The translations under genes were made by a program, and so were the position numbers. Under the pieces are notes generated by a model, which worked only from the letters and a program-made list of their open reading frames with translations, did not search any database and was not told the origin of the DNA. A stretch of 64,000 bases of DNA. Origin: Adineta vaga (taxonomy: Eukaryota > Animalia > Rotifera). Of this stretch, positions 1-64,000 are shown in pieces. Where the stretch lies: positions 5,518,001 through 5,582,000 of the forward strand of contig CP075495.1 in NCBI GenBank assembly GCA_021613535.1, written 5' to 3'. Each line of letters opens with the position of its first letter. Within the stretch, counting starts at the first letter, position 1.

Positions 1-242
1 ATCAATATATACATCTCAAATGACAACGTATCATTATCGATAAAAAGGATAAAATTCCCTGAAGGATGATTTTTTGATATTCTATTCAAGTAATAACTAT
101 ATGCATATATATATATATATATATGTGTGTGTGTATTGAGAGAGAATGAAAGAAGATTAATCGAGAAGAATTAAAACAAAAAAGCTTTTAATCTACAAAT
201 ATTTTGTTGATGTTTTTGATCAATAATATATTCTTGTTATTG

Positions 243-1802
243 TTAGCGATGCGGTGAAACATTTCGTGAAGTTGAAGGTGATCGACCACTAAGACCACCA
301 GCAGATGAGTATGATGTTGAATAAGTGACTTCACGAACATTATGAGAACTACTTGGACCTGATGTATTTCTCAATAAACGTAAATTAAGTGAATCGAGTA
401 ATGAACGACCACGATTCATTATTTTTTCTGCTTCTTCAGCAAAATGTCGTAGACCAACTTGATTATTACCACCTTCGAGTAATAAACGATATCGACGTAT
501 TTCTTCTTCTAATGTTGTACGATATTTTTCTAAATCATTTATATAACCTTTTATACGATCAATTTCTTCACGATAACGTCTTTGTTCGTCAACAAGACGT
601 TGATCTTCATGATAGGTTGTGGATTGTATCTGTTGACGTATATCAGCTATTTGTCTATCAAGATCTTGATTTTCCATTTGTAAGCCATTAACACGACCAC
701 GTATATCAGATATACTTCGAGTGATTTCTCGAATCTTTTCTGTTTGCCATTGTGATTCAATCGGTTCTTTTGGTTGATGATATTCAATCAACGCACTAAC
801 TTTTGCCTGATAATAATTTTGTAATTGTTGTTGCTGTTGATCGGTAATTGCTTCAAATTGTTTACGTATTTCACGTATAGCAGCTGTTAATTCACTTTCA
901 AAGAATGGTGCTGGATCAACATTAGCAATAGCTACTTTGGAACGAAGTTGTTCAACATCAAATTTATGTGCAGTATCTAATGCTTTTAATTCTTGTTCAA
1001 GAACAGTTTTCTCTGCCATAAGTAATTGTTTTTGTGTTGCTTCATTAGCTATTTCAGAGATAAGATTTGCAACATCAGCACGAATACGTTGTAATTCAGC
1101 ATTGTATAGTGTAATTTCATCATCATTATCAGCAATTATTTTACGAATTAATTCAATTTTTTTTTCGAGATCAATGATTTTTTCACGTAATTGTTTTAAT
1201 TGACCTTTAGCACCATTGATTTGATCTGGTCGTTGAGCATTAGTTAAACGTTGTTCAGCTTGTTTAAGACGTGCTTCTGCTTCTTGTCGTTTACCTTGTC
1301 CTGAACGGACATCATCATCCATTCGTTTTAACGTTTCTTCGGCTTCTTTTTTTTCCCGTGTAATTATTTCACGAATACGTTGCAAACCAATACCTTTCTT
1401 ATTTCGTATATTATCCAAATCACGACTAAGTTTTCGATTGACTGCTTCTAAGTAACGAATTTTACCAATATATTCAGCAAATCGATCATTCAATTCAGCT
1501 AATTGACGTTTTTCTTCAGCTCGTTGACTATTAAATGGAACTAATGCCCAAGAACCCATGCCACCACCACCAACCGTAGTACGTAATGGTACAGCACTAC
1601 TTGACATCGAGTGAGATACACTCATCTTTGATGTTACACTTCGATTTCCTCCACCTAAATTTTTCACTGGTCGAGTGATGATCACTTGTCGTGGAGTAAT
1701 TGCTGACATATAGCCAACAGATCCAAGTGTGTCATATGTTGTATTTGTACGCGGATCTGCTGTATACATTTCTTCACGCTGTACATCATAGATAGTTGGC
1801 AT
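243..1802 (-). CDS. Cytoplasmic intermediate filament protein (protostome long-rod type, no lamin-tail domain), single exon
   Basis: 519-aa ORF. Coil 1A consensus EKRQLAELNDRFAEYIGKIRYLE and rod-end consensus LEEEIRRYRLLLEG are followed by a GLRH motif like the post-rod GLRQ of nematode IFA proteins. Rod is ~349 aa; the 75-aa Ser-rich tail has no CaaX. Confidence 0.92.
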   Translation of the reverse strand: MPTIYDVQREEMYTADPRTNTTYDTLGSVGYMSAITPRQVIITRPVKNLGGGNRSVTSKMSVSHSMSSSAVPLRTTVGGGGMGSWALVPFNSQRAEEKRQLAELNDRFAEYIGKIRYLEAVNRKLSRDLDNIRNKKGIGLQRIREIITREKKEAEETLKRMDDDVRSGQGKRQEAEARLKQAEQRLTNAQRPDQINGAKGQLKQLREKIIDLEKKIELIRKIIADNDDEITLYNAELQRIRADVANLISEIANEATQKQLLMAEKTVLEQELKALDTAHKFDVEQLRSKVAIANVDPAPFFESELTAAIREIRKQFEAITDQQQQQLQNYYQAKVSALIEYHQPKEPIESQWQTEKIREITRSISDIRGRVNGLQMENQDLDRQIADIRQQIQSTTYHEDQRLVDEQRRYREEIDRIKGYINDLEKYRTTLEEEIRRYRLLLEGGNNQVGLRHFAEEAEKIMNRGRSLLDSLNLRLLRNTSGPSSSHNVREVTYSTSYSSAGGLSGRSPSTSRNVSPHR

Positions 1803-1899
1803 GGTAAATGACGCAAAAAGAAACGAGCGGATTTCTTGATTTAAATAGATGGATATGTGTCAGATGAATGTGCTATAGAAAATGTGTACCGATGTACTT

Positions 1900-1907
1900 C
1901 TTATATA
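1900..1907 (-). promoter_or_regulatory. Candidate TATA box (TATATAAG) of the IF gene
   Basis: TATATAAG on the minus strand ~100 nt upstream of the ATG at 1802. The AT-rich background lowers specificity. Confidence 0.4.
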
Positions 1908-2142
1908 CGAGAAAGAACAAGAGATGATAGAAGGTATATGTGTGTATATGTAACAGACTCATCGACTTAATTTCTCATCAGTACAAACAAATCCAAAATT
2001 AATCGCATATTACATATTCTTGCGGTTTCTTTCACATGTACATTCATTTTCAAAAAGAAAGTGATATTCTATAGTGCTATTTAAAGCAATAATACAAACA
2101 CCAAAGCTCCCACTACTGCCCACGAATAACCTCATACAATAG

Positions 2143-5100
2143 TCAAGGCCCACAAATCAATAAAGCTTGAATAGAGTACACACTCACATACACGCGCGCA
2201 AAATCATATTTTATTATCCTACCTGATTCGGCTATTGACAACGGCCAAGACAACGAACTTGACTGTAATGACACCGTTTCAGAAGCTATAAAAAGAATAT
2301 TATGAACTTTGACATTTGTTCTTAGTTATAGTGAAAAAATTGCTGTATTCATTTTCAAATGACTCTTATACAACGATAATCAATGTGTTATTCGTAATAG
2401 AACAGAAAAAGATCAGTTTTCGATGATAAATTATGGTCCCAAAGAGTATCGCTGTGAGTATGCACTCATATTAGTGTATCATTCTTTTTCAAATAGTGAA
2501 AATAAAAACGAAATTCTATTTACCTCCTGCAATTCGAATGTCTGATGTTTTGACAATAGTTATTTGTATATTTTCACACGAATCTATCCATAATGAATTT
2601 AATGATGATTTGCATTGTTCATATGTTTGAATTGGTATACTATCATCAAGAGAAATAATTTCATCTCCAATTGATAAATTTGGACAATGATCGCCGTCAA
2701 TAATCGATGAAATTTTGATTTTTCCATCATCTGCTGCTTCAAAATCAAAACCATATCTTCCCAGATGATCTGCTTGTCTCGTAACAATAACTGTCGTATA
2801 ACTTTCTTCAATATCATTAGTTTTTGATTCTTTTTCATCACCATTATCAATGACACGTTCAATTGTTGTAATTAGCTCTTCACTAATTGTATCACTCACA
2901 GGCGATGCATTGTGTTCTCTTTGTTCATGTAGTTGCTTTTCAAGTTGATCGATATCATCATCGAATTGTTTAGTTGTCGTACGATATCGTTCAAAATTTG
3001 TTGAATAACGATGGCATAATTCTTCAAATTTGTCAACAATATCATCTGTTCCGGGTTCGGTTGTTGTTCGACGATAACCATATTCTTCGTAGATTTCTTC
3101 ATCATATACGGGTGGATGTAAAATATGAAATTCGATTTGATTTTCATTGGGAGGAAATTGATGATAATTTGAATTGCTTAAAAGGGAATCACTGACAATT
3201 TGAGAAAGATTGTTCACAGGTAGTGGTGGACGTGGTGGAACATATTCGTTTATGGGAATATTGGGTTGTGGCATGGATGATTCAATTTCATAAGCAATCG
3301 TTTCGGAAGTATGTGTGTTATCGACGTTTGATGAAGGAACAGATTCTTTTAGAATTTCGTATTCAATTGTGTCGTCATTCGATTCTTCCATAGAATAATC
3401 ATGGTAATGTTCATCAACTGGTGTATTTTCCATTTGGTTTTGATCTTCAATTTCTAACTCATCTTGCCGAAGAGCATCTAAAGGAAGTGTGTTCGAAATT
3501 GTTTCATCTGAAATCATTTGAGAATCGAATGATTCTGGAGTTTCCATTTCAATTAGTCTTTCGATTTGGACCGGTGAAGCTCTGTAAATCATAGGTTCCA
3601 TATCATTACTATCAATCATAAGTTCATTAGAAACAACGTCAGGAGTATATAAATCTATTGGTTCCATTTCGATTAGTGAAGCTTCATCAACAGTCTTTGG
3701 TATTTCTTCTGAAGGAGGAGTTTCAGGAATAGCTTGATCAACAATTTGGAATTTAATGGGTTGTTGAAATCTAGCGGCCAAAGCTTCATGAATGATTGTT
3801 CCAAGATTATCTGTATCGATGATTGATTCATTTTCACTGGATTCAGATAATTGTGATGAATAAATATCTGAATGAAATGAATCATTAGGTATCATTGTAA
3901 ATGATTTCTGATATGGACCTTCTAAAGCTTCATTAACAAGCGTTCCCAAATTATCTGTATTAGCAGTTAATTGATCGAATGATTCAGGTAATTCTTCAGT
4001 AAAAACTTCAAAATCAAATGGATTAGATGTTTTCATTTTGATTGGTTTTTGAAATCTAGCTGCTAAAGCTTCATGAATAATTGTTCCCAAATTATCTGTA
4101 TTTGCACTAGATTCTGAAGCGTCTTGATCAATATTACTAACAGATAATGCTTCATTAACTACTTGCACTAAATTATCAATATTAATGATCGATTCTTGTA
4201 CTTGATGAATTTCATTAAATTGAACTGATTTTTGATATCTAGCATTTAATGCTTCATGTACAATCGTACCTAAATTATCAGTATTCACTTGTTCATCAGA
4301 TTCACCGATTAAATTATCATAAGACCATTCATCGGAATCATTTACAACTTGTTTTGGTTCATCCTCAGTTGGCGTTATTGTATCATCATAAATAAATACT
4401 AAATTATTTACACAGGATGATGTTTGATCAATGGATTGAACAATTTCAACAAGATTATCAATAGATGGTTTCGTTGATTCTTCAGTAAGATTATCATAAA
4501 TGAATGCAAGATCATCCATTGTATTCGATATTTCTGTTTGATTACATCGATGAATATCCCCAACTATACTAACTAATTGATCAATATTAATGAGTGATTC
4601 TTCACCTTTAGCTAGTATATGTGCTTGTTCTTCATCAATGTTTGTTGTAATCTGATTATTTGTTCGATTGTATGTATCAATTTGTTCTAAGAGATCTGTT
4701 AGATTTTCAATAAGTACATCTGAATTTTCATTTGTTGATGAGATTTGTTGAGTTGTTTGTAAAGGTGATGGTATGGCATCATAATAGAAAGTTTCTTCGG
4801 GTGTAACAATATTGTTAATTAAATCATCGTGAACAAAATATTGTGGAAAATTACTACCATTCGTGTCATCACTTCCAATCGATAATGATGATTGATGACC
4901 ATTATCAATACGAGATTCTTTTGCTGTATGATAAGATGTCGTTGTACCATCATCTAAATCAATTAAACTATCAGCTTCGATAATTTGTGAATTTAGAGGT
5001 GGTGATGGAAATACATCCATATCGAATTTTGCTGTTATTGTTGGACTGTCAGTTGGAGTTATCTAATAATAGACACAAAAAAGAAAACATTCATTATCTA

Positions 5101-8100
5101 TTAAATGCATTTATATAAAGGATAATCGAAATATACAGTAAAACTTTTCTTCGTATACGACAATATGCAATCTCTTCGAATGAATTTCATTCGAAAATGA
5201 ACACATATGTTTAGATTAAATACTAGACGTTTTTTACTTCTGCTTCCCTGAACAATCTATGCTCTGTCGTTCGCACATTGATGATGAAAAGAACAATTGT
5301 ATCATACGTTTTTGTATTATGATAAATAAGAAAAGAAAATGAATTGATCAAGCATATTTAACTAAAGAAAAACATTGATACTGTTTTATACAATTTTGTT
5401 TGTGATTGGTTTTCATGTTCAAGATTAATATGTATATATCTACTGAATGAAAAACTCAATTAACAAAAGCTGAAGAAGAGTAATTTTGTTTTTTTTCGAT
5501 CTTGTTAATCAAACATACCACTTGGACGATTGAATAATGTAATAATTGTTAGAAATGATTACGTTTATTCTCTATGATATAATACTTTCAATTTCCGTAA
5601 GGGAGAAAGGTGATAATGAATTTAACCTTAGTCTCATAATTTTCTGTTAAATATACAACAACTCGATTATGATCGTTTAGTTAAGAATATTTAAAACTAA
5701 CATACATTTTTCATTGACATAAGTGAGTCTTCTAAATCATCATTATCAGCATGTTGCCATGAAGAATCTCGAATATGATGATCAATGGATGGTAAATCAT
5801 AACCATGATTCATATACGGTTCTAAATACATTCCACATGAACCTGGTGTTGACGGTGTTATTTCTAATGGTAATTCAATTGAATCTGGCGAAGGAGTTAT
5901 TGTATGAACTGTATGTAGTTGTCGCCGTATTGAGCGGCGACTATTTCGATTGGTAAAAGCATGATTTGATTGATTGGGTTGTTGTTGTTGTTGTTGCTGT
6001 TCGCTGGTTTCTAAAACTGTTGGTCGTGTATGACTATGTGTCGGTGAACCAGTCAGTTGTTTTAGATTTAACTGTGTATCCAGTAAAAATGTTGATGAAT
6101 CAATAATTGGACGAAAATTATTGGGAATAAATTCATTTTCTGTTGGTGATAGATAGATTTCATTATTATGTGCCCATTCATTAACTTTTGCACTTGCATT
6201 GATCATCACTTGATATAAATTATCAACAGGTGCAGTTGGTTTTGTTTGTGGCGAATTCATGCCTGATGATAAATATGCTGCCATTAATAATGCTTCATCA
6301 TTTTCTGATGATTTTTCTAGACGAAATTTCGGTAATGGACATTCATCACTAGTTTTACTTTTTGTTGGTGATGCTAATTTCCATTGTGGTTTTTCACTCC
6401 AAGAGTTAGTCATTGGTGCATGAATGGTATATTCATCTTCTTGTAGACGACGTGTCTTTCTATCTAATTCACCATAAAGTTCTCGTATTTGATCACGTGA
6501 ATACGTTTGCATTGATGAAGGAATAGCTGGTGTATTGGCAGCTTCATAAGCTATTTCACGACCACGAAGTATCATTGCTTCTTTTTCATCATTGTTCATA
6601 TCTTGTTTAACAGCTTGACGACGATAGATAAAACAAGCATCTGTAACCGTTTGACTTGGTTGTTGACGTTGAATTTGACGTTGTTTATTAGCTGTTTCGA
6701 TAGAATAACTAGAAACGAAAAGAAAAACATTTTTCAGAAAACGACACATATCAATTGCTTACATTAGACCAGATGATTTCGTTTTCTTCTCGTCAGAAGT
6801 TGTTTTTGAAATTGATTGTTGCAGTGAATCAAGTGATTTATGAGTATCCATTGATTCATCTTCACTTTTTTCCAAAGAAATTTTACTTCGATGTTTATAA
6901 TAATTTGAAAGAACACTTCGATCCGTAAGTAGTGATGTATTTGTACCTAGATATTCATTGAATTCTATCTCTTCACTTATTTTTCTTTAAGATTTAACTT
7001 ACCATCTGTTTCAATAAAACCACTATCTCGAGCTGGACTTGTACTACGTTTATAAACTAATGGTTTACTTTGATGTTCATGTGTAAGTTTGCTTTTATTT
7101 GTAATATTTTGTTTGGAATTCGAATTCGATGGGATATCATCAAGAATAATCAATGATCTATGACTTTCATTAAATGATGATGTTGATCGTCGATCATCAA
7201 TAGATAATTTTCGAAATTCATTAAACGTTAAAGAACCCAAATGTCGAACTGTAGTATTATTCAACAAAGATCGATCTGTACAACGGCATATACCAATACG
7301 TATCGTCTTATTCTGACGACGTAAAGCTGTAAATTCTGTTTTAATTTGATCATAAGTCAAAGTTATTGGTGGTTTAAGAAGATTTTTTTCATTGACAAAT
7401 ATTAAAATATCTCCTAAAAATAACAATTCATAGATGAAATGTTTGATCTATCCTTGAACTTAATAATTGTGTAATCGATACAAACATATGAAAATGTCAA
7501 ACACTAGATAAATACTCGTCTCTATTTTTATATGATCATTATTTTGATAGATATTGTCAATGTTAGAAGTTGAAAAGTTTAACTAAGAACAACAGTAATA
7601 ACAAAGTGTCAATGACCTATCGAACGATGAATAAAAAAAGAAAAGTTCATTCGTTCGTCTATGAAAGAATTTCATGTTTATTTACATCAGAAGAAACTAT
7701 GCGCAACAGTCTCAACGTTCTTTGATATACGCAAATTTGATTGAGTTAATATATGATGCATCTGCTTCCATATATTAATTCTTATTCAATTATTAATGCA
7801 AATGCGATGATCAATATATGCATTTGTTAGAATGATAATAAGAAAAGAAAAAAAGATCTTTTCATCAATAACAATACTAAATAATTTTCTATTTGACCTT
7901 AATTTCAAGGCGCATTGTTCGCGTAAGAAATATAGTGAAGAAGAAGAAGAAGAGGAAAGTGCTTTTTCTATCGAATTATTAACGATAATCAGACAAGAAT
8001 GAACAAAATAATCATAAATAAATCGAACTGTTCTTATAGACAACAAGAATATCACGCATCGATCACAGGTGTATCGACGAGTTGAACATATTTTCCATAG

Positions 8101-11100
8101 GTATACAATTCAAATAATTGAATATGATTAAATCCTTTAAATAATAATTCTTTGGGTATATATAAAGTACGTTGTGGTCCAATACTCCAATATCGTCCTA
8201 AATTGAATCCATTAATAAAAGCTACACCTTTTGTCCATTGAGAATCTAATGATAAATATGTGTCAGCAATTGATTGTTCATTCTCAATATGAAATGGTGC
8301 ATAAAATAATTGTGGACCATGATTGAGATCATGAATTTTCTCAGCATTTTTTTCTTCAATATTCATATGATTCCAATCTGTAATACTTGACATGCCTTTA
8401 CGAAATTCTAATGTATGAATAGTCCATGTTTTCAATTCAATTGTATCATTTAATAATACTTTATCAAGAATACCTTTTCGACTTTGATCAAGTGTTGGAC
8501 CAAAATTAATTCGACCCATATTCTCCACTATAATTGTGAAATTTTTCGTATTTGATGGTAAATCAAATCGAATGAAATTTTCTGTACATAAAGATTTATA
8601 AATTATTTTTCCATTGGCAAGAATTAATGCATTATCAGCAATGGATTTTATTGTTATATGATATTCAGTATTCTTTTCTTTGAGATAATATTCCATATTA
8701 TTATTTGTATAAACAATAAAACCTTGAGATGCACTGGTACCAGTTTGAGGATTGATTTTAATCTGTTCCATATTTAATGGTCCATCATGAATTTCACATT
8801 TATTTGTTAAAATATCATCATCAAGTAATTGTTCAAATGTTTTATAACCAAAGATTTTTATTTTACCAAAAGAAGCTTTTTTCGATGGTTTAGTTTCAAT
8901 AATTTCAAATGTATCATCATTTGAACGTCGATGATTATAGACAATTAATTTTGGATTGAGTTCATAGAACTTTTTAATTATACGTTGTATAGCAAAATAT
9001 TTTTCTGTTCGATCACCAGATTCATTTAATGGCGCATCATAATCATAAGAAGTAACTAATGGTGAATATTTTTGTGACGGAAAATGATGACCACCTGATG
9101 TAAAACCAAAATTTGTACCACCAAAAAACATATAAAAATTAATGGATATTTCATATTTTGAATTTAATAAAATTTCTTCGAGGTCTTTTTCAAATTTTTG
9201 TGCAGGATAAGCAGCTTTAGAGCCTGTTTTATGTTTACCACCCCAGTAATCGAACCATCCAGTCCAATATTCTGTAATCATTATATGATGATGAGAACGA
9301 AATACCATTAATTGTTCGATATTTTCTTGAATATTTCGTTGAAAATTAATTGTTGCCCAAACATCTTTTAATGCACCACGAGAAAGATCTCTAGCACCAT
9401 CTGATGTGAAAAATAATTCATCTAAACCATATTCAACATACATGGAATGAATAGCTCGAAGATAATCTTTATCTTCACCATAGCTTCCATATTCATTTTC
9501 AATTTGAAATGCAATTATTGAACCTTGACCATGTCGATTATATTGATGTTCAGATAGAATTGGTAATAATACTGAATAGTATTTTTTTAATGCATCAAGA
9601 AAACCGGGATGAGTTGAACGAACACGCATTTTGTTATCTTGTAATAACCAACTTGGTAAACCACCCCATTCATATTCAGCACAGATATAACCTAGAAAAA
9701 TAAATAGAGAGTTGAATAGAATGAGCGAAAAGATTTATCTATTATTGATTTTACCTGATGGGCGAATAATTGCAAACATTTCATGTTGATGAATAAGTTT
9801 CAAAAAACTTGATAGATCTGTTAAACCTTCTGTAAATTTATAATTGTTTCTATCTGGTTCATGTAAATTCCATGGAATGTAGGTTTCAATAGTATTTAAA
9901 CCAGCTCTCTTCATTTCTTCGATTCGATCTGACCATAATTGTGGTAGAACACGAAAATAATGCAGTGAACCACTTAAAATTCGAAATGGTCGAAGATGTT
10001 TACGATTTAAATCATTTTCTTTGAATAAACGAATAAATAAATGTCGTTCATTATCAAGTATTAATGTTGGTTCGTATTGTTCAGGTAACATTTGTTTCAA
10101 TAATAAATAAAATAATATAATAAAACCAAAAACTATGAAAATGTGTAAATATCTTCGATGATAACGTAAATGATAAATACGCATAACAAATAGTTTTATT
10201 GCTAAGGTAACTGTTTGTTTTCTTCTATGTTTGTCGTCGAAATGTTCTTTGTCATACATCAAATAAATTCTTTGTTGATAGGTAAATCATTGAAAGTAGA
10301 ACATGTGATACGATATTATGATAGTAATGGTATAGAAATCGTTGAATATATCTACATTTAGTTTTGTAATGAATACTCATGAAAAACGTGCAATAAAATG
10401 TAAGCAAAGCTTATGTACGCATTTCGTCTATAGAACGACGATGACATGCGCACATTTAGATATAGACATACGTATACAAAGAAATAATGCTATTACTACT
10501 ACAGCGATGTTCGCTGAGTTGGTTGTCGGTTAAGCGTATATTTTTTTTTATTATTGGAGCCGCATGTGATGTCGTTCACGAGCAAAATGTCAAAAGGAAG
10601 AAAGAAAAGAAAAGAAAGGAAGGAAGAACAGCGAAGAAATAGAACGAGAAAAGAACGAAGCAGCAACCAGTCATTTCTGAATACCCTCGTCGGTAATATA
10701 CTATTATATTGAATCATATTATGTTATCTGCTTCAGTAACAAACATTTAGTTGACAAAAGATAAAAACGAATAGATGAAACATTCATGTATTGTTCTAAT
10801 CAATTTCTGTTTTTTTTTGTCATTACTTTTCGTAGAAACAAGAAAAACGAAGAGCTTACCGTTACGAATTCCAATTCCGTGTAAACCATTAGAAATCTCA
10901 TAAAATATAATTAAACGTTTATCATTGGCATCATTTGTCAAACTAAGATTTCGTTTATGACTTATATCAAAGACATAAAATTCCAATAAATGATTTTGTT
11001 CATCTGTTGTTGGGCGTGATGATGAATCCGTATCATTATTATTATTATTGTTGTTGTTGTTGTTGTTGTTGTTGTTATTATTATTATTATTAGTATTTCG

Positions 11101-12293
11101 TTGTTTCTTTCTTGACTGTACATTACTACTTACACAACTTAAACTGTCACATGATAATGAACCTAAATGAACGAAGAATACATAAAGTAATTCAATGCTA
11201 AAAAAACAGATACCTAAAAATTTTTTAGGGGAAAAACCTTGTGGTGACTGCCGCTGCTGCTGCTGCTGTTTGCTCATCTGTTTCGTTAATAACGAAACAA
11301 GTGCAATTTTTTCATGTAAATGATGATAACTATGAGATTGTTGTTCACTTTGCTTCATTCCGATCATCTTTTCAATTACTGTCTATTCAATCAAATGCTA
11401 TTGCCTTTTGTAGCCAAGTTAAAGTTTAAAATAATGACATGATACTAAGCTTCTCATTTTTCTTCTTTATGTACAATAGTGATCTTTACGAATCAGATGA
11501 GAAAAAATAATTATGACGATCGGACGGGTAAGGTAAACGACGACGAAAACGAAGAGGAGAAGAAGAAAAAGATGATGATGATGATGATCAACCGATTTAA
11601 TCGGAGCGGATCAATTCTTTCTATCTATCTTTCGTCTGTAAATGAAGGCTAGTGTTGTTTTTATTATTGTTGTTGGCGACTAACGACTATACAAATAGAT
11701 GTCTCGACATAAAGAAGTGCACAATCAGCTTCCGGCTCGGTGTAAATAATGAAGATCTAATCAGTTTGATGCATATGTTTTATTTTATCTATGTATATCA
11801 AAAACAAAACATCATATAAATGCATCTATCAATTAAGAGATCAGAAAATATGATAGAAAAATTCATTATCAAAACAAGTTTCTTATTCATTCAAATCAAT
11901 TCAAATAGATCAAACTGATCTCGAGTTTTTAATAAAACAAATTCATCTATTGACAAACCGACGAAAACATTCATAATAAATCTATTTTCTTTTCTTCCTA
12001 AATGCTCTGCATGAGCATATGTGCAATACTCCAATTACATTTTTCATTTCGATTACATCATTGTCTTACATTCCAATGGTATTAATTAATTTCATATGTC
12101 GAAAGAGAGAAGACAAAGAAGAAGAAGAAAAACATATCTGCTTACTTTTATCGTCGTTACTGTTCTGAATTTGTTTTTGATGATAAAGTTGTTGAGCAAC
12201 ACGTTTTCTTGATAATGGCCGTTTTTCTTTCGGATAAAGTTTGGATGAACGTAAACTTCCACAACAACTCTGACATGAGAGACAATCAACCAT
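2143..12293 (-). CDS. Large multi-exon protein with N-terminal and C-terminal PDZ domains and a long acidic repeat-rich linker
   Basis: Phase-compatible exons: 12293-12146 (tentative), ~11378-11214, 11162-10860, 7413-7003, 6946-6763, 6708-5706, 5062-2524, 2285-2223, 2165-2143 (tentative). The 10860/7413 junction rebuilds the PDZ motif GIGIRN-G-DILIFVNE. The C-terminal PDZ reads GRYGFDF...LSIGDEIISLD. Confidence 0.75.
3770..4290 (-). repeat. Dispersed protein-level repeats (N/D)TDNLGT(I/L)(I/V)(H/N)EAL
   Basis: Four near-identical copies near 4280, 4095, 3955 and 3810, plus degenerate copies, in the 834-aa ORF. Confidence 0.85.
8052..10259 (-). CDS. GH35 beta-galactosidase (GLB1-like) with N-terminal signal anchor; 2 exons; nested in the PDZ-gene intron
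   Basis: Motifs ILSGSLHYFRV, GLNTIETYIPWNLHEP, acid/base FQIENEYG, nucleophile TEYWTGWFD, NFYMFFGGTNFG, TSYDYDAPL, NLGRYW and GPQRTLY. One GT-AG intron at 9692-9754 joins RPSG/YICAE. Hydrophobic segment LHIFIVFGFIILFYLLL. The start could be a later Met. Confidence 0.93.
11032..11092 (-). repeat. Compound (AAT)/(AAC) microsatellite encoding a ~19-Asn run
   Basis: Read directly; lies within exon 11162-10860 of the PDZ gene. Confidence 0.9.
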
Positions 12294-13320
12294 GGATACA
12301 AATATATATAGTTAGATACAGGAGATGTAGAAAAAAAACGAAGTCAATCAATCTGGAGCAAGTGTAAAAAGAACATTATAATGATTTACTAAATGATAGT
12401 CGCTCTCTCTCCCTTTCTTCTCTCGCGCTTCTAACTTATTGTATGTTCAAATTTTATCTTCATAGTTATGTGTATATGTCTGTCTGGTCAAATGAAAAAC
12501 CAAAACTCACGAAAAGAACATGCGATAATATTAATAATTTTTCGCTCGTTTTAATCAAGACTAGACATATACAATGGGGAGAAAAGTTATCGAATGACTA
12601 CGATCAATGTTGTTTTTTTCAAGCGTAGACGGAGATGTCGCATCGAGTTAAATTGTTTGAATGTTGCCCGTGAACATTTTTGCATAATCAGACATGCATA
12701 TACATTTGAACATTGTCTTCTTATAGTAATAGTTCTTTACATGATGATTTTATCGTTATTCGATGCTGTTCAATCTTACAATCTGTTGATGTGAATGAAC
12801 ATTTTTCTTCGATATTTACTTAGAGTAAAGAAGAATAATAATAAGGAGGAAAAAAATGAAATAAGGGCGGGTGTCTTTTCATTGTCCAATTCGCATTTAT
12901 CAACAGAAGATTACACACATACAGAACGTGTTGAATCAGTAAAAATCTTCCGTTTACTCCCCGCTTATGTCTTCTTTTGATACATTCGATCTTACCTGAA
13001 TATAAAAGAAATTTCATTCGAGAAGTACACCGTCAGTAATCACAGAAACTACATTCATATGATAATAAAATTCTAAAACTTCAATTGCAACACTTATGCT
13101 AATATTAAATGGAAGGAGAAGGAGAGAGAGGCGGAAGAAAAAACATCTAACAAAAAATGTATACATTTACCCCATCACTCAATGATCTTTATAATAGTTA
13201 TCCTACCATTTCTCCTCTTAGTATTTATTACACTTCACACCAGAGTTAAAAACGTCGTTTGTCTTTTCTCTTCTCTTTATTCACTCGCTTGTATTTTTTC
13301 TCTCCCTCTTCCTTTCGCTG

Positions 13321-13343
13321 TCTCTCTCTCTCTCTCTCTCTCT
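13321..13343. repeat. (CT)n microsatellite
   Basis: tctctctc run in the intergenic region. Confidence 0.85.
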
Positions 13344-16164
13344 ACCTCTTTCTACTTATATCGATCGCTGCTCTGATGTCTGTAAAACTATAGAAGAGAA
13401 GAGTTAAGAGAGAAAAATCATGCACACACATGCAGTATACACATATTCACACAAAAGGATGAGCTTTGTACAATTGACCATCTGTCTCGCATACGCATTT
13501 TTGTTCTATTGCTAGAAAAGAGAGCATGATAATTTACAGTTCATCCTATGCATCAATGATAACGAAATATATGCATCTTGAGAAGAAAAAAATGAAGAAG
13601 AAGAAGATGAAATCAGGCACGTGCGCAAGCTAGACAAATGAAAAGTTTTACCATGAAAAGAAATTAGAACGCTAACGTTATGTTTGTCACCCTACACATT
13701 TATTGATACCATATTACCTACATAGATATGCATTCGACTAAATTAGAACAAATGAAATGAACGTTTGTTGTTTTAACTACCATCGATCTTCATTTGTTAC
13801 GGTTACACGTCGGAACATTGATCAATTACAAATGCTTTATGATATAGTCATTCAATTCATTTGTTCCGTTCAATGGAATCATATAGATGCAAATGACATT
13901 GTAAGGATACTCAATCACAACATCAATGATAATAACAAGAGAGAAAAAAAAGTCTAAATGACAAGTATTGATCATTACTTGTCTAATGAATTTGATCTTC
14001 TGATGCAAATATATGATGACCGATATCGAACAAAATGGCTTCTGTTGCTTTTTTCCCCTTCGTCTTGTTCTTTCTCTTCAAAAGTAATCAAATCTTGCGG
14101 TATTCTCTTGACACAAAACTGTCCATTATAGAATAACGAAAAGATGGTATAATGAGTTGTGTCATCGGGGCGTTGTTTAACAGCAGTGTCAGCAGCAGCA
14201 GCTGGTTTATCGCAAAGAATAGGATAAAAAAAGAAAGGAAAACGAATGTAAAATCCTTGACATTACGTCTCAAATAGGTTCTTTCAGGACGTAGAATTCT
14301 GTCATACTCAAGGATAGAAGTATTAGTTTATTTTATACAACATCAAAATCTGATGGATTAAAATGCAATCTATCTTTGTTCTACTCAAGATATTAAATTG
14401 AAAAAAAAAACTACTTGTAAATATCAAATGTAAGATTATTCGAATACTTACAACAACCTAAGCCGAGTGAACGTAGCCGAAATGATGGGATTAATTTCAT
14501 TGTTATTTAATCGATATGAATAAGTAAATAATCAAAGAGGAAAACTATTGTAATGTTTTCCTCAATAATATGCGAAATACGGAAGACAACAGCCTTCTCA
14601 AACTTGTTATAAAGATAATGTGAAAAAAAGAATGTTGAAATTCTTTTTTGCTTGATTTCGTTTTGATACAAATATCTTCTATTAAAAGCAACAATAACGA
14701 CGACGATGGCGACGATCACAACTGTTATTAACGTATTGAGCCAAGGTTCTCCATCATGATACTAGAATAAAAATCATGATGAAACAAAGATTTGTCCAAT
14801 GGCAACAGTTGTCTAGTGATTATTATTCAAATCACCATTGATGTGCAAATAGACTTTCTTTTCTTCGTATACATTCTACTCAAAGAAATCCTATCGAAGT
14901 AACTTACTTAAGTGATAACTATATATATACACACATCATAATGAAGATTACCGTTTGTTTGATGTAATGCCGTAACGAAAGAAAACATATTCAATAGTTA
15001 AAAATTGTTGCTTATATTTTGATTCGAAAGTATGTGTATGCATTTTGCACTTCTCATTGTCTCAAGAGAACACATAAAGACGGAAATTAGTTGACAGGTG
15101 AACGTTGCCGAAGTAGTTTTGTTTAGTATAATCAATAATGTAACTATTCATTTGTAATCAGCCTATTCTCATACACATTTCATTTCTTCTTCTTTTTTCA
15201 TCTTCTCAACATGCACAACATAATAGACAAATAATGAGCCAGATTCGCTATTCACTAAGAAATGATTGATGATTATCAATTAAGTAGAATTTCATGACTA
15301 GGGAATAGAAATAATGAGAAAAAAAGTTAATTAGATACAGATGATTAGTCTTTTTCTTCCTAGTTTTAGATTAATATTTAATAAATTCGAGTATTTATTA
15401 TAAAACATAAAGTATATTCAACTGTTCTTAATCTGCATTTGATTTAAACATATGTTACAAATGACATAGTTTCGATTGATTTTTAATGTCTATTGTCCTG
15501 AGAAAATTTTTCATCAATCAGGTGTTAGAGCTTTTCTGAATCTTATTAAGATTATATTCAATTGTCGATCAAACGGCATGATCTATTAGTTGAGTAAGAA
15601 GATCTTTTCTTTCCAACTTGATCTATAACAATTTTAACAGAAGTATAAAGATAGACTATATACGTATGTGATTATCAATGTTTATAAAAATAAAGAAAGA
15701 TAAACTGCCAGAGATTCTTCGAGGAAAAATCAAGTTATTTATAGTATTCATTGTTATTCCAAAAGAAAAAAATTTAGATGATTGATAGGTTCAAATTCGT
15801 TGTGCTGAAAAGTATAATTATTTTTCTTTCTTATTGATAAAAACAAATTTTTCTCAGAGACAAGAATATAGAATATGATTGATGATGAACATGTGATTTA
15901 CTACTGTGTATTTTCGTAGGAAAAGAAGAACGAATAAAACTTGTTCATGACATATATTTCAAATACGAGTAATCATTATTATTTGCATTAGTTAAAGATT
16001 GAATTATGATTAAAGAAGAAAAAAAAAGGATAAAGATTAACAACTACAAATAGGAGTAGACATTCATACAATGAAGACGAAGAAAGAAAGAAAAAAAAGA
16101 TTCATCACCGGACAAATACACACATATATAAAGTCTATACTTGAATATGTAAATATGTATATAT

Positions 16165-19100
16165 TTAGAAGACAGTACATTTGATTTGTGGATTCATTTT
16201 TGCATTTGTATTACATTGAAATACACGACTAAAATGATGACTTGAATGTAATGAACCAATCATTCTAAATAGATAAGATTGATTGAACAAGAAAAGAAAG
16301 AAATTGATTTCTGTTTTGTTTTACCTATAGCGAAATGGTGTATGAATCATATCTCGAATATCTTTTCGTAAACGTTCATTTAAATAATTACCACACCAGA
16401 TCTATGAAAGAATTGCAAAGATATCTCTTTTTTGAAAAAAAAATTAGAACTAAAACAAATTATACTTGACTAAAAGCAATAAAGAACATTTGTTCATGTG
16501 TATAATTATCCAATAATGGTAATCGACGCTCATTTCCATGAACTTTTAACCATTGTTTATAAGCCAGAAATGCTAATTCTGTTCCAGCAATATCAGCAAT
16601 GTTTTCTGATCGTGTTGTGTTTCCATTTAATGTCATATTAACTTGTTCATAAGTGTAATTTGAGTATTGATCAACAATACATCGTTCCGTTTCTCGATAA
16701 GTTGCATCTGTTTCATTATTCCACCATTGATTTAAATTACCATGTTCGTCAAAATAACGTCCATTTGTATCAAATCCATGTATGATTTCATGAGCTATAA
16801 CCATTCCGATACGACCATAAATAACAAAACTAAGAGAAAGAAAGGAACATGCAAATATCAGTTATTAAGACGAATGATTTGTTTTTTGTTTATTCTTACT
16901 GTGGAAATTTTGAACTATAAAGAAATGGTCGTGTCATACCAACAGGTATAATAATAGCATTACGATTACTGTCATAGAGTGCATTGACTTGCGCTGAACT
17001 TGTCATCCATCTAATGAAAATTAATCATTTGAGATAGACGTATAAAAACGATTTTCCTACTGTTTTTTATCGACAGGTTTTCGAAAGAGTGCAATATTTT
17101 TTCGTACTTCATTACCCAAAAGATTAATTACATTATTTAAATGATTATCAAATGAAATATTTAACTAAGAAGAAAATAATCAATGAAATCTATTATTATA
17201 CAACATCAATACTTACATTAGCATGACTGAAATTTAAATAAGTTTCATTCAAGGCTTCCAATGGATATGCAATAAATTCACTCATTAATTGTGCCTAAAA
17301 AAATGACATGTATATATCGATTCTTTGTCGTAAATCAGCTTTTCTATTTTGATTTACTTTAGCAAGTGCTACTTTTTTCGTATCATTTGTCATCCAAGTA
17401 TTTCGTTTAATTGTTTCATAAAATGTACTTCGAATATTAAGAATTACTTCTTGTAACTAAATAAGAAATGAATTTATGATAGAAAATAGGATAAATGAAT
17501 CAATACTTCTTCACGAATATTATCATCTGATTGAGATTTTAAATAGAGATATGTCATTGCTTGGGCAAATGTTTCATCAGCACGATTCAATAAGCAATGT
17601 GAACCGATTCCATTCAGAGCAGCACCCTACATAAAACAGAAAGAATTAAAAACAAAACGAAGAATGTTGTCGTAAAATTTTACCTGAGTAAGACGTGCAA
17701 GTTCATAATGAGCTTCTCGAAAAGTCTTACTTAAATCAGGTACAAGACTGGCAATAACACGCCATAAACAATAGCCTGTCAGCGTTCTAATTATTAAATC
17801 AAACAAAAATAGACGATTCAATTTCAATAGAATGTAAATTTTCGTGTTTCATACCGTATATCAAATCGACGAATAAGTCGTTCAAGATTTTCCACATATT
17901 GACTAGCATAGAGAACAACTATAGATTCATCAAGTGGAATATATTCTTTGAAAACAGTATGAAAATATACGGTCCAATTAATCGATGTAACCATATGTTG
18001 AAGTTCGCCGACAGTTATTTTTTTATAGAAATCGATAACTGTATTCGATGGTTGATCATCGCGAATCTAAATATGAAAAACAAATTGAGAAAGCTTTCCG
18101 TAATTCAATTTGTTCATCTTTTGAATATCAGTAAATCAATTTTTTTCTTTCACTACGTTTTACTATACGAATTCGGACTTTCTTAACATACTGATATGGT
18201 AACGATGAACAAAAAAAACTCTCACCTACGTTGGCGATTGCCTTCTCCAAAGTGAGTATTTGTTGCATTTCATTTCGTGCTTGTGTACGATCAATACCCA
18301 AACTGGCGGCGACGCTAACCATGAAATTTAAATAGGCATCTATTTCTTCTTCAGATTCATATGCAGCTGATGCTTGTAAAAATAATGATGGATGATTAAT
18401 CTAAAATAGAATTTTTCGAATTAGTTGAACATATTTATTTTTTCTTCTTCTTCTTCTGATAATTACAAGAATAATATGTTGAGAATTGTTCATATCATCT
18501 GCAGCGACTTTAAGTTCAAATAAAGGTTCAATATTAAATTCTAAATGAAGTGTAGCTAATAAACGTTCGAGCGATGATTTTGATTGCCATCGTTCGCCAT
18601 ATAACGGAGGAAATCCACCAAAACGTTCGAGATGTAGCATAAGTATGTGATAAGTTGCATTTTCTACTGCAGGTAAATCACGTTCTTCATGATATAAACA
18701 AGAAAAGAGACTTTATCTGTTGCAAGACAAGTAAATTAATCATTACCTGTACTTATACACGTTTGATAGAATATTTTAAGTTTTCGAACAGCATCTGGTT
18801 CTGTATCCAGAACAGGTTTACGCAATAATTCTAGAATACATAAAATAGAATGAAACTAAAAGAATTAATGAAAATAAATACCTCGATATAGATCAACAAC
18901 ATCATTGACAAATGATTCAAATGAAGAACGAACACTTCGACCTTCTGGAATTGGATGACTTTTATCCCAATTACCACAAGCAAATTGATAGAAATCCTTT
19001 AAATGATATAATAAAAAGAATTAATATAAATTTCTTTTAAATTCAACTTACTTCACATGGATCAACTGTAGTATCCATTGCATTATACGTGTCAGCTGCT

Positions 19101-19445
19101 AATGTGATACATTCTGGTGTTAAACATAATTGTTCTAAAAATATACCGTACGACAAAAACGAATAAATAAATTTCAAATTTTTTCATACTTTCAGATCGA
19201 AGACGTGTATGCAATGTATATAAAAATAACAGAGACATAACAATAGTAATAGCTAGTAACAGTGAAAGACACAGTCCGAATGTCATTTTATTTTGACATA
19301 GATAAGCTTTAAGCCAAGTTGTTGACTTTTTATGTTTTATTGCTGTTGTTGGTGATGTTGACGTTGATCGAATTTGTACTTCAGTCATGAGAGAATCGTG
19401 TTCAGCCGATGTTAATTGTACAGTAGTCATTGTTCCGTTATTCAT
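16165..19445 (-). CDS. M13 zinc metallopeptidase (neprilysin/ECE-like), type II membrane, multi-exon
   Basis: N-terminal TM segment, DTTVDPCE/DFYQFACGNW, VNALY, zinc motif HEIIHGFD, ENIAD, IHTPFRYR and terminal MNPQIKCTVF-stop. Confidence 0.92.
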
Positions 19446-21024
19446 ATATATATAATATATATATATATGTATAAAACTCTTGTTCTTTTTTATTTATATT
19501 GGAATTAATTGTACGTGAGACGAGGAATTGCTTTGTATATTGTGTTTATTGAATAGCTTGTTGAGACAATTATCTACGATGTTTGTAACGTGTCATGTTT
19601 ACAAGTCAGATCAGAAACGCTTGACTTTTTGATCTGATAATATAAAAGTAAATTAATAATAAGAAGCGAGAAAATAAGAAAGAGGAAGATGAAGAAGAAA
19701 AGATCGCCGTCTGTTTATCATCACTTACGTTCGGCATACATAAACATCTTGATGTATTAAGTTCCGTAAAGGGTCTCATGTTTGTATATAATGTCTATAT
19801 TTCTCTCTCTCTCTCTCTCTCCTTCTCTTTGATAGATTGATGATGCTCTTAGTTTGAGTTGCGTCGGTCGTTGTTCGAAGGTATATAATTAATCGATACT
19901 GGTTCTTTCTCCGAAGAATAAACGATCGACGAACAAATCTCGGAGAAGAAGACAAGAAGCGCGTTAAAATATGAATGGATTGTATCATGCGGAAGTTGTC
20001 ATCGACGCTACTTTCATTGCTCATTGAATCGATGCATTCTCCCTCTTTTTTCTTCAATGACATATCGAGTTCGTCCAGTGTCAATAACAACAACAACAAC
20101 AACAAAAACGACTCTTATTTGAATAGTAATAAAAATAACAATATATACAAAAGAATAGATATCGATCTGAATAACAAAATTTTCTTTCAATTACAAGAAA
20201 TATTCCGGACATTTGTTTTCTACAAGCTATTTTGCATTTTATCTATTATCTATTATCAAAGAACTATATTAATAAATTGTACATAGTAATCTATGAAAAA
20301 TGTCTATCTGTACATAATTGCCTGATGGCAGTTATTAATTAATCAATGTATCATAAACAGAATATATCACATAAGCTATTCTTATTATCTGATAATCGAA
20401 AGCATGTGTCGAAGTTAGAGTAACTTTTCATTCGATGCTTTTATGAATAGAAATTTGATGAATTAGATTACAGTTATGAAATGTTCATAAGAGAAATTTG
20501 ACATATATTATCCGTTTTATTAGATTTGATTGAAAATAGTCTTATTTCAATCTTAATCTTTATCAGAACTAATGGATCGATAGAGATCTGGAATATTGAA
20601 CGGATAGATCCGAACTAAAGAATGTCGAAAAAGAAGTAATTATAGTCTGAGAGTTGCAATAAGGAAATTTCTATTGCTTATCATCGATGATGCCTTATGA
20701 TTTCTTCATGCTCATAATGAAATATTTTCTTAAGTCATTCCAGCACAATGAATCTTAGCGGTTCGACATCTTATTTGATGAGGACAATATTTGATTCATA
20801 GTTTCTGTTATACATATATATATATATCAATTCTTTATTAAATATAGTGAAAATTTTGCTGTTTGAAATGTCATTCTATAATACACATGTGGCTTTTTCA
20901 TTTTGGTTTCCAACAAAAAAAAAGATTACATGTATAGAGCACAAAATAAAAGAATTCAGTTTTCTTCAGATTATTGAAATACAGCGCGCAGGAATAAAAA
21001 TAGATTCTCTTTTGTTCTTGATTT

Positions 21025-24000
21025 TTAACGTTGTTGCTGATTCCCATCAGGTCCAATTCCACTAGTAACACCAGTTGTTAATTGAAAATGTTGTTGAATA
21101 TTTTGTGGTGGTGTACCATAAGGTGGTACTTGCATTGCAGCTGTTGTATATTGCATTTGCATTGTAGATGTGCCTGATTTCAATTGTCCATGTGTTGGTG
21201 CATTTGTATTCGAGGAATCAACATTTGATGCTGATGAAGGTGTTGCTGCTGCTGATGCTGGTCCTTGGGAATGAATTGCTGATGATACATCCGTTTTTGC
21301 ACAAAGAAAATGAAGACGTGAACGAAGTTTTTCACAATGAAGATTATTTACAACTGTTTCAATACGATCACGTATAGCATCACCAACAACGATGTATTTG
21401 ATATGATAAAGAAAATTAGCAATCGTATCGACATTTACAAATGATTGTTGATGAACATCAACACGAGCAATGAGATCATATGGAACAATAACAAACTAGA
21501 AAAGAAACATATTAGAAACGAATTCAAACAAGTTATTGCTTTACTTCGAGTAATAATTTTGTTGATTCCGTTTGAATGCGTTGTAGAAATGGTCCAATTA
21601 ATTGAAATGCTAACAGTAGTTGATTTTCCGTTTTGATTGTTTGCGAAAGTCGTACTTGAACTATGCTAAAATATTTTTGAAAATACAGCTAAAAAGAAGA
21701 ATGAATGAAATGAAGAATTTACTTGAGAAATGGTTGTAAATGACTGATACTACCATGTAACCAAACTGAATGAACAACTGCTACAAAACAACATACCATA
21801 TTTTCTGTATGTGTACAAAATCGTTCACGAAAGTTAAGTAAATCCATAATATCACTTGGTGAACAACGTAACAAAAGTGGATGTTCAAATATTTGACACA
21901 TGCGTTCGAATAAATTTGTCCAATAATATTCCTAAAGAAAGATATTCATCTGTATTTTTCAACAACAAAAAAACAGCAATGATTACATACAGGTAAAGCA
22001 GAAAAGAGAAGACCCATTGTATTGAGATATTTCAAATAATTTGCACGAGGAATTAATGCATCACTAAAATACAAAGAAAAATTTTAAAATTTTATATTAA
22101 TACTATATATATATATATATATATATCGTAGTGCTAATACAAGAATGAATAGTCACTTACGCAGTTATAAATGGTTCTGCAAATAATTTCCATGGATTAA
22201 AATTTTCTTGTCCTGTATAGAAGAATATTTCAATTGCTATGCAATGAATCAATTGTAATGATGGATTTGCAAATTCATTATAACGCCAATCGATGTTGTA
22301 TTGATAAGAATTTTTCTCGTAGATAGGTGCACTGGAGTTAAGGAAAATAGAATGAATCTAAATAATAAATTTCTCGAAAAAAAACCAAAACAAATAGAAA
22401 AGGATATCATCCACAAGTTTATGCAAAAGGTCAATAGCATAACGTGAATTGAAAACTGGTGATGGCGATTGTCGTTTTTCTCCATCTACACGAAGATAAT
22501 TTTCAATGTAGGCGATGAAATTATTCGAAAAACACCATTCCATTTTGCGCATATGATAAATATTTCCTTAAAAAAAAAACAAGAAAAGAGTTTGTTTTTA
22601 ATTTAGGTTATTTTTCATTTACCAAGAGTGCCGATGATTAAGGATTGGCGAAAGTTGGATTTTTCACGTAATTTTTTTTCATAAACAAATAAAGTATTGT
22701 ATAAAAATGTGACTGGTGCAGCTAAAATATGAAATAATCTATCATTTTCTTCTCTTCAAAAATCACTTCATATACAAACCATGTGCACGAAAGAGATTTT
22801 GAGCAATGGGTAAAACTGTATCAACAATACGTGCATTCGGCATATGTTCAAACATTCGACTGATTATTAATTCAAATATCTAAATTGAGAAAAGAAAAAC
22901 GCGCGTCGTTGTTTGTTTGTTTTCTTCCTCGATATGTTTCGATTTCCACATACATATGAAAATCAACATCTTTACTTCTCTCGTTTTTTTTCTCAACAGT
23001 ATCAACAAAAAATCAAACCTCGATTGATTCAAGCTTATCAAAAGAGAAAAACTCAACTAGCAAAATGTTCATTAATCTATTCGATTCAAACATTAACATT
23101 AATGGATGGATCAAATCCATATATCGCTGGATCTTATCAAGTTCCTTTCACATCTAAACGATGTTTAAGATCAAAATCTACTTACTGGTAAAAGACGAAG
23201 ACACATATTGCTATAATATGTTGGTAAACATCGATCCATAGACTATAAACATGAAGAAAACAACATCATCATCCTTGCCGTATCAATATATCAACTTACT
23301 GGTTGTAAATAATCTTTAATAAGACCTTCCATAAAGAAACGTTCAATATTTTTCTAAAGACAACGTGAATAGATTTTCTTTATAAAACATTTGATTCCGA
23401 ATAAAAGATATACCTTATGATATTCACAATGAAATTTTTCATGGAAATTTTTCATACTCCAAATATCACCGGATATCTAATCAGATAGAATCTAACTGTA
23501 CATGTATGTAATTGAATCAGAATGATCTACATACACTTCTTGCAATATTACCAAAATCTTTAATGATTTCTGATAATGTGCTTGAATTAATCATAAAATA
23601 GAATAGAATATGAACATAGGGTGTTTTTGCTTCATCTAATGGTCGAAGAAACTAAAAAGCAAGAATCATTGAAATGTTATTCAAATGAGAATTTTTCAAG
23701 TTTTACAAGAATTAGTAAAAGTCGATCGAGTTGAATTATATTGTAACGAGTTGCCATAAGAACAACTGCATCAGCATACTAAATACAACACAAAGAAAAA
23801 TGAATAAATATGTCATTGTTTTCATCGATTTACCTTTTGCATAAATGTTTGACTATGATTTTGTTGTAAAGTAATTTCACGTAAGATATATTCTGCTAAT
23901 GTACGATAATGCGCATTCATTGAACGTGTTAACAGATTTTTAAATATTCTAATTAATATTATATAGACAAAGAGTATATTTAGAATAGAAGAAAAGACCA

Positions 24001-27000
24001 AGATCGACTTACTCGTAAAATGTATTGACAAATGAACGTAATGGACGTTCTTCAATAGTCAATTTGAGAAAGACACTAGAAAGAAATCGCTAATAATATA
24101 GAATTGTTGATTGAAATATATTTAACTTACCAGAAGCAAGTAGTATTATTAGGTTGACTGAAATGTTTGACAATTTCTTGTTCATTCGCTAATGATGCCG
24201 AATCTAAAAAGACAAACGAAACTAACTGTCGACAAAAGAGAAACACATTAAATGCAATTTTACTAGTTAATTTTTTATAATCATCATCAACACGTGCTCG
24301 TATATCTCGATAAGCATCATTTATTTGATGTGCTCGATACCATTCAGCCATAAAAGTTGGCATTGCTTCTAATGTCGATGCTGACCAACCATGGGGTGTT
24401 ATTTGCATGATATGAGTTAAAAAATCTGTACACCAAGGTACAGGCATTGATTCTGATCCTATGAAAGAATTCTGTCATACTGAATGAACGAATTATGAAC
24501 AAACCTGTTATGATAAAAGATCGAGCAATGCATAAAATAAAAACTTTATTTATTTCTTCTGATTCTTTAGTGAAAACTGATTGTAACATTTTAGAATCGA
24601 TTAATTTTGGTACTTGATTATAAAGATCAGTACAATTAAATTGAAGAATAAGATTAAGTAAAAGATTTTGTATTCTTTAATAGAATAAATGAAATAGATT
24701 ATCATGGTATAGTCAATGCGTTTGTCAAACTTACGCGCAATATAATTGTGGATGACCAGCATGTTGTGGAGATGCTAATATTCCTGAAAATTGTTGTAAA
24801 AGTTGTGCACGGATCGACGTTGGAATACGATGAATACGAAATGTAAATAATTCTGCTAATAAATGTGCACCTAAATACCAATTTTTACTAATAATTGTTT
24901 CTGTTAAAGTTAATAATTCTTTCAATCGATCTTGTTCCACTTCAGGATATGCTAGAAGACGAGCAAATGATTCAACACCGCCCGGTGATACTGCTGACCA
25001 TTGTGATTGATTAAATAAATTTTTTAAGATAATATCAGAATAATATTGTTTAGCAACAAGACATTTTACATGTGCACTCATAGCATCTAATGATCGATAT
25101 GGAATACCTTCGGATGGACCGAAAACATTATGACTTATATGACTTGATGGAATAGATTGAGAAGAATTAAGAATATAAATTTTAAATAAAGTATCCATAT
25201 AGGATGAATTTAATTTTGGATCATTACCAATCAAATCTGAATATCAGAGAAGAATAAATTAGAAAATAAATTCACTAAAAGAACATACTCCAAGCAATAT
25301 AAAATCGATAGTCATCAATAGATGATAATTTACGATCTTCAAAAGATTTCAGTGCTCTAGAATAAAAACAAAAGAAGGAATTAAGATCTTCTCTCTTATA
25401 GGTTTAGTTTTTTTGCATACTCAACATGAAGTTGAAGTGCAATAGGCGTTTGATGTTGTGGTATTAATGCAGATGGAGATGATGCAGCTATAACTGGTAT
25501 CACTCGTGTCGTAAGAAAATACCAATTTGATGCTGCTGCTATAGAAACAACTGATTGAAAATCACGATAATCAGGTTCGGGTAATGGTTGAGTGTCTGGA
25601 TAAAGCACTCGTATAAGATCAAGTAATATTAAGTAGTCGGTCCAAGCTGTCTATATAAATCAAAATAATGAAAAGTGAAGTGTTATTTATCAGAATAAAT
25701 AATATGCTGACTTTCACATGATTTTTATTTAATACATGACAAAGCATTTGTCCAATTAACCACATAAGCCAATCTCGACCAAAACCAAAAACAGGTCCAG
25801 GAAATGACGCAATCTAGAAAGGAAAGTTTTAGAGTAACATGCATATTTTCAAATAATATATACCTTAATATTGATTGTACTGAGAATACCACTTAAAGTT
25901 ATACAAACATTTTGAACATAAACTAGGACAATATGTGCTGTAACAGTCCATAAATGTAATTGACCTAAACATAAAAGTAGAGGAAATATATCAACGTAAG
26001 TATCAAAAAAAGAAAGTTCATTTTCTAAAAAATAATGTTCATCATCATCATCTTACAATGAGTGAGTCTTTAAAATATTTCATTAGAATTACCTTCGAAT
26101 TCTTGAATTTTATTTGTTTCAAGCATATTCCATATTAATAAATCAGCTAGTGATTCTTCAATTGCAGTAATTCTTTGTTTAACCTAGAATTAAATCATTT
26201 GAATAATGTTTTAAATTTTATTAAATTTCTTTTTACATTTCGTGCAACTCCAACTAAACTAAATGCAAGATCACGAGAATTTAATTGTTTAATTACATAG
26301 CAAAATAACTCTGTTTGTGGTTGAACTTGTGCCTAAATAAACAAAATGATTTATTTGTAAAGACATGAATGTTAATAATCATACTCTATCAAATGGTAAT
26401 GGAGCTGTTTGATGAAATTTTAATTTTGCATAATGTAAACGCCATAATATAGATGCATAATTAGAATAACCAACGATAGGATAGAGCATATCACGTCCTA
26501 AATGAAAAAATATAAATTAGCTAAATGTTCAGATCCTATTCAAAGAATTCACCAGTGATAGAAACAAGTTGAGCTGTTGGACGAAATGAGTCAATAAATT
26601 TCAATAATAAACTTGAGAAACACTAAATAGATAGAGAATAATGAATTTATTATGGAACTTCTTTGATTGAATATTTACAGGTGGATAAGGACTTTCTGGT
26701 TTACCCCAAGGTAATGTTTGTTTAATTTCATTTTGTATGAAATAACTTAATTGCAGATTATTGTCAGGATTCATAATAAGAGCAACAAGCTAGATGAAGA
26801 TACACATAACAAAATATTCATATAAGAATTAAAATATATATTTATTACCGTATAGAATTTAAATACTTTTTCAATATCTTGTAATGGAGTATGTGACATA
26901 AGCATTTGTACTTTTTCTAATAATAATTTGAAAATATCACGAATACCCTACAGAAAAGTTCATATTATTGTTTTCAATCATCATTATAAATAAGAGAAAA

Positions 27001-27650
27001 TCAATTAAATCAACGTTTTAATCTTAGTAGAAAGAACGAAAACTGTCAATTGATATTCTTTCATTACTTTATAATCGGGAAATCGCACAAGAAATTGTAA
27101 AAGATCCATTGCTGAATTCCATATCAATGCTGGTAGTGCAAAAGTCATTCGTGAATGTTGTAAAATACCTTCAGCAAATGGTCTAGATAGTAAATATGAA
27201 AACATTTACAATTTTAGTTTTCTCCGTTTTTCCAAGATTACTTTGCCAATGGTGGATGAAATTCTACCATTTTCTTCAATAGTTTATTAATTGTGTACAT
27301 TCGAGGTGCATTTGTAGAATCCATAAATAATTCCACAAACGGACGAACAAATATAGTCACATCCTAGAATCATAACAATCATTTTACATCTATATTTATA
27401 TATATACGTGTATTAGGATTGTACTCTAATCGAATTTTGTTCACGCATTTTGTTTTGTACCACATTAATGACATGATCAGTTAAAACTTCGATATCTTGT
27501 ACATTCGATAGTAAACCACTAATCTCACTTGAACCATCCAATCCCTGAATAGAAGAAAAAGAAACAAAAACATGTTGAAATTTATGTCTATCATCAACGT
27601 ACAAGTGCTCGTCTACATGCCAAATAGATCGGTTCATCAATATTGGCCAT
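21025..27650 (-). CDS. MED23: Mediator complex subunit 23, many short introns
   Basis: Spliced segments match recalled MED23 motifs: GRDWLMW, TPHGWS, PVTFLYNTL, DWRYNEFANP. ATG at 27650, stop at 21025-21027. Confidence 0.9.
22327..22407 (-). other. U12-type (minor spliceosome) AT-AC intron in MED23
   Basis: 5' end ATATCCTTTT, branch site TTCCTTAAC at 22345-22337, 3' end ...TGCAC. Removing it gives in-frame LHKLVD-A-IYEKNSYQYNIDWRYNEF. Confidence 0.9.
22934..23191 (+). CDS. Putative 85-aa basic orphan protein nested antisense in a MED23 intron
   Basis: ATG-to-TAA ORF lying entirely inside an unusually long (~420 nt) MED23 intron (22880-23299). Codon use resembles neighbouring genes; no recognisable domain. 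Confidence 0.5.
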   Translation: MFRFPHTYENQHLYFSRFFSQQYQQKIKPRLIQAYQKRKTQLAKCSLIYSIQTLTLMDGSNPYIAGSYQVPFTSKRCLRSKSTYW

Positions 27651-27979
27651 ATCTACAAAAATGCACATGTTGTCATTTTCTTTTTCTTGTATGGAAATTT
27701 TCTTAGTTGCCTTTTATTCTATTCATTTATTTACATGAAATGAAAAAGAAACGTGATAAATGAATATCAGAGAGAGAGAGAATGTGAATGTGAGAAACAA
27801 AGAAAGAAAGAAAGAAAGAAAGAGAAAGTGAAAACTGTTCGCGTAAGGTTTTCTTTTAATTTCAAAACACACAATACGTGTGTTACAAAGACGAAAAAAA
27901 ATAATCATCAAAAGAGAACAAAACGAAATTTTTGTGACTACATCATGTCTAAAGAATCAAAATAGACAAAAATTAAATC

Positions 27980-29254
27980 TTAGGATAAAACGGATCCAGT
28001 TGCCATTAATGTACATCCTTGTGATTGATGTTCTTGTAATTGTCGTTCTAATCTGCCAATATCCGTTTTTAATCGATCAGCTGTAGTCGACAGATCTCGA
28101 TTTTTTTCTTGTAAATCATTGACGCGTTTTTGTAATTCCGCTATACGTGTTAGTTTACGTGTACGACATTTTTGTGCTGCCTAAGAAGAAGAAGAAGAAG
28201 AAAAAATATTAATTCAAGGTTTTATTTTGTTGATATCAAAATAGTGTAAAGAAAAGAAAATATTTACTTGTCGATTTCGTTCACGTTTCTTCTCTTTTTT
28301 CAAGACTTCATTATGCTCCAAACTAATACGTTCAATCGAAGAATTGTTATTATTAGATCGTAAATTAGGAACATGTTGAGGTTCATCTTTAACTTTATTT
28401 AACATAATTGTATTATGTTGAATATGTGCAGTCATTGGACTTTGTGCTGCTGATGATAAAGCCGAATTCGATGATTCATTACCGTTCATTGATGTATCCA
28501 TCGATGATGATATGGAACGATTTCGTGTAATAAGTTCTTGTCCCTGTTGTGTTGGAATACGATTCGTAAGATAGGTTAGAATTTGTTCTTGAACTTGTGT
28601 TTGGTTTTGAATATCAGCACTTGTTGGTGTCGTTGCAGTAATCGCCTTTTGTATTGCTTGTGTTAATTGAGTTAATTGTTCACCACTAACAGTTGATGAT
28701 AGTTGTTGTAATAATTGATGAGCATCCGATGGAACAACAATATATTGACGGGCACCATTATCTGATTGAGTTTGTTGTTGATGTGCATTAATTAATTCTT
28801 CAAGAACTTTAACACCTAGATGAATAAATATTTCAGAAAAGATTGAACAATTTTTGTTTATTTTTCATTTAATCAAACCTGGTGATGGTTGTCCATCGGC
28901 AACAAATGTAATATTATTTGCCTGTTGAGCTGTTATAGCATTTATTATATCCGGTGTTTGTAATTGAACAGTTGGTGTTGTATTTGAAACAATTGTATAA
29001 CCACGTAATTTTTCATCTAATTCTGGTGTACTCAATAGGAGTTTACTATAATCACTTGGTGTTAACAAAATTGAACTACCCATACGTTGACCACCTAATT
29101 GCAATGTACTCGGTCGTGATGAGCTTGGTACTGCACGAGATGGTGGTGGAGACATATTTGTCGTTGTACTAACAGTTTCATTTTGTGCAACGAATGACAA
29201 ATTTGGTTCGACCTGTTGAGGATCTTGATCGTTTTTTATGGTATGATCATCCAT
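27980..29254 (-). CDS. jun: Jun-family AP-1 bZIP transcription factor, 3 coding exons
   Basis: Basic region/zipper KKRERNRQ/AAQKCRTRKLTRIAEL...EHQSQGCTLM parallels c-Jun RKRMRNRIAASKCRKRKLERI...HVNSGCQLM. N-terminal LLTPSD..LLSTPEL parallels the c-Jun S63/S73 region. Confidence 0.9.
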
Positions 29255-29519
29255 GATACTATTTGAAAAGAAAAATGAAAAAAATTTCATTAATAAAATT
29301 GAAGACAATGTGTGTTTACATACATAAGTAACGATTCGAATACAAAATAAAATATATGTGTTTTTCCTTGATGCGTGTAAACTTACTCTTTTCTGATCAG
29401 ACGAATAATAGAGCAAGGCAGAAAAAAAATGTATATTGTATGAAAGGCTGTTTTAATGATGGAAGAAAGAGAAAAAAAAGTGCACGAGTGGGCGATATAA
29501 GCGCAACAAAAGTGTTATG

Positions 29520-29626
29520 TATATATAAGAAAGAAGAAAGGCAAATATAAGCAAAAAAAACACGATGACTCAGCAGAAATTGCAATGGTTCTTTTTTTCT
29601 GACTCATTACAACCGAAAACTATTGG
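29520..29626 (-). promoter_or_regulatory. jun promoter: TATA-like element, two AP-1 sites and a CCAAT box
   Basis: TGACTCA at 29566-29572 and 29600-29606, ATTGG at 29622-29626, TATATA near 29520-29526. Confidence 0.6.
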
Positions 29627-30512
29627 TCAAAAAAGTGAAAGAATTAAATAAATTGATTAAGGATATTTTTTTCAATATAAACTTAAAAAACATTTTTTCA
29701 ATAACTTTCTCAGAATTAATTTTATAATAACAAGCGACATCTATTAGAACGTACTAAGGCATATATCAAATCAAACTGTGAGTTTGTTTCTGTATAGTAT
29801 AGTTGTAGGGATGAAAAAGGGGAAGAGAAGAATGTCTCCTTGATTACAAACAGAGAAAAGAGGATTTTTACTGACAAACGATGAATCATTCTGCAAAACA
29901 TTTTTTTTTCTTACAAAGTATGATTCATGAAAATCATTCCAGATTCAGATTGGGAATGTTTCATAACAAGATGATAGTTACAACAATCTAAATAACTTGC
30001 ATTGAACAATGAAAATGCTTTTCAAAGAGAATCAAACTTTTCTATTGATAGGTTATATTCAAAGACACCAATAAATAGCGAATGAAGGATCCTTATTTTA
30101 TCATTTCATGAGAAAATATCAACTATTTCTTGTTCAAAAACAGTTTTTTCTTAACAATATCATCTATAGAAAAGACAGCGGATTAGAAAACAATACCACG
30201 ATCGTTTATTCTTTAAGTGTGATAAAAAAAATAAGCCCATTATATTTATATAATAAAAAATACAGACGAAATACCCAGTAGTTCACTCGAATAAAATAAT
30301 ATCGAACAAGATGATTATGAACGCATATATGTATATATATTCAAGATAAAAACAAATAATTCAATCTTGTCATAAACTCATGATTTCCAAAATGAAACTC
30401 AACGAGATTCCATTGATAAATAAAATGAAAAGATAAATAATAATAATAATAGTAGAAAAAAAAACTTTACTAAAATTCATTCCTTATGTTTGTTTCGTCT
30501 GTTTATAATTGT

Positions 30513-31925
30513 CTAAATACGTTCTTGACTGTTAGCTGGTATCACTTTTACTTTCTTTTCCCATCCATAAAGAAATGTTGCAGTAATAACTAAAACTGTT
30601 CCAATAAAGAAAAATCTAAATAGATAAGATTACAATTGAAATTATCGTTCTTCATTCACATTAATGATATGCTTACAATGTTGGTGTAAAGTCATTTAAA
30701 ACAAAATATGAAACAACAGAAGAAAGAATAATTGAAAGTGAAGTTGCAAAACCTTTAACAATATTATCAGCATATTTAATCACAGCAGCAATTATTAAAC
30801 CACCGATTGCCTATCGAAAAAGGATAGAAAATAAAAAATGAGTTAATCGAACATGGCTTTCATTACTTGAAGAAAAACAACAATCCATACAATTGTTGTA
30901 TATCCTTGAAAAAAGCCTTTTTCCATCACAGCATCATAATCAAAAATAAAAACAATGACTAAACCAAAAAGTGTTCCAAATATAGCTGAAAAACACACAC
31001 ACATACAATAAATCAATATCATAGAGAATATATTTCATTCAAACCTAATTGAATGTTTCGCATCCAAACTGATGTTGGGCCTGTTTTGAGAATTTTCTCA
31101 AAATATACTCCAGCAAAACCTGATGTTAATGTTGCCATTAATACAGCACCAAAACCAATAAATTGTTGCGTCCAAGATCGTTGTACTTTTGATGATGTAC
31201 GTTTATTTATTTCATCGGATGATGGCCACTAAAAGATGTCAATATATTAGTTTATTTATTTACTTCATCTTACGTACCGTTACAAATGCTACACCAAGTG
31301 CAAGCATACATAAAGAAAACCATTGATGTTTTTCTATTCGTTTTCGAAGCATAAATACTGAACAGAGTGCTGTTGTTAAAATTTTCAATTGATATGTAAC
31401 TTGATATGTTGCTGCATTGAGATATGATAAAGCAACAAACAAAAGATTATTTTGAATTGCATATAAACCACTTGGTATTGCTAATTTGAATGTTTCAGTT
31501 GGTTTACCATAGATTTCTTCATTTAATTTACGAAATAATCGATTGAATGAACAATCTATATATATATATATAGATTAGAGTAAAGATTTGTCATTTTTTT
31601 TCCTTATCTATATACCATTTTCAAACCAAACAAGTATAACACAAATAATTCCTTTAATAAATTCCGAGGCAACAATCGCTGTTGACGAGATATATGGTTC
31701 GCCTTTTCTTGTACGTGAATAACGTAAGAGAAGAACTATACCTGTCGTTTGCAGGATTAAGGCAATCAGACTCATCCATTTTAGATTGTTTTGTTTCTGC
31801 ATCTGGAAAATTAGAAAGATAATTGAAATAAAAATGTCAAATCAATGAGGTATTTCATCAGCAATTAAGCCTAGTAGCGTCATATACGGTAGACAAAGCG
31901 AGTCGAGTATACTCACACGATACAT
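30513..31925 (-). CDS. SLC35A-family nucleotide-sugar transporter (UDP-GlcNAc/UDP-Gal type)
   Basis: Motifs [60 protein letters not shown] tiny first exon (MYR at 31925) is tentative; otherwise the start is 31802. Confidence 0.9.
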
Positions 31926-32203
31926 TTTCTATAAGTGTTCGTTGTTTAGAAAAGAAGTAGTATATCTAGAGAGAGTAAGTATTATTCTAGTAGTGAGAAG
32001 ATCTGTTTAACTATAATTGCAAACTGCATGTATGAAAAGCAAGAAAAGCAGAATTTTATTCTTATCTCTACCTCCATTTGTATTTTTATCAGATCTGAAA
32101 AAAAAACATACACAATATTGTTTATCAAGAGAAGAATAAAAATGTTGTTTAACATGATCTTTTTTCTTTATTTCTTTCAGAAAATAAACCAAACAAATTT
32201 TGT

Positions 32204-33343
32204 TTAACAACATTCGGATTCAACGAGTTTTAACCCGTTACAATACTGAAAATCCGTACTGTTTACATAATCACTGATATCTAATGCAACTTCACAACTT
32301 TCACGAACAACACGTTCTTTATCATGTAAATAGGATTCAAGAATCTGTCGACATTCATCGGTACCAATTGAACCGAGTGTTTCCGCACATTCATGTCGAA
32401 CCATATAATTTTCATCAAGAATTGATAATTGTTGATGAAGTGCTGGTATTGAACATATGGATTGGAGTTGACCAAGTACAAAAGCAATTTCATGACGAAA
32501 TAAAGCACTCGACGCTTGAAAACCTAAAGAAAGATAGATTTTCATTTTAGTCCATCTTCATATATTCAATACATACCTTCACATATAGCCAATACAGCTT
32601 CATCACTACCGATATTTCGAAGAGCAAACATTGCACGATATCGTTCAAACAAGGATCGTTTTTCATCAAGTAAAACTTGTTTTAATTCATCGATTGTTGT
32701 TGGTGTCAGAGGTGGAGCCGGATCGATTGTTGTATAATTTATATCTGTTGAGTTTGAAGATGTTTCATTTGATGCATTCTTACGTAGCCATGCCAAACGA
32801 TCAAGTGCTATTTGACAAGTTTCAGAAATCTATCAGAAGAAATATATTAGAATAATGATTTGAACATGAAATAAAGTGCATCATTATCTCACTTCTGCTC
32901 GAGGATTTTGACTTTGTTTCGTAAGTGCATTAACAACATCTTGATTATCGAAACAACCTAATGCACCTAATGCTTCACCTACAAGCATAAATTGAAATTT
33001 TTATATGAACATATCTCTATTGTTAATTCATACCGGCTTCATGTCGCACCATAGAATCTTCATCGGAATCGTTTAACACTTGAATTAACTTTTCAATTGC
33101 ATATTTATTACCCATTTGACCGAGACAATAAGCACATTCATGTTTTAATAATGCTGATGTGTCCGTAAAGGCACGTGAAATAGCATCGACTACATGAGAT
33201 GTTTTTTCTGTTTGTTGTTGATTTTGACTATCGAGACTTTTCAATGTAAATAAAATACGAAATCGAAGTTTAAGTGGTAATGATGTATCCACTAACATTG
33301 ATGATAATTTCTCAATAGTTGCCTCGTTTGTCATTGATGACAT
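32204..33343 (-). CDS. DOHH: Deoxyhypusine hydroxylase, 4 exons
   Basis: Four HE iron-binding HEAT motifs ([27 protein letters not shown]) plus the IDPAPP linker. Confidence 0.95.
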
Positions 33344-33439
33344 TGTACTTGATTTCAGAGTAATTTTCTGTGTGTGAATGAAATAAGTAACTTAACTTGA
33401 CGAAATTTCTTCTATGAAAACATACAGCCATTCTTCTCT

Positions 33440-33465
33440 GATTGGTCATTGAATACAGACCAATC
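33440..33465. promoter_or_regulatory. Inverted pair of CCAAT boxes in the DOHH/PABP divergent promoter
   Basis: GATTGGTC (33440-33447), 10-nt spacer, GACCAATC (33458-33465): a perfect 8-bp inverted repeat. Confidence 0.55.
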
Positions 33466-33722
33466 CAAATTGTTTATTAATCCTCCGAAAATAATTGAAA
33501 CTTTCAATAGAATGAATTTTTTTTTTTGTAAAATTTAATTACTTTTATTACTTGAATAAAATTGTTTGATTTTAGATCGTTATTTAAATCAATGAAAGAA
33601 ATTCTTTCGTTTCAATCTTCCTACATCGCACGTTCTATGATTGTATCTATTTACGCTAATCAGATTTTTCTATCTTCACTTTACTATTTCTGTGTGTGTG
33701 TAATTGTGTGTGTGCGAGAGCG

Positions 33723-33883
33723 CCTTTCCTTGTTGGTATAAAAAAGTCTAAAAAAAAAACGAAAAACTCTTTGTTAAATTTCACAATAGTAGTGTGAAAC
33801 CAAAAAAAAACGTAAAATCAATTTTATTAAACGAAAAAAGCCAACAACAGCGCTAATAATCAGACAAAAAAGACAAAAAAAAT
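33723..33883 (+). promoter_or_regulatory. PABP 5' leader: pyrimidine (TOP/TCT-like) tract followed by oligo(A)-rich autoregulatory-like region
   Basis: CCTTTCCTT at 33723, then repeated A5-A10 runs up to the ATG. Confidence 0.55.
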
Positions 33884-36225
<2,342 letters not shown>

Positions 36226-37017
36226 AAAAAATTTCCACCTTTTTCTTTCTCTCTTTCTCCTTCTTCTTTTCGTCAATCAAAACAAAATTAATCAAACACA
36301 TCTATATTTATTCATACATAAGTTGTCTTTGCAGTTTGTTTTTCATCGAATCATGCGTTAAATCAATCAACGTAACGCGTGTACTATCATTTTCTGTTAA
36401 CTACTATTCGTATTCGTTTTCTTTTTCGTTTACTTCCTTTCATTATTACTTGTTGTTGTTATTCGGCGCCAGATATGGTGCATTATTCACACAAGATCCT
36501 TATATTCTAAAACAAGACAAAAAAATAGAAAAATCTTTTGAAAAACAAAGAAAGAAACATAATTGATTCTAACTTTCATTTCATATAACTAAATTATTGT
36601 TGTTATTAACTTTTATAAATATTAGACAGTCGAGTACTATTTATGTTTTGATGATATTTTGAGCGATGCAGAAGAAATAGATCGAACATATCTATGTATG
36701 CGTGTTTTTGTCTGTATTTGAAAAGATTAATTAAATAAAAAAATTTTCTTCAATTCTATTCTACTTTGAAGGCTTATTATACAAATAGAATGATTACAAG
36801 AAAGGGATGATTCAGTAAAAAAAAGTGTGAACAAGTCTGTCAAGGTAAAAGAAGTGCTACTCTTATGACCTTTCTATTACATCGTATATGAAGTTCTCTA
36901 TCGTTCGATGAAGATTTACAAGCATACTGATAATTTGATACGATAAGAAACAATAGAATTTTATATAAAGTAGATAAAAAAACGACAAAAGACTGAAATT
37001 CTGCCTAGAAGTCAGTC

Positions 37018-39851
37018 ATGAAACGTATTCTGATTCTCATACAATTATTGATTGTTCTATTGAATTATTTTGTGAATTCTGAGATTACAGTTATTGAAGT
37101 GAAATATCCATTAAAGGTAAGAGATATGGATAATTCTGATGAAAGTATTTAACTATTATATACACTAATACAACCATTCTCTCTGAATAATTACTTTGAA
37201 ATGCTATGGAATCGTATTGTATTCTTAAGAAAAAAGCAAGTTTACGATAATTCCAACGACATCATCTCTTTATGCAACTATTTGAGAATGTTAATCAAGA
37301 AGATAGCAATGTGCAGTAGCTTTTTTTATTCAACAGTTGTCCAATCTCCGTTGACTTTTACAACCTACTTCAAGAAAAAAATCGTCTTACTTTTAAAAGA
37401 AATGTGATTGTCGTTTTATTTTCACCTATGATGGTCTATTTAGGGTCAACGGTCGCCACCAAATGCAGTATGGCCACATCCACAGCAAATCATTGCGTCA
37501 TCTGAGTTGCTCTACATACGTCCACATGATATTACGATTAATTCTAATATTCCAAGTTGTGATATTATTTCAAAAGCTATCGAACGATATGAGCCATTAC
37601 TCTTTCCTCCAGCATTGTCAATGCATGAACCACCATCAAGTGCTGACAATATTTTACAAAGCCTTAATCTGAATATACGTGATGATGGACAATGTGAACA
37701 ATATATTCAACCAACCTCAAATGAAACTTGTATGTTACATATCTCTTCATACAACTTCATCATTCTTCTTCTTCTTCTTCTTCTTCATCTTCTAAGATAC
37801 TCTCAGCATCTCACAACAGATTGCTATTGTCGAATCAACCACTGTTTGGGGTCTTTTACGTGGTCTCGAAACATTCTCACAACTCGTCTATATCAATGAA
37901 AACAATTATGTACGTTCACCATCAACTTCATTTCATCTCATCTCTTGCACTTCCTCTTCTTCTTCTGTCTTTTGTCATAGGTCGTCATCAATAGTTCGAT
38001 GAGCATTGTCGATAGTCCACGATTTCATCATCGTGGTATCATGCTTGATTCATCTCGACATTTTCTTCCAGTTTCAATCATCAAAAAGAATCTAGTGAGT
38101 TATGCAAAAGAAATCATTGGTTTGTATGTTTTGTACGATTATAATTCGTAGGATGTGATGTCGTATAACAAGCTCAATGTATTTCATTGGCATCTTGTTG
38201 ATGACCAGTCTTTTCCATTCGAAAGTAAAACATTTCCCAAGTTATCTGAAATGGTAGATGATAGTGTTTAATTTTGTTTTGTTTGTGAAAAGAATGGTTA
38301 TTGTAGGGAGCATATTCGGTGGATCATGTGTATTCAATCGATGATGTTGCTGATGTGATTGAACATGCACGAGTACGAGGAATTCGTGTTATTCCAGAGG
38401 TACGTCATACATATAGCGTTTGATACGACTTAATCCTCTTCATATTAAAGACACACCTGGTCATACGTTCTCATGGAGTAAATCTATGCCTCAGTTGATC
38501 ACCGTCTGTTGGGCAAATGGAAAACCCTATCAAGCCATATATGCAGTACAAGGTGAAATGGAAATTTTCAATCCAAGCGAACCACGTGTTTATTCAACTA
38601 TGGATGCTTTATTACGAGAAGTAAAAGATAGATTTCCTTCCAATTATATCCATTTAGGTATGTAAAATACTTCCGCTTCTTAAAAAAAACACTTTTTAAT
38701 GTTCTTGTTGAATTTATAAGGTATGGATGAAGTTTATGATAAATGTTGGTAAGTTAGCATTTAACTATGAAGAAAGATTAGATTAGTTGTGTTTGGTTTT
38801 CCTTCAGGCTTTCAAATCCAAATATCAGTCAATGGATGCAGTCAATGAATATCTCAAATGCAAAAGGACTTCATACATACTATGCCGATCGTATTCTTAA
38901 TATAATGCGTAGTATTAATTCAATACCAATTGTTTGGCAAGATGTTTGGGATGAAAAAGTTCAAGTAAGATTTGAATATTTCTAATAAATTTTCTGAGTT
39001 AACTTATCGATTAATTTAGTTACCACTAGGTACAATAGTACAAGTATGGAAGGATACGAGTGACAATATTGAATTTGATACATGGGCATCTTATTTAAAT
39101 CAAGTAGCCAATCAAGGTTATAATGTTATACTATCAAGTCCATGGTATTTAAATTATATTAGTTATGGTAAATATAATACTAACACATCGGTCATGAATT
39201 TGGAATTTTTTAAATATTATGAAATTGAACCACTTCGCGAATTTAATGGTAAAGATATGATTGAATATGACTTAACTTCATTTTCACCATAAACATATGT
39301 ATAGGATCAGAAGAAGCAAAAAAACGTATTCTTGGCGGAGAAGCATGTATGTGGGGTGAATTTGTTGATGGTACAAATTTACTTTCTCGCTTATGGCCAA
39401 AAGCATCAGCTGTAGCCGAACGATTATGGAGTGCTGCTAGTGTTAACAATTCGAAGATGCACAATTTCGATTAGTAACTATACATTTCAGCTATCTATGT
39501 CCTCATAAAATTTTGTATACACTTTGTAGGATGTTCATCGATGCCGTCTATTAAGGTTTGTAGAAAAATTTGAAAGCCAGTGTAGTATTTTTATTTATTA
39601 GACGTGGTATACCCGCTCAACCCATTCTTAATGGTTATTGTGGAAGTTATGAACCGGGCATGCCAAGATCGATGATTAACCATCCAGCATTCAATTATGA
39701 TGTCTCTAATGTGAATGCTACGACGACGACAATAGCATCTCAAACTTCAACTGTTACTAATTCATCATTTGCATCTGGTATATTCAACGATAAATTGTAT
39801 CATGCACTGTATCTGATCCTATGTCTGTTAGGTGTATTTTTCTTATACTAA
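37018..39851 (+). CDS. GH20 beta-N-acetylhexosaminidase, copy 1 (signal peptide, likely GPI tail); two apparent frameshifts
   Basis: Motifs [61 protein letters not shown]. The frame breaks at ~38450 and ~39452 relative to copy 2. Confidence 0.9.
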
Positions 39852-40769
39852 TACTCAAATAATGAAACTTTGAAAGAGATTGAGAGAAGTCTATCCTCAT
39901 CATTGCTAAGATGTGTGTGTGCATGTGTTTTCTTAATTTAAACAATAAACAGAGGATACTGTTCCATTTAATGCGTTATTGTGTACTTGAGAACTCTGAA
40001 TGATGTTAATGAGTTTAAGAAATAAAAGAAAAATAATCTTTAGCAATAAAAACGATTCATCTACGAAAGATTTATTAGTAATAAAATTTAATCTCTTTCT
40101 CTTATATTTGCAATCATCCTTTATGAAAATGACAAAAAGAATCTAGTATGAAAGTGTATCAACACAATTTATAATCTGTGAATATTAGATATAAATGATA
40201 TAATTGTTTTATTGTTAGACACGAGATTTTTATATGACACGATACCCTATTATCTGTCTCTAAGCAATAACTTCATTTGGTATATACTTCTTATATAGTA
40301 GATCAACAATTATTGACACTCAATTTTTACCTGAAAATAAAACTCGATGAAAAACTAAAGCAAATATGTAACACCTGTTCGATGATCGTTATTCTAATCT
40401 CAGTGGCTTGTACAGATTATCATTTGATTATTCAAGATTAATACCTCTAAAGTTGTTTCAAATGTTTGTCTCAACTGATTTACTTGACGAGAAAAAAACA
40501 GATATACTTTGTTAAAAATAGAAGAAAGCAAATCGACACTTCTAGGTTAAATAATAATATAGAATATCGATAAATGTAATACGAAATATATAAATATATT
40601 TGTAATAAAAGATAAAAGTTTTCAAGAGCAAGATCAATATCTTAGGGTGTGATTATTTTATAGTCTGTTAATAGGTTTGAAGTGAGTGAAAATAAATAGG
40701 TGCGACAATTTATATCTTACCGTTATGTATCATTTCAATCCTTTTGACAAAGATATATTATTTTGTTAG

Positions 40770-43424
40770 ATGATGAAATTTATCTTTTATTCAACATTTC
40801 TATTGTTCTATTTGATAATTTTTACATCATGTGAACTCGAATTTATTGCTGTACGGCTTCCATTAAAGGTAAGTGACTTTTTCCAATCAAACTAATTACG
40901 AGGATTTCAACGCAAGAGGCTGTGGGTGAGGGTGAAATAGTTCTTTCTTCTACATTTCATCTTGACTACAAGGTAAATATCAATGGATATTTAGGGAGAA
41001 CGATCCCCACCAAATGCAGTATGGCCACATCCACATCAAATCACTGCATCGCTTGATTTACTATACATTCGACCAAACAATCTTACAATCCATTCTAATA
41101 TTCAAAGTTGTGATATTATTTCAAAGGCCATTCAACGTTATGGAAAGCTTTTCTTTCCGCCAAAACTAATTATGCGAGCTCCGCCAATAAATTCAAACAA
41201 TATTTTGCAAAGCTTGTCCTTAAATATAAGTGATGGTGGACAATGTGAACAATATATTCAACCAACCTCAAATGAAACTTGTATGTTACATATCTCTTCA
41301 TGCAACTTCATCATTCTTCTTCTTCATCTTCTAAGATACTCTCAGCATCTCACAACAGATTGCTATTGTCGAATCAACCACTGTTTGGGGTCTTTTACGT
41401 GGTCTCGAAACATTCTCACAACTCGTCTATATCAATGAAAACAACTATGTACGTTCACCATCAACTTCATCTCATCTCTTGCACTTCCTCTTCTTCTTCT
41501 TCTTCTTCTCTCTTTTGTCACAGGTCGTCATCAATAGTTCGATGAGCATTGTCGATAGTCCACGATTTCATCATCGTGGTATCATGCTTGATTCGTCTCG
41601 ACATTTTCTTCCAGTTTCAATCATCAAAAAGAATCTAGTGAGTTATGCAAAAGAAATCATTCGTTTGTATGTTTTGTACGATTATAATTCATAGGATGTG
41701 ATGTCGTATAACAAGCTCAATGTATTTCATTGGCATCTTGTCGATGACCAATCGTTTCCATTCGAAAGTAAAACATTTCCCAAGTTATCTGAAATGGTAG
41801 ATGATAGTTTTTAATTTTGTTTTGTATGTGAAAATAATGGTTATTGTAGGGAGCATATTCGGCGGATCATGTGTATTCAATCGATGATGTTGCTGATGTG
41901 ATTGAACATGCACGAGTACGAGGAATTCGTGTTATTCCAGAGGTTTGTTTAGTAGATTCTCTTAACTATATAGAGTTAATTCATTGTAATACATAGATTG
42001 ATACACCGGGTCATACTCATTCGTGGGGCAAAGCAATGCCTGAACTATTAACAGCATGTTGGGCAAATGGAAAACCTTATCAAGCTATTTATGGAGTGCA
42101 AGGTGAAATGGAAATTTTCAATCCAAGTGAACCACGTGTTTATTCAACTATGGATGCTTTATTACGGGAAGTTAATGAAAAATTTCCATCGAACTACATA
42201 CATCTAGGTATGTTAGTGGATGACGTATCGGTAGCAAAGCTTGTCTCTTGATTTCTCTTTGTTTACGTTTAGGAATGGATGAAGTTTATGATAAATGTTG
42301 GTAAGTTTACATAGCTGTTAGTAAAATGAAATAATAAAATAGTTTATTTTTACATTTTAGGTCATCTAATCCGAATATTAGCCAATGGATGCAAACTATG
42401 AATATCAACAGTACAAAAGGTCTTCATGCTTATTATGCCGATCGTATTCTCAATATTATGCGTAATATTGGTGCAATACCAATTGTCTGGCAAGATGTTT
42501 GGGATGAACAAGTTGAAGTAGACTCGTTTTTGATTCGGGAATAAATGCATTAGAATGAATTCTTTGTTTTTCATAGCTACCGCCCGGTACCATTATTCAA
42601 GTATGGAAGGGTGCTGATGATTCGTGGGCATCATATTTGAATAACGCTGCCAAACAAGGTTATAATGTTATTCTTTCCACTCCTTGGTATCTAAACTACA
42701 TTAGTTATGGGAAATATAACACGAATACATCGGCCATGAATTTGGAATTTTTTAAATATTATGAAATTGAACCATTGATAAAATTTACCGGTATGATTAT
42801 TCACCATAAGAACTTGATTTCTTAGTCAAATGTTTTTTTTGTACTGTAGGTACTGATGAAGAGAGAAAACGTATTCTTGGTGGAGAAGCATGTGTTTGGG
42901 GTGAATTTATCGATTCTACTAATTTGTTAACAACTTTATGGCCTCGAGCATCAGCTGTAGCCGAACGGTTATGGAGTGCCGCAAATGTTAACAATTCAGA
43001 AGATGCACAATTTCGATTAGTAACTATAACTTATGTTCATATTATTTCTGATTATATTCTTCTCTGTCTATTTTAGGATGTTCATCGTTGTCGCCTATTG
43101 AGGTTTGTTTAATAACTCAAAAAATGAATGCTATCATTTTTTGTCTTGTATAGACGTGGTATACCAGCTCAATCTATTCTTAATGGTTATTGTGGAAACT
43201 ATGAACTGGGCATGACACGATCAATGATTAATGATCCAGAATTTAACTATGATGAATCGACTTGGATTGATGTACTAACAACAGTGCCGCCATCAAGTTC
43301 GACAGTAACACAATCAAGTTCAACAGTACCAACTACATCCAACGCAGCTTCATCAAAAAATACACTTGTATCTATTGGTTTATTCTTCATAACAAAAATA
43401 ATTTTTATGGTTATCGTTTTTTAA
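40770..43424 (+). CDS. GH20 beta-N-acetylhexosaminidase, copy 2 (signal peptide, likely GPI tail)
   Basis: Same exon structure and motifs as copy 1, apparently in frame. Ser/Thr stalk followed by a terminal hydrophobic stretch. Confidence 0.92.
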
Positions 43425-43733
43425 TAACGACATGTTTTTTATTTTCGACTATGATCATATTAAAAACTGAACTGGCTACAGACTTATTACTTACGATCCT
43501 TTTCGTTTCTTCTCTCTTTCTCTCTCTCTCTTTATTCATTTGTTAAGATGTGAAGGACATTACGATAGATTGTATGTATGTCTGTAACTTGATCTTTTCA
43601 ATAAATAGATGCAACAGAAACAGAAATCGTCTGTGAAACTAGTAAAACGAGACGAGATAAGACGAGTATGGGCATAGCGAGGACTATTTTCAACTTCATC
43701 TGTTTTGAAAATTAGTGTTTGACTGTATGAAGT

Positions 43734-45178
43734 ATGCAGGAAAAATGGCAACAAATGAAAATTCCGCCAGCATGGAAACCTGATGAATGGGTTTGTCATC
43801 ATTCAGGTGGTCGACAATCAACAAGAATGGATAACTATTCTGTATATCAACAATCGAAAACTAGATCAGCAATAAGCTACAGAACGTTAGAGAAATCTGC
43901 CACTCCAAAGCGTATTAGTACAGCTAAATTACGAAGACGTAAGTATAAATGAATCAAAGATTTCTTTCAAAACTTTCTTTTCTCTGATGTCCTACAAATA
44001 TAGAGATAGAAAACTTAAGCTTAAAAAGTGCTGAATATCGTCTATCTGCACGTAAATCAAAAGTCAAACGACTGCATGATACTCTGACTCCAATATCGTA
44101 TAAAAGTTTCTATTCATACGCAACACATCGTCATCTTCCTACACCTCCGATCCGTATTCCTAAAATGTCGAAACAATCTTTAAAACGATGGCTCGATGCT
44201 CGTGATGCATATCTTGGTCATAATTATCCATATATTCAAGAAGGTTTGGTACGTCATCGACGAAAACGACGACAACGAAACAAATCAGACAAAGAAATGG
44301 ATAAAATGATCGATTATGACGGAGCTTTATCAATGTTTTCCATGGATTCAGATCGATTTACTCTACCAGAACTAATATCTAGTAGTAAACAACGTCGATT
44401 AAGTCGAAAAGATAGTTATACAAGACGTCTTAGTCGATCAGAAACAAATCTGCGTCGTTCGGGTGGCTTAATACAACGTATTAAATCATTTGTTCGATCA
44501 CCAGTTGCTTCATTGAATCGTCTTCCATGTCGAAAACAACGACAACAAAAGAAAGCACAAATCATTCACGATAATTTTGATGATAAATGTATTGGAACGG
44601 ATATTCATGAACGAGTAACATTTCGAACAGATATAAAACGTTATGACCAAAGTGTACAAGCTAATTTACCTCGTCCTCGATTTGAATTACATCATGAATT
44701 TGATACGAGTATGGTTGTCGGTGAAAGGAGACAACGAATACGATCTGTTCGAAAAGATGTCGAATATCGTGATAAAACAACAGAGACTGATTTTATTGAA
44801 AATTTTGTCAATGTTCTAAAAGAAAAAAAAGAAGAAAACGAAGTCAACGCTCATAAAGATGATAAGGCCACTCGTACTGAGAGAGGAAAAGAAAAAATAG
44901 ACTCATTTACAACCGAACAGTATAACGTTGAACATCATCAAGACAACAAATATTCTTTACCATCAATGTCTGATTCTAATCAACATCAAATCAAAACAAA
45001 AAACGAAGCAATAAAATCACCAAAATTCACAAATACAGGTAATCGAATTGTTCCCCTAACAGATCTATTTCATCCGTCAACAGTCAACAATGAAACTGAG
45101 AAATCTAATGAATCAAGATCAGCAATGGTTACACCGACAGACTCAAATATTTCCGTTCATGAACAATTACACAGGTAA
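43734..45178 (+). CDS. Uncharacterised basic, probably disordered protein (2 coding exons)
   Basis: An exon from 43734 splices in frame (phase 1, intron ~43939-44003) into the 337-aa ORF. Arg/Lys/Ser-rich with no recognisable domain; 3' end uncertain. Confidence 0.65.
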
Positions 45179-45518
45179 GAATAAGAATTACATAATTAAA
45201 TACCCATCTTTTGTTGCGTTTTACGAAAAGATGTTGTATACATTACTTAACTCTGTCAATACACTTTTTTTTTCTTCAAAGATGAACTTATTCTTAGTGC
45301 AGACATATATGAGATGAGATGAGAAGAGAAAGCGTTGTCTTGGTATCGAACTAAACACAGTCATATGCAGACGATTGAAGGTATATATATATATATACAT
45401 ATATACATAAGAAAAGTGAAAAGAAAGAACGAACGAAACAACTCATTGTGTTAGTTGAATAGACAACTAAAGTGATATTTGAAGGGTATTGTTAAAATTT
45501 GTCATGCAGTTAGTATAA

Positions 45519-47197
45519 ATGACTGATCATGCTCTATCGATATCATCATCCATACCAACATTAGTGGAAACAAAATCCAATTATTGTAGACTACGGACTC
45601 GTTTCAATCGATTATCGAAAGAACGGCGATTGCTTACTTGTCTTCTTACACTATTTGCGATCATCATGTGTGGTCTACTTGCTGGCATTTTTATTCTGTC
45701 ATGGGCCTACCAAGGTATGTCATTTCCTATCCTCTCAATAGAAGAAACGAAGAAAAAAATGATTTACTCGCTTAATAATTTAAAAAAAAACTTGCTTTTT
45801 GTACATATCAAATGCTCATTCTTAGGACGAACTTCAATTATCTATCGAGAAATAAATTCTACTAATGTTGGTACCACCGTCGAAGGTAAACATTTAAATT
45901 ATTGAGGTTATATTTTTCACCACTTTTCATTCATAAATTTACACGCATTTCTTATTCCTGTTCCTCACTTAAATCATATAGTTTTACATCGAAATGAACG
46001 ATACACATTCATCTCACATAACAATAGCAGTCTATTGACAAGTTCTATTCATACAATATCCTCGACTACAACTACTACTACTACTACTACTACAGAAAAA
46101 CAACGTATGAGCATATTGTTCTAGACACTTGTTATGCTTTCTCTAATGCATAATTTTTATGCTTTGCATTCAATAGCTTTCGTTTTATATGTTATTAAAG
46201 AATCATCAGAATTGACGAAAATATTATTTTTAAAATTTTTCATTCTAGTGGCTCGTTATGGCGAATCTTGCGATAAGGATAGTGACTGTGAAAATCCATT
46301 TATCTGTCATAAGAAAGGATCATCAATACCAGGTATGTGTCGATGTCCATTGAAGTATGATTTTGTTAAAGATCGATGTGGTAAGTAAGAATAATATATG
46401 CAAATGAAACCTATTTTAATCTTTAAAATTTGATTCTATATAAGTTGGTGATCTCAATGCATTATGTATCAAAGATATCGATTGTCAACGGTATATGCTC
46501 TGTACTGGTATGAAGGATGGTACACGTCAATGTCAATGTCAAACGCAATTTCATTATGATAATGAACGACGACGATGCCGTAAGTTTAATCAAAACTACG
46601 CTAGATTCATTTAAATTATAGAATGCTAAACTTTTGATTTTCTTCTAAGGTGGTGATTACGAAGCTCCATGTGGAATTAGTGCTGATTGTCGAGCAAACC
46701 TTGTTTGTAATAAAACTGTAACATCAGCATTTTGTTCGTGTGAATCCCATTATCAGTATCATCTAAATGGACGAAAATGTCGTGGCAATCCAGGTGCTGT
46801 ATGTGATCGAATGACGGCGGAATGTGTTGACAATGCTGAATGTCGTGATGGTGCTTGTGAATGTTCTAATCAATTTGTACCAGATGAAAATAAAGTATGC
46901 GGTAAGTAAATACGATGTAGTTTGTTTGGTTTTGCGAATGACATAGACAAGTTTGTTTTTAAATAAATTTAGTTGATCCATGTCCAACAAAACTGACAGC
47001 CCAAGCACGAATTCGTTATCCAGGCAATTGTCGACGATTTATTGATTGTCAACAGAAGTAAAATCTTTCTTGATAGTACGTCGATAATCTATTTATTCTC
47101 TTCATTTAGATCAAAAACTGAATGTCCAGAAATGACCATATTCAATCTACGTACTCAACTTTGTGACTATCCTAAAAATGTCTTTGATTGTCGATAG
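45519..47197 (+). CDS. Type II membrane protein: TM, Thr-rich stalk, four Cys-rich EB/EGF-like repeats, C-terminal CBM14 (peritrophin-A) chitin-binding domain
   Basis: TM LLTCLLTLFAIIMCGLLAGIFIL and a poly-Thr stalk. Four six-Cys repeats start at YGESC, VGDLNALC, RGDYEAPC and RGNPGAVC. Final domain DPC...YPGNCRRFIDC...ECPEMTIFNLRTQLCDYPKNVFDC. Confidence 0.8.
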
Positions 47198-47746
47198 AGA
47201 TTCCTTTTTAAATTTAGTATTAATTATTTGTTTTTCTGTATGACAAATGAATTTATCTAGAATTTCATATTATTACTCATTCATCTATCATGAATACCAA
47301 TACAAATTATTGCATGATTTCGGATGGGAAGGGTGATGAGGACAAAGGCTGTGTGAGAGTATTTTCTTGGACATCTTCCAAAAGCAGTATTTTATCATAT
47401 GATTCCGATCATTGTTACAGCACGGATTATCTGAAGTATCTATGGTGCTTCATCATAGGATATCGTAAACAATTGTTTAGTTGAATTAGCTCGAATTGTA
47501 TGGACAACTGATGAAAGCAAATAACTGGCTAGCGCAAGAAGAACATTATGTTGTTTAAAAAAACTTTCTATCCTTGAATCTAGTCTAAATTGAATCATAT
47601 CGATTTTTTACAGCGCCATCTTTCAATAGAAAAAAGAACAAGTCTTCTTATTAGCCAATCACATAATTGACTCTTCCGAGATAAATTTTTCCTTACGACT
47701 ACGAACTTTTCACTTTTGCTTAAAATCGATATTCAACTGCTTTCAG

Positions 47747-50136
47747 ATGGTCAATCAACCAGCTTCAATAGTTAATGATCACCGTAACGATGATCTGATA
47801 TTTTCACATCTGAGCAAAGTTGAAGATTTCATCATGTGAGAATAAATTTCATCTTTTCTCTCATACTTTATTTCTTTTTTTTCGTTTAAAGTACTGATGA
47901 AAAACGTGCAGAAACATTTTCTAATTATGTTAAACATTTTGCTGATCTCAAATGTTCACTTCTTCCATCATCATTTACTACTATCACACCATTATCAGTT
48001 CATGTACGTGGTTTTGAATTTGAACAAATTTATCAACAATTGAAATCAATCAATGAAGCAAGATTAAAACCATTTATAGCTACAATCGTTAAAAGTAAAA
48101 GTAAACAAAAAACATTTGGAGATTTACTTCGACCACCATCACCAGAGCAACCAATTATTGAAGAAGATTTTGAAAAAGATGAAGTAGAAGAAGATAATGA
48201 TGAAGAAATTGCATTATCACCAAAAAAAACACCAAAAAAGAAAAAATCCGTTACGTAAGATAGATTGATTTTTTGGGGAATCTATTTGAGATTTATGCAT
48301 ATTTAGATTCTTTGATTCACATGCATTGAATAAATTTCTTGATGAACAAGATCTTCGAGAAATGTCAAAGTAAATTTTTTTTCCGAACAATAAACAATGA
48401 TTCACTTTCTATTTCATTAGTTCGAATCGAAATGCAAACGGGAATGATGATGTTGATTTGGATGGCTTGGATGATGACGATGAAGATGATGATGGTGATC
48501 TGTTGCTTGAAGAAGATGATGTAAAACTACATTTAAATGTGTCGATCTGTAAACGTTCAATCTATTTAGGAAGGTGCACATTATGATAGTTTTTTTGATC
48601 CACCTACTGAAACAAAACAAAACAAGAAGAAGAAAAATAAAGAAAAACAAGAAAATATGGAAATGTATGTTACATGTTTTGACATCGGGAATTGAATGTT
48701 CTACTCTCTGTTTCTCTCTTAAGCGATGACACTCATTTTGATATGAATCATGAAGAAGAAGATGATGATGATGATGATGATGGTAATATTAATCTTGAAG
48801 ATAAATCCGATTTCGAAAAACAACAAATCTCAGTAAATATATTTCCTATTGTTTGCTTCATTCTTCTGAGTTATTTTAGTTAAAACGTCATATAAAATCA
48901 ATTGAAGAAGAAATGTTAAATCCTAAACCATGGCAATTAACTGGAGAAATTGAAGGTCAAAAACGACCCGAAAATAGTTTATTAGAAGAATATTTACAGT
49001 ACGATCGAACTACACGATTACGTATGTAAAACTATTAATTTATCAACATTTCAATTTCACTCTTTGTTTCCATTTATTCTAGCACCGGTTATTACAACTG
49101 AAACAACGGATTCTATTGAAGACTTAATCAAGCAACGTATTCGTGATCGAGTATTTGATGATGTTGAACGAAAGAAGAAAACACCACTAGGTGATGAAGC
49201 ACAAACATATAAGAAAGAAATCGTTCTTGAACATGAAAAAAGTAAAATGAGTTTAGCACAAGTTTATGAACAAGAATATTTAAAAAAACAAACAGTAATT
49301 GAATAATTATACATTGAAATATCGTTATAACTAATTATTTAATTTAGAACGATAAAACAGAAAAAAAAGATGAACGACATGAAGCTATTCGATCGATGAT
49401 GCAAGATTTATTTGTTGATCTTGATGCATTATCAAACTTTAGATTCACACCGCGACCAGTAAGAAACAAGATTTCTTTTGATTCATATTCTATAGAAGAA
49501 TTTATTTAGCCGGTAGCGGAAGTCACCATCGTGAATAATTTACCTGCTATTTTAGTGGAAGAAGTTGTACCAACAACAGTTAATAATTCAACATTACTTG
49601 CTCCTGAAGAAGTTCATGTAATTCCATTTTTCTTTCTAAGAAAATATAATGATTTGTTCTTCATCTTAGATAAGACCAAAAGGTGATGTGAAAGCGGATA
49701 CTGAACGAACAGATACTGATAAGAAACATGCAAGACGTTTACTTAAACATAAACTTAAATTAAAATCACAAGATAAACCAAAGGAATCGAATCCGGAAGA
49801 AGAATCAAAAGGTAAACGAATGTTTAACTTTAAAAAAGATGTTTATTTCATCATTGAAATTTTTTAGAAGAAAAACGAAATCTATTGAAAAAACTCGGTA
49901 AAATGAAGAATGTTCGAATTGAAAAAGTAAACTAATTTCTATTAAAATTGTCTTTTCTTGAATGATTTTATTTTTAATCAATATAGACGGATAAGAAACG
50001 ATCCAATGAAAAAACAGCTCGAAGTTCAACGAAATTTTTCGAAAAACTTCAGCAATCAACATTAACAGCACCAACAAAAAAACAGCGTCGTAACAATAAT
50101 CCAGCAATTACAGATTCGAAACGATTGAAATTGTAG
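47747..50136 (+). CDS. MPHOSPH10: U3 snoRNP protein Mpp10
   Basis: Motifs [35 protein letters not shown]...[38 protein letters not shown]; acidic N-terminal half. Confidence 0.93.
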
Positions 50137-50736
50137 AACAACTATTGTTTTTTCTTGTTTGTTTTGTTGTTATTCGCATTTTTGTCGAATAAATTGGAAA
50201 AAAAAGCATATTTAAGAGACAATATCTTTTTTGTTCTTCAGGTAATTAATATGAAGATAATGTCATGACAATAAAAGAGAATGACTCAGTTCGAAAGATT
50301 CTACTTGAAATAGAAATGAAGTCGCTCTTTTCGATCATAGTTTGTCATGTAGATTATTCGTTATTTCAAATATAAAGAATGCTTTCCTAGTGAAATTTTA
50401 TCATAATCATGCAATCGGTTATCACTGATGGATTCAGTGGATATTCTCTGATAAGACTTCCTATTATACATGTATAAATTGCGTTTTACATGCCTCATTA
50501 TTTCTTGCAGATTATGTGAAGAAAAAAATTTGTATTTCTTTTAAAAATAAGGCTTCTTTATCACCTCCTACATATAGGGTTCTTATTCTTCAAACAATGG
50601 TTATCTTTTTCTCTATATTTTATGTTCTCTTCGTTCGATAGAAAGAATTCTTATCATTCAATTATTGAGTCATACTGTCTTTTGGCTCTTCGAAACATTT
50701 TTTCAACGATTTATAAAATAATTTAATCGAATTTCA

Positions 50737-53700
50737 ATGTTCAGACAGTTTTTCGATACATCATTCAATGATTATCGACAAGTACGAGTTGTTGTTCAAG
50801 AAATACCGCGTGATTCAGCAAAAGAATTATCGATCGATTTTCAAAGGTAGATTTGTCTTGGATTTATAATGAGAAAAAATACGGATTTCATTTTTCATTT
50901 ATTTAGATTTTGTGCAAGTCTATGTAATCATAAAAATTATGTATATGAACAATTTAAACTTGAGTACTGTTATGTTAAAGAAAAGTTAACTATCGATGAA
51001 ACACTATTGAACGAAATTCAATTCTATCGACGACCATTTGCTTTTATTTATTTTACTGTTTTAAACTCAAGTAATGAGTTACAAGGTGTATTAACTGAAT
51101 TTCATAAAATTAAAGAACAACATAAAGATGCTTTTGTACATTTATTTGTTCGTTATAAAACGACGGATAGTACAGATGAAGATAAATTGTCTACGAATGA
51201 TAAATCAGAAAATGCAACTATTGATGAATCGTAAGTTTTGTTTAGGAAAATGAATATTTGAGTGATATTAACAGATATGCCTTTCTAGTGATTATACACC
51301 TTCATATCGTCCATCTGTTTCCAGCATGATCAGTGTTGATGCATACAATTCCTTACCTCAATTATTATCATCAGTTAAACTACAGGAATCATTGTCAATT
51401 GAGGATAGTGGTAGTGTAGCATCTGATTCGGCTCACTTACAAGTAGTCTAAATGGTCCACCAGTATTTCAAGGTATTGGAGTTGATATGCTAGATGATGA
51501 AGATGAATCATCTGCTTCGATTGAAATCACTACTACACAATCGACAAAAAAGCCGAAAAAACTTTTTAAAAGTTTAACATTATCAACAGCAACTATTCGT
51601 GATCAATTCGATACTGATTTGACTCGAGCTTCACATTGTTTACAAAGTAATCTGACCAAACACGCAGCAGAAGCAAAAAATACAAATGGAATCATATCTT
51701 CTCTCGATTCACAACTGGCTGACATACGTTTAATCATCAATTCCGAAGACAATTGTAGTTTATTGGATAGTCACGAGATATCTCGTCATGGATATAATCA
51801 AGATCAAATATATAAATGTGCATTAAATGAATTCGATATGCGTATGATGTTAATTTTATTTAATCAATATAGTAAAGTGAATACTATTCTTAGTGCCGAA
51901 GTAGCAAAAGACAAGTAAGAATTTCGTGATGATTTGTAGAATTTTCATATCACTAACCGTTGAAATTTAGGCTACCAAAAAAGACAATTGAAGCAAGAAT
52001 AATAAAACGTAAAGCGGATTGTTTTCTATTATTAGGAGCTGTTGAACGAGCTCAACAAACGTATCGACGTGCTGCAGAAGCATTAAAAAATCAAAATGAT
52101 TCCGTATGGCATGCAGGTTGAATTCTAAATTTTATTTGAAAAATACATATTTGAATCATTTCTTATCTTCTCTTCTCTAGCTGCTCTTGAAGGACGTGTA
52201 GCAGCAACATGTTCATCAACACAAAAGCCAAAAACACGTTTTCCAAAAACGATGTCCTATCTAACGCAACGTTCATTTACAAAAAGTAATCCATCATTAT
52301 TTTCTCATTCAATTATTTCAAGGAAATGTTTATTTCAAATTTAGTGATGTCATTTAAAAAGATCCTTAAACTATCATCAGATGCATTATTAAATTCACAG
52401 CCAGATATTGAGTTAGCTATACACATTTATAAGCATGCAAATAATTCTCTATATAACAAACAAGTATTTCGTTTGGAACTCGATGCTTGTTTACGTTGGT
52501 GTACTTTATTAGGCGAACAAAATGATATTCGAGTTAAAATTGTTTTTAGATTCCGTATTAACCATTGAATAGTTCTTCTTATTTTAGAAATATCGAAGTG
52601 ATATGGATGAATATGTTAAACGAATCAATGCTTTAGGTTATGATCTAAAAGAACATATCGATAGTGTAAGATCATTGCAGAAGTAAACAAGGAATTAATT
52701 GTGATATTTTAGATTTATTTAAATGCATATCTAGCTGAAACATATGCATCAATTGGTTTAAAACGTAAAAGTGCATTGTATTATCGATCAGCTGCATATT
52801 CAGGTTTAGAATTATTGAATGAACAGAAAGGTTATGAAGATGAAATCGCCTTTTTTGATGAATTGATTAAACGAGCACGAACAGGTTATGGAATTGATGG
52901 TAAAGAAAAACCTTACTCGTACTTTCTTTTGTTTTAGTCAGTATGTATTAATTTAGATAATCAGTTGATTTTTCCATTGATACAAAAGACAATTATAAGC
53001 GAATCCATACAAATTAGTCTGAAAAATAATGATTTTACAACTATTATTGAGTAGGTCATCATTTTCTTTTGACTAAAATAAGTTTCTTACAAGAATAGGA
53101 ATCTATTTCATCTTGTTAATTTTAATTTAGAAATGTTCATTTTGCTCTCGAAACACTCATTGAACATATGACCGATGAAGAATTAAAGCAGCTTATTACA
53201 TTTTTAAATGGTAGTGATCATGCTATTGCTTGTTCCTATTGCAGTATTCCACGATTGAAGTAAAAATGACTTGAATTTCCTTTATTTGTCTTATCTTTCT
53301 TCTTTAATTTACGAAGATCTCTCGATCTTATTCCTCTGTCTGATCATTTGAAAGTATGGAAAACTGATTCTGATCGATTGTTCATCTATAGACCCAAAGT
53401 TGTTGTATCTAATCAACATCAATCTCTTCATCGAAGAGTAGGTACGATCTGTTTCAGTCGATATCTTTATCTGAAATGATCTTTTTCTCATAAAAACAAA
53501 TTAAAACATTTAGATTTCTTCTGGGTTAAAAATGAACGAGTACAAATAGCACTCGTCGTAGAAAATTATTTACCTTCGACAATGTATATCAGTCAATTTG
53601 AATTTCTTACGGAAAATCAATTAGAAACTAAACTTGATACAAAATATCGTATTCCATCTCGAACAACCAAACGTTTAGTTATTGATTGTATACCAAAAGA

Positions 53701-55331
53701 AACGGGATTATATCGAATACAAGGTTTGATATAAAAAAAAGAAGCAAATGATTATGAAAGTCTTTTTCTTAATTAGGTCTTCGTTATCGAATATTATCAA
53801 CAAATCAAGAGTATCTATTCAAAGATATTCCAGCTATTCGTCATTGTTCTTGTTCAATTGACGTTGTTGATGAATTGCCAATTCTTGGTCTCGAATGTCT
53901 TTTTGTTAATGAGACAAAATTAGATTTTATTAATCAAACAACAACAACATATTCTGCACAAGTTCATCGAGAAGAAAAGTATATTAATAATTAGAGAGAA
54001 TTACGTTTAAAAAAAACGATGTTTTATAGTTTGTTTGTAACATTGGACTTACTTAATTCATCGACAACATGTAATATCGATAATTTAGAGATACAAGTTT
54101 TTGCCTCTGGTTTTCAAGTAACAGGTTTGATTGATAATCAAACGAAACAATACGATTGTTGCCTTTACTTTTGTTAGAATATATCAAAATTACACAATTT
54201 AATTTACCGATGTTAATCGGTGAAAAGATGAAACCAACTGTAGATCTTTCGGAAATATATGATCGTTGTCTTTTACGTCATGGTCGAACAGGATCAAATA
54301 TTGAAGTAAAATGAAAAGAAATATTATTTGAAAAAGAAATTCTCTTATATATTATCATTCAGTGTTTAAATCTGGAATTTCGTTTGAAATATTCCAATGA
54401 AACTTCCAATACAAATGGCTATTATCGACAAAGTACAATTGAACTTCGTTTAGATTATTTTTCATCAATTATATTTGAAATTAATGATATACAAAATGAT
54501 GAAGAGTAAAACATCCTTTTTCTATGATTTCAATTTCAAATAACCATAAATATGTCTTTTTAGTGATTTATCTTATGTAATTTGTTGTAAAATTGTGAAT
54601 CATCTATCTGAAGACATTACATTAGAGAATAATATTATCAAACCAACGGAAACCTCATTGAGAACAATAAAACAAGATAAAATTAAATTAAATACATTTC
54701 CAATAGATTTCAATGAATTAATTACAGCTATTCGAAATCAATTACCAACACATATTCATTATAAAACAACGAATTCAGTGAGTATAATTAAATATAATAT
54801 CATGTTACATCCGATAGAGTTTTAGATCTGTAGATAAAGATGAAATAAATTATATCATAATACTTTTCTTTTTTTTCAAATAGAATAAACATCTTCGTTT
54901 ACCAATTGATTGGCAAAATTTCTCAAATGATAAAATTCAAAATCATTTCAATGATCTTATACAATCACCTTATACATGTGATTGGCATTTCGAAAGATTT
55001 GCAAATACTTTACACATTCATCTATGTATTTCATCAATATATTATAAAATCTTTCAATTAGAATTTCGATTTCCATCATCTACTGGTCTACGATTTTTAA
55101 ATTCAAATAAAATTCTCTTCAAAGATGTAATTATTCGAACTTTCGTTTTTGTTCAATTTCGAAGAAAAAAATAATATTCATGTGTTCTTTTTTTTTGTCT
55201 AGATTGAACCGGGAAAATATTTCATGGCTGAACGTATTTTAATCTTTTCTCAAGGAGATAATTCCGATGTACTTGTCGTCGATGTTAGTGTGAATAATAT
55301 CGCATGGAAAAGTCTTACATTAACATTTTAA
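50737..55331 (+). CDS. TRAPPC9: TRAPP II subunit TRAPPC9/Trs120-like, divergent, multi-exon
   Basis: KRKADCFLLLG...NDSVWHAAALEG matches the Trs120 N-terminal signature; also IGLKRKSALY and FWVKNERVQIALVVEN. One ambiguous junction at ~51441. Confidence 0.78.
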
Positions 55332-57246
55332 TAGTTTGAAACGAAATATTTGATTGATTTTTATGACTTAATATACTAATAAAAGAATAATTTGTATTTT
55401 ACATCTATACTCTTTAAGTGACTATACAAATGAATTGAAGTTTCACTAAGATTATTTTGCTTTGTCACATTTATACAAGAGTAGAGTTTGTCGAATGTAT
55501 GATATGTTGAATAAGAAAACAATTCTTATCTTTTTTGTTTGAAGAAAACAAAAGCCTAACAATTTAGAATAAATGAAAATGATAAACAATTTGTCGTCAA
55601 CTTTCCTTTTTCAGTAGCAAACGAAAACATCTCGACATCACTTGTTTCAATGAAAACTCATCGTATTCATTTCAAATTCTCTGACAGTAAAGTATAGTTG
55701 TGATTTCCAGCTTGAACAGTTGACGATTTATCTCCTGAAATTGAATCAATATTCATTCGGTGTTTTGTTTTTCTCGTACTAATTGAATTGAAAATGAAAA
55801 ACAGAATTCTAACGCCATCTAGTAAGAATTAAATTCAACCTTTTCTTTCGTTCGTCTAAAATTAAATGTGAGCAATAATGATTCATACTATCTTTTGTTT
55901 GACTCAGCCTTGATGAATCGAATTCGAAAGTTGGCCAAAAAAGGAGAAAAACGCGAAAATGTTGCCTTTTTGTTGTCTGCTATTCTGTTATTTCATTCAC
56001 ATTAGTATTTTGTATTAGGTCGAAAATGCCTTGAAAAAGTCATTTTGATCTGATTTTTATTTTTCTGTCAACGAACAATGACTTTCATTTAACAATACAG
56101 ACAATCAGAAATGTATTTTCATTTTTCGAACTTACAAACGATAAGCTTTACGATGACATACGCATCATTAGTAGCTAAGCCTAACATTCCTTCGTTTTTT
56201 TCTTCATAGCTCCTACACATTTCTTTTCTTTCTTGTTTTATATTCTTATGTTTTTAGAAAAAGAATTCAAGCTTACTTCTCGTATTTTTTTTCACTCGAA
56301 TTGCAACTGATCACATGGATAGTTTGTTTAACCATATGGAATGAATAATGAAAATATCGATTCTGTGCAATAGTAAGTCATCAATCGACGAGTAGAAAAG
56401 AATGAATAACATGGTTAGTAGAAAGAAGAAAAGATGAATGTAATATTAAGTGGGAGTTTTATTAGTCATTGCATTTCTTGCATGTATTGATTTTAATCGA
56501 ATAGATAAACTGATACAATGTAAAAGAATGAAAATTCAAATCTATTCTGTCGTTTTCTTCTTGTAAGCATTTTGTTTTGGATTCAAAAAATCAGGTAATA
56601 CCCACAAAATGTTTTATTATCAACACCAGTAAGACATCCAAGTGTAATAATCAAACGAAGTTTTCTCTAGTCTTACCATTGTCAACGCAAAATCAATGAA
56701 GACAATCAGAAATTCAGTCAAATGGAATTGAATCAGTCCGTAAGTCATTTTCAATATTACAAATGAAAAAGAAAGTCTTTTATTCACTTTTCACTGTTCA
56801 ATCTTTACAAACTCTAATACACAAACCTTCCGGCAGAATTCAAGGCAAAAAAAACCACAAAGTTCATTTACTCTTTTTTCAAATCGATCGCAAATGTTTC
56901 GTAGAAGAAATTTATCAAGCACACATATACACTTCTATTGAAAATATTTGTTCCTTAATCGATAAACACATTTATGACTTATCATAAAAGTATTAAATAA
57001 TGATGTTATTATTTTTCTCTTTTTCTTTTCAGTCGATATTCTTTCATCCAATCACCTTAGGTGAATTAACAATTGGCCGACGAAAATAAGATGAATCAAC
57101 TCGTTCTTATTATGGAATTCATTGTTTAGTAGTAGAACGATCTTTTATGTCCAATGATAATAAAATATCAATGATAGAAGAATTTGACGTTAGAATATTT
57201 CTTTTATTTTCAGATAACATATTTTGTAAAGTAAATAATTAAAAGA

Positions 57247-60200
57247 ATGAATGATGATGGGCATCAAGAACATGAAAAGAAAAAAGCAAAGGAGAAGAAA
57301 AGAGAAAATCCGGTAAGAATGTTTCGACATGTAAACGGATTTACTCATAATAGTTGATGATTTTAGGTCGGTACATTGTCATCGAAATTCATGGTAAGTT
57401 ATCAATATTGATTTTTATCAAATACTTCGCAAATATGTATCGTTCTATTTCCATATGGTGCAAATATTTTGCATTGATTTTATATTCTAATTAGAATATC
57501 AATTCTTATTCTATTAATAAGATATCTCAAACATGTACGTTCTAATAAAACTACTTTGATGTATTCATGCTGAGATACATTGAGAATTTGTCTTATGAAC
57601 TTCAAAAGTATCGAACAGAAAGTTAAATCATTCATTCAGAAACGTCATATTGAATAACGTATAAGTAATATGTCAAGATTTATCTGAAGTAGAAAGGATC
57701 GAATTAATAATAATTATTCTAAATTATTTATCAATTTCGATCATGAAAATTCTTGTGTCTTATAATTTTCAGAAAACGATGAGAATATCAACTGGAAAAT
57801 CACGTAATCCACTTCCATTTGATACAAGTTCTGATAATACTGCATCAGGTTCCAGTAAAAACAATCATGTAACTACAACATATGATAGTACATTTACATC
57901 TTATGGAGCATCAGAATTAAATCCAGTTTCGTCATCGACTACGGCAAACGAGCTTGATGTTACCACATTAACAGATGATGAAGTTCGAGAACGTTTTAAA
58001 TCTGTTATGGTTCGTATATTATCTTCTGATGAATAAAATTCATTCTAATCATAATGGTTTTCAATTTCTTTTTAGGATGATTTATTCGAAGGAAATGAAA
58101 CAAAAAAGAAAATGTTTGAGCAAACAACTACTGCACATATGAGAGAAATGCTTAGTTCACATTATAAATTGGCAACGGTAGAACTTCTTCTTCTATTATC
58201 GAAAAATCAATTAATATAGTTTTTCTTTTCTTTCTCTAGAATGAAATGAGTGGTCCGAAATCACCTGAATATCAAATTCAATGTTTAAATAATGTTACTA
58301 TTGATAATATCTATTCCAAAAATAGTAAAGATACGTTTGAACGTGTAGCCTTTTCATTGAAAAAATATGGTTTAAAATGGAGTAAAGTATTTGGTGAGAA
58401 TTCTAATGGTCCTAATGCAATGCTTAAAGCTATGAGAGCTTGTATCGCTAAAATTCAATTTACTCGAGAGTATGTTGATTTCACTTTAAGATAATGACGA
58501 ACATTCTTCTTTGTTTTGTTCATTTAAATAGAAAAGTCAATCGAGATGGTGATGAACGTCGAGAAAAACAAAGCGCATTGCATGAAATTTTAGGAGCTGG
58601 TATTGACGCATTTAAAACTTATCTTAATCTTGGATGGAATTTTAATTCAATGAGAGAATCATTAGCAAAAGATATTGCAGAAATAACTATTGACGTATTA
58701 AATATCTTAGCTTTTGAAACAGATGAACGATCAAATAAGATTAAACAAACGTGTGCTATTCTTTTATTTGCATTGGCTATGCCAAATGAAAATAAGTATG
58801 TTGGAAGATACATTTTTTCCAGAATATCTTCTGTTGTCTAATGAGACAAGAAATATTAAAAATCGATTTGTTTCTAGCCCATCAAATGGCCAAAATATTG
58901 TTCAACTTTTATCACAATCTGTGAAAAAATGGTGGCCAGGCCGTGAAAGATTTGACTGTTTGATTAATTCATTTGAAGGAGGAATAGAAATAGCTGTATG
59001 TATATTTAATGAACTAATTCAACGTCGAATCAATCCTTATTCGAATCTTTCATTTTTATAGAGTAGTTTTTTAATGTGTATCAATGCTATATTTGTTACT
59101 TTATCCACTGAACATCGTTATCATTTACGTAGTGAATTATTTCGTTGTGGTTTTAAATCAAGTTTCGAGGTAATAATCTAATATATATATATATCTTTGT
59201 ATAAATTATTTCATTATACTAGGGTTTACAAAGAAAAGTACAAGAATGTGAAGATTTAAAACAGAGAGAAATGCTTGCGGCACAAATTAATTTATTTCTT
59301 CGTCATATTGACGATGATTATCAATCAATGAATATTAAACTTGAATCAATAGCCAGTAGTTGGGCGTAAGAATTTCAACTTGTTTTTTTATAGATGAAAA
59401 GGAAACGAACAAATTTGAAAATATTCTAGTGATCTACAAGCTTGTTTTGATTATCTATATGGTTTAGTTAAAAGTACACCTTCAGAACCAATACTTGCTA
59501 GTATTATCAATCGACTGATTTGTATTCGTGATGATCCAGCTATTCGGTGAGTTCATGTAGAACTGAATTATTTCTTTTTAAAATCTATCAGACGTTTTCC
59601 AATTCTAGTTGTTCTTATTTACGTTTAATTGATGAATGTGTAACGCGTATTGTTTTTTCGAAATCCGCTTGTGATCCTGATTTTGATACATATTCTATCG
59701 ATAGTGAATCGATTGGTGATTCAGGTTTGGGTTTGAATGATCATATAACATCAGCTCGTAATGGTTCATTACATGATCTTTCACAAATGGCAAGCAATAC
59801 AATTAATAATTTAGCGGCGACTGAAAATGAAATACAAATAAATCTAATGAAAGGACGTGTTGAACATCTTGAACAAACGAGAGAAAAATTAACAAAAGCA
59901 TTGGAAACTGTTTTAACTAAAGTAAACAAAGAAAGGAAAGGAAAGAAGACAAAATCGATCAACTCATTTCTTTTATTAGGTTGATTCAGAAACAGTGAAT
60001 AATTTGAAAAGACAATATGGTGATATTTTTGGAGATATAACGCCCGCTAGCAGTTCTACAAATGTGTTCCACAAGCACCACCAGCTCCGCCACTTCCACC
60101 ATCGATGGGAAATATACCACCACCACCGCCCATGCCAGGATCATTAGGAAATGTACCGCCACCACCTCCATTACCAGGAAATTTAATGCCACCACCTCCA

Positions 60201-63200
60201 CCACCAGGTAAAATATTTAAAACATTTTGAAAACTAATCGTGAGTAAAACATTAAATATATCAACAGGAAATATACCACCACCACCACCTCCTATGCCAG
60301 GTCAGATCATTTGACTATGCTTGTGTGCTTCTCTTGCTTTTGCCTGTCTTCTTTCTTCTGCTTGCTTACGTTTTCAAAAAGAAAAAAAATCGAACTAAAC
60401 CCTTTTTCCAGGTCTCATACCACCAGCACCTCCAATGATGACAGAAGGTGGCATACCACCACCTCCACCGTTTCCAGGCATGACGGGTAGTGGCGGTGCA
60501 CCACCTCCGCCCCCACCATTTCCATGACGGGTAGTGGAGGCGTACCACCACCACCTCCACCGTTTCCAGGAATGACGGGTAGTGGCGGTGCACCACCTCC
60601 ACCTCCACCATTTCCAGGAATGGCTGGTAGTGGAGGCGCACCACCACCACCACCGATGATGAATATGACTGCTCCTACACTTGGTAGATACAAATATTTG
60701 TGTAAAATATAAATCTAAAACTACTGTTTGAATTTTTTACTATTGAGGTCCACCACCATTGCCTGATTATTTACCAACAAAACAAAAATACGTTGTTGGT
60801 GAAGCTGTGAAAAAAGTTGCTTGGAATAAAATAAATCCACAATCAATCAAGAAAGATTCAATTTGGGCAAATATCGATGAGAAAAACTTTCAAAAGAAAG
60901 ATCTTTTTACAGCAATTAAACAAAACTTTGCAACAAAATCAGCTCCTAGTATGTACTAACATTCTTCGCAATTCATCTCTCATATTTCTAATACAAATCT
61001 TTCTTTTAATATTAGCTAAAAATCTGGCTGATAGTGATAATGAATCGTCATCATCGTCGGCAACAACTGTTAAGAAAACAAAAGAATTTCGTGTACTTGA
61101 TCCACGCGCTGGTCAAAATTTTGGTAAACTACTTTTATCATATTGATATTTTGAACTGTTCATTTCTTTTTCTCATTTAGCTATTATGTTTAGTCAATTG
61201 AAATCCACTCCACAACAATTCCGTCAGTGGGTTCTGGCATGTGATAGTCAACATCTGACAAGTGATTTACTTGCACAATTAGATAAATCACTTCCAACTC
61301 CAGAAGAATTAAAAAAACTATCTGAATTGAAAAACGAAATTAATGATTTACCCGATTCAGAACAGTATTTCTGTGCCGTAAGTGTCAAATCTTAGAAACA
61401 AAATCATGATATTAATTTAGTTAATTATATATACAAATAGGTTAGTGATATAAAACGTTTACATCAACGTATTAAATTACTTCTATTTAAAAGTCAGTAT
61501 AAAGAATTATTAGAAGAAACAGAAAAGGTAAAGAATTTACTATTACAAATGAAAACGTTTATGGTTTTTTTTTGCAATTTGTAGAATCTTGTTGCTGCAC
61601 GACAAGCTTGTGAAACAGTTCGTCGATCAAAACGTTTTCCAAAATTAATCGAATTTGTACTAACTATTGGCAATTACATGAATTCAAGTGCCAAAACTTA
61701 CGAACCTATCTATGGTTTTGATATCAGTTTTCTCCCAAGGGTAAGACTGATTGTCATTTACAATTTATAGACAATGATGTACATTTCGTTTTCTTTTCTT
61801 AAATAGTTGCATTCAACAAAAGCAATTGATGGTAAACGAACGTTATTACATTTTATTTTACAAGAAATCGAAAAAGATCATGCAGATCTATTAAAATTTG
61901 GAGATGAATTTCAAGGTGTTGCAGAAGTTGCATCGAAAAGTAAGATACTTTCGATCATTTTTCTCTACAGAAAGCTTCACTTCTGTTTGTTATTTATTTA
62001 TAGTTGATACGAATGAATTACAACGAACATTAAATGAAATAAAATCACGTGTTACTGGTGCTCAAACAGATTTAGATAATGCTAAAAATACTCCAGCAGA
62101 TACTCTCACAGGTGATCGTTTTGCTGATGCAATGGAGGTAATTAGAATGTTTTTACCTTGTGATATGTATAGTTGATTAATTATTTAGGGTTTTGTCAAA
62201 GGTGCACGAGGTGATATAGAAAGACTTGAAGCATTGAATGTAAAATTAACAAGTGCTTATCAAGATTTATGTGATTATTTAACGGTTGATCCTAAAAAAT
62301 GTCCTTTGAGTGATTTTTTTACGGATTTAAAAACATTCTGTACAGTATTTTTAACATGCTTACAAGAAAACCGTTTATGGCGTGAACAAGATGAAAAAGC
62401 TCAACGAGCTAAACAATCCAAACAATTAGTCGATGAAATACGAAAGACTCATCGTTCGGAACCTAAAGCAGAACCAAAAGCTTACTTTAAACCAAGTAAA
62501 ATATCCACTAAGATATTTTATCGATTAAAACATTTCCTATGAACTATTTCTAGGTGACGAAGATACCGATGTTGTATCGAATCTTATGTCTGTACTCAAA
62601 GATACAAATACGGCATCACAACAAAGACGAGTTCGTCGACCGCCAGGTACGTTTTATCATTTTTAGGAATAGAGATTTCCTTTGTTTTTCTTCCCCTTTA
62701 TCCCTATATTTTAATATTTTTTTGTTATCCATACACGTTCAGAAGCTGAAGCATTTGCTGGAGTAATGAAAGAAATGAGTAATATCCCAGTACATCGATC
62801 AACACCTTCATCTCATGGTGATAATCTATCAAATATTCATCAACGTCCACCACCCCCTCCACCATCACCACATGGTGGTATTCGATCACCACAATTTCGA
62901 TTACCACCACCACCAATACCAGCACGAAATCCTCGAAAGACAACGGTAGAATAATCGCTACTGTTTCGACTATGCATCTCTGTTTTTGTTAATGCTTTCT
63001 TCATATTTTGTCGGTGTTCGGTTTTCTGTCATTATCGCCTTACTGATGCTTTTTTTGAATAATGTGACATATGCATGCTCAGGGGAAAATGCTTTCAACT
63101 ATTTTATCAAAATCAAATATCTAAAATTGTTGTCTATTGCTAATATTGATTTTGTTTTTGTGTCTTTCTTCAGCATCGCTGAGCCGCGATGTACCGGTAG

Positions 63201-63498
63201 TATGTTAACATTATCGGTAAGTAGCATAGTATATACATATTCACTCTCTTTCTATCTGGTATATGGGCATCATTATCAACACTAACTGCTTTTTTCGCTT
63301 TAATTCTTATGCTTTAAACTAAATTCATTGAAATAATAATTATTTGTTCTTTTTTTATCCTATATTCTAGGCCGATTGAAAGTAAATGATCTTCGAGCAA
63401 AAATAATTGATCGAGAAAATGGTCATTTACCATCTGATAATCATGCAACACCTCGTCTACTAGCTTCATCTATTCTGAAAGATCGAAATTATGTTTAA
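57247..63498 (+). CDS. Diaphanous-related formin (GBD/FH3, FH1, FH2, DAD) with possible alternative C-terminal exons
   Basis: FH3-like HRYHLRSEL and DPDF, poly-Pro FH1, FH2 motifs KKVAWNKI, LTIGNYMN, GFDISFL and TLLHF. DAD-like VVSNLMSVL followed by RRVRR. Apparent frameshifts at ~60064 and ~60523. Confidence 0.9.
60445..60656 (+). repeat. GC-rich ~48-nt tandem repeat encoding FH1 units GGxPPPPPPFPGMTGS
   Basis: About four units of ccacctccaccgtttccaggcatgacgggtagtggcggtgca-like sequence. Confidence 0.88.
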
Positions 63499-64000
63499 AA
63501 ACAAATAATTTCATTCAATCGATTCTTTTCTTTATTTATTAAGCATTGATATGATTCAATCTAGATGTATATATTCACATATCTTGCTATTCTTGAAAAA
63601 ACTAATGTTATGTAAATACGATTTGATTTTGTGTTTGTCTGTATCTATAATCATCTATATTCTAACTTTAATATTTTTTGTCTTTGTTCTTCTATTTCAT
63701 TTTCAAATATGTAGATAGTTGAATGATATTGTTTATTTAAATATGTCTTCTTCTTTCTTTAACAGACGTGCCCATATATGTTCGAAATATTTCTCTACTC
63801 TCTTCCATCTATTAACTGTTCTATTGTGTTAAATGACCGAGATAGTATGTCTTTCAGATGTTGAAATGAGTTGAGATTAAAGAATATATACATATCTCTT
63901 TTGATTTTTTCCTTTCTTTTCATATATATTTTTGTGTTTTTTGTTCAATTAGTACACATTCGTTTTCCCTTTTTCTTTTGCTATCAATGTATTTTTTTTG

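Follow-up and report, generated by a model that had tools for sequence, protein, structure and literature searches.

The locus described here raises the question whether a complete enzyme gene can reside in an intron of a second gene on the same strand while the exons on either side of it together encode one domain. The first-pass annotation of the window, a stretch of 64,000 nt from the bdelloid rotifer Adineta vaga, had proposed this arrangement with a GH35 beta-galactosidase gene as guest and a gene for a PDZ protein as host. The observed layout, a same-strand GH35 nest in a domain-splitting host intron, was confirmed. We consider it likely that the whole reading holds, namely that a host gene with a PDZ-like domain is spliced over a same-strand intron of 3,446 nt bearing the GH35 gene. 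The layout of the nest is very old, but the type of arrangement is already known.

Structure of the host and guest genes

The host gene on chromosome 2 of A. vaga spans at least 12.4 kb of the minus strand (window positions 14500 to 2143), and all features given below are located on this strand. One host exon ends with base 10860 at a phase 1 donor read from the sequence (...GGA ATT CGT AAC G/gtaagc), and the next host exon starts with base 7413 at a phase 1 acceptor (ttatttttag/GA GAT ATT TTA). As had been claimed, the two exons are compatible in phase: G and GA across the junction restore a split glycine codon, and the predicted product reads ...GIGIRN-G-DILIFVNE.... The phase 1 intron between them (7414–10859, 3,446 nt) was delimited by sequence reading and by comparison of seven loci. 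The statement that it is 60 times longer than the local norm holds only against the two adjoining introns of about 56 nt, since two larger ones, about 238 nt and about 643 nt in size, also belong to the annotated model. According to the exon reading, the 5' host introns measure about 1 to 3.3 kb.

The GH35 gene (10259–8052) lies wholly within intron 10859–7414, and both are on the minus strand. The minus-strand reading together with Pfam thus bore out the earlier claim of a whole GH35 gene with its own intron. The coding part of its exon 1 (9755–10259) starts with an ATG of its own, at the same position as in Rotaria socialis, and encodes an N-terminal membrane anchor and the start of the TIM barrel. 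A phase 1 intron of 63 nt (9692–9754), identified by sequence reading, separates it from the coding part of exon 2 (8052–9691), which encodes the catalytic motifs and two beta domains and ends with a TGA stop. Pfam detected GH35 with E-values of 2.9e-28 and 1e-49 as well as both GLB1-type beta domains; PF01301 reached 170.3 and 99.8 bits, where its gathering cut-off is 27, and PF21317 and PF21467 also exceeded their cut-offs. The motifs ENEYG and TEYWTGW found in the GH35 ORF of the window hold the acid/base and nucleophile glutamates, which we take to be equivalent to E188 and E268 of human GLB1.

By its sequence the guest is an intact GLB1/BgaC-type GH35 beta-galactosidase gene. Its product shares the GH35 domain and both GLB1-type beta domains with GLB1, GLB1L2 and bacterial BgaC, is 35–39% identical to Bacillales BgaC-type enzymes and animal GLB1L2, and has 4MAD, 7KDV and 3THC among its relatives in the PDB. 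Unlike GLB1, GLB1L2 and BgaC it carries the N-terminal membrane anchor, which is also present in other full-length GH35 orthologs. Across bdelloids the orthologs are 48–81% identical. The comparison made to trace where the guest came from ended in a three-way split without resolution between the clade of nested bdelloid genes, Bacillales and animal GLB1L2.

Host transcripts would begin with alternative first exons, each with a phase 1 donor. For the exon at 14452–14500 (MKLIPSFRLRSLGLGC) the ATG and the donor (T/gtaagt) were read; it matches residues 12–32 of the ORF on L024, an RNA-like contig from a related bdelloid described below, with 81% identity, and its N-terminus also occurs in P0077 and P0051. 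The Cys-rich exon at 12146–12293 (MVDCLSCQSCCGS..., donor A/gtaagc) was found by sequence reading, and its N-terminus is near-identical in R. socialis and A. steineri (P0057/P0058). The exon at 11214–11378, with putative boundaries of phase 1 at both ends and an internal ATG at 11367, is probably a cassette or alternative-start exon: it is included in P0058 and skipped by P0057 and P0038, and the R. magnacalcarata isoform P0050 begins inside it.

The exon at 10860–11162 encodes the N-terminal half of the PDZ-like domain (beta1–beta3, alpha1) up to ...GIGIRN G, and its conservation ends at the donor. The second half (beta4, beta5, alpha2, beta6) is encoded by the exon at 7003–7413. This exon of 144 codons does not contain a single in-frame ATG, the first ATG being out of frame, yet its conservation at the protein level sets in with codon 1. 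In the annotated protein P0001 the first internal Met is found at about residue 180. The remaining host gene (2143–7002), delimited by mapping of P0001 and by the colinear L024, comprises a repeat-rich middle, a weak C-terminal PDZ and a hydrophobic tail; weak PDZ matches were obtained with Pfam at the C-terminal end of P0038. When the downstream exon was searched against the full library, 25 matches were obtained, apparently all bdelloid. The host encodes a scaffold-type protein, found in bdelloids only in the searches made here.

The PDZ-like domain across the junction

The joined segment of the ohnolog was modelled with AF2 (pLDDT 77.7). The model shows the element order b1 b2 b3 a1 b4 b5 a2 b6, with the junction just ahead of strand beta-4, and according to AF2 and Foldseek it has the six strands and two helices of a PDZ fold. 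PDZ domains made up 50 of the 50 Foldseek matches listed from the PDB (probability 0.98–1.00, target-normalised TM up to 0.71, E about 1e-3). Segments P0038:60-170 and P0036:80-190, in which ohnolog and ortholog carry both halves joined, matched neither PDZ (PF00595 / PF17820) nor any other Pfam family at E<=1, and no PDZ match was obtained with the separate halves. A profile of alignment A1 gave no match for the joined segment among the PDB sequences, and by eye no G-L-G-F-like carboxylate-binding loop was found between beta1 and beta2 in this alignment.

Because a Pfam PDZ match and a visible GLGF loop are both missing, we term the domain divergent PDZ-like. Of the earlier claim that the join rebuilds a PDZ domain, the fold of the joined ohnolog stands, whereas the Pfam score and the GLGF loop do not. 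Likewise, the proposed comparison of HMM scores did not separate the joined sequence, for which naturally joined ohnolog and ortholog sequences were used, from the halves, as neither scores as Pfam PDZ. The models support the view that the intron would cut one domain in two.

Conservation and age of the nest

The comparison covered seven bdelloid loci, namely the two A. vaga ohnologs, two loci of A. ricciae, and one each of A. steineri, R. socialis and R. magnacalcarata. The donor (..RN G/GT[AG]AGT), the acceptor (YAG/G[AT] GAT) and the split GGN codon are common to all seven, and the homologous host introns measure 2,394–4,320 nt. In eight further bdelloid proteins, moreover, the upstream exon is conserved precisely as far as ...G[IV]RNG, and the read-through tails that follow differ. 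The GH35 gene is found within the intron in six of the seven loci. On the ohnologous contig C5 of the A. vaga genome (6 contigs, 100.8 Mb) the order is the same, i.e. upstream-half exon, GH35 exon 1, GH35 exon 2 and downstream-half exon, with 52–56% protein identity.

Since the nest is shared by both ohnologs and by other bdelloids, it arose before the genome of bdelloids was duplicated. The exception is the R. magnacalcarata locus (L018), in which the intron of 2,394 nt is kept and the halves are joined in the models; no GH35 remnant was found in this intron. In the synteny check proposed earlier the intron was thus not short and empty in the related species: six of seven loci hold the GH35 gene, and the guest-free intron is still 2,394 nt long. 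The locus therefore provides a dated example of a nest that predates the genome duplication, together with one natural loss of the guest that left a long intron behind.

The suggestion that the guest is a retroposed or recent insertion is not supported: its intron has a position common to all six guest-bearing loci, as judged from HSP breaks and read directly in three of them, and the nest is present in two genera as well as on both ohnologous chromosomes. The guest is split at the same point in L015, L016, L019, L020 and L021; the intron is in phase 1 in both A. vaga copies, the two in which the phase was read, and is missing from the RNA contigs L022 and L023. The low intron count of the guest does not argue for retroposition, as the host exons themselves are long and intron-poor. 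A search for complementary boxes flanking the guest, which might draw the two host splice sites close to each other, gave chance-level AT-rich pairs alone, none of them common between loci, and an Rfam search over the region gave nothing but two sub-threshold snoRNA-like matches.

The statement that nested genes are mostly antiparallel turned out to be too strong: in mammals, same- and opposite-orientation nested pairs are broadly similar in number, with a slight bias only (PMC11694760). The same-orientation nests of Drosophila, C. elegans and mammals resemble the present one in that a whole gene lies in one same-strand intron and the host reads through the signals of the guest. The A. vaga nest differs from them in that the intron splits a small domain at one codon and that host and guest have stayed together on both ohnologs and in more than one bdelloid genus. 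It also differs in its compact genomic setting, with adjoining introns of about 56 nt and, in most loci, a distance of only 142–640 nt between the end of the guest and the host acceptor.

Transcripts of the locus and alternative structures

The junction is spanned by the intron-free contig L024 (JGI sample 3300002345). It contains a single ORF of 1,388 codons from which all introns are absent, reads ...IGVQNG-DILVFLN... straight over the junction, and is colinear with window positions 14503–14441, 11160–10816 and 7414–7001 and further on to 2227. The contig also bears the next gene, which encodes an intermediate filament, 34 nt past the host stop. It may be RNA that was read through into this gene; a genomic copy devoid of introns is less likely. 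Both halves are also joined in the public model of the host on the ohnologous chromosome 5 (UJR22808.1), where the C5 GH35 gene is the next locus tag, and in the public models of R. magnacalcarata. We infer that A. vaga itself splices position 10860 to 7413 across the 3,446 nt intron, which would restore the glycine of the ...G-D-I-L-I-F-V-N... strand.

The 5' ends of two RNA contigs of spliced GH35 from another species, L022 and L023, align to a noncoding block (A-run plus CGCTTAACCG...; 10500–10560) which is conserved in four lineage A genomes. Because these contigs begin within the intron, in the conserved block, the guest has a 5' end of its own in the relative; by homology the A. vaga GH35 transcript would start at the same block, about 300 nt past the host donor. 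As the guest has its own start and lies on the same strand inside the host intron, polymerase from the host promoters would have to traverse it, and the spliceosome would have to pair distant host sites. At the other end, GH35 stop and host acceptor are 638 nt apart, and the candidate poly(A) signal proposed previously (AATAAA, 7677–7682) is present as the only canonical signal in this interval. Its position is not kept: A. steineri lacks such a signal altogether in this interval, and in lineage B the sole AATAAA is found 19–28 nt before the host acceptor. In some lineages the host 3' splice site lies 19–140 nt from guest 3'-end signals.

One GH35 RNA contig stops 58 nt past the stop codon, while L022, a spliced GH35 mRNA, runs from the GH35 3' end 142 nt across the host acceptor and on into host exons joined by splicing. 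In the RNA contigs of the relative some RNA thus passes from the guest into downstream host exons, although the run-on of L022 could be an assembly join. In the sample of L022 the intron-to-exon path is not out-competed by the exon-to-exon path. Transcripts from the guest promoter may therefore either end ahead of the host acceptor or continue into the downstream host exons. For mouse H13/Mcts2 it has been reported that transcription of the nested gene causes premature intronic polyadenylation of the host (PMC13309782). This is a tested model in which an active nested promoter truncates host transcripts, the same kind of switch as had been put forward as a possibility for the present locus; unlike the guest, which has an intron, Mcts2 is a retrogene under imprinting and DNA methylation.

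The public annotation of the chromosome 2 copy has three genes at the locus, including an "orphan" 5' gene and a protein of 1,435 residues. Accordingly, the orphan would be read through after ...GIRNG, the GH35 gene would stand alone, and the downstream gene would start at an ATG at about 7487 and be spliced to 7413. P0001 (A. vaga I4U23_007520, starting MFVSITQLL-R-DILIF) does begin at such a mini first exon (MFVSITQLL, 7461–7487), and the same three-gene style is seen in the annotations of R. socialis, Rotaria sp. and A. steineri. However, the starts differ per species (MFVSITQLLR, MKLIENKR, MILR, MSNCYSLIESSYLIR, read-through MNLLFLG), each of the Rotaria and A. steineri models having another ad hoc start, and the orphan shows no conservation in its read-through tails. 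At the corresponding site A. ricciae and A. steineri have neither the ATG nor the GTTCAA donor of the A. vaga mini-exon, and because of this lack of conservation the mini-exon start was rejected as an invented one, i.e. an annotation artefact. Moreover, each product would consist of half a PDZ fold, and the halves are joined in L024 and the C5 model. Three separate genes are very improbable in our view; one chromosome 2 host gene was wrongly split in the public annotation, which is hereby corrected, and other bdelloid genomes are split alike. Some bdelloid annotations instead join host exons to the enzyme: the public models P0077, P0094 and P0097 connect ...G[IV]RN to GH35, as if the upstream host exons were 5' exons of the galactosidase and encoded a fusion protein. 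Such joins stay in frame because all introns here are in phase 1. That the acceptors used sit at differing, non-conserved points within GH35 exon 1, that the GH35 RNA contigs begin in intronic sequence and not in host exons, that A. vaga and R. socialis share the position of the GH35 ATG, and that the other full-length orthologs also have an N-terminal anchor makes a fusion protein hardly credible.

Bdelloids possess spliced-leader trans-splicing, and the downstream host exons could chiefly be expressed from the GH35 promoter in an operon-like, bicistronic manner, perhaps trans-spliced at 7413, with the long join being minor. The continuation of L022 into the host exons would fit this structure, as would the two adjoining genes on L024 and the closeness of the sole lineage B AATAAA to the host acceptor, but overlapping RNAs may have been merged into these contigs during assembly. 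As in the spliced-leader operons of nematodes and tunicates, the gap between the upstream 3' end and the downstream 3' splice site is short, and here RNA contigs span both. In contrast to these operons, the downstream host unit continues a domain begun upstream and would yield half a PDZ domain; a downstream cistron with its own start codon, as in operons resolved by spliced leaders, was not found in the exon at 7003–7413, which is nevertheless conserved from codon 1. We regard the operon-like structure as improbable. A small chance is also given to the speculative reading that bdelloid same-strand nests are hybrid operons, in which guest polyadenylation, long cis-splicing and perhaps spliced-leader trans-splicing compete at the host 3' splice site. 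If so, this competition would couple the output of both genes, and L022 and L024 would be a first hint of polycistronic RNA in a trans-splicing phylum.

The host intron and the gene inside it

Re-reading the minus strand of the window bore out all coordinates of the first-pass annotation. The donor of the host, a bdelloid scaffold-type gene (14500-2143 (-)), reads ...AAC G|gtaagc with 10860 as the last exon base, and the acceptor reads ...tttttag|GA GAT ATT with 7413 as the first exon base. Both sites are phase 1, as expected for the phase-compatible exons that had been claimed, and G plus GA across the junction rebuild a Gly codon in the product ...GIGIRN-G-DILIFVNE.... The host intron (10859-7414) has a length of 3,446 nt and contains a GH35 beta-galactosidase gene on the same strand. 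Thus the observation of a same-strand nested gene was confirmed.

The coding part of GH35 exon 1 extends from the ATG at 10259 to 9755 (-) and that of exon 2 from 9691 to 8052 (-), with a 63 nt phase 1 intron between 9755 and 9691 (-). Pfam recognizes GH35 (2.9e-28 and 1e-49) and both GLB1-type beta domains, and the motifs ENEYG and TEYWTGW are present. Bdelloid orthologs of the guest are 48-81% identical; the best matches outside bdelloids are Bacillales enzymes and animal GLB1L2 (35-39% identity), and a tree of the three groups gave an unresolved three-way split. A retroposed origin of the guest had been proposed. This is not supported and a processed retrocopy is disfavoured, because all six guest-holding loci share the position of the single guest intron (from HSP breaks, three loci being read directly), whose phase is 1 in the two copies from A. 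vaga. Elsewhere on chromosome 2 (G000:C2:12445620-12448182) there is a third, broken copy of GH35, with TGA and TAA stops within the matches.

All introns that could be phased are phase 1, namely those at the three alternative 5' exon donors, the large intron, the GH35 intron and the donor after 7003. Consequently, any exon combination of the host 5' half and the guest (7003-14452 (-)) is in frame, including host-guest chimeras. Further downstream, a 643-nt host intron (5063-5705 (-)) is ten times as long as its neighbours and contains no ORF of note.

The two host halves as probably one conserved gene

Several lines of evidence join the exon ending at 10860 to the exon starting at 7413. Eight further bdelloid proteins keep the upstream exon as far as ...G[IV]RNG, after which their read-through tails diverge. 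Conservation of the downstream exon begins with the first codon, as 25 database proteins show, and no in-frame ATG was found across its 144 codons. Both halves are joined in several public R. magnacalcarata isoforms and in the public host model UJR22808.1 (I4U23_025838) on the ohnologous chromosome-5 contig C5, where the GH35 gene is the next locus tag, 025839. Moreover, the related bdelloid contig L024 (JGI sample 3300002345, 6,295 nt) carries one 1,388-codon ORF without any intron of the genomic loci, reads ...IGVQNG-DILVFLN... over the junction and is colinear with the window at 14503-14441, 11160-10816, 7414-7001, 6962-5718, 5062-2537 and 2313-2227. By its sequence L024 behaves like a spliced mRNA; were it instead an intron-less genomic copy, the two halves would still form one reading frame. 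We regard the nested-gene reading as well supported and quite probable.

Searching the A. vaga assembly (100.8 Mb, 6 contigs) exon by exon, we found the largest window exon to be 100% identical to A. vaga I4U23_007520, the public protein of the window copy, and one second copy of each piece in the same order on a single strand of C5: the upstream exon at 12167269-12167418, GH35 exon 1 at 12167807-12168217, GH35 exon 2 at 12168494-12170038 and the downstream exon at 12170268-12170609. At the protein level these pieces are 52-56% identical to the window copy. The C5 donor ...CGA AAT G|gtaagt and acceptor ...tttttcag|GT GAT ATT are phase 1 and again rebuild Gly. Seven loci were measured jointly: the two A. 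vaga copies and those of R. socialis, R. magnacalcarata, A. steineri and A. ricciae (two loci). All seven have a ..RN G|GT[AG]AGT donor, a YAG|G[AT] GA[TC] acceptor and a split GGN codon, and the homologous introns span 2,394-4,320 nt. GH35 lies inside in six of the seven; no GH35 remnant was found in the R. magnacalcarata intron, which is still 2.4 kb long. Two ohnolog lineages can be told apart by their N-termini, MVDCLSCQSCCGS versus M[VI]DCLSWHS. Since both occur in Adineta and in Rotaria, we infer that the nest is older than the bdelloid genome duplication and the Adineta/Rotaria split. One full-library search revealed no apparent relatives of the host family outside bdelloids, to which the family seems confined.

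The nest is an old, well-conserved instance of a known gene arrangement, newly found here. Judging by titles, none of the papers listed for bdelloids and nested genes deals with it. Nested genes had been described as mostly antiparallel; in mammals, same-orientation pairs are common and the bias to opposite orientation is only slight (PMC11694760). The H13/Mcts2 pair illustrates how transcription of a nested gene can lead to shortened host transcripts (PMC13309782).

Guest transcripts and public annotation

The Logan contigs L022 and L023 (SRR22100215, SRR22100216) contain the GH35 coding sequence with the guest intron removed and are therefore RNA-derived. Both contigs align at their 5' ends, which differ by 20 nt, to a noncoding block (an A-run, then CGCTTAACCG...) that is conserved about 270 nt upstream of the GH35 ATG in four lineage-A genomes. 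By this alignment the A. vaga guest transcript would start near 10,540-10,560, about 300 nt into the host intron, so that the guest would have its own start. The 3' end of L023 lies 58 nt past the GH35 stop. L022 carries on for 142 nt, passing the host acceptor and entering host exons that lack their own introns; either transcription read through here or overlapping RNAs were joined during assembly. Between GH35 stop and host acceptor the window has a single canonical signal, the AATAAA at 7682-7677. The distance from stop to acceptor is 600-1,547 nt in lineage A and 218-242 nt in lineage B; in lineage B the sole AATAAA precedes the acceptor by 19-28 nt. Neither complementary boxes able to bridge the host intron nor an Rfam family at the locus were found.

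The public annotation of the window copy needs correction. In I4U23_007520 the start codon sits on a mini exon of 27 nt (7487-7461), the donor of which is GTTCAA; A. ricciae and A. steineri lack both ATG and donor at the corresponding position, and other annotations each invent a different start for the downstream part. Three public models fuse upstream host exons to GH35 at acceptors that differ and are not conserved. We take these for prediction artefacts, helped by every phasable intron here being phase 1.

The PDZ-like domain and the host termini

The split domain had been called a PDZ domain. Pfam scored neither half, nor the naturally joined ohnolog and ortholog segments, and a profile of the joined segment matched no PDB sequence; the fold, in turn, agrees with the claim. 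Joined C5 and R. magnacalcarata segments were aligned with separate halves from other loci, and the C5 segment was folded. The model (pLDDT 77.7) has the element order b1 b2 b3 a1 b4 b5 a2 b6, with the exon junction in the loop preceding b4. Because all 50 Foldseek PDB matches listed are PDZ domains, including RGS3, Par-3, Dishevelled and Scribble (probabilities 0.98-1.00, E-values about 1e-3 to 8e-3), the modelled domain is best described as a divergent PDZ-like fold; no GLGF loop is visible.

Mapping of L024 exposed an extra host first exon (14500-14452 (-)). The host apparently has three alternative 5' exons with phase 1 ends (14452-14500, 12146-12293 and 11214-11378 (-)), starting with MKLIPSFRLRSLG..., MVDCLSCQSCCGS... 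and, in the internal-ATG exon, MIGMKQSEQ.... The Cys-rich start MVDCLSC presumably resembles the palmitoylated N-terminus of PSD-95. Directly upstream of the internal-ATG exon, about 250 nt of noncoding sequence in host intron 1 (11400-11720 (-); 3740-3960 in L015, the A. vaga C5 copy) are strongly conserved between the A. vaga ohnologs and partially in R. socialis, and may act as an internal promoter or belong to a 5' UTR.

The annotated host C-terminus ...YVSVYSIQALLICGP (2143-2222 (-)) is hydrophobic, is shared with another bdelloid protein ending ...VLLICGP, and looks like a tail anchor. L024 lacks this tail: its host ORF stops after ...SLSWPLSIVE and an intermediate-filament ORF begins 34 nt on (4177-4215 of L024). 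In the window (1802-2225 (-)) the annotated last exon contains a good donor, TCA G|gtagga, at about 2223, and the ATG of the filament gene follows 420 nt later. Splicing or read-through may connect the host with the filament gene.
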